Part shown: piece by piece, positions 1 through 64,000 of the stretch
Layout of the letters: each line of letters starts with the position of its first letter
Numbering within the stretch: position 1 is the stretch's first letter
Source: Eledone cirrhosa
Lineage: Eukaryota
Length of the DNA: 64,000 nucleotides
Direction: 5' to 3'
Assembly (NCBI GenBank): GCA_964016885.1
Contig: OZ024741.1
Location: 319,858,001-319,922,000, forward strand
Notes under the pieces: model-generated
What the model was told of the DNA's origin: nothing
Seen by the model: the letters and a program-made list of their open reading frames with translations, nothing else
Databases searched by the model: none
Translations under genes and position numbers: made by a program

Positions 1-692
1 AAGAAATAAAATAGCAGAGACAACAATGGCTAACCATGTACTAAAAGTGAAAACCATAGGGGCTGACAACCCTGTTTCAGATCATACTTCATTGCATATC
101 CAGGAATAGCTAAGGTGGACGTAAACAAAATGGAGTTGTCCTCACTACCAGCAATATCCTGGGTCGACATCCAACGAGAAGCCGAAGAATCTGGTTCTCT
201 GGCACAGGCTCAATACATTTTTACGTTAAGCAGAACTGCCCATCATCTTACGGTGATGAGTAGGAGTAGGGATTGTGACACAGCAAGGAAAACTATTGAG
301 GATATTAAGACATATGGGGAAAATGGGAGCCCAGACAAAAAGAGATCAAGAGATATGAATTCTCTTACGAAGAGTCGCCATGCCTAAGGAGAAACTAAAT
401 TTTAGGCTATTTCGAAAGGACAATTTCACCTTATTTCATTTAATACTGTTCCTAAAAGATTGAAGGTGAAATTGAGGCCGAGTACAGTTGTCTCTAGATG
501 GTCGATAAGGACCATATCAAGGATATACCAGCGGTTGACTAACCATAGCCCAGGGAATGTGGGTCCATGCGCAGTTTGGCTGGGACCGAAAAGGCTCCTG
601 GAAGATTTCGGTGTCGACAATGTTGAGAGACACGTTCTTATCACCCAGTTGATTGTGAACTGCCTTGATCCTAGGTGGCAGGTTTTAATTTC

Positions 693-940
693 TGCGTGGC
701 CTAGTGGCAAGGGTGTTGGACGTACGATCATAATGCTGTGGGTTCAATTCCTGGGCGGGGATGCATGTTGTATTCTTGAGCAAAACACTTCATTTCACGT
801 TGCTCTAGTATATTCAGCTGAAAATGAGTGCCAGCAATAGCTGGGAGTTTAACTTTGCAATAGACTGGTATCCTGCCCAAGGGCAAGTCTTGTACTATCA
901 GTCGCTTCACGCCACAAATCCGGGATAAAATGCGTTGCTG
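693..940 (+). mobile_element. Second tRNA-derived SINE type (CORE/Nin-like body)
   Basis: GTGGCCTAGTGG A-box, GGTTCAATTCC B-box, then TCTTGAGCAAAACACTT..CAGCTGAAAATGAG. Confidence 0.6.
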
Positions 941-2164
941 CATTTGTTCCTGATTTCGACTTAGCCTTTCGTTCTTCCGAGATCGATTATATTATATAAA
1001 GTACCAGTCAAATACCGAGTTCGATATAATCGACGTTCCTCTCCCAATAGATTACTGGTCTTTTATAGATAGGGTGGTGGATTGTCAATATCGTTCGACC
1101 GTCGGATATAAATGTTTTATATTATTTGTTACTGCTTTTACATTGTGAATACAAATTCTGCCGAGTTCAACTTACCCTTTCACCCTTCAGGGCTCTATGA
1201 AATAAAGTACCAGTCATATACTGAGGGCGATATAAACAACTTCCCCCACACGCACAAAAAAAACAAACTTTCAGGATTTTTACCCAGATTTGAAATTATT
1301 CATAGACATACAAATTCACTATTTACTAATAAAATTAAATAAAATAAGATATCGATAAATATTACGATTTGTTTTGAGAGTGGGTGTGAACATGTGGGAT
1401 CCACTAGAAAGAAAACCATTAACACGAAACTGCCAGTGTGAGATAAGAGAGAAAAAAATGAATAAGTGAATACATATGAAAAATATGAAAACTAAGAAAA
1501 TTACGATTGCCTTTTTCGAAATCTTGTGTGAATAACTGCTTACTAAGTTTCAAACCTCATAAACATTGCAGAATAATTTATTTCAACGTCGAAACAATTC
1601 TGAGTTATATGAATAATTGAAACACTTGGTTTATCGGAGACTAAAGTTTATGGCTTGAAAACATTTGAGAATAATCAAAATATAAAGAACAATGTATTAT
1701 TAGACAGATATTGTGTATTTCTGTGATATTTAGACATATATTGTGTATTTCAGTGATATTAGATACATATATATATTCTGTGTTTCAATGATAACAGAAA
1801 TGTGGCCGAAACGATTCAATTAGATTCGAGATATTTGCGGTTATTTGGAGAAAGTTTTAATGGAACTGAGTACAAGCACGTTTTACATAGAAGCCGTTTT
1901 TATATGACTATATATCATACGTAGCCGCTTAACGCGATCAAGCTTAAACTTCAAAATCATTTCTTCTTCTTCTTCTTCTTCTTCTTCTTCTTCTTCTCAA
2001 ATGTGTTGACATTCTGACCTTTGTATTTTCTTGCCAAATTGATCCTTGCTCTTCTCCACCAAAACTTATTAGCTTTTCTCTACCATTCTCACCTCTCTTT
2101 TTTATTCATTATTCTTCAATGTTATAACTACTTCTTCTACCCCACTATTCTTAATTCCAGTATA

Positions 2165-2263
2165 CAGGGTGTTCCCACAAATGTATACACACTTTGATTA
2201 CCTGTACAGGCAAGATTTATTAGAATGCAGTTGAAGTGTGTATACATTTTGGGGGTCACACTG
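2165..2263. mobile_element. Tc1/mariner-type MITE flanked by TA
   Basis: TA-CAGGGTGTTCCCACAAATGTATACACACTT...AAGTGTGTATACATTTTGGGGGTCACACTG-TA. Confidence 0.8.
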
Positions 2264-2969
2264 TATTTATTCGACATAACTAGTTGATATTTCAACTGTC
2301 TCCGACAACCGATATTGTCCGCAGTGTTGGACTGCGCTTCTTCCTCGCGTGTTATAAATAAGTTATTCCACATGTATATTTGCATTGAGTTTTGATTCTC
2401 AGATTTTAGTGTTTTACAATATCTAAGAAATATATGTGGGCTTCAGCATGATTACAATCCAATGCGTTATGTCAGTAAAACAATAAAATAATGCATTCTA
2501 TTGTTTAATTTTCCCACCGCATGTCAACTCCGTTTGAGCAGACCTGTGATCAAAGGTATTCAAGCCATAACCAGTGAATCCGCACCATTTGTAGTTGCAA
2601 ATGTGACACTGATCTAATGGTCACTACCGGTATTATTGATCGTGAGGCTTGCATTTATTTTTCCTTTTGACTGGAGCACCAATATGTGGATGGGTATGCG
2701 GAACACCAGAATTCATTTCTCCCTCAGTTTAAAAAGAAGGTATGTGCTTCCACGCTCTGGACGATGGAGCAAACACAGTGCAAACACCGTGCTGAATGTT
2801 GGTTAGAACTTCCCCCGATTTTTCTTTCCCTTTTATTTTCTGGATGAATCTGTCGATGAAATAAGGATTTGCGTTTTGTGATATATTTCTTACATGCTTA
2901 TTCCTTTGTCACGATCTGACTGATGATCACTGTTTTTTTTATCATTTGCGGTTATTATTGTCGATATAA

Positions 2970-3152
2970 GGGCGGTGAATTGGCAGTATCGGTAGAGGGT
3001 CGGACATGCTTTCCAGCATAGTTACGTCCCTTTACGATCTGAGTTCAAATCCCGCCGAGGTTGACTTTGCTTTTCATCCTTACGGGGCCGATAAAATAAA
3101 GTACCAGTAATGTACTGAGATAATTGCTGGCCTTGTGCCAAAAGTAGAAACA
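2970..3152 (+). mobile_element. tRNA-derived SINE (Meta-domain-like core)
   Basis: A-box-like TGGCAGTATCGG, B-box GTTCAAATCC and core TTTCATCCTTACGGGGCCGATAAAATAAAGTACCAG. Candidate TSD ATTATTGTCGA. Confidence 0.85.
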
Positions 3153-3387
3153 ATTATTGTCGACGTCGTCGTTGTTGTTGTTGTTGGTGGTAATGCAGCT
3201 CCTATTAATGTTGTATGTGGCTGTATACTCAGATGTCAAATTATGGAAGTATGTATTTATAAGTGTAGCCGTTTATTCAATGTCCTTTTCCATCTGCTTT
3301 TTTTTTTTAACACGGTTGTCATGTTAAACATCATGTGTGTGTGCACTGAGGGTATTCGCCATAGTGGGATCTTCCAAGAAGAAGATA

Positions 3388-3577
<190 letters not shown>

Positions 3578-3851
3578 GCAGAATATACCCCACAACTTAC
3601 CGTGGATATCTCTGTGTGTATATATATACACACACACAGATATCCACGGTAAGTTGTGGGGTATATTCTGCATGAAGAACTCAATGTAATCCATATGTTG
3701 AAAATGTTGTAGGTTAAGATAAATCCCGGAAAACAATTAAACATTAAAAGGAAAACAGAGTCATGATATAAGTTAAAACAATGAAATAAAAAATCAAGTC
3801 ATTAGAGATATACTTCACTGCTTTACGATCGTTTCTAGATGAGATGATAAT

Positions 3852-4034
3852 TGTTTCTACTTTAGGCACACGGCCAGCAATTACCCAGTGCATTACTGGT
3901 ACTTTATTTTATCGACCCCGTAAGGATGAAAGGCAAAGTCAACCTCGGCGGGATTTGAACTCAGATCATAAAGGGACGTAACTATGCTGGAAAATATGGC
4001 GTCCGACCCTCTACCGATACTGCCAATCCACTCA
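3852..4034 (-). mobile_element. Same SINE family with an 18-bp TSD
   Basis: TCTAGATGAGATGATAAT at 3834-3851 and 4035-4052. Confidence 0.9.
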
Positions 4035-4078
4035 TCTAGATGAGATGATAATACAGTGTAGCTATACTTCCTTATTGA

Positions 4079-4170
<92 letters not shown>

Positions 4171-4267
4171 ATAAAACGAAAAATCAGTGATGCATCTGGA
4201 CTCAGTTTATTGTGTTTCAATTGTTTCGTCGGCAGATACCGCCTATGGAAGCATCATAGCTACCATT

Positions 4268-4314
<47 letters not shown>

Positions 4315-4384
4315 ATGGATTTTGTGTGATGTGCTTTTGGCTAGTTTATATCGTTGTATTTAGATTTTGGGTAAATCGTGTAAG

Positions 4385-4436
<52 letters not shown>

Positions 4437-5640
4437 TTTCCTTACACGATTTACCAAAAATCTAAATATAACGATATAAATAGCCAAAAGCACATCACAT
4501 AAAATACAATTACTCAATTAAATTAACCCCTCCCCCATTATACTGATAGCCAGAGGACGAACTTTATCAACCAACAATAACCCTCAATATATATACGTAG
4601 GGTTGAGGCAAAAACATAATACAATATACTTCGATACGTTAACATTTTAGCACACAAAAGAAAGTCAGATAAATTCAAATTAAGACCCTCATAGGAATGA
4701 GAAGCCCTGCCCATTCCAGGATAAATTCGTCGGACAAAGCGGTGCCTTCTTTTATGATATACCTACCCACTCACTTCCTTTGCGCTGATAGAAATCGAGG
4801 TACACCTTTTTACCCACTATGTTTTTGAATTTTGATTCTGTTGCAGTTCACTTTGTTTTTAGTTTTCATTCAGATTTATGTTTCTAGCACTATCCTGTTT
4901 GTGTTTTCCGTTGCATAATCCCCCCCCCCCCCAATATAGCGAACACGACAAGTCTTATGTCTTGCGAGTGTTAAAGGAGTGATTATTCTTTTAAAAAGGC
5001 TAGTCAGTGAATAAAGGATAATGTTACCGCACACGTGAGATTAACGCAGTTTACGTTAAGCTTGAATATTTGCAGGAAGGTTGCACTGCCGTGTGGGATA
5101 TCTGGTAGTAAAGGCTAGAAAACTAGCTAATTCCGAAGAACAGCATGCTGTTTAGATAACAATAAAAGAGACAGATAGATAACACCATGCATCTGGAGAT
5201 CACACGATCTTTGGCGTGGTGTTAATATGATACTGGGACCATGGTACTTTCCCAGACTTATTAACAACGTATGTAAAATGAAACGATCAACGATCCTAAA
5301 TGATTGCATGAAAAGACTCGCTTTGTCTGAATTTTCAGTAGTATTGTATAAACATCATACGAACTGGCTAGTCGAAATAGATAAAGAAAATCGTTAGGCA
5401 TTTCCGTTTATAGAAGAAAAAATTATACTTATACTGAATATATATCGATTAAGCATTGCCTGGTATAGATATTTGATTTTGTTTGATTTTTCTTCTGGAA
5501 GAAATATATTTTATTTAGAATTCGGAAATTAATACACATACAAACATATAAAGACTAAACGAAAACAAACGACGTTCAACAAATAGAAGCGCTGGCTGGA
5601 ATTGATTAATATACATAAGAGAGTATGAGTGTTTTTACCT

Positions 5641-7110
<1,470 letters not shown>

Positions 7111-7508
7111 TCAAATATATATTTATTTATTTATATATCGACCGAAAAAGTAAAGCAAATACGACACAATGTAACGAAAGAAAAGGTAACGTTTTACAAA
7201 TACAAAACCCATATTTTCCTCAATAATTCTTGATTAGAGAATGTTATGATGACATGAAAGTATTATCAAACATAGGTTCAACATCACACGAAAGTTTCAC
7301 TACTTTTGAGGGGGTATGTGTGTTTGTATGTATATACCTGTACGTATGTGTACGTATGCGTACGTTTGTGAGTATGCTTATGTGCGTGCATTCATTTAAT
7401 GTATTACTTGGTAAATATATATTTAATCAATATAAGGGGGCTTTCGCAGAGAAATCGAATGCTTATTGGTGAATATTGGCGAATATCATTACAAGACAAC
7501 CACAAATG

Positions 7509-7543
<35 letters not shown>

Positions 7544-7605
7544 AGTAAGTAAGTTAATTTTATAATTTTCTTATTTTACGTCTCTTATATATATATATAT
7601 ATATA

Positions 7606-7846
7606 TATTTATTAAAGTAACAGATTAAAGTTTAAGCAAAGAATCACTGCTTTCACCCTTAACGGGATCTTCTGAAACTAACAAAGTCAATCTGTGAACG
7701 CAGAAGTAAATATTACAAAAAACGTTGCAACCGGAGGAAGACAGGAAGACGATACTTTGCTCCACGGTTCTTATATATTTGATATATATTTATCCTTATC
7801 GAGCCCTCTTTGGATTTTAGTCTTCAAATTTATTATTATTATTACT
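7606..7846. mobile_element. Short PLE family A insertion (inverted terminal segment + tail) in (TA)n; relatives at 18342-18364, 27360-27475 and 50522-50695
   Basis: The sequence matches the PLE-2 ends (TTATTAAAATAACAGATTAAAGTTTAAGC...). Confidence 0.85.
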
Positions 7847-7881
7847 ATATATATATATATATATATATGTTCATATATATG

Positions 7882-7949
<68 letters not shown>

Positions 7950-8018
7950 GGTTAAACAAGGTTCAATGAATAAATCAATGAATAAAGTTTCACAATAGAT
8001 TAGAAGCACTCAACATTT

Positions 8019-9377
8019 ATGCTAAATATGGTAAATAGAAAACTGCCGGTGATTACCGGTGGTGTATATAGGGACGATATTTTATTTACTGTTGTCAAGC
8101 ATAGCAATACAGAACTAAATAGGGTTAAGAAAACTATAATTGAATTCTTTAAAAATTACGACCTTAAATTAGAAGTTGAAAGTAGTACCAAAATAGTTAA
8201 TTTCCTTGACGTCACCATTAACTCAGGATTTTATTACCCTTTCCATAAGCCTAATGAAAACTTAAATTACGTTAGCTATTACTCTAATCACCCTAAATCC
8301 ATGAAAAATGCAATAGTCAATAGTGTCCAAAAACGCATAACTAGAATATCCGCCAATAAATCCATTTTTGATGAAAAGGCTGGATACTATAACGAGGCGC
8401 TACGTAAGGCAGGTTATAAAAATAATATTGAATATATGGATAATACTAATTTGAATTATAAACCGGGTAAAAATACGAGTAACATAAATAAACTAGATTC
8501 TAAAAATCATTTAAATATAAATACAAACACCAATGCCGTGAATAAATCTGGTAAAAAAATCAGAACTAAATCAATTATATGGTTTGCTCCTCCCGCGTCT
8601 GTAGCAATCAAAACACCACTAGCAAATCTATTCTTTAAAGCTTTAGATAAAAGTTTCCCCCCAAAATATAAGTACCATTCCATATTCAACAGACACACAA
8701 TTAAGCTTTCTTATTCTACAACTATGAATATAGCCCAGAACATTGCAAAAATAAATAGTAGAATTCTAAATCATAACCAACAAACAATTATGGATAATGA
8801 CTATATTAACAGAAACAATATTAATACTGGGAATAACAATAACATTAATTTAAGCACTATCAATAGAACACTTCCAACTACTAGTAATGTTAATGTCAAT
8901 TGTTCAAATTATAGTAATAACAATAAATCGAAATGTAATTGTAGAAATAGATCAAATTGCCCTCTGCAAAATAATTGTCTGGATAGCAATCTAGTCTATA
9001 AATGCACCGTCAAAGCAAATAACATCACATACAACTATATTGGTGCAACTTCATCGACCTTCAAATTAAGATTTTCGAATCACAAATATTCATTCTCGAA
9101 TCCTAATAGGAAACTTTCGACCTCTTTATCACAACTTATATGGTCATTAAAAGACAAAAATTTAAAATACTCGATTTCTTGGTCTAAGCTGTGTAATGGT
9201 CAAGTCTACTTGTATTCTTCAATATCACCTAACTGCAATCTTTGTACTATGGAGACCCTATTAATAATTACTAATTATGATAACTTAATTAACAAAAAAA
9301 GTGAATTATTCTCAAATTGTTTACATAAAGCTACTTCTACATTCCAAGCCTCACAAAAAGTCAGGAAAAAACATTGA
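8019..9377 (+). CDS. Penelope-like element (Naiad-type) RT C-terminus + GIY-YIG endonuclease, 5'-truncated
   Basis: YRDD, VNFLDVT, YYSNHP, IIWFAPP, Asn-rich linker, CNCRNRSNCPLQNNC, LVYK..YIGAT..FKLRFSNH (GIY-YIG), CNLC..E. Confidence 0.9.
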   Translation: MLNMVNRKLPVITGGVYRDDILFTVVKHSNTELNRVKKTIIEFFKNYDLKLEVESSTKIVNFLDVTINSGFYYPFHKPNENLNYVSYYSNHPKSMKNAIVNSVQKRITRISANKSIFDEKAGYYNEALRKAGYKNNIEYMDNTNLNYKPGKNTSNINKLDSKNHLNINTNTNAVNKSGKKIRTKSIIWFAPPASVAIKTPLANLFFKALDKSFPPKYKYHSIFNRHTIKLSYSTTMNIAQNIAKINSRILNHNQQTIMDNDYINRNNINTGNNNNINLSTINRTLPTTSNVNVNCSNYSNNNKSKCNCRNRSNCPLQNNCLDSNLVYKCTVKANNITYNYIGATSSTFKLRFSNHKYSFSNPNRKLSTSLSQLIWSLKDKNLKYSISWSKLCNGQVYLYSSISPNCNLCTMETLLIITNYDNLINKKSELFSNCLHKATSTFQASQKVRKKH

Positions 9378-9587
9378 ATAAATAAGTTTTGATTTTGACG
9401 TTTATTATCAACTCAGTGCGTAAAACGATACTACAACAGATTATAAACCTTCTAATAATGTTTATTATTTACGATATGATTAATGTTGGATTAAGGGTTC
9501 TACATAAACATATAAATTGTTAACATAATCTTTTGATGAGTATGCATATCATTTGATTGTTTAAATACATTTAATTTTTCGGGGGTT

Positions 9588-10697
9588 TTGTATTTTTAAA
9601 TTATATAGCTTACATATTTGACACTTATATGGACTCGTTAACCATTCATTTATTTATTTTGAATCTCTGTTTTATGATTCAAGAAGTTTGTTTTGTATAT
9701 TTGTAGTATAGATGTCTTACATGATCCTAGTTGACTAAATTTTTTTCCACTTAACTTGATATACCCATTTATAACACTATGAACAGTAATTATATTTATT
9801 ATATTACATATAACTGACTAATATCGTCTTAAACTTTAAACAGTATACTCTTTGTATAAATTTAGACAAATGGGTATATCTAGTTTAATAATATCCTTTT
9901 TAAGTACATTTATATGGCTTTTGGATACTTAAGGGCATTCTAATTTTAACTTTATAATTGTAATTATTTTCTAAATTATATAATGATTATTTTTTAATGT
10001 AATTTTTTAAAATATAATTTAATTTGGATTACCTTCGGGTTGATGGAAATCTTAAGTCTTTTCTTTCTCATGTTTGCAAACACTTTAAATATGATATTAT
10101 ACTATAATATAAATCCTTATAATTTTTTTTTGTATTTTTAAATTATATAGCTTTCATATTTGACACTTATATGGACTCGTAAACCATTCATTTATTTATT
10201 TTGAATCTGTGATTTATGATTCAAGAAGTTTGATTTGTATATGTATAGTATATATGTCTTACATGATCCTAGTTGACTAATTTTTTCTACTTAACTTGAT
10301 GTAAAACTTTATTTATAACACTATTAACAGTAATTATATTTATTATATTATATATAACTGACTAATATCGTCTTAAACATTAAACAGTATACTCTTTGTA
10401 TAAATTGAGACAAATGGGTATATCTAGTTTAATAATATCCTTTTAAAGTACATTTATATGGCTTTTGGATACTTAAGGGCATTCTAATTTTAACTTTATA
10501 ATTGTAATTATTTTCTAAATTATATAATGATTATTTTTTAATATAATTTTTTAATATAACATTTTTTTAATAACATTTTTTAATAGAATTTAATTTGGAT
10601 TACCTTCGGGTTGATGAAAATCTTAAGTCTTTTCTTTCTCATGTTTGCAAACACTTTAAATATGATATTATACTATAATATAATCCTTATAAATTTT
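9588..10697 (+). repeat. Two-copy ~542-560-bp tandem duplication inside the PLE-1 3' UTR
   Basis: TATTTTTAAATTATATAGCTT starts at 9591 and 10133, followed by long colinear identity. Confidence 0.9.
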
Positions 10698-11408
10698 ATA
10701 GTCAGAAATCTTATGTCATTAGATTAATTCACTATTTCTAACTAACATAAGGATTCGAAATTTTAACGGTCATCCGGATGCGCCGGGATATATATATTCG
10801 ATTAATTGACTATTTCTAATTAACTTAAGGATTCGAAAATAAACCGCCATATAACTACACCCAGATATATATTTGATGTTTTGATTGATTGATTATTTCT
10901 AAATAATTTTAGGATTCGAAAATAATCATTCACCAAGCTATGCCCAAATATATATTTATATATATATTTTTACCTCATCTAATTATACGCTGTTTATCCA
11001 TAACAATACAAGTCTCCCTCCCTGTGTTTTATACTATAAAACTTATTTCTTTCTCCTCTTCTCTCTATCCTTAATCTTTTGCTTTCGTGCATATGATAAT
11101 TCTATATTTCTAGTCATTCTCTCTTTCCTCATCTGTCTCTCTCTCCGTTTTTCACTTCCTTTTTCTATAAGATATATTACTTTATTTAAATTATTTAAAT
11201 TTTTAACAGTTATGTAGGCTTATATTATACCAGTAGTTATTTATTATTATGTATCTTTATAAGCTCTCTCACACGCACCCTCTGTATTATATGTATTTTT
11301 TCATGTCTCAATCTTAAGGTATATAAATATTGAGTTTTGTCATAACTAATTCACTGCCATGACTGAATTTTAACCATCAACATAGTCAAGGTATGTCAAG
11401 AATCAACT

Positions 11409-11475
11409 TATTTTATCTGATGAGGACGTACTGTTGAAAATAGCTCAGTACCTCTGAAATATGTATAATAAAATA
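11409..11475 (+). ncRNA. Type I hammerhead ribozyme (PLE-1 pLTR)
   Basis: TATTTTAT-CTGATGA-[GTACTG..CAGTAC stem II]-GAAA-TATGTA-TA-ATAAAATA. Confidence 0.85.
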
Positions 11476-11742
11476 TACTTGATCACATGAATGTCTATAT
11501 TTGTTAATATTTTGAATTAATATATATATATATATATATTAGAAAGTGAGGTTTTTTTTTACAAAATGAAAAATAACCGAGGTGTCCTACATGAGTGAAA
11601 GTATAAGGAAAAAAGATGAAATCGAAAAAGCAACTGGAGTTTTTTTTTTTTAAATATATATTTATTTGGTTCCTTTACCGGTTTTTCGCAGTTCTTCTGC
11701 TTTTCAAAAGTAGAATTGAGATGGAGGGTCTGTGGTTTTTCT

Positions 11743-11795
<53 letters not shown>

Positions 11796-11885
11796 GTAAA
11801 AGGTAAACAGAAATAACAACACAATCAGCACAGTATATGGAAGGGATATATTAGGTTAACGCATGATATAGCATGAAGAGGGTAT

Positions 11886-11914
11886 TAACGTTTCGGACGC
11901 TAGTCCTTCATCAG
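11886..11914 (-). ncRNA. Minimal hammerhead core; stem I partner not evident
   Basis: CTGATGA-AGGAC TAGC GTCC-GAAA-CGT-TA. Confidence 0.5.
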
Positions 11915-12309
11915 AAGAAAGAATGAAAAATAAGATAGATTGAGGGGACGGGCGGGCTGGAATTGAAAAAAATGTCTTTAGATAAAGATAACAGGTCCAT
12001 TCATTTTGAAACCTCTTGCAAAATTGTTGGTGCTGGCGTTTTGTGTATGATTTATTTTTTTAGAAAAGTGGATGATGGAGCGCGTCTACCTGAAATGGAA
12101 AAAAACTGTTTTGTAAAAAGAGCTATACTTGTGCACGTGCGTAAGCATGTGTGTGTGTATGTGCATGTGTATATATATATACATATATATTCTTTTACTC
12201 TTTTACCTGTTCTAGCCATCCGGCTGAGGTCATGCGGGGGGCACTGTTCTTGTTGCTTCACTTTCTATATCAAGTCTGCGTTAGGTTCCATTAATGTAGG
12301 TTACCTACT

Positions 12310-12955
12310 ATGTTATGGTCCGAGAAAATCGTTGGTGTCACCTTTACATTATGGATGAGTACCGTGTTATTTGTAAAGCAGAGATCCAGGACATTCTCAC
12401 TTCTTGTTGGGTGGAGTATTACTTGTTCAATGAACAGCCTGTTTGTGAGGTGCAACAGTGATTCTGCCCGTCTCTGTTCATGTTAAGGCATTCCTGAGAG
12501 GAGGTGGCATTCAGGCCTTTTGACCTTGGGAATGTTAAAGTTTCACAGCAGCAGTATGTTGAGACTGTGATCCAGTTTGTTATGGACTTCTTCCATCTTT
12601 CCGAGGCTATCTTCCAACTTACTTTCATGACTAAGGGCTTCCGGTGGCCGATATGTGACACATATTACCATTTTGAGTTGCTTTACATGTACTATCAGTG
12701 TCTCACAGACTGAGATGGAATATTTCAACAGTAGAATGCGTGTGAGATCATCACGGATGTACACGAGTTCTGACTCTCCTGTCAGTACGAAATACAAGAT
12801 ACTTTGGTAAGTGTATTTCCACATCTGCTATGCTAGTTGTCACGTGCGTTACAGTTAATGCCATGCATATTGCTTGATTGCTTGTGGGTAGGTCTCTCAG
12901 GTAGTGAATTTTACTGATGTCGGTGAGTTTCACCAGGCCTCTGACATTCAATAGT
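12310..12955 (-). mobile_element. Decayed APE-endonuclease domain of a CR1/L2-type LINE
   Basis: LNVRGL, VFRTDR, TYRPP, HPTRSENVLDLCFTN and FSDHN occur across frames. Confidence 0.75.
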
Positions 12956-13035
12956 AGCTCTGGTGTGACATTTGGGTGTCAGCAGTGGCTGTCGATATGG
13001 TGTTTGAGTTGGTGTCTGTGCTGGCCATCCTGGGT

Positions 13036-13089
<54 letters not shown>

Positions 13090-13283
13090 GTGGAAGCTTA
13101 GTAAGATCGAAGCTTTGGCTGTGAGCCAGCAAAGTCGACCTACAGTATGAATGAGTTAGCAAACCACTCAATAAGGGTAGGTCCTTAAAGTAATAACATA
13201 CGTTTAAATAGTTTGACAAATTGAACATTGTGGTAGGCAAAACCTAACACACAATACCAAAGTAACGAAAAAACTAACAGGTT

Positions 13284-13321
<38 letters not shown>

Positions 13322-13323
13322 TA

Positions 13324-13456
13324 TAGGAACAAGTAAGACCCCGACGGCTGAGCTCAAGCCGTTTCGACGGCTAATTCTGTACTCACTCTACTACCCTAAG
13401 TATTGAGTACTTTGGTGCGTTATGGTCCACCTGGTTCCTTACCACATTTCCTTCGT

Positions 13457-13458
<2 letters not shown>
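13324..13458. mobile_element. Short PLE family B insertion in (TA)n; relatives at 17866-18050 and 26431-26588
   Basis: An inverted piece of 41120-41160 is joined to the tail seen at 41170-41246. Confidence 0.8.
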
Positions 13459-13507
<49 letters not shown>

Positions 13508-14666
13508 AGGTGAGTGTGCGTTTACAATACTATACCATAGCCCGCAAACCTTAATATACACATTACAATACCAACAAATACATTGGACATAGACGATACA
13601 AACATTTTACAGTCATACTCACACAACCACTAGAATATTACTAAACATGAATCGCATTTCAATTTAGGCAATATGTACACAAATAGATAAACTTCAGGGT
13701 AATACAATGATGTATACTTCGATCTCATATTCCACACGCACACACATCTAACGTAAACACTACCAAATAATAAGATCATAACGATTCAATCTGTTAATCT
13801 CTACACTTAAATCTAATATAAAACTAATGTCCGCACATATATCTAAACATCTTCACTACCTTACTCATAAAACTGTTTTTATCAAAGTCACATATCTTTA
13901 TATATCTACACTTCAACAAGTCGCCGCCTTCACTGTAGCACAAACCGATATATAGTCGCCTATTCGACACCAAATACTAACCTTATCTTTCATCTATACC
14001 ATTCATTTCACCAATTTCTTTTACACTTCAAAGTCATTACCCGTAGCTCCCATAAATCATATTAGCCTTTCTCCTGTATACCACTGTTCCCTACTTCTAG
14101 CCTTTCTTTTTATAGCTTTGTTAGATATTCTCTCCTAATTGTTTTATTGTCTCACACCAAACACTGATTGGCCAAACGCCAAACAATTTGCCATCGACCT
14201 AAAACGTATTGTATTTCACCAGATTACTACGACAACAACATTTAACACTGGCTTGTATCTGTAACAATTCCACATATATCTAACGATCCATGCGCACCTC
14301 TCATTGGTGAATCTCAAGCACACTGACCATCATAATTTACACTGGTTAACATCCGTAACTTTGTTGCGAGTACAAAGGAATACGATTAATTTAGAGAAGA
14401 ACACCCTCTCTTCATTTCTGTGGGAATACATATTCCCCGATTTGGTTTTCGTGTGCTATTAAGTATTTTGAGCTGCAGCATAGTCGCAATCGACATTTTC
14501 CCCCTGAAAACAGTGGATGGTTGGTTATTCCCCCGGATCAAGCCCCTCCTTGGACTTTTCACTATTTTATTTTTCGCGTGTTATCCTGTTGTCAACAAAT
14601 ATGACTTCCAAACCAATCGGTAAGACTAGCTTTGTAGAAAGGGGACTAGGAGAGGAGGCGGAAAAC

Positions 14667-14750
14667 CAAATATACATGTGGAATAACTTATTTATAACAC
14701 GCGAGGAAGAAGCGTAATCCGACACTTCGGACAATATCGGTTGTCGGAGA
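14667..14750 (+). repeat. Unclassified dispersed repeat; inverted copy at 2299-2382
   Basis: CAAATATACATGTGGAATAACTTATTTATAACACGCGAGGAAGAAGCG... occurs in both places. Confidence 0.8.
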
Positions 14751-15619
14751 TCAGTTTTAGAGGAGAATAATTATGTTTCCTTGTTTATTTTTCCGTGTGC
14801 TATCAAATAAACTGACCTCCGAACATTCTACAAACGTCTTTTTCTCCCCGGAAAACGGAGGGGGCTGCCCCCCCCCCTCCCCCGGGTACCCCTAGCCATG
14901 ATCCTAACTATAACCCTCTACTTACCACTATAGGCGGCGAATTGGCAGAGTTGTCATAACGTCGGATAGCATGCTTTGCGTTACTCGTTTCAATTCTCTC
15001 TATTTAAATCCTGCCGAGGTCCACTTTGCCTTTCATTCATTTGAGGTCGATAAAAAAGTACCAGTCTAGTACTGGAGTCGATTCTTCCACTATATCTCTT
15101 TATCACTTCCGTTATCTCACTCTCTGTCCTTTTCTGGAAGAAATCTGCTGTATTCAGACCTGGAGAGGATTGGGCTCCTCCAGGTTTAAAAATGCTGTAG
15201 AAACACCGTATGTCAATACCGTACCCCTAAGCGTCTTGCAGAAATTATGAGACCACTAATGCATCAATACCTAGCTCTAAACCTAACATGAACCATCAGG
15301 CTTTCCTACTCTACTACCATGAACCTCGAAAACTCGAAAACTCGAGGGCGACCGGCAAAGGTGGAAGATGCTGGATGGCGGTCGTCCTCAGGTCTTTGAT
15401 TTTCAGCCCCATGGATTTTATCTATTACATTCACTTATTATATTTCGAATACCAGTTGATATCACCGGATTCATACGGAACCCGGTCATTGAAATGATCA
15501 TAGTATAATAAACCTTTCAAGGATTTACACAAGTCCAGCCTCCTGTCATTTCATTATAATATATATATATATATTGTGACGAAACATAAGTCAATTGCAT
15601 GAACTCATAATCCTTTATT

Positions 15620-15677
15620 TACTGGTATATATATTTCGATGATAGCCTTTGAATGGCTATGACCTCATCAGGCAGTT
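15620..15677 (-). ncRNA. Type I hammerhead ribozyme
   Basis: ACTGC-CTGATGA-[ATAGCC..GGCTAT]-GAAA-TATATA-TA-CCAGT, between two (TA)n tracts. Confidence 0.7.
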
Positions 15678-15735
15678 AGTCAGTTCTTAGATATGCCAGC
15701 TCTGTGTTTATAGTGTTGATGGTATCAGAGCCTTG

Positions 15736-15796
<61 letters not shown>

Positions 15797-17832
15797 TGTT
15801 CAGGGTACTATTTATGGTTATGTATGCAATAAAACCTTTGATGGTAATATATTATATATACACAAACCCTAAATAGTGAGAGATAGTCTTTAATTACTAT
15901 CCTATTACCAGTAAGTTAAATAGCTCAATGTAATAACATCAGTTGTTATACAGAGCAGTTATATAGAGATTACAGTAATCAAAGTTCAGTTTAAGTCATT
16001 TATTTGCTTACAATTGTTTCCTCCAAACCGAGGTTTGGATTCTTCGGAGCAACTATTTATAACATACTTGACCTCCTTTTCAACCCAAGAGACACATAAA
16101 ACATATGCGCATATTGATCAACAGTGGGGTGACATTCATCAAATGAAACAGCATGGCAATTTACATATAAAGTGTTACATGATAAAAATAAAATAAAATA
16201 AAAGCAAGAGTGAAAATAAAGATAAACATGAAGCGTTGGCAGTCTATGAAGATAAAGCAAGAGGAAAGCTTAGAGTAGTCAGTGCATGAAGCAATCTCCC
16301 GTGTAGCATGCACGCTTGTCTTATCTATACATGATTAGAGTGCGTCAGAATGATATTTGCAGGGTCAGGCAGTTGAAGCAGGCAATCGATCTTATAATAT
16401 AGGCTGAATTATTAAGTCATTTATTCTCATACATCTGTATGATATACAGTCTCGGATGCGGGGAAACACCAAAATATCAAAAACCTTCAACATACTATAA
16501 ACCTTATTGTATCGTAGGCAAGGTCGTACCACTGTCCTTGCTCACACCACCACTCACATAATCCATGAGACGCAATATATATATAGAGAACACGCGTCTA
16601 TCGTATAATTCGCAGTGGTTCAGCATATAGTCAAGCTATAAACGGTATCCAATCGGTTCTTAATTAATATATCATGCTGTCCAAATTCCGGAAGTGCCTG
16701 AATGATTAAGGGGAATTAATGCGTAAGGGGAGGTAACTAGCTAATTATTTTAGTTACATTACTATGCTAAACTACATTAATGGTGATTCAAATACGTGCC
16801 TATCATGTGAAGTTATAACTAATATCTAGAGTATGGTACCCATTTATAAGTTAGAGAGTTGTTCATTAAGATGTACAAGGGTGTATATACTAGGATGATT
16901 GCCAACCAATAATTAAGGGGTGTCATATCTGAACGTTCTATAAGAGGAGTCGGACTCTCAAGTCACTGCTCCATGCAAATGTAATACAACAGTAGGACCT
17001 GGTATGGTCCCACTATTATATATGGCACCCGGTAGGCTCCGGGTCATTGCTTGCCTGCATCTCCAGTAAATCTTCGGTATGGTCCGGAGATCCGATCTCT
17101 CATATAAACGCACTAGTCTGGCCATCAGGTAATAGACAACCCCCGTCTCAAATATAAATCAATAATGTATCACATCTCCAAGCTAGAGTGGAGTCTATTA
17201 ATAGGTATTAAAGGAGTCTACATCAAGATGATTACGTTCATAATTCAATGAACTGATCGCTTACAGTATATACTCACTTAACAATACGATTATCTATCTA
17301 ATCATCAATCTATCTCTTGAAAGACCAGAAAAATATTAAATGCGTGTATAGACATGCTTATATATAAGTTGTTACCAATCTATGCGCATACCCCACTTGC
17401 ATACGTATCACCATACATACACCTTCGTTTAAAATATATGCAGACACATATATAAAGTGTTGTAGTTTGTTTGAAACATTGTGGAATAAGAAATGCAAAT
17501 ATAACTAAGAAATAATTTTAGTTATTTCGAAGCCGAAATGACTAAACTTATTTTCTTTCTTGTTGAGAAGACCTTTTCAACAAGAAAGATGAACACACCT
17601 TCTTCAACATTTAATTTAAAATTTTTTTTTTTTACTTCTTTTTAATTGTAATATTCAACATTTGATAAGATAGATTACACCGATACAAGAAAACCGGTTA
17701 TATTATATATATTGTATATACATTATAAAACTCCTTTTTAAAAAATAATTGTCCCTCTCAATTTTTCAATAATGTCACTTTGACGGATCAAAGAAGAAAA
17801 AAAGGAAAACAGATCCTTCAAATATATTTTCA

Positions 17833-17869
<37 letters not shown>

Positions 17870-18280
17870 AGAGTCAGGACCGCGACGGCTGAGCTCTTGC
17901 CGTTTCAACAGCTAGTTCAGACCTAGCTGTCGAAACGGCCGGAGCTCAGCCGTCGAGGTCCCTGACTCTTTTCCTATTACCCACTCTACTACCCCGTATC
18001 GAGTACTTTGGTGCGTTATGGTCCAACTGGTTACTTACCACACTTACTGGGTCTAAAATATTGGTCACCAGGAGATGAAGGGGGCACACCTACATATAGA
18101 ATGCTATCATTTAATTTTTATAATGAATAGATAACATTTAAAAAAAATAAAAAAAATACATAAGTGGAAACAAAACAGTGCATTCAAATTTTTGCGGAAA
18201 AATATCTTCCCTGCTCCAATAAAAGGTATTATGTATTTAACGAGACTTTCAATAATAACATTTGGTCTTTCACACTCACT

Positions 18281-18346
<66 letters not shown>

Positions 18347-18450
18347 TAAAATAACAGATTAAAGTATATATATATATAATAAAGTATATGTTCCTACACG
18401 CACAAGGCGCTTAGGGACATATGTATTGTTCAACCATATGCCAATGTGGT

Positions 18451-18651
18451 TCATATATATATAATATTATAAAGCTGAATGTCGTGTGTATTATGTATGT
18501 ATGTATCCTACACACCTCTCTATAGTTTCTTAGCTTTACTCTCTCCGTCGCTCTTCCCTCTCTCTATAATAGATCATTCCCCCTCTCTATAATTTAACTG
18601 CTTTACTCTCTCTGTCGTTCTTCACTCTCAAATATTATAAAGCTGAGCGTC

Positions 18652-18710
<59 letters not shown>

Positions 18711-18861
18711 CCCTCTTTCACCCTCTCTATAATTTAACTGCTTTATTCTCTGTCTCTCTTCACTCTCTATACGACAGCAGGTAATACATACATCAAAAGG
18801 CAACCCTGACAAATATAATAATGTATGTATCCCACACACTTTTTCTGTCGTCGCTCGCATA

Positions 18862-18953
<92 letters not shown>

Positions 18954-19215
18954 ATACTTTCACACCTGATTTCACCAATTGCCGGATAACATCAAAACAA
19001 AACACAGAGACACACACATGCACATACACAAACGCACATACACATACACAAACACATACACACATATCTATACTTTATATGTATGTATGTATCTATGTAT
19101 GTAAGATCATTCCCCCTCTCTATAATTTAACTGCTTTACTCTCTCTGTCTCTCTTCACTCTCTATATGACAACACTGGTTTAGTTTCCGTATCTCCCTTC
19201 AATATATACGCACAC

Positions 19216-19252
<37 letters not shown>

Positions 19253-19355
19253 CGGAAGGACAATGTGACACGGGAGGGTGTGAGGTATCTTTGCAGTGGA
19301 GTGAGGGGGGGGGGACAGGTATACCTAGCCGAGCGCCACCCGGACGGGACAGCTA

Positions 19356-19356
<1 letters not shown>
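18451..19356 (+). mobile_element. Putative non-autonomous Helitron carrying microsatellites
   Basis: The 5' end is TC..ATAATATTATAAAGCTGAA. The 3' end has a GC-rich CCG..CGG short palindrome, then CTAG|T. Internal direct repeats lie at ~18571, ~18721 and ~19103. Confidence 0.5.
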
Positions 19357-19392
<36 letters not shown>

Positions 19393-19514
19393 TGTATATA
19401 TAGTGTATTTTGCAATACACTGTATGCTTAATTAAAAGCATTTTGAAGACCTTACACTATTGTTTTAAAGTAGCGACAATGTCACTTACTTCAATTTTCA
19501 GCAAAGAGGCGAGA

Positions 19515-19563
19515 TAAGCTGACAGAGCTCTGTTTCGTACTTGTTGGTACTTATCAAAGCTCA
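19515..19563 (-). ncRNA. Type I hammerhead ribozyme, U3-A8 core variant (family C)
   Basis: GAGCT-TTGATAA-GTAC CAACAA GTAC-GAAA-CAGAGCTCTG-TC-AGCTT. Confidence 0.75.
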
Positions 19564-19947
19564 CCACTCCTCCTGTTTGCCGAAAATTATAAAATGCATT
19601 TAACTAAGCATATAGTGTATTGCAAAATACACTATATATACATTCATATATATATCGCTATTTCAGAGCACCAATTATAATTTTCAACTTTTGCTAGACC
19701 GGCTACTGCTCTGTATAACCAGCTCCTGATTATTACTGGAATTCTATAAGAATCCATCATTCATCATTTTCGGCAAACAGGAGGAGTGATGATCTTTGAT
19801 AAGTACCAACAAGTACGAAATGAAATTTCATTTTTTCCATTTATCGTTTTCGGTACGCTCGGCCGACTAACTCACTCGATATGAAAATTAGGCTGCTCAG
19901 CCGTTAATATGCATAAGGAAAGTATATACTTTCAAACGTTCAATCAA

Positions 19948-20016
19948 CTGACAGGAAGGTATACGGTGCTGATGACAGCTAATAAGCTAGAAACTAGTTC
20001 ATCGTTCCTTTGTCAG
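19948..20016 (+). ncRNA. Type I hammerhead ribozyme with extended stem I
   Basis: CTGACAGGAAGG..ACGGTG-CTGATGA-[AGCT AATA AGCT]-GAAA-CTAG-TT-CATCGT..CCTTTGTCAG. Confidence 0.8.
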
Positions 20017-20223
20017 TGTTGAACAAATAGGGCAGCGATGGTTGCCGAACACTGTACGGCTAATAATTCGGGCTGCTTATTTACAAACAAACCGAGCAGT
20101 ATAATAAATGTTTGGTAAACACATACATACATATATATGTGTGTGCATGTATGTATATACATACTACTGTACGTCTGTATACATATATGTATGTACGTAT
20201 ACATACTTACACACACACACACA

Positions 20224-20317
<94 letters not shown>

Positions 20318-20342
20318 TGTATATATATAGATGTATATATAT

Positions 20343-20680
20343 GTCTGAGGGTAGCTAAGATGCTTCCATAGGCGGTATGCCGGTTGAGCACTCTATGCTC
20401 TTACAAAGCAGAGTATGATAGAATAGAAAACGAAAAATCAGTGATGCATCTGAACTCAATTTATCGTGTGTTACAATTGTTTGCCCGACGGACATGTCTA
20501 ATGATTTCGGGGCATAGAGAATATGCTCCGAAATCATTAGACGTGTCCGTCGAACCTGCGGGTCCAGAATCAGACAGATCCACACAATGATCGCGTCTTG
20601 AGCTGTCCGCCGGGCAAACAATTCTAACACACGATAAATTGAGTTCAGATGCATCACTGATTTTTCGTTTTCTATTCTAT
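20343..20680. mobile_element. Short fold-back PLE-type family D insertion; relatives at 4172-4270 and 54776-55092
   Basis: Shared GAAAAATCAGTGATGCATC arms in inverted orientation plus a common tail (CATACCGCCTAT). Confidence 0.75.
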
Positions 20681-21116
20681 GTATGTATGTATGTATGTAT
20701 GTATGTATGTATGTATGTATGTATGTATGTAGGGCGGAAGAGTCAACGGCCATCCGAAAGTGTGTAAATATGTATATACACATGTACCGCGCGGTTAAAC
20801 CACTGGGAGTGAAGGACCCCTAGCTTTGTCAGGGCATTCTTCTAGGAGAAGGCAACTCACGAAACTGGGATAACCCCGATATAAAACCTGCAGCTCAGTA
20901 GTTACCGATGATGTTGATCTTTTCTTCTTTTCGGGTTAGTGCTACTGCCGCTACGAGACTGGGATTGGCTCAGTGCACAGTCTTTCCTCATTTAAAAAAA
21001 AACATCTTTACGCACAGGCATTGCACGATAGAATTGATTAATAATTATTAATAATGGTATATCGTGCAATGGCCATACTCGATAACGAGGGGCCAGCCAT
21101 CATGTATATATATATA

Positions 21117-21162
<46 letters not shown>

Positions 21163-21169
<7 letters not shown>

Positions 21170-24100
21170 TAAAATAACAGATTACAGTTTAAGCAAAGAA
21201 TCGCTGCTTTTAACCTTAACGGGATTTTCTGAAACAGTCAATCTGTGAACGCAGAAGTGAATATTTCAAAAAAACGTTGCAACCGGAGGAAGACAGGAAG
21301 ACGATACTTTGGTTTGTGGAAACGTTCCCTGGCAAAGAACGGGAAAAAACGAATATAATACGTCATTATTTGGATCGGTGAAAAACAATTACCACTTTTA
21401 TGGTATAAAAGAAGTCGTAGACTAATATTCTATTAGGTGGTTATAGAGACGTTCTCTGGCAATGAACGGAAAAAACGAAGAAAATACGTCATATGTGGAG
21501 CGGGGAGAACAATTGCGCGCAAAGACAAAATCACGTAAATGGTATAACTGAAGTCGTAGACAAGAATTCTAACTAGGAAACCGAATGATTCTCGGCTTTG
21601 GAGTTAAGAATAATGTAAATAAAATACAGAGATAATTGAAATTAAATAAATACATACACGCATCCATAAACGTACATACACAAGCATACGCGAAAACACT
21701 CGCAATAGGTATACAAAAAAAAAAAAAAAACCCCGCACGCACTTACAGAACCCACGCAACGCCTCTACCCGCACGCATACGAATGTATGCACCAAGTACA
21801 CATAAAAATATATATAAAAAAAAAATATATATATATGTGTGTGTGTGTGCGTGTATACATATAATTAAATAAACGTATATAAATAAATAAACACGTATAT
21901 AACAAGCGCACACACATACCTACATGTAAATACACATATGTTCGGAGACATACGTCAACCAAAACACAAAGCACACACACCCTACACACACCTTACATAC
22001 GTACGAACCCGCATACTCACACAAATGCAAAACTCACGTATACACATAACCAAAAGCATATGTACCAGAATATATAATATATACGCCATAACATATACAA
22101 TCAAATATACATACGAGAAAGTATACGTACCTTCGCAAAACATACAGGTAATATATATACTTACCTATACAAATAAGTAGTGGTATAAACATAACATATA
22201 CTTAGCTACCACATCAAGACGTAAAATATCCGCGTATAGTTCGTACTATCCGTTAGGGTATAATGTGGGGCTGTAATACAGGAAAGTTTTGTGCAATTTA
22301 TGTTTACAAGCCGAAATTGCCTCAGATTTTTTGTTTATGATGTGGTCTTTGGCGTAGGGTATTTCCAGGGCCTCAGTGGCGCAGAGGTCACATGGTCTTT
22401 TATTTCCGTTATACGATCTAGCCCTAGCTAGAATCTCCCAGTGTAACTTATATTGGGTGTGGTTGTCTTTTAGACTCCAGATGTAAGCTGAAAGTGACGT
22501 CATATTCCTTCTTAAAGGGTAACGAAAAGAATGGGTATGCATGTAAAGACGCTGCTTGAATCTATTGGCGGTTTACCCTATGGAGGCCCTACGGGACGTG
22601 GGTGTTTCAACCTTACATTTGTAGACAATGTTATTAGAGAGGCATTTCCCGGATAGGGGAAGTCAACCCGATTCCTACAATTACATTTAGTACTAACTAC
22701 AGGGTTGCACGTGTTCCTACGGCTAGGTAGTTTAGCTAAATTTGAAGCTGTGATGTTATGTGCAAGGTTAGGAGTCGTAGAGTAAGAAATTTTAATAGTA
22801 TTTCTATTAAAAATTTTACTATATTTATGTGTAGGGGAGAAATGCTTCATAATAAGCGAGAGAAAGATCTTAGCTAATGGTGTGGCCACCTCCATATTAT
22901 ATGGTGGGTTATACCATATAATGCGTCGGGATCTATTTCTTCTAGGTCTATTCTCGTACTCTGTATATGCTACCTTATCGACAAATCCACTCCGAGCAAG
23001 AGCTTCATTGTCATATGTGGAATGGTTGTTGAAAATATGCTCGTTAGTAGATAGACGGGAAAGCCTCAAAGAAACGTTTCTTACCAGGTACTTGGTTATG
23101 CTGGCAGGATGGTTAGAATGCTTACTTATGTAATTAAGCCTATCATTCGGCTTTCTATACGGGTAATGCAAACTATTCGATAAATTGAGGGTAACGTCGA
23201 GGTAATTAACGACCGAGAGGTTGGCCTCAACCTGTATGGAGAGGTTGAAGCCTTTAAAGAATGCTGTGAGTTCTTTTCTGAACCTGTCGCAAGCACGTGG
23301 GCCGCACTTTGTCATGGTCAAAAGACCATCATCACGGTACGAACCACCGCCCACGTTGGGGAATTCTTCCTTGATAGAGAAAAGAAGGGAAAGGCCGATG
23401 AGATCAGTAACCTCCGCACAATCGCTGGCGCCCATACTCACATCGAATGGGGTACTATTAGATATTTTAATCCAAATAGAGTCGTCGAAATTAATCACGG
23501 ACTTACGGGCATTGAGGATGACATCAACTTCGAAATCCTTAACCACTGTGAGTGTTTTAGCGAAATTGATAGCTCTAAGGAGAAGTGGTAAAGTGGTAGA
23601 GGAGTAGTAATTATTGATGTCGAATTGGATAAAACGGCAATGTTCCTTGTTGCATATGCCGTTGAACCAATCAATCACCGCGAAAGGATTGTTCCACAGT
23701 ACAAGAGGGGCCAAACTTCTAATTTCAGGTATAATTCTATCAAGAATCCTTTTACTAAATCTACCTAAATCGGACTTCGTAGGGTTAAAAAGCCGAATAG
23801 AGGGGTTGTTCGGAAAATTGGATTTGTGATCCTTCAGGGTAAAGTGGGGAGAAATAGGGTCCAGAGGTTCGGTCCGGTCCAGGATGTTGAGATCAGAGGT
23901 GATTTTAAACCCAGCATCGTTGATTTCATTAATGACGCTCCGATTAGTTTTACGGTAATCCTTAGTTACATCATTATGTAGCAGTTGATGGTAAGTACTG
24001 CGTTCCACTTGATATAGATTGCCAGTTTTGTCGGAATGGACGTGCACGGCATTAGAATCCTTAATAGAACGAATTCTATTCTTCAGGTCCTGCTGGAAGG

Positions 24101-24650
24101 AATTGCTCCTATTCCGAAATTTGATACTCCGTATGAGTTCCAAGACATCATTTTTGAAGGGTAGCAATGCTGGGATACTCGGAGGGTTATTATAGGTTTT
24201 AAACCCAAATTTATCCTGTTTGTTGTCTGCTTTTCCCTGATTATCGAAATAAAAGGCACGCCAACGCAACCTTTTAATGAACGCGTCTGTTTTCTGTATC
24301 AGGAGTTTTAGGTATGTTTTCCTGCGTGTAATTTTTTTTTACCGATCCAAATAATGACGTATTATATTCGTTTTTTCCCGTTCTTTGCCAGGGAACGTTT
24401 CCACGAACCAAAGTATCGTCTTCCTGGCTTCCTCCGGTTGCAAGGGTTTTTTTAAATATTCACTTCTGCGTTCACAGATTGACTTTGTTAGTTTCAGAAG
24501 ATCCCATTAAAGGTGAAAGCAGCGATTCTTTGCTTAAACTTTAATCTGTTATTTTAATAAATATTTGCCACACAGTTCTTATATATTTGATATATATTTA
24601 TCCTTATCGAGCCCTCTTTGGATTTTAGTCTTCGAATTTATTATTAATAC
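21163..24650. mobile_element. Penelope-like element PLE-2 (family A): long tailless segment on - (21163-24325) joined to an oppositely oriented terminal repeat + tail on + (24330-24650)
   Basis: 24335-24563 is the reverse complement of 21165-21385. Both outer ends abut (TA)n. Confidence 0.85.
22246..24325 (-). pseudogene. Penelope-like (Naiad-type) RT-GIY-YIG ORF, frameshifted near the Cys motif
   Basis: 563-aa ORF (RWRAFYF, SDKTGNLY, LKDHK, QFDINNYY, VSMGA, YRDDGL, IIWYNPPY, CNCRNR) continues in another frame (SLSAYIWSLK, CDLCATE). Confidence 0.92.
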
Positions 24651-24664
24651 TATATATATATATG

Positions 24665-24719
<55 letters not shown>

Positions 24720-25606
24720 TATATGCATGTATGATTCTATGTTTTTATGCATGTATATATGTATGTCTGTGTTAATGCATATATATATTCCTCGTTGATG
24801 AAGCTGCTTTTAGCTGATTACGTAATGCTTAATAGCATTACTTAGTTTCTGTGCACGCCAGTTCCACATGGATTAATGCAGCTGTAGGTATTGTGCTTGA
24901 AATATTACTGCACCGGAGGCAATTGTAGGTATTGTGTTTGAAATATTACCTCAAAATACAATTTGTCCACTAAGAAATCACTTAAAAAACTAACTCGTCG
25001 CTTAGTTAAATTAGCAAATGACACCACCGTGGAATAAAAGTTAACTGCTTGTGCTTTCTTGGCATCTTATGGACAGCAAAGACATGGATGAAAGAGCTAA
25101 AAATAGCTAATCAACTCATTCAAATTCAGTAGCTCGCCTTAAGTAAGGAAGCAGTATGATAAAAAATAAATAAAGATAAAAACAACTCGATTTCGTTGCT
25201 CTGTGAAAACTTAATGGAAGTAAAATCCAAAAGAACCACTTTCAGAGCTCACTTATAGAACAATACTAGCAGAATGGGCCGGTGTTGCTCGGAATTTGCT
25301 CTAGGGTTCTTATATATTTGATATATATTTGTCCTTCTCGAGCCTCGTGAAGTAAATACGTTTGTTTATATTTTGTTATTGTGTTTGCAAAAATATCTGT
25401 ACACGAATATATAAATAACAGTACAGAGAAGTACGTAATACCTCGGCCTCGGGTTGATGTCTACATTTTGTGCTTATAAAAAAAGTTCGTCGTATATTAC
25501 CAGGGTTTACGTTCGAAGAAAATCAATACTTTATCGCGAAATAAATACTTTTGTTTATATGTGTATGCAAAATTATCTGTACACGAATATATAATTATAT
25601 ATATAT

Positions 25607-26382
25607 TTTTTTTTCTTTCCCGAGATCCATGGACGAGTTCTCTCCAGCGGTCTCTGTCCCTCATTATCGCTGCGTCTCCAACAGACCAGTGTCTGTCCTT
25701 AGGGCATCAACATATGTTAACCTTGGTCTTCTTCTTCCAATGTGTCTATGTAGGGGCTCCCACAGGAGCACTGAGTGCGATGTCAACTCTGGATGACGGT
25801 GATCATGTCCAACAAGCCTCAGTCTGCTCTGTGTCACTTTTGAGCTGACTTTTGGGAAGCTCCCATACAGCTCTGAGTTTTTCATCCTCAGTGTATACTG
25901 ATTAATGTTCAGAGCCATCCTCAGCATTCTCGTGTAGCACCCATCCACCATCTGAGTGAGTTTCTTGGTCAGTGTCCAAGTCTCAGACCCGTACAGCAGC
26001 ACAGACTCCACTGCAGCAATGAAGAGGCGGATTTTCAGGTCTTTACGAAGGTCCAAATTCCACCCCGATCTCAAGCTTTAAGAAGGCCTTTGATTCTGTG
26101 GACCATCACTGCCTGATGAAGATCTTGCAGTCTTATGGAATCCCCAAGAAGATAGTGGACCTGATATCACTGCTCTACACCAACACCAAAGCCCAAGTCA
26201 TCACACCTTATGGGATGACAGAGTTCTTTGAGATACTGGCTGGAGTGCTGCAGGGAGATACATTGGCTTCCTACCTTTTTATCATCGTAGAGGACTATTG
26301 TATGCGCCTTGCACTGGAGAAACACCAGGACTCTGGCTTTACTGTAGCACCGGTTCAGAGCAGGAGAGTTAAGGCGAAAAAG
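25607..26382. mobile_element. RTE-group LINE 3' fragment (-) with inverted upstream RT segment (+)
   Basis: 25664-26074 (-) reads LKIRLFIAAVESVLLYGSETWTLTK. 26075-26382 (+) reads FKKAFDSVDH..GVLQGDTLASYLFII. Confidence 0.85.
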
Positions 26383-26383
26383 A

Positions 26384-26435
<52 letters not shown>

Positions 26436-26586
26436 AACAAGTAGGAGCCCGACGGCTGAGCTCAAGCCGTTTCGACGGCTAATTCTGGACGGGGTCCTAC
26501 TTGTTCCTATTAACCACTCTACTACCCTAAGTATTGAGTACTTTGGTGCGTTATGCTCCACCTGGTTCCTTACCACATTTCCTTCG

Positions 26587-26646
<60 letters not shown>

Positions 26647-27145
26647 AATTTTAATCTTTAATTTTGATTTCTAATTTTTAATTTTAATTTAATTTTAATC
26701 TAATTTTTCAACCTATCATTATAAGTATTATAATCAAAACGTAATGAATCCTGCATTATAAATATTATTCTTCCACGTTAATCTCATTTCTTCTCTCACT
26801 TAGATATACTTACGCTGTGTATATTTATCCTTTGAAACGTATCTCTTCATGCACTCTATTTTCACTATCAATATATATAATCGTTCTTTCTTTCCTCTTC
26901 TATCTTTCTCCTTTCTTTTTTCTTTTTTTCTTTTTTTTTCTCTCTCCCTTACATATCATCTTCTTCCAACAGTTTAATTTAAATAAACCGTTATCTTTTC
27001 AACCTTTCGGACACTCATTTTCATACTCACTCATAACTTTGTATCACCCTCAATAAATGTACTATCTCCACTATCCAGGAAGCTCCAACCGTTAAGGTTG
27101 TCTTTTTTTCCGGGTATGTCAATATTTATTTATAAAACAAATCTG

Positions 27146-27211
27146 TATTTTATCTGATGAAAGCGCACCATAATTTGCCTTGGTTGCCCTTGAAATATGT
27201 ATAATAAAATA
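27146..27211 (+). ncRNA. Type I hammerhead ribozyme in a solo PLE-type terminal repeat (~26640-27345)
   Basis: TATTTTAT-CTGATGA-stem II-GAAA-TATGTA-TA-ATAAAATA. Confidence 0.8.
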
Positions 27212-27495
27212 AATATGGTTTTATAAATATAGTTTCCCTTTATTAATATAACGTGTATTTACTCCACTAATCTGTTGAGTGCTTTATATCAGTTATAAAC
27301 ATTTTTTAAGCTTGTTGAATTCCAACAAATTAAATATAACCTCTGCATATATATATATATTAAAATAACAGATTAAAGTTTAAGCAAAGAATCGCTGCTT
27401 TCACCCTTAACGGGATCTTCTGAAACTAAAATAATAAATCTGTGAACGCAGAAGTAAATATTTCGAAAAACGTTACACACTATATATATATATAT

Positions 27496-27571
<76 letters not shown>

Positions 27572-28241
27572 GACACACACGCACCGTGTCATAATTACGT
27601 AATGCAGACAGTCAGACATACAGACAGATATTATAAGGGCCCAACGTAATATCCATGTATCTATCTAAAAAGAGAAAGACTAAGAGAGAGAGAGAAAGAG
27701 ATCGCTAAATCTCCTATTGCGGTCCCTAGGGCATTGGAAATTCGAAATGTTTTTGCTCATAACACTCAATAGGACCATAAGTATTAATTACATATATAAA
27801 GTTAGACATTCTCTGTTTTAGTAATATAGATTACAGAGAAACAATATATATATATATATCGACCCCGTAGGGATGAAAGGCAAAGTTAACCTCGGCGGCA
27901 TTTGAACTCAGATCGTAAATGGACGTAACTATGCTGGAAAGCATGTCCGACCCTTAATGATATGCGATTCGTTGGCTAGCAAACAGCCTCATTAGGCTAT
28001 GTTTTTGATAGCCATCGTCATCCGTTCGTTCAACAGTGAACGACCGGATGACTATGGTCATCAATGAGGCTGCTTGCTTACAAACGAATCGAATATTATT
28101 ACTGTTATTCGATATAAAACTCATAAATTCATTTATGTAATCCGTTATGTGAGAGCGAAAAATCAAAATCTGATTACATATATGTTTGTGTCTGTGTGTA
28201 TGTATATATATGAATATATATGTATATATATGTATATATAA

Positions 28242-28369
<128 letters not shown>

Positions 28370-29306
28370 CATAGTCTTGACTGTGTTTGTGTGTCAATAT
28401 CAGCGAAAATCAAATCAAATAAACAGGTGATTTTCTAGCTTAGTGCTTTGCAATATTTGTTCAGCATCAGATTATATATACTGTCGTGTTACTTTAACTA
28501 TCAGAAATACAATGAAACACTGTTTAGTCAGGAGGAAAGCTACCACCAACGAGGCCAATATTTGCCAACTGTGATATATAACAAAAATAAAGAAAATTCA
28601 TCAAGATAACTTAATTACTGTAATTGATACAAAGAAGGCGTTTGATTGATTGCAAGGAGGTATTTGACATACTTCAATGGGTCAGACTCCGAGTGACGGA
28701 TTCAACAAAATTGTAGAAGCAAATCATTTAATAACACACTGCCGAACGTCTTTAAAACAACAACAATGCACTAACGTACCATTAAATTAATCTCTAGATC
28801 GCCATGGCTTAGTTACCGATTCCTTAGAATATCATTTGAAATATTTCAGAGTGATAATGCGTTTGGTCTATATAATTTTCTGTGCATTTTGGCTTTGACG
28901 TGCCTAATGAAAACAATTTGGAGCAATATATATAGAAGGGAACCATACTAATCAAATACCCCTCTTTTATGCATGATCTAATAATAAATTGATTATATCT
29001 TTTTGTCTTTATGAGATCGGGTCTTTAGTTTGTTTCTGTTTTTAGTTCATTGTTGACTTCTCACGAAACACCCATTTTGGTAACACTTCATGTATAGCCA
29101 AGATGCTATTGAAGATTATTTGACTGTGTCGCTCCTAAAATTACATCCAGAATAATGTTGAATATTATCAATATCAGAGTTTTGTGTAATTCATGATGTA
29201 CATGAAAGAAAATATCTAATCATATTCTTCATACTTTAATGGTTCGGTGGGACGTTTTTCCAATTTTCCTAATTACCACATAGTCTTCTCCTTAGCTATT
29301 ATACTT

Positions 29307-29371
<65 letters not shown>

Positions 29372-30430
29372 CTTCTTGATACATGACCTTCGAAAATATA
29401 TATGTAAATATTTATCTGTTCTAGGTATCGCTTGAGAAGGTCAAATTGTCTCATGGTGATTTCCTCGAATCTCTGCGTTCTGTGTTGAAATCTAACGAAG
29501 GTCAACTTTGACATTCATTGCTCCGAGTTCGATAAATAAGAACCAGGTAGGTGCATAAGATTATTCTTCCCGTCCACATTTACTCTTTCTTTTTGTCATT
29601 CTCTCAGAATTAGCTATGATGCACCGTAAACGTGTCGTGTGTTACCACTTATAGCGCTTCTTCCCTCCAGAAATGGACGAGGATTGAGTTACGGACTAGC
29701 AAACTATTCTTATCTAAGACGTTACATAACGACCCAAAGAAATAATATAAGACGACTAGCATAGATAAAACGACATGTTATAAAACTTGGAAAGGTTTTT
29801 GAAAACGAACCGTCTCATAGCTTCTTCTAAATCGTCATTAATTATCATTATAATAAAATTTGAGGGCTATTTTCTAATTCATAGCTTTGAAAGAATCGCT
29901 TCTTCCTAATACTGCACATTTTAAATCTATTATTTTAAGTCGTTATTAGTTGTTTTAAATATTTCAGTGTTTGAATTCATTCTTATACCTTATTTATATT
30001 ATATCTATTTATGATTTCTTTTGCCTTTTATAGACATCCTATTTATCTTACTTGCCTCGCTGCATGAATTATATATTCTGTGTTTCAATTTACCATTCCA
30101 ATATTATATTCTATATTGATGATTCTTCACGTCTGTAACTACATTATTTATCTAAGCGTTCATTTTGAATTACTAAGAATATATAATCATAACGATTACA
30201 TAATTCAGCTTCTATACATGGGAATTAATATTATGTGATGTTGAATTTTCTTCTGTCATTGCTCATAACATCACTTAATCTGCTTTGATATTTAAGAGCG
30301 AGTTTTCACAAAGACTTTTATTCACAAAAGTTACTTTGTGTGTTCTAAGTTCTTATGATGTTAATAATATATCAAGTTTGTTATAATGTATCAATTTCGA
30401 GTTGAATTCCTATGGCGTGACGTTCTATTC

Positions 30431-30498
<68 letters not shown>

Positions 30499-30629
30499 AT
30501 GGTGGTAGTGGTAGTGGTGGTGGTGGTAGTAATAGAAGCATCAGCAGCATTAGCAATGGTAACAATACCTACACAGGTTGTCTGTTTCTTGTCAGTGTGG
30601 AAATATATTTCTCTAATATTGTTAGCACA

Positions 30630-31065
30630 AGTTGGAGTCGAAGAGCGGCATCACGTCCGAACAAGGACGCAACAGATCTGTGCCGACGACGTTACTGTAA
30701 TAGTGTCGAGCACATTGAAGTGATAAGAACTATTCTAAGGGAGTAGGATGTGATGACGGGAGCAAAAGGTAACAAGAAAAGTTGGTGGATTTGCGGCTCG
30801 GCATCCGAAGAAACATGTCCGTGCCGAGCAACAGCATTATCAGGTGCTGGATGGATGAGCCGTTGGTTCCAGCGAGATCTCAAGGTGGACAAACATTAGG
30901 AGGAAATAGCAAGCAGGGTGGTGACTCTCATTCAACGATGGGCCGAGGGGAAACTGTCTCTGAAAGGTGAGGCACGGGGGATGGATGCATACCTCTCCAC
31001 AGTCATCTACTACTGTTTGACCGCCGTTCCATGCTTCGTTCCACGTCTGACCACATTGGAGCTGT
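30630..31065 (+). mobile_element. Old Tx1-like ORF2 fragment (RT C-terminal part)
   Basis: CADDVTVIVS, followed by degenerate matches to KLSLKG and VIYYCLTAVP. Confidence 0.7.
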
Positions 31066-31099
31066 ATGCTATATATATTTGTAAGTCATGATACTTTGG

Positions 31100-32760
31100 T
31101 TATGTGTTTGCTTTAGCGGTTTTTTAAAATTATTATTCTCAAAGCAGCTATTATTAGAGTGATAGTTTTATTTTCATTACCCACATTCTATTATTTCTAT
31201 CTCCAGATCTTTATATTTGAATAATTTCTCGATTTCCTTGATAAACTATTTTGGTTTCTCGATTTCTCAATTTCCTTCTCGTCTGTTGGGATTGATTACA
31301 CAATTAGTAGGCGTTTCCTTTCTTTCTGATTTTTAATTACAATATCTGGTCGGTTGACATTGGTCTCTCTATCTGTGTGTAATGGCACATTTCAGAGCAT
31401 GGTTGTTTTGTCAGTTTTCGACACATCTTCTGGTGTATGTCTGTGTCATCCTTTTTCTGTTGATATTTCGTAGTATTGGCTTAACCTCCAGTGTATGTAA
31501 AGTGCAACTCTATCATGTCTGTGAATATATTCTTTTATGTTTAAGTATGTGGAGCCAGAGGCATTGTGGTTAATTATTTCTTCCCCACAACCACATATCC
31601 TGTAATTACTTACTGTGCTCTGATTCAATTTACCGTGCGTAAATGTAGCTTTTATACACCTATCTAAGCAGAATTCCATGCTGATATCACTAAATATTGT
31701 CATAATTACCATATTTCGCACATAATTTCTTAACATTCATGCAGAACAAGTGTGAGATGCTCTTATAAAAAATGTAATCGTAATTTGTTCCATTCAACTC
31801 TTGAGACAAGGAAATGAGAGAAAAACAGAAGAGAAGAGGCTAAAGTGAATCGCCCTAGAATATTCCACGATCTATTTTGATATTTTCTTACACACTCAAT
31901 CCTTTCAAGTGGCTGAGAAACAATTTCGTGTTCTACACTCCCATACTATGTTGCAGAAAGCCTTTTACAAGAGGAGATATTGTATTTATCTAGCGACTTT
32001 GATATCTAGCTATATGGGATGCTGTCAAAATCCTTACGATACTCAATCAATACTGTGCTAAGATTTCGAGCCTTCGGTGAACAATTTTCGAGTATCATAT
32101 GGTTTCTTAATAGACGTATGAGTTCTTTGTACCCTCTCCGCTCAAGAAGAAGGATTCTGTTTTGATTGAGAAAGTATGGGCCTGTAGTTTTTCGTTTTTA
32201 TTTTGTTTTGTTCGAGTTAGGGAGGAAGTATCAAGTCCTTTCGGATTTTCTGATGATATCGGAGAAACATTCCATTACCTGGCGTAGGGATGATAAAAGG
32301 CTATTAAGCCAGAAGTTTGGGATGTTATCCTGGGGACTTCCACTTGTGAACTTTATTTAGGGCTTGAGTTAGATCCCGCATTGTAATATCTTCTTATTCC
32401 TGTTCTTCAAATTCAGTCCTTGTTGTATTCCTTTCTATTGCACCATATGCTTTTCCAAAATGTCTCTACTTCTTTCATACCAAGTGGGTTTTTACATCGG
32501 TCGACTGTTTCCCTAACTCTCTGTAGAATTTCTTAGAATCAGTTTTAAATATCTTATTTTGTCTGTAAAATGTATTTCTCTTGTCATATCTGCATAAGTG
32601 GTGGACCTTTACCTGAAGTATTTGCTTAACCATCTCATTTACTCTCAGTACTTCATTCATGTTTACCAGATTGTACTTTCGTTTCAATATTCTAGCCATT
32701 CACGTTTTTACATTATTTCATTTGGAGAGTTCGTCTAATATCGATAATTCCCCTCGAAAA
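31100..32760 (-). mobile_element. Decayed R4/Dong-like (restriction-like endonuclease) non-LTR fragment
   Basis: RYDKRNTFYRQNKIFKTDSKKFYREL, FSDISMEFCLDRC, and RICGCGEEIINH..YIHRHDRVALYIHW. Confidence 0.65.
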
Positions 32761-32789
32761 TTCACAATTTCCCCTTTGCGCTCTTTCCA

Positions 32790-33400
32790 CAGTTCTGTGA
32801 GTCGCGGCGTAGCGTAGTAACGCTGATGAGAAAAGACGAGAATAAACACAGAGTTTAAGATTTTGGTGAAGGTGTTAGCAACCAGGTTGGCGCTTGTCAA
32901 GTGCCTGGTCAACGTGGCACAGACGTGCGCAATCTCGAGCATGTACATACACGCAACCTCCACCTCCTCTGATACATGAGCGAGTGGGTAGGAAGTAACG
33001 TGGAGTGTTGGGCTGCTGCAGCTGATGATGCGCAAACATGTGCCTTGGCAAGGGTATCTCCAAATATTGCTAAACGGTAAACAGGTGTGGTCACCGTTTG
33101 TGAGACGAGTTTTTCCGCAGCTTGTCTCTTTGATCGAGCTGCAGTCTTGGGTCAAGCGAGACCAACACTGGGCAGCCAGCAGCTGGATTGTTGCCAGGCG
33201 CACACTGCCCTCTACCAGTCGGACAATGCGGTCAGTGGAAATTCCACTCTAGAGTTCTATAGAGGACTAGTGGTTGGTAAGAGCAATAATCTTCTCGGAG
33301 AGACTGTGGGCATCGACGAAATTGAACTGTCCAGTCTGTTCCGGTCAACCTTTGAAACAGGGTCTATAGACAATTTCCAGAAATCCTTGCGTTGTAGTGG
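32790..33400 (+). mobile_element. Old Tx1-like ORF2 fragment with internal deletion
   Basis: KILVKVLATRLALV and AQTCAI jump to MMRKH, WSPFVRRVFPQLVSLIELQSWVK and IDNFQKSL. Confidence 0.8.
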
Positions 33401-33629
33401 TACCGGGTGGGGGTGGGGGGCTGCTGGTTCGAGATAAACTCGAAGTGCTAACGACGGACCTGTCTGAGTCTCGTTCTCTCTGTTATATGTATTGTTACTT
33501 TTTCCTGAATATGTTCTAATAAACAATTTCGTCTAATGAAATACATTAGATATTTCACTAGATCTGTTATATCTTCTGGGTCAGAACAATATTAAACACC
33601 TCTCAATGGCTCGCTTCAGTTCAATAATA

Positions 33630-33692
<63 letters not shown>

Positions 33693-33760
33693 TACTACTA
33701 CTACCCCGACCACCATCACCATCACCCCCAAACACCACCACCACCACCACCACCACCACC

Positions 33761-33820
<60 letters not shown>
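33630..33820 (+). repeat. Compound trinucleotide repeat (CTA)n(CTG)n(CCA)n(CTA)n; a similar (TAG)n(TGG)n tract lies at 30431-30530
   Basis: Read directly from the sequence. Confidence 0.95.
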
Positions 33821-34576
33821 TTCTCAATTTCTATCACATCGGCTTCAACTTAGCTGATCATCGATAAATTTTGCAACAACAATCAACTACTTCCCCACTT
33901 ACACATAATCTGACAATACCTCTCTTGCTGCATATGCTCATGCTAGAAAAACGATTGTTATTATTATTTTCATGATTGATTACTTGATTCAATTGACTAT
34001 TGCCCGTTCCAAATAAATGTCTGTGTGTCTACCGTAATGTTTGAAATTATGCGTGGCCGCTTGATTAAATTATATTAAATCAAATTTAAGATTCGTGAAA
34101 TTTCATGAAATTGTCATACTTTCATAACAAAGAATTATATGAGAGCCAACATGAAAACTGCATTAGGTTGCTTTATCTGCTAGAAATAGCAACCAAAGCT
34201 CTCTCAAATTCCACCCAACCGTCTATACCAAAGGAAGAAATATGCTGGATAAATTAGTCATAGATATTACTACATTTGAAAAAAACAAAAACAAACAAAA
34301 ACAATAAAAATATTCAGCTTGTTTATCACGACTGGAATATCAATAATTATAGGTTTCCTCGATCTATGGAGACATGGGGGTTAAATAATGACAACATCGA
34401 GCAGAACTCTGATCGAAAAACGAACACACGACAACTGTAACCCCCTTCCCAACAACCATTTTATTTAGCATGGACTCCGGATTATACAATAGACTTTGAA
34501 TTGAAAGAAATTAGTCTATTATTTCTAGGAGGTCAAGCAACAGTGCAAGCTCTTATTAAACTTCTTTTTTTTTTTA

Positions 34577-34705
34577 AGGTGGATTGGCAGTATCGGTAGA
34601 GGGTCGGACGCCATGCTTTCCAGCATAGTTACGTCCCTTTACGATCTGAGTTCAAATCCCGCCGAGGTTGACTTTGCCTTTCATCCTTACGTAGAAACAA
34701 TTATT
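34577..34705 (+). mobile_element. Internally deleted SINE copy; other partial copies at ~940-1300, 14933-15085, 27858-27955, 29440-29545 and 59410-59505
   Basis: The head and B-box match 2970-3083 and are joined directly to the GTAGAAACAATTATT tail. Confidence 0.75.
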
Positions 34706-34897
34706 AACGAATGCGCCAATAAATGTCACGCCTAAATTACCCAAGAATGTCATTGCTATTTACACTAATATCGTTATACATAGACTTAATGTGTCACAGT
34801 GAAAGTTTGAGCAGATGAATGGTGTCCTATTATTCTAATTCTACAAAAAGCATGCATTAAATACTCTGGACCAACAACAACAAAAATTAACAAACAA

Positions 34898-35172
34898 AGA
34901 TGGGCATGTGGGTAGAATTTCTCAGGAAAGAATCGCTGGACAGATTTTACGGGCAAAACCAACCGGAAGGAAACCCAGGGGTAGACACCGAGCAAAATGG
35001 TTTGATAACACCCATGGGCTTGGCTTGTCTCGCTTGCGGATCTAGCCGGACCAGTTGAAGACGATTGCGTCTGACAGGACCCGCTGGAAAGAGTGTTTGA
35101 GGACTCTTCCCCCACAAGCCTCCCACAATTAAGTGGACGAAGAAGAAGAAGAAGAAGAAGAAGAAGAAGAAA
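34898..35172 (+). mobile_element. RTE-like LINE 3' end with (GAA)n tail
   Basis: GHVGRISQERIAGQILRAKPTGRKPRGRHRAKWFD..DRTRWK, followed by (GAA)n. Confidence 0.7.
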
Positions 35173-36839
35173 AATGGATAGAAATAATGAAATAATGGTG
35201 GCTCCAATTAAATATCTGAATCAGTGTAATTGCTGAGGTGTTTCAGTTTCCTTTGTCATTGCTCAAAACATTACTTAATCTGCGTTGAGAGGATTTTCAC
35301 AAAGACTCTTATTCATTAGCATCGTCAATTTTTAAAATATTGTTTCACATGAATGTAAGCCCTGTACCTATTAAAAGTTTATTCTGTAAATTGTAAACAT
35401 TTTGGTAAATCGGAATCATAAACAAAAAACTAAAGCCCTCATTCGTAATTGAGCATGACTTGATAATTGTAGCATAATTTCGGTAAGGTGTTTTAAGTGC
35501 TCGTGCAGTGATGAGCATACACAAACAGACCCTTGATTTTCCCATCTTTGATCCAGCGGAATATCTAGAGTGTGACAGCTGAAAAGAGGATTGTTATTTT
35601 TTTATCAACACCAAAAAGATGAAATGCAAAATGAATATAGAACATTAAACTCTGGATCAAATATCCGTTGCCCTAAAAACTCTCTCTGCCAAGTCGGCTG
35701 CCTTAAATCGGAATCATCATTTCTTAGATTTCGAAAAAGAACTGAATATATTTTGTCCATTGATTTTTACCTATATTATAAGTACTGATGAACTATTTTC
35801 TTTGTGCTATTAACATTTGACTTTCTTTAATTTCCTTGTAATAATGTTTCTTCTTTTTCACCTTATTATTTATTTTTCACCCCGTATGCTAACTAATATG
35901 TGTTCACATTCATCCACATCTTCTCATACTTTTGTTATTAGTCTCTTCCGCTTACTTCTTGCTTTCTTCTTTCATTTTCCGCTGCGTTAGACTTCGTCTA
36001 CACTTATGCTTTATATTTTTATATTTCTATACATTACATTTCCATATTTAAAAATGTTCAATCAATATTTTCAAAATAATATTTTATTTTATTTCCTTTA
36101 TATATACACACATATTTTGGTATTTGCTTGAAGTCAAGATTCATGGATGACCAAAATATATTGTAAGCCATGAACTGCACCGTGGTAGTTTCTAATTCTT
36201 TCATTGGTATTCGCTTCCTTTTTCTTCATTATCTTTCTATTCTCTGTTATATACCCTATTATTTCTTTTGCATTGTCTTTTCCTAGATATTCTCTGATAT
36301 GTCTTCTACGTAACATTTCTTTGTGTCTAATTTCGTACATTTCCATAGCAATTATGTCTGCATATTTGTTTTAGAATATTTGGAGTTTTTAATAAATTAC
36401 TTTGCCAAAGATCGATTTTTAAACTTTTGAAATAGTTAAGATTTTAATGTTAAAATATTAGCAGACAAGAACCTCGTTTTAAGCAAACGTTTATACCCTA
36501 CCCTCTATGTGTTGTATACATTTTACTGCACATATTTTATGGTTTGTTATTATTTTATATATCGCTATATTCCATATATTATATAATATTTATACACATT
36601 TTCTATACACACACACACATGAACACACACATACACACATACACACACACTTGCACACGAACATTCATCTACACACACACACACGCACACAAAACACATT
36701 CAGAAATGCACATACAATACACAGGAAGCACAAACGTAGCTATATATAGGTGTATAGTTAAATAGGATTAAATAGAATAGAGTTAGTCGTGTATACATAT
36801 TATCCCCCTCTCTCTCTCTCAGTTATATATATATATATG

Positions 36840-36915
<76 letters not shown>

Positions 36916-37243
36916 TATAAATATATATATATACATATATATATGGAGGAAGTTATAGTTCCCTTGAAGCATTGTGTAATGAGGTATAAACGTTTGTATA
37001 TGTATAATAAAGCCAAAACAATGCAGGTATGGACATAGAATAAAGAATGCAAATGCAAAAGATATTGTTGACAATTAGTCTTTTACCTTAGATTTATTTA
37101 AGTGTCCTTAATTTTCGAGATAATATCTCTTCTTCGGAGGGAAGTAAGGCGGTTAAACCAGTGTTCTAAATAGCTTGCCAAGTCAATTTCTAAATAGCTT
37201 GCCAAGTCAGCTATTTAGAACACTGGTTTAACTGATTTACTTC

Positions 37244-37278
37244 CCTCCGAAGAAGAGATATTATCTCGAAAATTAAGG
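37244..37278 (+). ncRNA. Minimal hammerhead (U4C variant); mirror copy on - at 37106-37140
   Basis: CCT-CCGAAGA-AGAGAT ATT ATCTC-GAAA-AT-TA-AGG, inside a fold-back. Confidence 0.6.
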
Positions 37279-37349
37279 ACACTTAAATAAATCTAAGGTA
37301 AAAGAGTAATTGTTCCCTTTTCTTGTGCGCCCTTTTGTCAAATAAAGAA

Positions 37350-37420
<71 letters not shown>

Positions 37421-37421
<1 letters not shown>

Positions 37422-39776
37422 GGAGCCTTCAGGCTGGTGGCCGCATATGCCCCGTCCGGGACACCGCGGCCAGACTTCTTCAAACGTCTAGAGACTTTTC
37501 TGGGAACGTCCCACTCCCTCTGCTGTTAGTGGGGGTCTGGAATGGAATCATAGATGCACGTTGGGACTATGTAGGAGCATGTCCCGATAGAGGGGGGTAT
37601 AACAGCCTCAAACAGTTAATCGGCCGATTTCAACTGGCCGATAGATATCGACTAGATTTTCTAACCGTGCCACTGTGGACGTGCAACAACCACAGCAGGA
37701 CATCTAGATCGTACCTAGATAGGTTTCTAGTAAGAGTTAGTGATAGGGACATGTTAAGCTGTCCACAAATGTTCATGGTTGCCTATTCAGATCACAAACT
37801 AGTGACCTGCTTAGTCAACCTTGATAGAACCCATAGACAGAGACCCGGCTACTGGAGATGAACTTGTCGTTACTGACATGCAAAGCCTACACTAGACGGA
37901 TTAGCACTTTAGTTAAGCAGCACTTGACGGGGGCCATTGTCAACAACAGATGGTGGTACTCTCTCAAGAGGGCAGTCAGATTAGACTCGATAGGTTTTAC
38001 TAAAGAATTAGTGTTAGATAGAAATAAGACCGAAAAGGAACTGGTAGATAAAGGAGAAGAGGCACTTAGGAGGGGCAACGTAGCCAGCGTGCTAGCGACG
38101 AGAACGGCCTTGGACCAGCTCTTCGACGCAAAGCACGAAGGCTGCGTTATCAGGAGCAAAATACGTGCTCTGGGAAACGAGGGAGCCAAAGTTGTTAGCT
38201 GGGCCCGAGTGACAGAGGCGAAAAGTGGCAACAAGTCCACGATTCGGTCTTTGAAGGACCAAGACGGACGCATAATACGTGAGTTGAAGCAGATGTGCGC
38301 AGCCTTTCAGCGGCACTTTGCTCAACTATTCGTGCAGGGCGGCGGGAGGGGTTATGAATTTCAGTCCATACCTCGACGGCCTGCCGCGACTATCGGAAAG
38401 AGAGGCGAAGTTCTGTGAAAGGCCGATTTCGGCCGCTGAGATAGGGGATGCGCTGAGCCAATGCGGCAAACGTAAATCTCCAGGTCTCGACGGTCTACCC
38501 TACAAATTTTACGTAACAATGCCGGACTTGTTCTCCGGTCTCCTGGAAGCGGTCTACTGCAACTGGCAGCATAACGGGAGAATTCCCAGTTCTGTGACCA
38601 AGGGCGTAGTCACGTTAGTCAGGAAGGACGAGAATAAGGAGGATGACATAGGAAACTTCCGGCCCATAACTCTGCTAAACACAGAGTTACAGATTTTGGC
38701 CAAGGTGTTTGCAAAGAGGCTGGTGCTTGTCGTCGAAAACCTGGTGGGAGAAGCGCAGACATGCGCAATCCCGACCAGGTCGATACACGACAACCTCCAC
38801 CTCATGCGATACATCAAAGAGTGGGTAAGGTTTAAAGCCGGCTTCGGTGGGGCCCTGTCAACTTGGATCAGTCTAAGGCCTTCGATAGAGCTGACCATCG
38901 TTACCTGGATGCGGTGCTCGAGGCGGCAGGATTCGGACCCGTGCTCAGGGGCTGGATTGCTGCAATGCACAGCAGTAACATCTGCTCAAGGGTCATGGTG
39001 AACGGCTATCTCTCGGAGCCGTTCAATATCACGCGATCCATCCGACAGGGATGCCCTCTCTCCTCTCTTCTGTACGTACTGACTCTCGAGTCACTACTGC
39101 GGAAGTTGGAGCTATTGCAGGGCATTCCTTTGGAACCGGGACTGCGAAAAGCGGCGTCGGCCTACGCAGCCGACGTGACAGTAATGGACGCCGCCCGTGT
39201 TACTTATGCTTGGAGGAAACATTTCAAATGCTGTTTACGAAGGATCAATTCCTAAACAAAAAAGACGAACTGGTAACTTCAAACGGAGGGCTGGGGATGC
39301 CGTGGCTGACGATGCGCAAACACGCGCTCAGTCTGCGGCACCTGCACGTATTCCTCACCGGACAACCGGTGTGTGCCCCCTCGTCAGGCGATCCTTCCCA
39401 CTACTCGTCTCGCTGACCGAGCTGCAGCCCTGGGTCAAGCAAAGACCGAGGAAAATGGGCGGCTGGCACATAGAATGTGCTCAGGCGCTCACAGTCCTCT
39501 GGCAAACGGACCCGGCGCTCAGTGGAGACTCCACTTCGTCATTCTATAGAGGGTTGGTCCGCAGCAAATGCGACGACGCGCTCGGAGAAACTCTAGGCAT
39601 AGAGGAGGACGAACTGGCCAGTCTGTGCGGTAGGACCTTCCCCCCAGGACCGATGGACAACTTCCAAAAGTCCCTGGCCTGGCAGTGCTACCGAGGAGCT
39701 CTACCAGTTCGAGACAAGCTCTACAGACACGGGCGCCCGGGCAGCGACCCTTCGAAAAAGATCTGTCCGAGATGCG

Positions 39777-39780
<4 letters not shown>
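37421..39780 (+). pseudogene. Decayed, 5'-truncated copy of the same Tx1 family ORF2
   Basis: Frameshifted ORFs 37323-39784 match the 60795-63983 protein (GAFRLVAAY, SYLDRFLVR, SPGLDGLPY, DQSKAFD, CYRGALPVR). The copy starts right after (TATC)n. Confidence 0.93.
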
Positions 39781-41481
<1,701 letters not shown>

Positions 41482-41494
41482 TATATATATATAT

Positions 41495-43100
41495 ACGATA
41501 AATTAACGGAGCCATAGACTCTCGCCATTCGCCGTAAATAATGTGCTCAAAGGAGAGGAAATCCTGAGCTCTTTAAAATACAATATATTGAAAAGGTAAC
41601 ACACTAGAGAGAGATACAGTGCGCTATCAATAAAACAGGGAAAAACCACCAGTGTATGGAATCTATAACCTATGAAAGGCAGAGTAGACACACGATAATT
41701 AAAAATATAAATTAAAGCGTAAATAAATACCTCTATAACTATATAACACACGTACAAATCCAAAGAGATCTGTTTCGCCAGTAAGTTGTTGACAGAAACG
41801 ATATAACCACGGTTCGTCACCGTGCGTAAGGCTATACATTTCAGACAACACTAAGAGAATGTTAAAGTGACTGTCCAGCTACACGTGGGAGAGAGAAGTC
41901 ACAGCGTGTTTAAGGTCAGTGAACCAGTGGCCTCTGAGGGACGAGCTGCTAGAAAGGGCAGACCAAAACACCCAGAGAAGTGTACTGAACCAAACAGAGA
42001 GAGAGGAAAGACTATAATAAGGAGCAAAATATGATGATAAATTAACGGAACTATAGACGACTCTCGCCATTACCTGTAAATAATGTGCTCAAATGAGAGG
42101 ATATCCTGAGCTCTTTAAAATACAATATGTTGAAAAGGTAACACACTAGAGAGAGATACAGTGCGCTATCAATACAACAGGGAAAAACCACCAGTTTATG
42201 GAATATATAAACTATGAAAGGCAGAGTAGACACACGATAATTAAAAATATAAATTAAAACGTAAATAAATACCTCTATAACTATATAACACACGTACAAT
42301 TCCAAAGAGGTCTAATTCGACAGTAAGTTGTTGACAGAAATGAAATAACCCCGGTTCGTCAGCGTGCGTAAGGCTATACATTTCAGACAACACTAAGAGA
42401 ATGTTAAAGTGACTGTCCAGCTACACATGGGAGAGAGAAGTCATAGCGTGTTTAAGGGCAGTGAACCAGTGACCTCTAGGGGACGAGCTGCTAGAAAGGG
42501 CTTCCCAAAACCACTCAGAGAAGTGTGCTCAACCAAACAGAGAGAGAGAGAGGGAAGACTGTTATAAGGAGCGAAATATTACGATAAATTAACGGAGCCA
42601 TAGACTCTCGCCATTCGCCGTAAATAATGTGCTCAAAGGAGAGGAAATCCTGAGATCTTTAAAATACAATATGTTGAAAAGGTAACACACTAGAGAGAGA
42701 TACAGTGCGCTATCAATAAAACAGGGAAAAACCACCAGTTTATGGAATCTATAACCTATGAAAGGCAGAGTAGACACACGATAATTAAAAATATAAATTA
42801 AAGCCTAAATAAATACCTCTATAACTATATAACACACGTTCAAATCCAAAGTGATCTGTTTCGCCAGTAAGTTGTTGACAGAAATGAAATAACCCCGGTT
42901 CGTCAGCGTGTGTAAGGCTATACATTTCAGACAATACTAAGAGAATATTAAAGTGACTGTCCAGCTACATGTGGGAGTGAGAAGTCACAGCGTGTTTAAG
43001 GGCACTGAACCAGTGACCTCTGAGGGACGAGCTGCTAAAAAGGGCAGCCCAAAACCACTCACAGAAGTGTGCTCAACCAAACAGAGAAGGAGGAAAAACT
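41495..43100 (-). repeat. Three tandem ~543-bp ORF-less units, each with a type I hammerhead (retrozyme-like array) between (TA)n tracts
   Basis: Units start at ~41495, ~42034 and 42581 (GATAAATTAACGGA). Hammerheads lie at 41746-41827, 42288-42369 and 42832-42913. Confidence 0.85.
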
Positions 43101-43111
43101 TATATATACTG

Positions 43112-43194
<83 letters not shown>

Positions 43195-43197
<3 letters not shown>

Positions 43198-43368
43198 AAA
43201 ATATATCGAAAATATGCAACTGGAGTCATTTTAAGAATGCTTAAAAAGACTCCAGTTGCATTTTCGATTTCTTTTTCTTATACTTTCACTCGTGTAGGAT
43301 ATCTCGTTTTTTTTTTCATTTAAAAAAACCTCATATATATATATATATTTTGTTCATTTAAAAATAAC

Positions 43369-43425
<57 letters not shown>

Positions 43426-43510
43426 GTTTTTTTAAATGAAAAATAAACGAGATATCCTACACGAGTGAAAGTATAAGAAAAACAAATCGAAAATGTAACT
43501 GGAGTCTTTT
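43195..43510. repeat. Short fold-back family G in (TA)n; relative at 11545-11640
   Basis: GCAACTGGAGTC/GACTCCAGTTGC arms, with a further inverted copy at 43421-43510. Confidence 0.7.
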
Positions 43511-44874
43511 TATATATATAAATGTGTGCATGTGCAATACATATATACATATACACACACTCACACACATACATATGTATGTATATACATGTCCGTTTAC
43601 GTAAGCTTTTTGTACAGAAACTTCCAAGTTTTTGTAATCTGTTGTGTGATCATAAGTTACCATTTGCTGCGATACTCTTTATAATATATATATATATATA
43701 TATATAGGTGATTCAGTGAATTACTGGTGGTGATACCAGACACACACACACATATATATATATATATGTGAATGTGTGTGTGTATGTGTATGTGTGTGTT
43801 TGTGTGTGTGTATGTGTAGCTATATTCATCCGTACATACATAAAAACATACATACAAATATACCTTTAAGTATGAATGTATATCAATAATAATGAAATTC
43901 AAACAAACAATACACACGGACATATAGAACTGTACACACAACTACACCACACAACAGTACACTTACATATGCATACATATGCATGTGGGTGTATGTATGT
44001 GTGTATATGTGTATGTTGCTGTACGTACGTTTCTATGTTTGTAAATGTCTTTAAACCACATTTTAATGGATGGTGATGTTCTTGTCCAAATTAGTGCTAC
44101 TAATGGGAAACGTAGCGAAAAGATAACAGTGTTTACGATAGCTCAAGTATTACACCAACGTTTCTTAATGGATGCCATCGCTCCAGATTTTGGAACCATT
44201 AAAATATATATTCATTTTTGTCGTGTTCTGTTCTCTACAATATATTGCTTTTGTTGTTTTTATTATTACTATTATTATAACAAAGAAAACCTTATTATTA
44301 TTATCATCGTCATCGTCATCATCATTAGTAATATTTTTTCGTCTATTCCTTGTCACATTAGATGACTGAGACAAACAGACTTATTCACATATGTATACAC
44401 ATATGTATACACACATTAGTATACACACACGTATGACTATTGCAGATAGAAATATTTCAGACTATTGCAGATAGAAATATTCCAGACTATTGCAGATAGA
44501 AACATTTCCAATACCACTACAATAACAACAATAAAGAGCGAACAAAAATGTTCGTACATTTGAACTTCTTAACCAATGCATCAATGTTTTGAGATCTAAT
44601 ACGCCAATCTTTGCCACCTTCGTTTTGAACAAAAGGAGAGATAAAAGCCACGCATGCGTATGAATATTAAACATGAGACATATATGTTATAGTATGTAAA
44701 ATATAACATTTTCGTGCTTTATGTGTTCATTTTCTCTTTTTCCTTTATTTATTTCAACAACCGATAAGCACTCTTTTTCATGTAATATCTTTGAATAAAG
44801 TCTAATAAAATTTCTTTATATTCATTTGAAAGATAAAACGAATCTTTCTTTTTCCTTATGAAAATTGAAATGGA

Positions 44875-46890
44875 TATGAAGCGGCAAAAGTATCGCTAGA
44901 GTGCGAACTCATAATATCATTTGCAGTAGTTAGGTTAGGTTCGTATTTTATCGGCTTTCGAGTTCAAATTCTGTCGGTGTTGATCTTACCTCTAATCTTT
45001 CAGGTCTTCTATAACATATGTACCAGTCATGACTGGTAAATTTGACAATTCAAAACATTTCTGGTTTAGTAATAATATTAGTAACTATTGACTGAGCTAC
45101 AGAACTGGCATCTTGAAGCCTGACTGGCGCTCACGGCAATTGACAGGCTGAACAATGCGATAGATGATCTAAAATAATAATAATAATAATAATTGTTTCT
45201 ACTTTTTTGGCACAAGGCCAGCAATTATTCCAGTGCATTACTGGTACTTTATTTTATCGACCCCGTAAGGATAAAAGGCAAAGTTAACCTCAGCGGCATT
45301 TGAACTCAGATCATAAAGGGACGTAACTATGCTAGAAAGCATGGCGTCCGACCCTCTATAATAATAATAAAAAAATAACACGCGTTCTATAGAGAATTAA
45401 TGGAAGGTCTGAGTGATGTGTCATGAGCTGCCTTAATTATTGACCCCGAAAAGAGGAGAAGCAAAGTTGACCTCGGTAGGATTTGAACTAGAATGCAAAG
45501 AGTCTGCACAAATACCAAAACGTTTAATCCGCTGTTCTGGCATCTATGAGAATAAGAATATTTAAATATGTGAATTATTTTATCATATTCAACATACTCT
45601 CTTTCAGTACCCTCCACATTCTAAACAATTGTTTCTACTTTTGGCACAAGGCCAGCAATTATCCCAGTGTATTACTGGCACTTTATTTTATCGACCCCGT
45701 AAGGATGAAAGGCAAAGTTAACCTTGGCGGGATTTGAACTCAGAATGGCAAGGGCCGTAACTCTATGCGTCAAAGCATGGTGTCCGACCCTCTACCGATA
45801 CTGCCAATCCACATTCTAAATAATAAAAGAATACTCCTGATGAAGTCATGGGGGCGCCCTCCTAATATATGGAGCGTCTTGGGCATTTTAAACCTGGAGA
45901 ATTCCACCCCTCCCCAGTTCGGAACACAGCCGACTTCTTCCAGAGAACGAATGAATCCCCATACTGGACCGGTACTTCATTTATCGACCTGAAAGACAGA
46001 GTTGACCTAGGTTGGATTTGAACTCAGAGCGCATTGAACAGGAACAAATACCGAAGTATTATTAATCCGACTCCCAGAATGTCTCAGTCATTTTGTCGTC
46101 TTCCACGCAATGTTACTCACCATATAGTTAGATTCTTGATTAAGAGCACGGAATATTCTTTTATGCATCTACAGAATGTTTTTAAATCTCCTAATTATGA
46201 GAGGACTATTTTACGTTTTTATAATTAATAATTGAATATAAACTCTTATCGAAGATATTGGTGCTTCAATATTCTAGGTACAATATTTATTGGTCTTGGG
46301 CACTAGTCCTGGGGAAATCCTAGAATAACTGTCGTAGGCCATTTCAAAATCTAACGGAATCTACACCTCCTTAAGTCTGACAACAACCGATTTCTCCTAG
46401 ATTGAAAGAGAATAAATAAAAAAAATGAAGAAGCGTCTATCCAAATACTGGACTGGTACATTGTTTATCGACTCAATGGGACGAAAGGCAAAATTGACCT
46501 CGGTGGGATTTGAACTAAGAGCGCCGGAACAATCATCATATGGTATTGTATCCGACATTCTGATAACTCTCCTTGCTTTTCTACAAGTTAAGTAGTCTTA
46601 TGTATGGAAGATTTGAACTTTTACTTGTTTTGTTTCCTATTAATATTTCTTGACACAAAGGGCGGTGGATTGGCAGTATCGGTGGAGCGTCGGACACTAT
46701 GCTTCATGGCATAGAGTTACGGCCCTTTACGATCTGATTTCAAATCCTGCTGAGGTTAGCTTGCCTTTTATCCTTACGGGGTCGATAAATATAGTACCAG
46801 TAATGCACTGAAGTAGATTTAATCGAATTTCCCCTCACCCAAGATTGTTGGACTTGTGCCTAATTCAGAAGCCAATATTTCCTGACACAT
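44875..46890. mobile_element. Cluster of ~7 SINE copies; best preserved at 45190-45357 (-), 45626-45810 (-) and 46660-46873 (+)
   Basis: Same core. Candidate TSDs are TCCACATTCTAAA (45613/45808) and AATATTTCYTGACACA (46642/46874). Confidence 0.85.
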
Positions 46891-47150
46891 TTAAGGAGGC
46901 TATATTGTACTTTATTTCATACTCACGTTTAAATACGGTCACAATTTAATCCTTATATGAATGGTTTATATTGTCGGAATCTTGAAAATAATAATTCATT
47001 CCACTTACTCAAATAAAAAATAGCTAATTGACGTTCTGAAGAAAATTACTTAAAATAGTTACCAAGAGAAATATTTGCTTTTAATTTAATAAAAAATATA
47101 GATGTTTAAATAAATTCTAGTTTTTATGTGTTAATATTCACCGTTAACAG

Positions 47151-47219
<69 letters not shown>

Positions 47220-47366
47220 CGGAGAAAGCTTTTTAGCGATACTCCGGCCAAATTCCAACTCACTCAACAAACATTAGGAAATAAATGATTATATTCCCAT
47301 GTGTTCGGGGTACTAACTAAAAGTATTGCGTGGAAAGTTGGCTGTATTATTTGAAATGAGATATAT

Positions 47367-47439
<73 letters not shown>

Positions 47440-47549
47440 TATTTTGCAATACACTGTATGCTTAATTTAAAGCATTTTGAAGACCATACGCTATTGTTTT
47501 AAAATAGTGACAATGTCACTTATTTAAATTTTCAGCAAACAGGGGGAGA

Positions 47550-47598
47550 TAAACTGACAGAGCTCTGTTTCGTACTTTTTGGTACTTATCAAAATTCA
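47550..47598 (-). ncRNA. Second copy of the family C U3-A8 hammerhead
   Basis: TTGATAA-GTAC..GTAC-GAAA-CAGAGCTCTG-TC. The region 47437-47600 matches 19402-19565. Confidence 0.7.
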
Positions 47599-48427
47599 CC
47601 CTCGGAAAAACCTCCAGTAAATGGATGCGAAATCCGAAATATAGGGACAATTAAATCTCTTCCAAGGTAACTCTATCTCGTGTTATTATTTTTACGTCCT
47701 TTCCTACGTTCCTCTACACACTATACGTCTCATTCCACATTTCCTCTTATATCTCTCTCATTACCACCGGATTCGGTTACCCGGAGATTTACCATCTGCA
47801 TTGTTTAGGTTTCCAAAACGACCAAATTTTATATATATATATTAAATCTATTATTTACTTTTTCCTATTACAATATATAGAAACAAACTTGGACCCCAAT
47901 TAATTCCTCTAAGCTCATAATTCATTTAACCTTATCTTCATTCACCTTATCTTACTTAATATATTTTATTTTAATAATACATTTTAATAAATTCCTTTAC
48001 GCACATATTATTAAACCCTTCAATATATAAACCTTAAATAAATAGTATTCTTAATCCCTTTTTGTTTAATCATAAGCATCACCATTCATAAACCTCATAA
48101 ACGTATGTATTATGTATTATCTTACAACGTTTTTTAAAAATTTCTCTCTGTGAGACAGTGTTTCTCAGTATTAAAGGTTATCTCTCTCTCTCTCACTCAT
48201 TTTCTCCTCCTCTCTCTTCCTTCCTTCTTATACTCCTCCTCCGTCATCCTTTCCTTATTATTATTTTTTTTCTTATTATATTCTTTCTTCCTCTTCCTTA
48301 CCTTATCCTTCCCCCCTTCCTTTCCTTTTTTGCCCAATCTCATATATCCATCTTATTTTATTTTTCATATGTTGATTTAACACTTCACTGCTCGCAAGTG
48401 TTTTTTAAGCTTCATATCATGTCTCCC

Positions 48428-48495
48428 TATTTTATCTGATGAGAACGCAAATATTCCATGATGATATTTGTTTTTGAAATGCGCATAATAAAATA
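48428..48495 (+). ncRNA. Type I hammerhead ribozyme in a PLE-type terminal repeat (~47690-48533)
   Basis: TATTTTAT-CTGATGA-[CAAATAT..ATATTTG]-GAAA-TGCGCA-TA-ATAAAATA, with palindromic stem III. Confidence 0.85.
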
Positions 48496-48525
48496 CATGG
48501 AACTCTTTAAACCATCTTTTGATTT

Positions 48526-48577
<52 letters not shown>

Positions 48578-49227
48578 TAAATGTATGATAACTTTGACAA
48601 CTTTGATAGGTTTCGGCCAGTATTGGCACTGGTATCATAACATTTATAAAATGTTTGATGATTATATATGTTATGATACGTTAACCTAGTATATATCTGC
48701 CTTAAATTCTTAATTTGTTGAGCTGCTTATACTATGACTAGTGCTTCGCAGCTCTATCTAGTAGATATGACGTCCCGTCCGATTTGTATAAATCGGCAGA
48801 TACAAATCGGACGTTAAAACATTCATCACACCACGAGGCATAGCTTTGATTACTTCTCGGAACACGACAGGTATAAAGGTATTTTTGTACTTTATTGGTA
48901 TTTATCCAAAGACGATTCCCTCTTATGATTAGTTTCGCATTTTCCGTATCACTACCAAAGTCGATAATTGGTAATCGATAACCGATTGCTTAGATCGATT
49001 TTTGCTAGGAAATGGTAACCGCAAGGAAAGTAAGAAGATTTCACCTGAAAGTATCTACTTTTTCCTAAATATTATATGTTTCAATAATATGTACAAAATA
49101 CTATATGTTTCTCTCACGATATATAGCTCTATTTCTCTTTCTATATATATACATATATCTTTTAATTTGAATTATATATATGTATGTAAATATATATACC
49201 ACTCCATACACACACATATATATATAA

Positions 49228-49330
<103 letters not shown>

Positions 49331-49627
49331 AAAAGTGAAGAATAACATGGTCGGCTGTACAAAAAGGGTTATATATATATATTATTCAAAATATTAATAA
49401 ATGGATAAATTCACATAATCAAAATATATGTTGATTATGTGAATTTATCCATTTATTAATATTTTGAATAATATTAATAACTCCAGAAAACTTTGGCTGT
49501 TGAGTGCTTTTAATCCATTGTAAAACTATATTCATTGAATAATCAATGAACCTTGTTTAACATTTGGTTATATATATATATATATATAAATAAATAAATA
49601 AATATATATATATAAATAAATAAATAA

Positions 49628-49766
<139 letters not shown>

Positions 49767-50433
49767 GATATATAATTTCTTCTATCATAACCCGACTCAA
49801 TATCGAAATAAATATATTGGTAAATGAATACAACAAACCTGAACCAACAAAGAACCACCACACGAAATACAATTACCCAACTAAAAAATCAATATCTAAC
49901 AATTAATTAATTATCTAGAACTAACTCTTTAATATTATTATATCATAGCCAAACCAACAAAGTAAGCAGCGAAGACAAAACATATTAATGCATAGCCTCT
50001 ACAACAAAACATGTCTACACTGAACATACTTTGTTAACATTACGTCAACTAATACTATCAAGAGAGAAACTCTTTGTATAATCTATAATGAATTCTTTAT
50101 TTTCAGGTTTGTTCAATCACAAAGTTTTTTGATAGCAAACCATTTCAAAGAAGTGTTTCAAGGATCGCAGAAAGATGGTAAATTTCCAATGAACTAATCT
50201 AATTTGTAAGACACCCTTTCATATTCTTTACTTTGTAGCAATATATAATGGGCTTCACGAACAGGGACATACCTGTATGGTTAGGTAGTGCGCTTGACAA
50301 GAATGTGACTACAGATTAGATCTTATTATTCAGCACCTTGGGCTAATTTCTTCTACGATAAAATTTGGTAGACGGAAATTGCGCTGTAATCTCTCTCTCT
50401 ATCTTTCTCCCTCTGTCTATCTATGTCTGTCTG

Positions 50434-50489
<56 letters not shown>

Positions 50490-50490
50490 C

Positions 50491-50524
<34 letters not shown>

Positions 50525-50690
50525 TTATTAAAATAACAGATTAAAGTTTAAGCAAAGAATCGCAGCGATTCTTTGCTTAAACTTTAATCTGTTATTTTAA
50601 TAAATATTTGCTCTACGGTTCTTATATATTTGATATATATTTATCCTTATCGAGCCCTCTTTGGATTTTAGTCTTCAAATTTATTATTAT

Positions 50691-50733
<43 letters not shown>

Positions 50734-52685
50734 ATATATATATAAAAATATGTATATGTATGTATATATATATACAGTTTTCCTCTACCAAATTGCTTTG
50801 CTTCGTGCTATGAGGGCCATCAATTATTCGTTGGCCTTTGTCACTAGCACGATGAGTTGTGCCTGTGTGGTTGGCTATTGTGTGTGTTTTTGTTTCGTTG
50901 GTAGTGCTGGTGGTATTGCTGCTGCTGGTAGCGGTGGCTGTGTTGTCGGTTGTAGTGTTCGTGAGGTTGGTGCTATATCTGTATTTGCTGCAGGAGTCGT
51001 ATCTGTGTTTTGTTGGGGGTGTGTGTTGATATATGTTTTGGAATGGTGCAGGGTAATTTGGGGTGTCTCTAGATTGGAGGAAAGCTAGTAGTTAATATTA
51101 TATTGCTGTTTTTTTTTCGTATTTGGAGATTAAAATACTTTCTTCCTTAGTGTGCCATATTCTACTCTAAAATTCTTCAGCTGCTATTGTCGTTGATGCA
51201 GTAATAATTTCTATTTAATTTTAACCAAGGTTTTGACGAAATCCCATTTGGCTGTAGTTAAACATCTTTTTACGTTCAACGAATCGTTTTCATTTTCCAT
51301 ACAAATGGATCTTTTACGATTTAGCGATGATATCTCGTTTCACAAGTTCCTTGATTTCGGATATTTCATTATCTTCTCATGTTTTATGCCACTATTATTT
51401 ATCTCCACCTCCTTTTTCTCAGTTTTGTTGTTTTGTTATAGATCAATAAAAATTAAGATATCTTTCTCATACGTTCTATCTTTTTTTGTATATTTTATTT
51501 TTTTATTTTACTTTTTTTTTCTTGGTTTTCGATGAGGGAGTATCGGCTTTCCTTAGTAACTATAATAACTGTTGCACATATTATTTTATTTCGCCTGTGG
51601 ATATGACGTTTGTATCTATTTTAATTAACTCTATAATGACCAGATCCATGCTTTGTGTTGTTGTTGCTACTATAACTGAGTTTCGCCTTGCAGGTACTGT
51701 TGTTGCTCAATAGTAAGGTCTTTTATTTTTTTATATTTTGTGAATTCCTCTTTCAAACTGTCATTGTCAAGATTTTTACCTTTAGAATTTTCCATTCTGA
51801 AATCGTTTTCTTATTCTCTTTTATTGCTCTCATTGTTATTATTGTTCTTTTTTTTTGGCGGGTGGGAAGGGGATATTCTCTGGGTTTTCTAGAGTTTGAT
51901 TTTGTTTTGTTATTTACTTCATTCGTTTTGAGCCTGTGAATTCTATGTTCATGTTTTACGTTCTCAAAGATGGCAATTTTGTTAGTTGATTTGTGTTCAC
52001 TTTTTGAGGTTTTGTGCCATGCTCGTTCTTTTAAACGTTCGATTTCAATTTTTATATTTCTTTCGTTTTTAGAATGTATCCTCTTAAATTATCTAGTCTC
52101 TTAGTGTCCACCGATAGATTTAAACTCGGGCTATTATCTCTGCACATTCTATGTGAATATATTATCGTATTTTATCTATATATTTAGAGGTGGGATACAT
52201 TATTACTACAAAACAAGCAAGCATGTAAGACAAACACATTGTTCTCTGTTTATTGCCGAGACTTGCAGAATATGATCCTTTTTTAGATTGCCATTCTTTC
52301 TAACGAAAAAAGACCAGACTTTATTCTGGCTTGAAAAAAAATCGGAATAGAGGAATAATGAAATGTATGAACCTTAAAATATCTAATAACTTTGGAACAT
52401 CTAAAAGGGAAATGGAGAGTTATAAAGCAGTGAAATATGAAAGTATTTGATGTTTATTTTGAGCTGTTCAAAATAAACAATAAAAGCTTTAAGATGTTAC
52501 TATTAGTTTACTTTGACGCAATATGTTGTATATAGATATAAATATACGTCATAATGGTAATCTAAAAAAAAATAGCACTCTTCGTATTAGCAGCTAATAA
52601 TGGTAAAAGTGGTGCAAAGCCGATATTCATAAACTTGTTTCAATAGTGGTATAAGTCCTACGTTATTTGTAAAGAATATTAATGT

Positions 52686-52827
<142 letters not shown>

Positions 52828-52985
52828 GATAACAAGTTATCGTATATATATATATATATATGTAGGAGGTGAGTTTTATTGTAGTACAATAAAGCAATGC
52901 AGATATCGGATAAGAAGCACTCTACAGTTTGTAGGACTGGAGTATACATAATATAAGATCAAAAGATGGTTAAAGGAGTTCCATG

Positions 52986-53056
52986 TATTTTATTATGCGC
53001 ATTTCAAAAACAAACATCATCATGCAATAATATTTGTGTTTTCATCAGATAAAACA
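52986..53056 (-). ncRNA. Type I hammerhead ribozyme, same family as 48428, in a terminal repeat at ~52863-53940
   Basis: The reverse complement reads TGTTTTAT-CTGATGA-stem II-GAAA-TGCGCA-TA-ATAAAATA. Flanks match 48370-48530. Confidence 0.85.
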
Positions 53057-54023
53057 GGAGAACATGATATGAAGGCTAAAAAACACTTGTGGATAGTGCA
53101 GTTTTAAATCAACATATGAAAAGTGGTTTTAGATTGATGTGTGATATTGGGAAAAATATTTTATTTAGAGAGGGGGGGGGGATGAAAAAGGGGAGGAGAT
53201 GAGAGGGAGAGATGGGTGATAGAGAGAAAGAGATAGTTTTTATAACTGAGAGGAGATATATTGTTTTACATAGAGAGGTTGAAAACCGTTGGAAGATAAT
53301 GTATAAATTAAAAAAATTGTGAAAATTAACGAAGGGAGGATATGTGCGAGGAAAAAATATTTTATTTAGGGAGGGGGGGAAGGATGAAAAAAGGGGGAGG
53401 AGATGAGAGTGAAGGTGGAGAGGGAGAGATGGGTGATAGAGAGAAAGAGATAGTTTTTATAACTGAGAAAAAAGATATATTGTTTTACATAGAGAGGTTG
53501 AGAACCGTTGGAAGATAATGTATAAATTAAAGGAATTTGAAAATTAACGAACGGAATTTATGTATGAAGATAGAGAGAAAAAATAATAATTGTGGATGAA
53601 TATTCTAACGTCAAAAAAAGTGTATGTTGATAAGTATTGTGGCAATTTCAAAATTAACGAAGAGAAAAATTATTAAGGTTTGTGTGTAGAAGGATTTGAG
53701 AAAAATAATGTGAAGTTAAAGTTTGTATATTGAAGGAATTGATAATATATGCGAATAAAGAGTTAATATGTATTAAGAATGAGTTCGTTGATGGGGAGAA
53801 AAAAATAATAAATTAAGGATGAAATTGAGATTAAAAAGATTTATGATAGAGAGAAAAAAATAATAATGATTGCGGATGAATATTCTAACGTTAAAAAAAA
53901 ACAAATGTATATGTTATGAAGGATTTTACAAGGTGAAGATAGAATGAGGGTAATGAGTAAACAAGTATTATAGAGTGTATAATGCCCGGTAATTTCTATG
54001 CAGGTTATACTTGGAGTAATAAT

Positions 54024-54722
54024 AGTTAAAGAAAGAAGAGTAACATGGTTGGCTGTACAATAAGGGCTTTATTTAAAGTACTGACAATTGTTTCGTTGAT
54101 CAGGTGTGTCTAGAGTTCGCTAATAGCTTGAGGTTGCGTCAATCGATCTACAATACATTGTTTACCACTTGTCAACACATCAGAGTATGAAGATATGAAA
54201 ATAATTCACTCGAGGCAAGACTTATATAGATGAGTAGCGTAAAACAAAACAATAACATCAATAATAAAATAGCGTATAATTAAAACAATAACATCTGTTC
54301 CATTTCCTCATTTTTTCTTATTATTATTATTTTTTAATGTACCCTATCTTATATCTTACTTGTCACTTTTTACACCTGTAACTTCTCTATCTATTTACCA
54401 TACATGCTTTATTATTGATGTTATTGTATTAATTATACGCCGCTCTATTATTGATGTTATTGTATTAATTATACGCTATTTTATTATTGATACTATTGTT
54501 TTGTTTTACGCTACTCTTCTATATAAGTCTTGCCTCGGGTGAATTATTTTCATATCTATGTGCTCTGATGTGTTGACCAGTGGTAAACAATGTATTGGAG
54601 ATCGATTGACGCAACCTCAAGCGATTAGCGAACTCTAGATACACCTGATCAACGAAACATTTGTCAGTACTTTAAATAAAGCCCTTATTGTACAGCCAAC
54701 CATGTTACTCTTCTTTCTTTAA

Positions 54723-54724
<2 letters not shown>
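54024..54724. repeat. ~270-bp-arm inverted repeat (PLE-type family E fold-back); short relative at 49327-49370
   Basis: 54024-54295 is the reverse complement of ~54450-54724 and carries hammerheads. Confidence 0.85.
54560..54670 (+). ncRNA. Hammerhead with ~70-nt stem II insert and CTGATGT core; mirror copy on - at 54078-54188
   Basis: GTGCT-CTGATGT-GTTGA...TCAAC-GAAA-CA(A/T)TTG-TC-AGTAC. Confidence 0.65.
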
Positions 54725-54779
<55 letters not shown>

Positions 54780-54873
54780 AAAACAAAGAATCAGTGATGC
54801 ATCCGAACACAATATATTACGTATTACAATTGTTTCTCCGGCGAACAGCTCGAGGTGCGATCGAAATCACTAG

Positions 54874-54966
54874 ACGTATCTGAGGAACTTGCGAATCCAG
54901 AGTCAGGTTCGATCCACAAACAGATCGCACCTCGAGCTGTTCGCCGGAGAAACAATTGTAATACGT
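54874..54966 (+). ncRNA. Hammerhead with ~60-nt stem II domain (family D)
   Basis: ACGTAT-CTGAGGA-[GCGAA...TTCGC]-GAAA-CAATTG-TA-ATACGT. Confidence 0.75.
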
Positions 54967-55088
54967 TAATAAATTGTATTCCGATGCATCACTGATTCTT
55001 CGTTTTCCATATTATTATACTCTGCGCCGAAGGAGCATAGAGTGCTCAACTGGCATACCGCCTATAGAGGAATCCAACCAACCTTGTT

Positions 55089-55158
<70 letters not shown>

Positions 55159-55307
55159 CTGTGTGTGTGTGTGTGTGTGTCTGTCTGTCTGTCTGTTTGT
55201 GTGTGTGTATGTGTGTGTGTGTGTATCTATCTATATGTATATATGAGTATATCTAATATATATATGTATATATATATGTATACATATGTATATATATTAT
55301 ATATATA

Positions 55308-56142
55308 CGAGGTGTGTCAGAAAAGTTCCAGGACTGATATCACAAAAGATTTATTTCAAACCCAAGCTTCACACTAAGAGTTTTCTCCTTCAAAGTAATC
55401 CCCCTGGAGTCTAATGCACTTTTCCATCCTTTTCTGCTAGGTCATCACGGCCTTTTTGATGTCCACATCTTCAAAACTGGTCCCCTCGGGGTCGTACTCG
55501 AAGATCCATGACTCATCACCGGTGATGACTGTCCCTAGCAAGTCTCGTTCAGTTTCAAGACGCTCGAGGATGTCCTGGCACATTTGCATGCGTCGACCCT
55601 TCTGGTCATCGTTCAGCAGTTTTGGCACCGTCTTCACGCAGATTTTTCGCATGTCCAAATCTTCAGTGAGAATCTTCCAGACGCTGTCCCGATTCATGCC
55701 CAGCTCATTTGCCATCAGTCGAACAGTCAGCCGACGATCGCTACGCACCATCTGCCTGACGCGCTCAACGTTGAGCTCAGTCCTCGTTGTTGATGGCATT
55801 CCGGTCCTGGGGTCATCTTGCACCACTCAAAAACACGTGAGCGTGACATCGTCTCATCTCCATACATTTGCTGCAGCAATCTCAGTGCTTCTGACGGAGT
55901 TTTCCCCAACCGTACCAGAAACTTCAAGTTTGTTCGTTGCTCTGTGCTCATTCCTTGACGACCTGAAACAGAGGAGATGTATATAAAATTATGAAGAAAA
56001 AAGTTTGATTGCTGCAGAGAGCTAAGATTACAGTTACACACTCCAGGCGGATTACTTTGAAGGAGAAAACTCTTTGTGTGAAGTTTGGGTTTGAAATAAA
56101 TTTTTTGTGACATCAGTCCTGGAACTTTTCTGACACACCTCG
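55308..56142 (-). mobile_element. Internally deleted mariner (Tc1/mariner) transposon with ~100-bp inverted ends
   Basis: The ends are TA-CGAGGTGTGTCAGAAAAGTTCCAGGACT and its reverse complement. Transposase remnants are EQRTNLKFLVRLGK..VFEW, DDPRTG, VPKLL and ITGDESWIFEYDPE, followed by a jump to the C-terminus. Confidence 0.92.
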
Positions 56143-56902
56143 ATTCTCTTTGAGATGAGTTTGAATTATTTTTCCCACATCTTACGTTAACTATTTTTTC
56201 CCATTTTGACGCTATAGTCACTTATATATTATGGAGTGCTGTTGGCTTTTCGCTGCAGTGTTTTCTATACCTTTCATTTATATATTTATACTCGGATTTT
56301 TTTTCCTAGAGTGCTTAAATTATTTGTGACTAATCCCGGTTTTTTTTAATAAAAAACTGCAATATTGCTTTTTGCTGAACTCCTTATTGTAGAGTTTTTT
56401 TGGAATGTTTTTGACTGTTGTTTCTTGTAAACAAACATTCGTCTCATTCTGACGTCGCTAGCCATGTCTTTCCTCATGTGCCTTTTTCATAATCACGCAT
56501 GATGGTGAACTAGCCTGTTTTAAAATTCCCTTTTTGGCATATTAATCTGTGAGAATCCTGATTATCGAGTTGAGCTCTGCTGAGGATTGAATTCCAACCG
56601 TGACCATCTCCACTGAAAGTTTTCATGAAATAGTCTTTAAGACTATACAGAGCATTTGAAGTTTTTCCAAATTGAAGGATGAGTATTTTAGACTTTATTT
56701 TATCATGAGTTAAAGCTCTATTGATTTTTCTCTGGATTTCACTAAATTCTGTGGATGAATTTATATCCTGATTCTCTTTGAGATGAGTTTGAATTATTTT
56801 TCCCACATCTTACGTTAACTATTTTTCCCATTTTGACGCTATAGTCACTTATATATTATGGAGTGCTGTTGGCTTTTCGCTGCAGTGTTTTCTATACCTT
56901 TC

Positions 56903-56912
<10 letters not shown>
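56143..56912 (+). repeat. Partial tandem (~1.2 x 628-bp unit) ORF-less element with hammerhead and bulged hairpin
   Basis: 56143-56285 is repeated at 56771-56912 and then runs into (TA)n. The hairpin is at 56290-56312 and the hammerhead at 56574-56653. Confidence 0.8.
56574..56653 (+). ncRNA. Type I hammerhead ribozyme with intact core
   Basis: GCTCTG-CTGAGGA-[TGAA...TTCA]-GAAA-TAGTC TTTAA GACTA-TA-CAGAGC. Confidence 0.8.
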
Positions 56913-56955
<43 letters not shown>

Positions 56956-57211
56956 CGATAATGGTCGTTGCAAAAGCTAGATGCAGAAATTCAAAACGCC
57001 ATAATTCCATGCATTAGCCCTTTTTATATACGTCAATACCACAATACCAGGAAGTACATACTGTATGCGTACAAAGGGTGTTGATTTGTGTATATACATA
57101 TGTGTGTGATGAGTATATACACTTGAGTATATGCGTGAGTGTGTGACTGTATATATGTATACGCGTGTATGTCGGGTGTATATTAGTATCTCTATAACAT
57201 TATCCCCATTA

Positions 57212-57470
57212 TATTACCATTACTATAATATATTACCATCACTATAATATATTACCATCACTATAATATATTACCATTACTATAATATATTACCATCACT
57301 ATAATATATTACCATCACTATAATATATTACCATTACTATAATATATTACCATCACTATAATATATTACCATCACTATAATATATTACCATTACTATAAT
57401 ATATTACCATCACTATAATATATTACCATCACTATAATATATTACCATTACTATAATATATTACCATTAC
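57212..57470 (+). repeat. 19-bp minisatellite TATTACCATYACTATAATA, ~14 copies
   Basis: Read directly from the sequence. Confidence 0.95.
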
Positions 57471-57534
57471 TATTATTATTATCATTGAGCTGGCACCAGA
57501 TTGGCATTATTGGGAGAGCGCCGGATTATTGGGA

Positions 57535-57927
57535 GGGCGGTGGATTGGAAGTATCGGTAGGGGGTCGGACGCCATGCTTTGACGTATAGAGTTACGGCCC
57601 TTGCCATTCTGAGTTCAAATCCCGCCGAGGGTAACTTTGCCTATCATCCTTACGGGGTCGATAAAATAAAGTACCAGTAATGCACTGGGTAATTGCTGGC
57701 CTTATGTCAAACGTAGAAACGATTATTGGTGGAGCGCCGGACAACATGCTTTGTGGCATAGAGTTACGGTAATTTACGTTCTGAGTTCAAATCCCGCCGC
57801 GGTTAGCCTTGCCTTTTATCTTTACGGGGTCGATAAAATAAGGCACCAGTAAGTACTAGGGTCGATTTAATTCACTTCCCCCCTTCCCTTCAAATTGCTG
57901 AAGTTGTGCTTAAAGTAGAAGCAATTA
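57535..57927 (+). mobile_element. Head-to-tail pair of SINE copies
   Basis: Two consecutive copies of the GAGTTCAAATCCCGCCG...GGGGTCGATAAAATAA core. Confidence 0.85.
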
Positions 57928-58374
57928 TTATTATCATTGTGTTTTTCCTTTTCTCTCCGTCTTGTTTCAATTTCTTTCCGAGTGTCTTACCCACACCTCG
58001 GGCAGAGAAACTCACTGCATACATTAGCAAGCCACAAACTAAACACAGAAGATTGTTCACATCACGCATTTTATGCAGTTACAAGTATATCATTTGCTTT
58101 ATACCTGAGCACATTATTCGTTTCAAATCATATTTACAACAGAATGATATTCAGTTATATATGAGTGCTCAAGTGTTTGCAACATAAATAATTCATTGTA
58201 ACGTTAGTTTTGTTGATTTTCACTTGTTTGCATAACATTAATTGTTAACAATTTATATGACAGACTGTTAATAGAACGCCATACATTGCCACAGAAAAGA
58301 CGACCTCATAATATTTAGATTTTGGCTCAAATATTATGGGGTCGTCTCTACATCGAGACATCTGTTACGTGATT

Positions 58375-59405
58375 TGTGGAAGCATATGCCAACGATGTCA
58401 CCGTAGTGGCGTCGAACGCCAAACACATTGAAATGATCGACACTCATCTCAGAGAGTGCGAAGTGCTAACAGGAGCAATAATTAACCATTAAATGTCGGT
58501 GGAACTGCAGACCGGCACTCAGATAAACAAAAACTGGGGTGCGGTAATAGACAGGATGGTCTCTCTCACCCAGCAATAAGCCGAGTGGAGCTATCCCTGA
58601 AAGGTCGAGCTGATGTAGCGAACGCGTCTCTCATCTACTACTGTCTGACTGACGTGCCTTGTTGTGGTCCATGCAAGACTCCACTAGAGCTGTTACCATT
58701 TCTCGTTTTGTGGAAGGGACAGGTTTCACTGGCCAAGCGGTCTATTTGCTGTCAACACCCGTTGCGTGGAGGATTGGTCATGCCGTGGATGATGATGTGA
58801 AAACATGCGTTAACGCTACGATATCTCCAACACTTCCTTGATGGTGAACAGATGTGTTCACCGTTCACTAGAAACATTTTTCCCATTTCATCTCTTTGGC
58901 AGAGCTGCTGTCGTGGATCAAGCGAAGACAAAGACGGAATGCTTGGAAATTGGAGTGTCTTCAAGCGTTCACAGATTTCTGCAAATCGGGAAGCGCGATC
59001 GGTGGAAACTCCACTTTAGCGTTCTCTAGAAGATTAGTAGTAAGTAGAAGCAACTATGTTCTTGGGAAGCCTCTGGGTGTCGTCGATAATCAATTAGCTA
59101 AACATTTTCGGACAACTTTCGGTCCAGGGTTCATAATTTCTAGAAATCCCTGGCCTGGCTGTTGTACCAGAGAGTATTGCCAGTTCGAGATAAACTCTAC
59201 AGGCATGGAAGTGCTATCAGCCAAGACGAAACCATCCTGTACGTACTCGACGAATGTCCGAGCATTGTTGACTTGTGGGTTTATGTCGAACATGTACTGT
59301 CACGTGTTAGACGGATCCGGCTATCAACTGAGTCCATCGTGAAGATTGCCTCGTCACCTTTCTTAGCCGCGAAGGGCAAGCGGTGTTTGTCTGTGCGGTG
59401 GTATG
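58375..59405 (+). mobile_element. Decayed Tx1-like ORF2 3' fragment
   Basis: LSLKGRADVAN, RSICCQHPLRGGL, LPVRDKLYRHG and IRLSTESIV are recognisable across frames. Confidence 0.85.
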
Positions 59406-60246
59406 ATATGGATTAGCAGAATCATCAGAGCATTGGAAAAAATGCTTTACGGCATTTAGTTATTGATCTTTACCTTCCGGGGTCGATAAAATAAAACACT
59501 AGTGTTTAAAGGGGTATAGATTATATTCAAAGGAAATAGCGTGTGAATAAATTAAAGGGACAAGCTTCGTACAAATGCCACATTGAGACATATTAATAAC
59601 AAATTAATCTATATAAACGGTGAAAAATATGTAAAATAAAATAAAATATAATAAACTATAAATAGAAAATATAAATAGCTTTGTATCTTTTTCACTACGA
59701 GCTTTCGAAATGTTTAGGAAATCTGAACTGGGCGAACTATATGGCTAGCTATAATCTATCATTAGATTTTAATCAAATACACAAAATTATTATCGACTGT
59801 CGAACTAGGTTTGAATTTTTAAAGAGTGATTTCCAGTTATTTAGCATTTCATAATTTCATATAAATATATATATTTATATATATATATATATATTTTTTA
59901 TATATTTATATTTATATATATATTTATTTATTTATATATTTATATTTATATATATATTTATTTATTTATATATATAACCACGCAAACACCACATACATAG
60001 CTATATATGTATTTGCGTGTATGTGTATGTATACGTCTACGCATTTGTGCGTATATACTTTATTAAATGTATATATGTATATACATACTACTGTACGTAT
60101 GTATACATATATGTGTGCACGTATACATACTTATATTTAAGTATCAGCCGTACTAAGAGTGAGAAATGAAATTTATTTTTTTCCATATAACATCATTATT
60201 CATATATAATGAATGCCTATATACACATATATACCAAATGTAAGTT

Positions 60247-60284
60247 AATCTATGTATCTATCTTCCTATCTACCTACCTTTCTC

Positions 60285-60369
<85 letters not shown>

Positions 60370-60479
60370 ATTAATCTCTCTCTATCTCTTTTTATCTATC
60401 TATCTATCTATCTATCTATCTTGATAGAGTAAGATAGATAGATAGATAGATAGATAAAAAGAGATAGAGAGAGATTAAT

Positions 60480-60530
<51 letters not shown>

Positions 60531-60533
60531 TAT
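60247..60533. repeat. (TCTA)n/(TAGA)n inverted microsatellite
   Basis: Arms with the same interruption (TATATTAATCTCTCTCTATCTCTTTTTATC) mirrored about ~60427. Confidence 0.9.
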
Positions 60534-63500
60534 TTCTTTTATTTGCCACTAGGGCATCAAAAGTGGGACAAGTACAAAGGGGGGAGTTTACACAAAAAGG
60601 CGTCCTCAATAAGGAGGAGGCAATAACAAAATATAAAAATAAAATAAGATATAACAAAAAATAAAATTTTTAACAAAATCCTCAATAGAGAGGAGGCGCC
60701 TTGGGGGGTCGCACACACCCCCGAAAAAAGTGTGCAACCCTTCTCCTCAGGAGCACAGAGAAGGGGTGCTCCCTTGGTCTTTCATCTTCCTCACCTATAG
60801 TCTGATGTAGAGTGAAGGCCCATTCACACGGGCCATTCTCGCCACTTTCACCCATCTTTCATAGAAACGGCTGGGGTGCAGCACCTCTCTCTCCATCCTG
60901 ATCCTTCTTCCGAAATGATATCGGAAGAAACGGACCAGTTGTTGGCCAGAGAGAAAGGTGCCCGACCTCAGTCCTTTCAGACGCGTCCACCATACAACCT
61001 CTTTCGCCATGGCTATTACGCACAGAAACACCGCCTCTGCTTCATCTTTGAAGGGGGGAGGCGGCTTGATCATTACAATAGACTCGGTGGTCAACCGGAT
61101 CGGTCCCACCCTTGACAGCAGTTGTTCGACATAGCCCCACAGATCGGCTACGCCCGAGCAGTGTACTAATGCGTGTGCAACGGTTTCCTCGTCGCACACG
61201 CATCTGGGACAGATCTTTTTGGCGGGGTCCCTACCCGGGCGCCCGTGTCTGTAGAGCCTTTCTCGAACGGGTAAAGCCCCTCGGTAGCACTGCCAGGCCA
61301 GGGACTTCTGGAAGTTGTCCATAGGTCCCGGGCTGAATGTCCTACCGAAAAGGCTGGCCAGTTCGTCCTCCTCCATGTCTAGGGCTTCTCCGAGGGCGTC
61401 GTCGCACCTGCTGCGTACCAGCCCTCTATAGAATGTTGCGGTGGAGTCTCCACTGATAACCGGATCCGCCTGCCAGAGGGCGGTGAGCGCCTGGGCACAC
61501 TCAGTGTGCCAGGCGCCCAGTTTTCTCGGTCTTTGCTTGACCCAGGATTGCAGCTCGGTGAGTGAGACGAGTCTGGGAAAGGTTCGTCTCACAAACGAGG
61601 CCCACACCGGTTGTCCGGTGAGGAATACGTAGAGGTGCCGTAGCCTTAATGCGTGTTTACGCATCATTAGCCACGGCATCCCCAGCCCTCCTTTCGAAGG
61701 GTGTTGACAGCAGATGGATCTCCTCACCATAGGAGCCCGCCTCTTCCAAAGGAATTGGAAGAGCGCGCGCTCCATCTTGGTGAGGGTTTCCCTTGGGCAG
61801 GGCACTACGGTCAGGCGGTAGTAGATGACGGACGCTATGTAGGTGTTCGCCACCTCCGCCCGACCTTTCAGGGATAGTTTGCAACTGGCCCACTTCTGGG
61901 TCAGTGCAAACACTCTGTTCGTAACCTCCGCCCAGTTTTTCTCCACCTGGAGGTCCGGTCCGAACCAGACCCCGAGCAACTTCACCGGGCCCTCCGTCCA
62001 GCGTCCGACGACGCTATCGGAGGGCATCGGTCTGCCCCTCCACGTGCCGAGTTGCAAACCGATCGACTTGTCCCGGTTCAGCTTAGCCCCTGTGAACTTT
62101 TCGTACTCCTCCAGTAAGGTGCCGACCGCCTCGATTTCGGAGGCCGTCGACACCATTACTGTCACGTCATCGGCGTAGGCCGACACCGCTTTCCGCAATC
62201 CCGGTTCCAAAGGGATGCCCTGCAACAACTCCAACTTCCGCAGTAGTGGCTCGAGAGTCAATACATACAGAAGGGAGGAGAGAGGGCACCCTTGTCGGAT
62301 GGACCGCGCGATTTTGAACGGCTCCGAGAGGTAGCCGTTCACCTTGACCCTAGAGCAGATGCGGCTGCTGTGCATAGCAGTGATCCAGCCCCTGAAAACG
62401 GGTCCGAAGCCTGCCGCCGCTAGCACCGCATCCAGGTAACCATGGTCGACCCTATCGAACGCCTTAGATTGATCCAAGTTGATCAGAGCCCCACCAAAGC
62501 CGGGTTCGTTCCCAACCCTCTCTATGATGTATCGCATGAGGTGGAGGTTGTCATGGATGGACCTGGACGGGATAGCGCATGTCTGCGCATCTCCCACCAG
62601 GTTGCCCACGACAAGCGCCAACCTCTTTGCTAGCACCTTGGCCAAAATCTGTAACTCTGTATTTAGCAGTGTTATGGGCCTGAAGTTACTTATTTCGTCC
62701 CCCTTGTTCTCGTCCTTCCTCACTAGCGTGACTACGCCCTTGGTCACAGTACAGGGAATTCTCCCGTTCTGTTGCCAGTTGCAGTAGACCGCCTCGAGGA
62801 GATCGGGGAACAAGTCCGGCATAGCTAGATATAATTCGTAAGGAAGACCATCGAGACCCGGGGATTTGCGTTTGCCGCATTGGCTCAGCACGTCCTCTAT
62901 CTCAGCGGCCGAAATCGGCTCCTCGCAGGACTTCGCCTCCCTGTCCGAGAGGCGCGGCAGGCCGTCGAGGTATGGACCGAAGTCCACGTTCCCAACCGGC
63001 TCCCCGCCCCTCCCGAACAGTCGGGCAAAGTGCCTTTGAAAGGCCTCACACATCTGCTTAGGCTCAAGAATCGCCCGTCCATCCAGGTCTCGCAAAGACC
63101 GGATGGTGGATTTAGTTCCACTGTTGGCCTCTGTCACGCGGGCCCAGCTAACAGCTTTGGTCCCCTCGTTCCCTAGAGCACGTATTTTACTTCGGACAAC
63201 GCAGCCTTCGTGCTTCGCGTCGAAAAACTGGCTCAAAGCCGTTCTCGACGCTAGCACTCTGGCCACGTCGCCGCTTCTAATTGCCTCTTCTACTCTATCT
63301 ATTAGCTCCCTTTCCTTCCTATTCCTATCCGCAGCTAGAACCTTACTAAATTCTATCGAGACTACTCTAATCTCTCTCTTTAGAGATACCCACCACCTGC
63401 TGTTGACGATCGCTCCAGTCAACCGTTCCTTAACTAACGTACTAATCCGATTCCTGTAGGCTCTACTTGCCGGCAAGGACAAGTTGAGCTTCCAGTAACC

Positions 63501-64000
63501 GGGGCCCTGTCTATGAGTTCTGTCAAGGTTGACCATGCAGGTCACTAATTTGTGGTCTGAATAGCCAACAATGCGCATTTTTGGACAACTTAAAAAGTCC
63601 TTATCCTTAATTCTAACTAAGAACCTATCTAGGTACGACCTAGATGATCCGCTACGATTTGCCCAAGTCCAGGTTGGCGCAGTCGGAAAATCTAGTCGAT
63701 ATCTATCGGCCAGGTCAAATCGACCGATTAACCCTTTGAGGCTATTACACCCCTCTCTATCGGGGCAGGCCCCTACGTAGTCCCAGCGTGCATCTAGGAT
63801 ACCATTCCAGTCCCCCACTAATAGCAAGGAGCGGGACGTCCCTAGAAAAGTCTCCAGACGATGGAAGAAGTCCGGCCGCATTGACCCGAAAGGGCCGTAG
63901 GCGGCTACCAACCTAAACGCTCCGCCTTTACCACTGCCAAGGTCCAGAACCACTAGTCGACCCTCCGGGTCCAAATGTACCATCTGTGTTGCGAGACCCA
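60531..64000 (-). mobile_element. Tx1-like non-LTR retrotransposon including ~260-bp 3' UTR ending in (TATC)n
   Basis: ORF2 is followed on the minus strand by a UTR ending ...GGCAAATAAAAGAAAT, directly abutting (ATCT)n. Confidence 0.9.
60795..63983 (-). CDS. Tx1/L1-clade LINE ORF2 (APE endonuclease + RT + C-terminal Cys/His knuckle), uninterrupted; 5' end runs off the window
   Basis: 1062-aa ORF with APE motifs (GDWN, SYLDRF, YSDH), RT motifs (SPGLDG, NFRPITLLN, DQSKAFD, IRQGCPLS, YADD) and CPRC..ETVAHALVHC. The frame stays open to base 64000. Confidence 0.95.
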   Translation of the reverse strand: MVHLDPEGRLVVLDLGSGKGGAFRLVAAYGPFGSMRPDFFHRLETFLGTSRSLLLVGDWNGILDARWDYVGACPDREGCNSLKGLIGRFDLADRYRLDFPTAPTWTWANRSGSSRSYLDRFLVRIKDKDFLSCPKMRIVGYSDHKLVTCMVNLDRTHRQGPGYWKLNLSLPASRAYRNRISTLVKERLTGAIVNSRWWVSLKREIRVVSIEFSKVLAADRNRKERELIDRVEEAIRSGDVARVLASRTALSQFFDAKHEGCVVRSKIRALGNEGTKAVSWARVTEANSGTKSTIRSLRDLDGRAILEPKQMCEAFQRHFARLFGRGGEPVGNVDFGPYLDGLPRLSDREAKSCEEPISAAEIEDVLSQCGKRKSPGLDGLPYELYLAMPDLFPDLLEAVYCNWQQNGRIPCTVTKGVVTLVRKDENKGDEISNFRPITLLNTELQILAKVLAKRLALVVGNLVGDAQTCAIPSRSIHDNLHLMRYIIERVGNEPGFGGALINLDQSKAFDRVDHGYLDAVLAAAGFGPVFRGWITAMHSSRICSRVKVNGYLSEPFKIARSIRQGCPLSSLLYVLTLEPLLRKLELLQGIPLEPGLRKAVSAYADDVTVMVSTASEIEAVGTLLEEYEKFTGAKLNRDKSIGLQLGTWRGRPMPSDSVVGRWTEGPVKLLGVWFGPDLQVEKNWAEVTNRVFALTQKWASCKLSLKGRAEVANTYIASVIYYRLTVVPCPRETLTKMERALFQFLWKRRAPMVRRSICCQHPSKGGLGMPWLMMRKHALRLRHLYVFLTGQPVWASFVRRTFPRLVSLTELQSWVKQRPRKLGAWHTECAQALTALWQADPVISGDSTATFYRGLVRSRCDDALGEALDMEEDELASLFGRTFSPGPMDNFQKSLAWQCYRGALPVRERLYRHGRPGRDPAKKICPRCVCDEETVAHALVHCSGVADLWGYVEQLLSRVGPIRLTTESIVMIKPPPPFKDEAEAVFLCVIAMAKEVVWWTRLKGLRSGTFLSGQQLVRFFRYHFGRRIRMEREVLHPSRFYERWVKVARMARVNGPSLYIRL

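Follow-up and report, generated by a model that had tools for sequence, protein, structure and literature searches.

A dispersed 540-nt hammerhead family in Eledone cirrhosa with insertion ends and hairpins like those of Hydra-clade PLEs

The hammerhead array that we analysed in a 64,000-nt stretch of Eledone cirrhosa DNA (hereafter, the window) is best explained, with a probability of roughly 0.8, as an old insertion of a dispersed 540-nt hammerhead family. It was likely copied into (TA)n by a Hydra-clade RT-endonuclease from template RNA that was continuous over the unit junction and the predicted cut site, and that was slightly more likely circular than not. The family is a non-LTR-retrozyme-like, non-autonomous PLE. 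The retrozyme category and the link between retrozymes and PLEs are already published, and the locus itself is a dead copy.

Results

A decayed trimer between TA tracts

The array spans 41495-43116 on the minus strand and is a head-to-tail trimer of a non-coding unit, with the 542 and 544 nt spacing that the sequence-only reading had given and that our position measurements reproduced. The units differ pairwise by 5.4-7.2% and are arranged as follows.

41481..41494, strand not applicable: (TA)7, the target at the long end
41495..42030, minus strand: unit 1, the 3'-most, unit positions 1-537; its 3' end meets (TA)7 at the long end
42031..42577, minus strand: unit 2, complete, with seamless 540-to-1 junctions
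42578..43116, minus strand: unit 3, 5'-truncated at about position 12-20 into (TA)47
43110..43194, strand not applicable: (TA)n on the truncated 5' side of the array

TA tracts flank both sides, as had been claimed: going outward from the array on the left, (TA)7 is followed by a MITE-like piece of 90 nt and that by (TA)73, and the right flank contains (TA)47. The MITE-like element (41391-41480) adjoins the array between TA tracts and has imperfect TIRs (TCCCCAAAA..). No ORF of at least 150 aa was found in the array, and the longest ATG ORF on the circularised majority unit has 104 aa, in agreement with the earlier view that no credible ORF is present. The 3' end of the array, 41495, corresponds to unit position 537 and lies 8 nt short of a bulged hairpin, GCTCC..GGTTGAGCAC, through which the internal junctions read, confirming a further observation of the sequence-only reading. 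The rightmost unit, which is 5'-truncated, lacks the 5' arm of its hairpin.

Each unit contains one type I hammerhead motif.

41746..41827, minus strand: motif 1, core broken by C3>G, predicted cut between 41753 and 41752
42288..42369, minus strand: motif 2, core broken by A15.1>U
42832..42913, minus strand: motif 3, cleavage triplet broken by U16.1>A

The minus-strand hammerhead consensus proposed earlier holds as the family majority, ACACACG-CTGANGA-stem II-GAAA-CAGATC..GATTTG-TA-CGTGTGT, but the window does not contain the complete hammerheads then described: all three have a core lesion, and stem II is atypical. The array is a decayed, dead copy, and the locus could no longer self-cleave. 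Rfam reported no hammerhead at the gathering threshold in the window, where the three copies scanned are all damaged.

A dispersed family with sister subfamilies

Exact matches to a 14-nt hammerhead core numbered 1,345 genome-wide, compared with six for the reversed pattern, which excludes both a chance occurrence and a unit existing only at this locus. Blast comparisons with the unit produced at least 94 matches, from 40 of 2,432 candidates. We examined 48 loci picked by Blast and 60 chosen, mostly along the chromosomes in sequence, among the 100 core matches listed first; of these 60, 55 belonged to the family, four to sister subfamilies and one was unrelated. The sampled loci favour long or hammerhead-containing copies, and the counts of ends below omit two loci duplicating the window and the four sister loci. 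The family is dispersed, with many copies, low GC and no LTR-type flanks, and its 540-nt unit is non-coding and tandem, with one type I hammerhead each. The genome-wide search with the unit thus bore out, in the sampled loci, the proposal of a retrozyme-like, dispersed, (TA)n-flanked family without linkage to an ORF. Sister subfamilies B and C, of 526-540 nt, are 76-81% identical to subfamily A and to one another, and close head-to-tail at the same point as A.

These comparisons bear on whether the unit is a mere pseudo-LTR of an ORF-bearing PLE outside our sample, which we regard as improbable. About 100 of more than 1,300 copies were examined, pieces of Hydra ORFs flank about two dozen loci and Xenopus retrozymes resemble pLTRs, all of which would suit that explanation. 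However, in the junction lines inspected by eye, the sequence upstream of a full unit is position 540 of the unit itself, and the hairpin at the unit start is followed by more unit and never by an ORF. Moreover, the sister subfamilies retain closure at 526-540 nt despite their 76-81% identity, and the ORF closest to a unit (L137) is separated from it by TA and lies on the other strand.

Several loci showed further arrangements. L061 contains two adjacent arrays of about seven units (2397-6249), whose cross-shared variants suggest later duplication or conversion, and L140 contains three spaced partial copies, with near-identical breakpoints in two. A 45-nt similarity to positions 37-81 of subfamily B (E 0.006), at about 8250-8292 of the oriented locus L187, is perhaps a more distant relative of the unit.

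Two fixed insertion ends joined to (TA)n

Among 181 arms from 103 loci, 148 end at unit positions 530-540 or 449-460, and TA-rich DNA adjoins 139 of these 148 ends, indicating two fixed 3' end sites that are joined to (TA)n and separated by about 86 nt. A long end is combined with a short one in 36 of 48 two-armed insertions; like ends occur in two and an unclassified end in ten, so that long and short ends are paired in 36 of the 38 that are classifiable. Inversion joints mostly show overlaps of a few bases. Family insertions display 5' truncation, partial tandems, an inverted 5' copy and a tail between the two ends; tandem, inverted copy and tail together are the PLE insertion pattern. Tails measured alike are 88 nt in the retrozyme, 88 in Hydra-B and 98 in Hydra-A. 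For a purified Poseidon element, the accessible text of PMC11167929 describes the tail as the stretch bounded by two internal RT start sites.

The 5' ends concentrate at positions 361-420 (41 of 148 arms), where the hazard is three to four times baseline; this pile-up could be a pause or a transcription start. The two arms of an insertion showed no correlation of the kind that a common RNA 5' end would produce, with six of 60 pairs within 12 nt compared with 5.3 expected.

The insertion ends precede hairpins common to Hydra-clade PLEs

Each insertion end is located 3-8 nt before a bulged GCTC..TTGAGC hairpin. The sequence-only reading counted one bulged hairpin per unit, which was mistaken; there are two, one after each end.

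41543..41570, also 42085-42112 and 42629-42656, minus strand: bulged hairpin S, GCTCAGG..CCTTTGAGCAC, 4-8 nt 3' of the short end (41578)
42525..42572, minus strand: bulged hairpin L, GCTCC..GGTTGAGCAC, starting 5 nt past position 540 and common to Hydra PLE 5' ends
41982-42025, minus strand: hairpin L, mutated copy
43069-43078, minus strand: hairpin L, 3' arm only

Hairpin L starts 3 nt past the last base shared with the target in the retrozyme and in Hydra-B alike; its 15-nt stem is identical and placed identically in Hydra-B, and the similarity extends no further. Across 1.03 Mb of retrieved sequence, a hairpin regular expression matched 93 times, with 81 matches in the family and 12 at Hydra 5' ends, and not once in the reversed sequence. 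Genome-wide, the short-loop form had 1,168 matches and the control three, and the long-loop form 930 and 191, respectively. A Hydra-like ORF followed the hairpin on the same strand in 28 of the 30 first-listed loci. The hairpin precedes the ORF in at least four coding PLE families, three of which share only 37-42% protein identity with the fourth. Full-length copies of two coding families contain, in order, a hammerhead, short end, hairpin, long end, hairpin and ORF; the retrozyme matches this order but lacks the ORF. By eye, similar hairpins occur in published coral and sea-cucumber Hydra consensus sequences.

The coding partners have the RT first and the GIY-YIG domain last, with RWR, DKT and CxCx5C motifs (read in P0001). 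As defined in the accessible text of PMC8557442, the Hydra clade has a C-terminal GIY-YIG, RWK-like, DKT, CxCx5C and CxxC/CxH motifs, a hammerhead and (TA)n. Because their motifs match this definition, we would assign the coding partners to the Hydra clade and not to Naiads, which have an N-terminal endonuclease and DKA, lack canonical hammerheads and are described as long-inactive remnants in cephalopods. The coding PLEs of the window and genome also resemble Hydra-1_Obim by eye; in Pfam, the two window PLE proteins had no match above cut-off.

The sequence-only reading had ascribed the array to a Naiad-type RT. Naiads likewise target (TA)n, insert in tandem and inverted arrangements and occur in octopus genomes. 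However, the families found to share the hairpin carry Hydra-like ORFs, with the RT before GIY-YIG, and the missing hammerheads and remnant state of Naiads in cephalopods also count against them, so that a Naiad mobiliser now appears highly improbable.

No extended DNA similarity of the unit was detected to 20 Hydra-A/B loci or to 30 hairpin loci, and a single partner family was sought without success among the sampled coding families. The presence of the hairpin in at least four divergent families indicates that it would mark a clade and not a single partner. The shared hairpin is therefore common to coding PLEs, as had been anticipated, but calling it direct evidence of the borrowed machinery was an overstatement; it is a pointer at the level of the clade.

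Other elements in the window and sampled loci

Non-coding hammerhead tandems of a second family, repeating about every 421 nt, occur at L096:3515-6001, in the flanks of L111, L119, L102 and L134, and near 19969 of the window; they had no match to the GCTC..TGAG hairpin pattern. At 8004-11520 (plus strand), the window also contains a Hydra-type PLE that is 5'-truncated. Its hammerhead, at 11417-11470, has a short stem III, and its 3' UTR contains an internal duplication, about 545 nt long, whose sequence is not related to that of the retrozyme unit. In another Hydra-type family (window 21165-24650, minus strand, and 7590-7845; L169-L178), CAGAAGA replaces CUGANGA in a hammerhead-like motif in all copies seen, some of which have intact 713-aa frames; it is either a fixed core variant or a lost ribozyme. 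A hammerhead at 48436-48479 (plus strand) is like that of a third Hydra-type family, with a TTAAC-loop hairpin (L190, L207). From their motifs, we take 37346-39784 (plus strand) and 61197-63826 to be LINE-like RT remnants forming an inverted pair, and 55441-56221 to be a mariner-like remnant.

Conservation of the hammerhead

An intactness filter was passed by 53 of 90 Blast-picked genomic copies. According to Li et al. 2026 (10.64898/2026.07.22.740005), in the part available, an 'active' retrozyme has two consecutive intact hammerheads; none of the three window motifs qualifies, and such pairs are present in five of 21 multi-unit family loci. Stem II opens with A10.1.C11.1, after which come 2-4 bp and a loop of 27 nt. 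We considered GTCA/TGGC, located after a 20-nt insert, as an alternative stem II, but dropped it because it is absent from subfamily B.

Position N7 takes all four bases among 30 units, while the core stays fixed. The core is identical across the majorities of the three subfamilies, only 76-81% alike, and in D copies too; A10.1.C11.1 is invariant in the subfamily majorities, and stem III of subfamily B shows compensated changes. Sense strands fold better than shuffles, with z values of -3.5, -4.6 and -5.5 (25 shuffles each), compared with -1.3 (25 shuffles) for the antisense of subfamily A. The fixed core and the structured sense strand suggest that the ribozyme is under selection. Half of the copies were chosen by the core pattern, and we therefore left core versus non-core decay out of the evidence. 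RNA-editing scars were not apparent, the sense strand having no A>G excess (0.0063, versus 0.0071 for T>C).

In predicted energy, the hammerhead fold exceeds the local minimum by 3-7 kcal/mol, and stem II has a probability of at most 0.01 in predicted ensembles, even without the strand directly upstream of the ribozyme. Stem II being so poorly predicted, cleavage of the hammerhead is not assured.

A predicted helix between loop II and the upstream strand

Each unit of the array contains a strand that could pair with loop II.

41830..41849, also 42372-42391 and 42916-42935, minus strand: upstream strand complementary to hammerhead loop II, a predicted lock or pseudoknot

Among all 20-nt windows outside the ribozyme, the best partner of loop II is the 20 nt directly upstream of stem I, with best pairings of -17.0, -18.6 and -17.8 kcal/mol in subfamilies A, B and C, respectively. 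Native duplexes average -16 to -17.5 kcal/mol (84, 9, 8 and 5 copies), as opposed to about -8 kcal/mol for A/B swaps and about -7 for shuffles. Partner swaps were used for the proximal part of the helix because the alignment register differs per subfamily. For the distal 13 pairs, the covariation score, although inflated by relatedness, exceeds all 500 shuffles; column counts show two pairs changed on both sides, and two-sided changes are fewer than the shuffle mean.

Inclusion of the flank led to loss of stem I in predicted ensembles. Predictions for nascent RNA contain the lock in all three subfamilies, A, B and C, and in the whole-unit ensemble it is weak in subfamily C (0.16) as compared with 0.69 and 0.94. 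Our predictions thus suggest a co-evolving upstream/loop II helix of about 20 bp that would hold the ribozyme off. We read it as a lock because, from helix geometry, the 6-nt link to stem II should be unable to span about 20 bp; the alternative, by analogy with PMC3088659 in the part available, would be a shorter, activating pseudoknot. The literature searched, with subscription journals thinly covered, contained no such lock, no cephalopod retrozyme and no Hydra hairpin, and the helix is apparently new.

The template crosses the predicted cut site and the unit junction

The predicted cut site is at position 279 and coincides with neither insertion end. It is crossed by 112 of 148 arms, with termination there at baseline (0.0018 per nt), which excludes a cut linear monomer as the template. 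Hairpin L is at the unit start, so that a circle or a multimer is needed to place it 3' of the long end. Within an insertion, the units of both arms, also when inverted, have a subfamily haplotype in common (mismatch at diagnostic sites is 0.12 within and 0.28 between insertions), as a circle predicts.

A realistic, though less probable, explanation retains the Hydra machinery and the hairpins but has as template an uncut linear transcript of 1.2-4 units, made from genomic tandems with a start at about 375-410; the ribozyme would be locked or act late, and no circle would be copied. The raised 5'-end hazard at 361-420, the lock predicted in nascent RNA and the mosaic sharing of variants among tandem units would fit such a transcript, as would in vitro data, in the accessible text of PMC11167929, in which uncut RNA is the main substrate of a purified PLE and the ribozyme is dispensable. 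Conversely, some arms (e.g. L102, L105 and L139) pass position 390 a second time, and the arms of one insertion end independently. In addition, there are several haplotypes, each with its own multimers, no long source array was found among the 40 of 2,898 candidates scored, and conservation of the core would be left unexplained.

The distribution of rare variants also bears on the origin of the trimer. No private variant is common to all three window units, which have 45 singletons and six variants in two of the three units, in three incompatible patterns. Neighbours in the same orientation share 2.03 rare variants per kb and opposite arms 0.51, a fourfold difference that points either to a mixed multimer template or to exchange at a later time. 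Insertion of a 1.x-mer that later became a trimer by unequal crossing-over, after the satellite-birth model in the available part of Li et al. 2026 (10.64898/2026.07.22.740005), would account for this excess and for the six variants in two of three window units; we nevertheless consider it unlikely, given the lack of a private variant in all three and the multimers on both arms, ending at fixed sites. The window units are 5.4-7.2% apart, compared with about 4.6% for co-born opposite arms, a similarity indicating that any duplication would have occurred near insertion time.

We return, then, to copying from an RNA continuous over the junction and the cut site. A rolling-circle origin is compatible with the data, although unproven and not separable from copying of an uncut multimer, and only three of 78 position-ordered arms passed the cut site twice. 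On balance, we lean slightly towards a circle as the template.

Discussion

We infer from the sequence comparisons that a Hydra protein binds the bulged hairpin, and it would then nick (TA)n on both strands. With the help of AT microhomology of 2-4 nt, cDNA would begin 3-8 nt upstream of the respective hairpin, and the two cDNAs would join head-to-head or truncate. Upstream of these steps, tandem transcripts would self-cleave and be ligated to a 540-nt circle, in which the upstream/loop II helix would stop re-cutting during laps of the RT. This joint step, of self-cleavage, ligation and a helix guarding the circle, is a weaker part of the reading, to which we give only a little better than even odds.

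More tentatively, and with odds clearly against it, the family may be a viroid-like 540-nt lineage of sufficient age to have diverged into subfamilies 20-25% apart, and pared down to three modules: twin hairpins that would recruit any Hydra-clade telomerase-like RT and set two starts, a hammerhead, and a co-evolving anti-ribozyme helix that would preserve the circle for copying from both sides of a (TA)n break. If this three-module reading is true, it would define the signal that a PLE RT recognises in cis and show that an animal retrozyme contains a switch of its own.

In the accessible parts of PMC7229834, 10.64898/2026.07.22.740005, PMC8557442 and PMC11167929, retrozyme movement and the RNA signal of the Penelope-type RT are proposed and not demonstrated. 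As a substrate, the family is small and non-coding, its two start sites are mapped, and it offers candidates for both a recruiting hairpin and a ribozyme lock; the candidate hairpin is common to Hydra elements with intact ORFs in the E. cirrhosa genome.

Comparison with known systems

Metazoan non-LTR retrozymes are known, with RNA circles and a proposed mobilisation by PLEs (PMC7229834 and 10.64898/2026.07.22.740005, in the parts available). The Eledone family resembles them in its non-coding head-to-tail units with one type I hammerhead each and a GC content of 38-40%, and in its self-paired sense strand, thousands of dispersed copies and co-occurrence with PLEs. Its unit, however, is 540 nt, compared with 170-400 nt in PMC7229834 and 51-972 nt in 10.64898/2026.07.22.740005, and self-pairing is predicted to block its ribozyme; in most circles of metazoan retrozymes, by contrast, the ribozyme is predicted to be left free. 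The two fixed ends and the shared hairpin, which tie the family to one PLE clade, were not found in the accessible parts of those two sources.

The predicted pairing of loop II with the stem I flank recalls pseudoknotted hammerheads (PMC3088659), in which the tested pseudoknots, in the part available, have 5-6 bp compared with about 20 bp here; from geometry, the longer helix, which takes part of the stem II strand, should not be able to form together with stem II. Plant LTR retrozymes and viroids, according to the accessible text of PMC7229834, similarly have complementary sequence able to block the hammerhead.

With Hydra-clade PLEs, as described in the available text of PMC8557442, the family shares (TA)n targets, the hammerhead, the partial tandem with an inverted 5' copy and a tail, and the order of hammerhead, short end, hairpin, long end and hairpin. 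Unlike them, it has neither an ORF nor extended DNA similarity to the sampled coding families; its tail is about 86-88 nt, compared with the 30-40 bp described for PLEs, and its cut site is 175 nt before the short end, compared with about 30-45 nt in two coding Hydra families. Poseidon PAc of Anolis, in the accessible part of PMC11167929, likewise has two internal RT start sites bounding the tail and AT-rich targets, needs RNA 3' of the start sites and has a hammerhead that is inactive alone, the last two features being predicted for the retrozyme.
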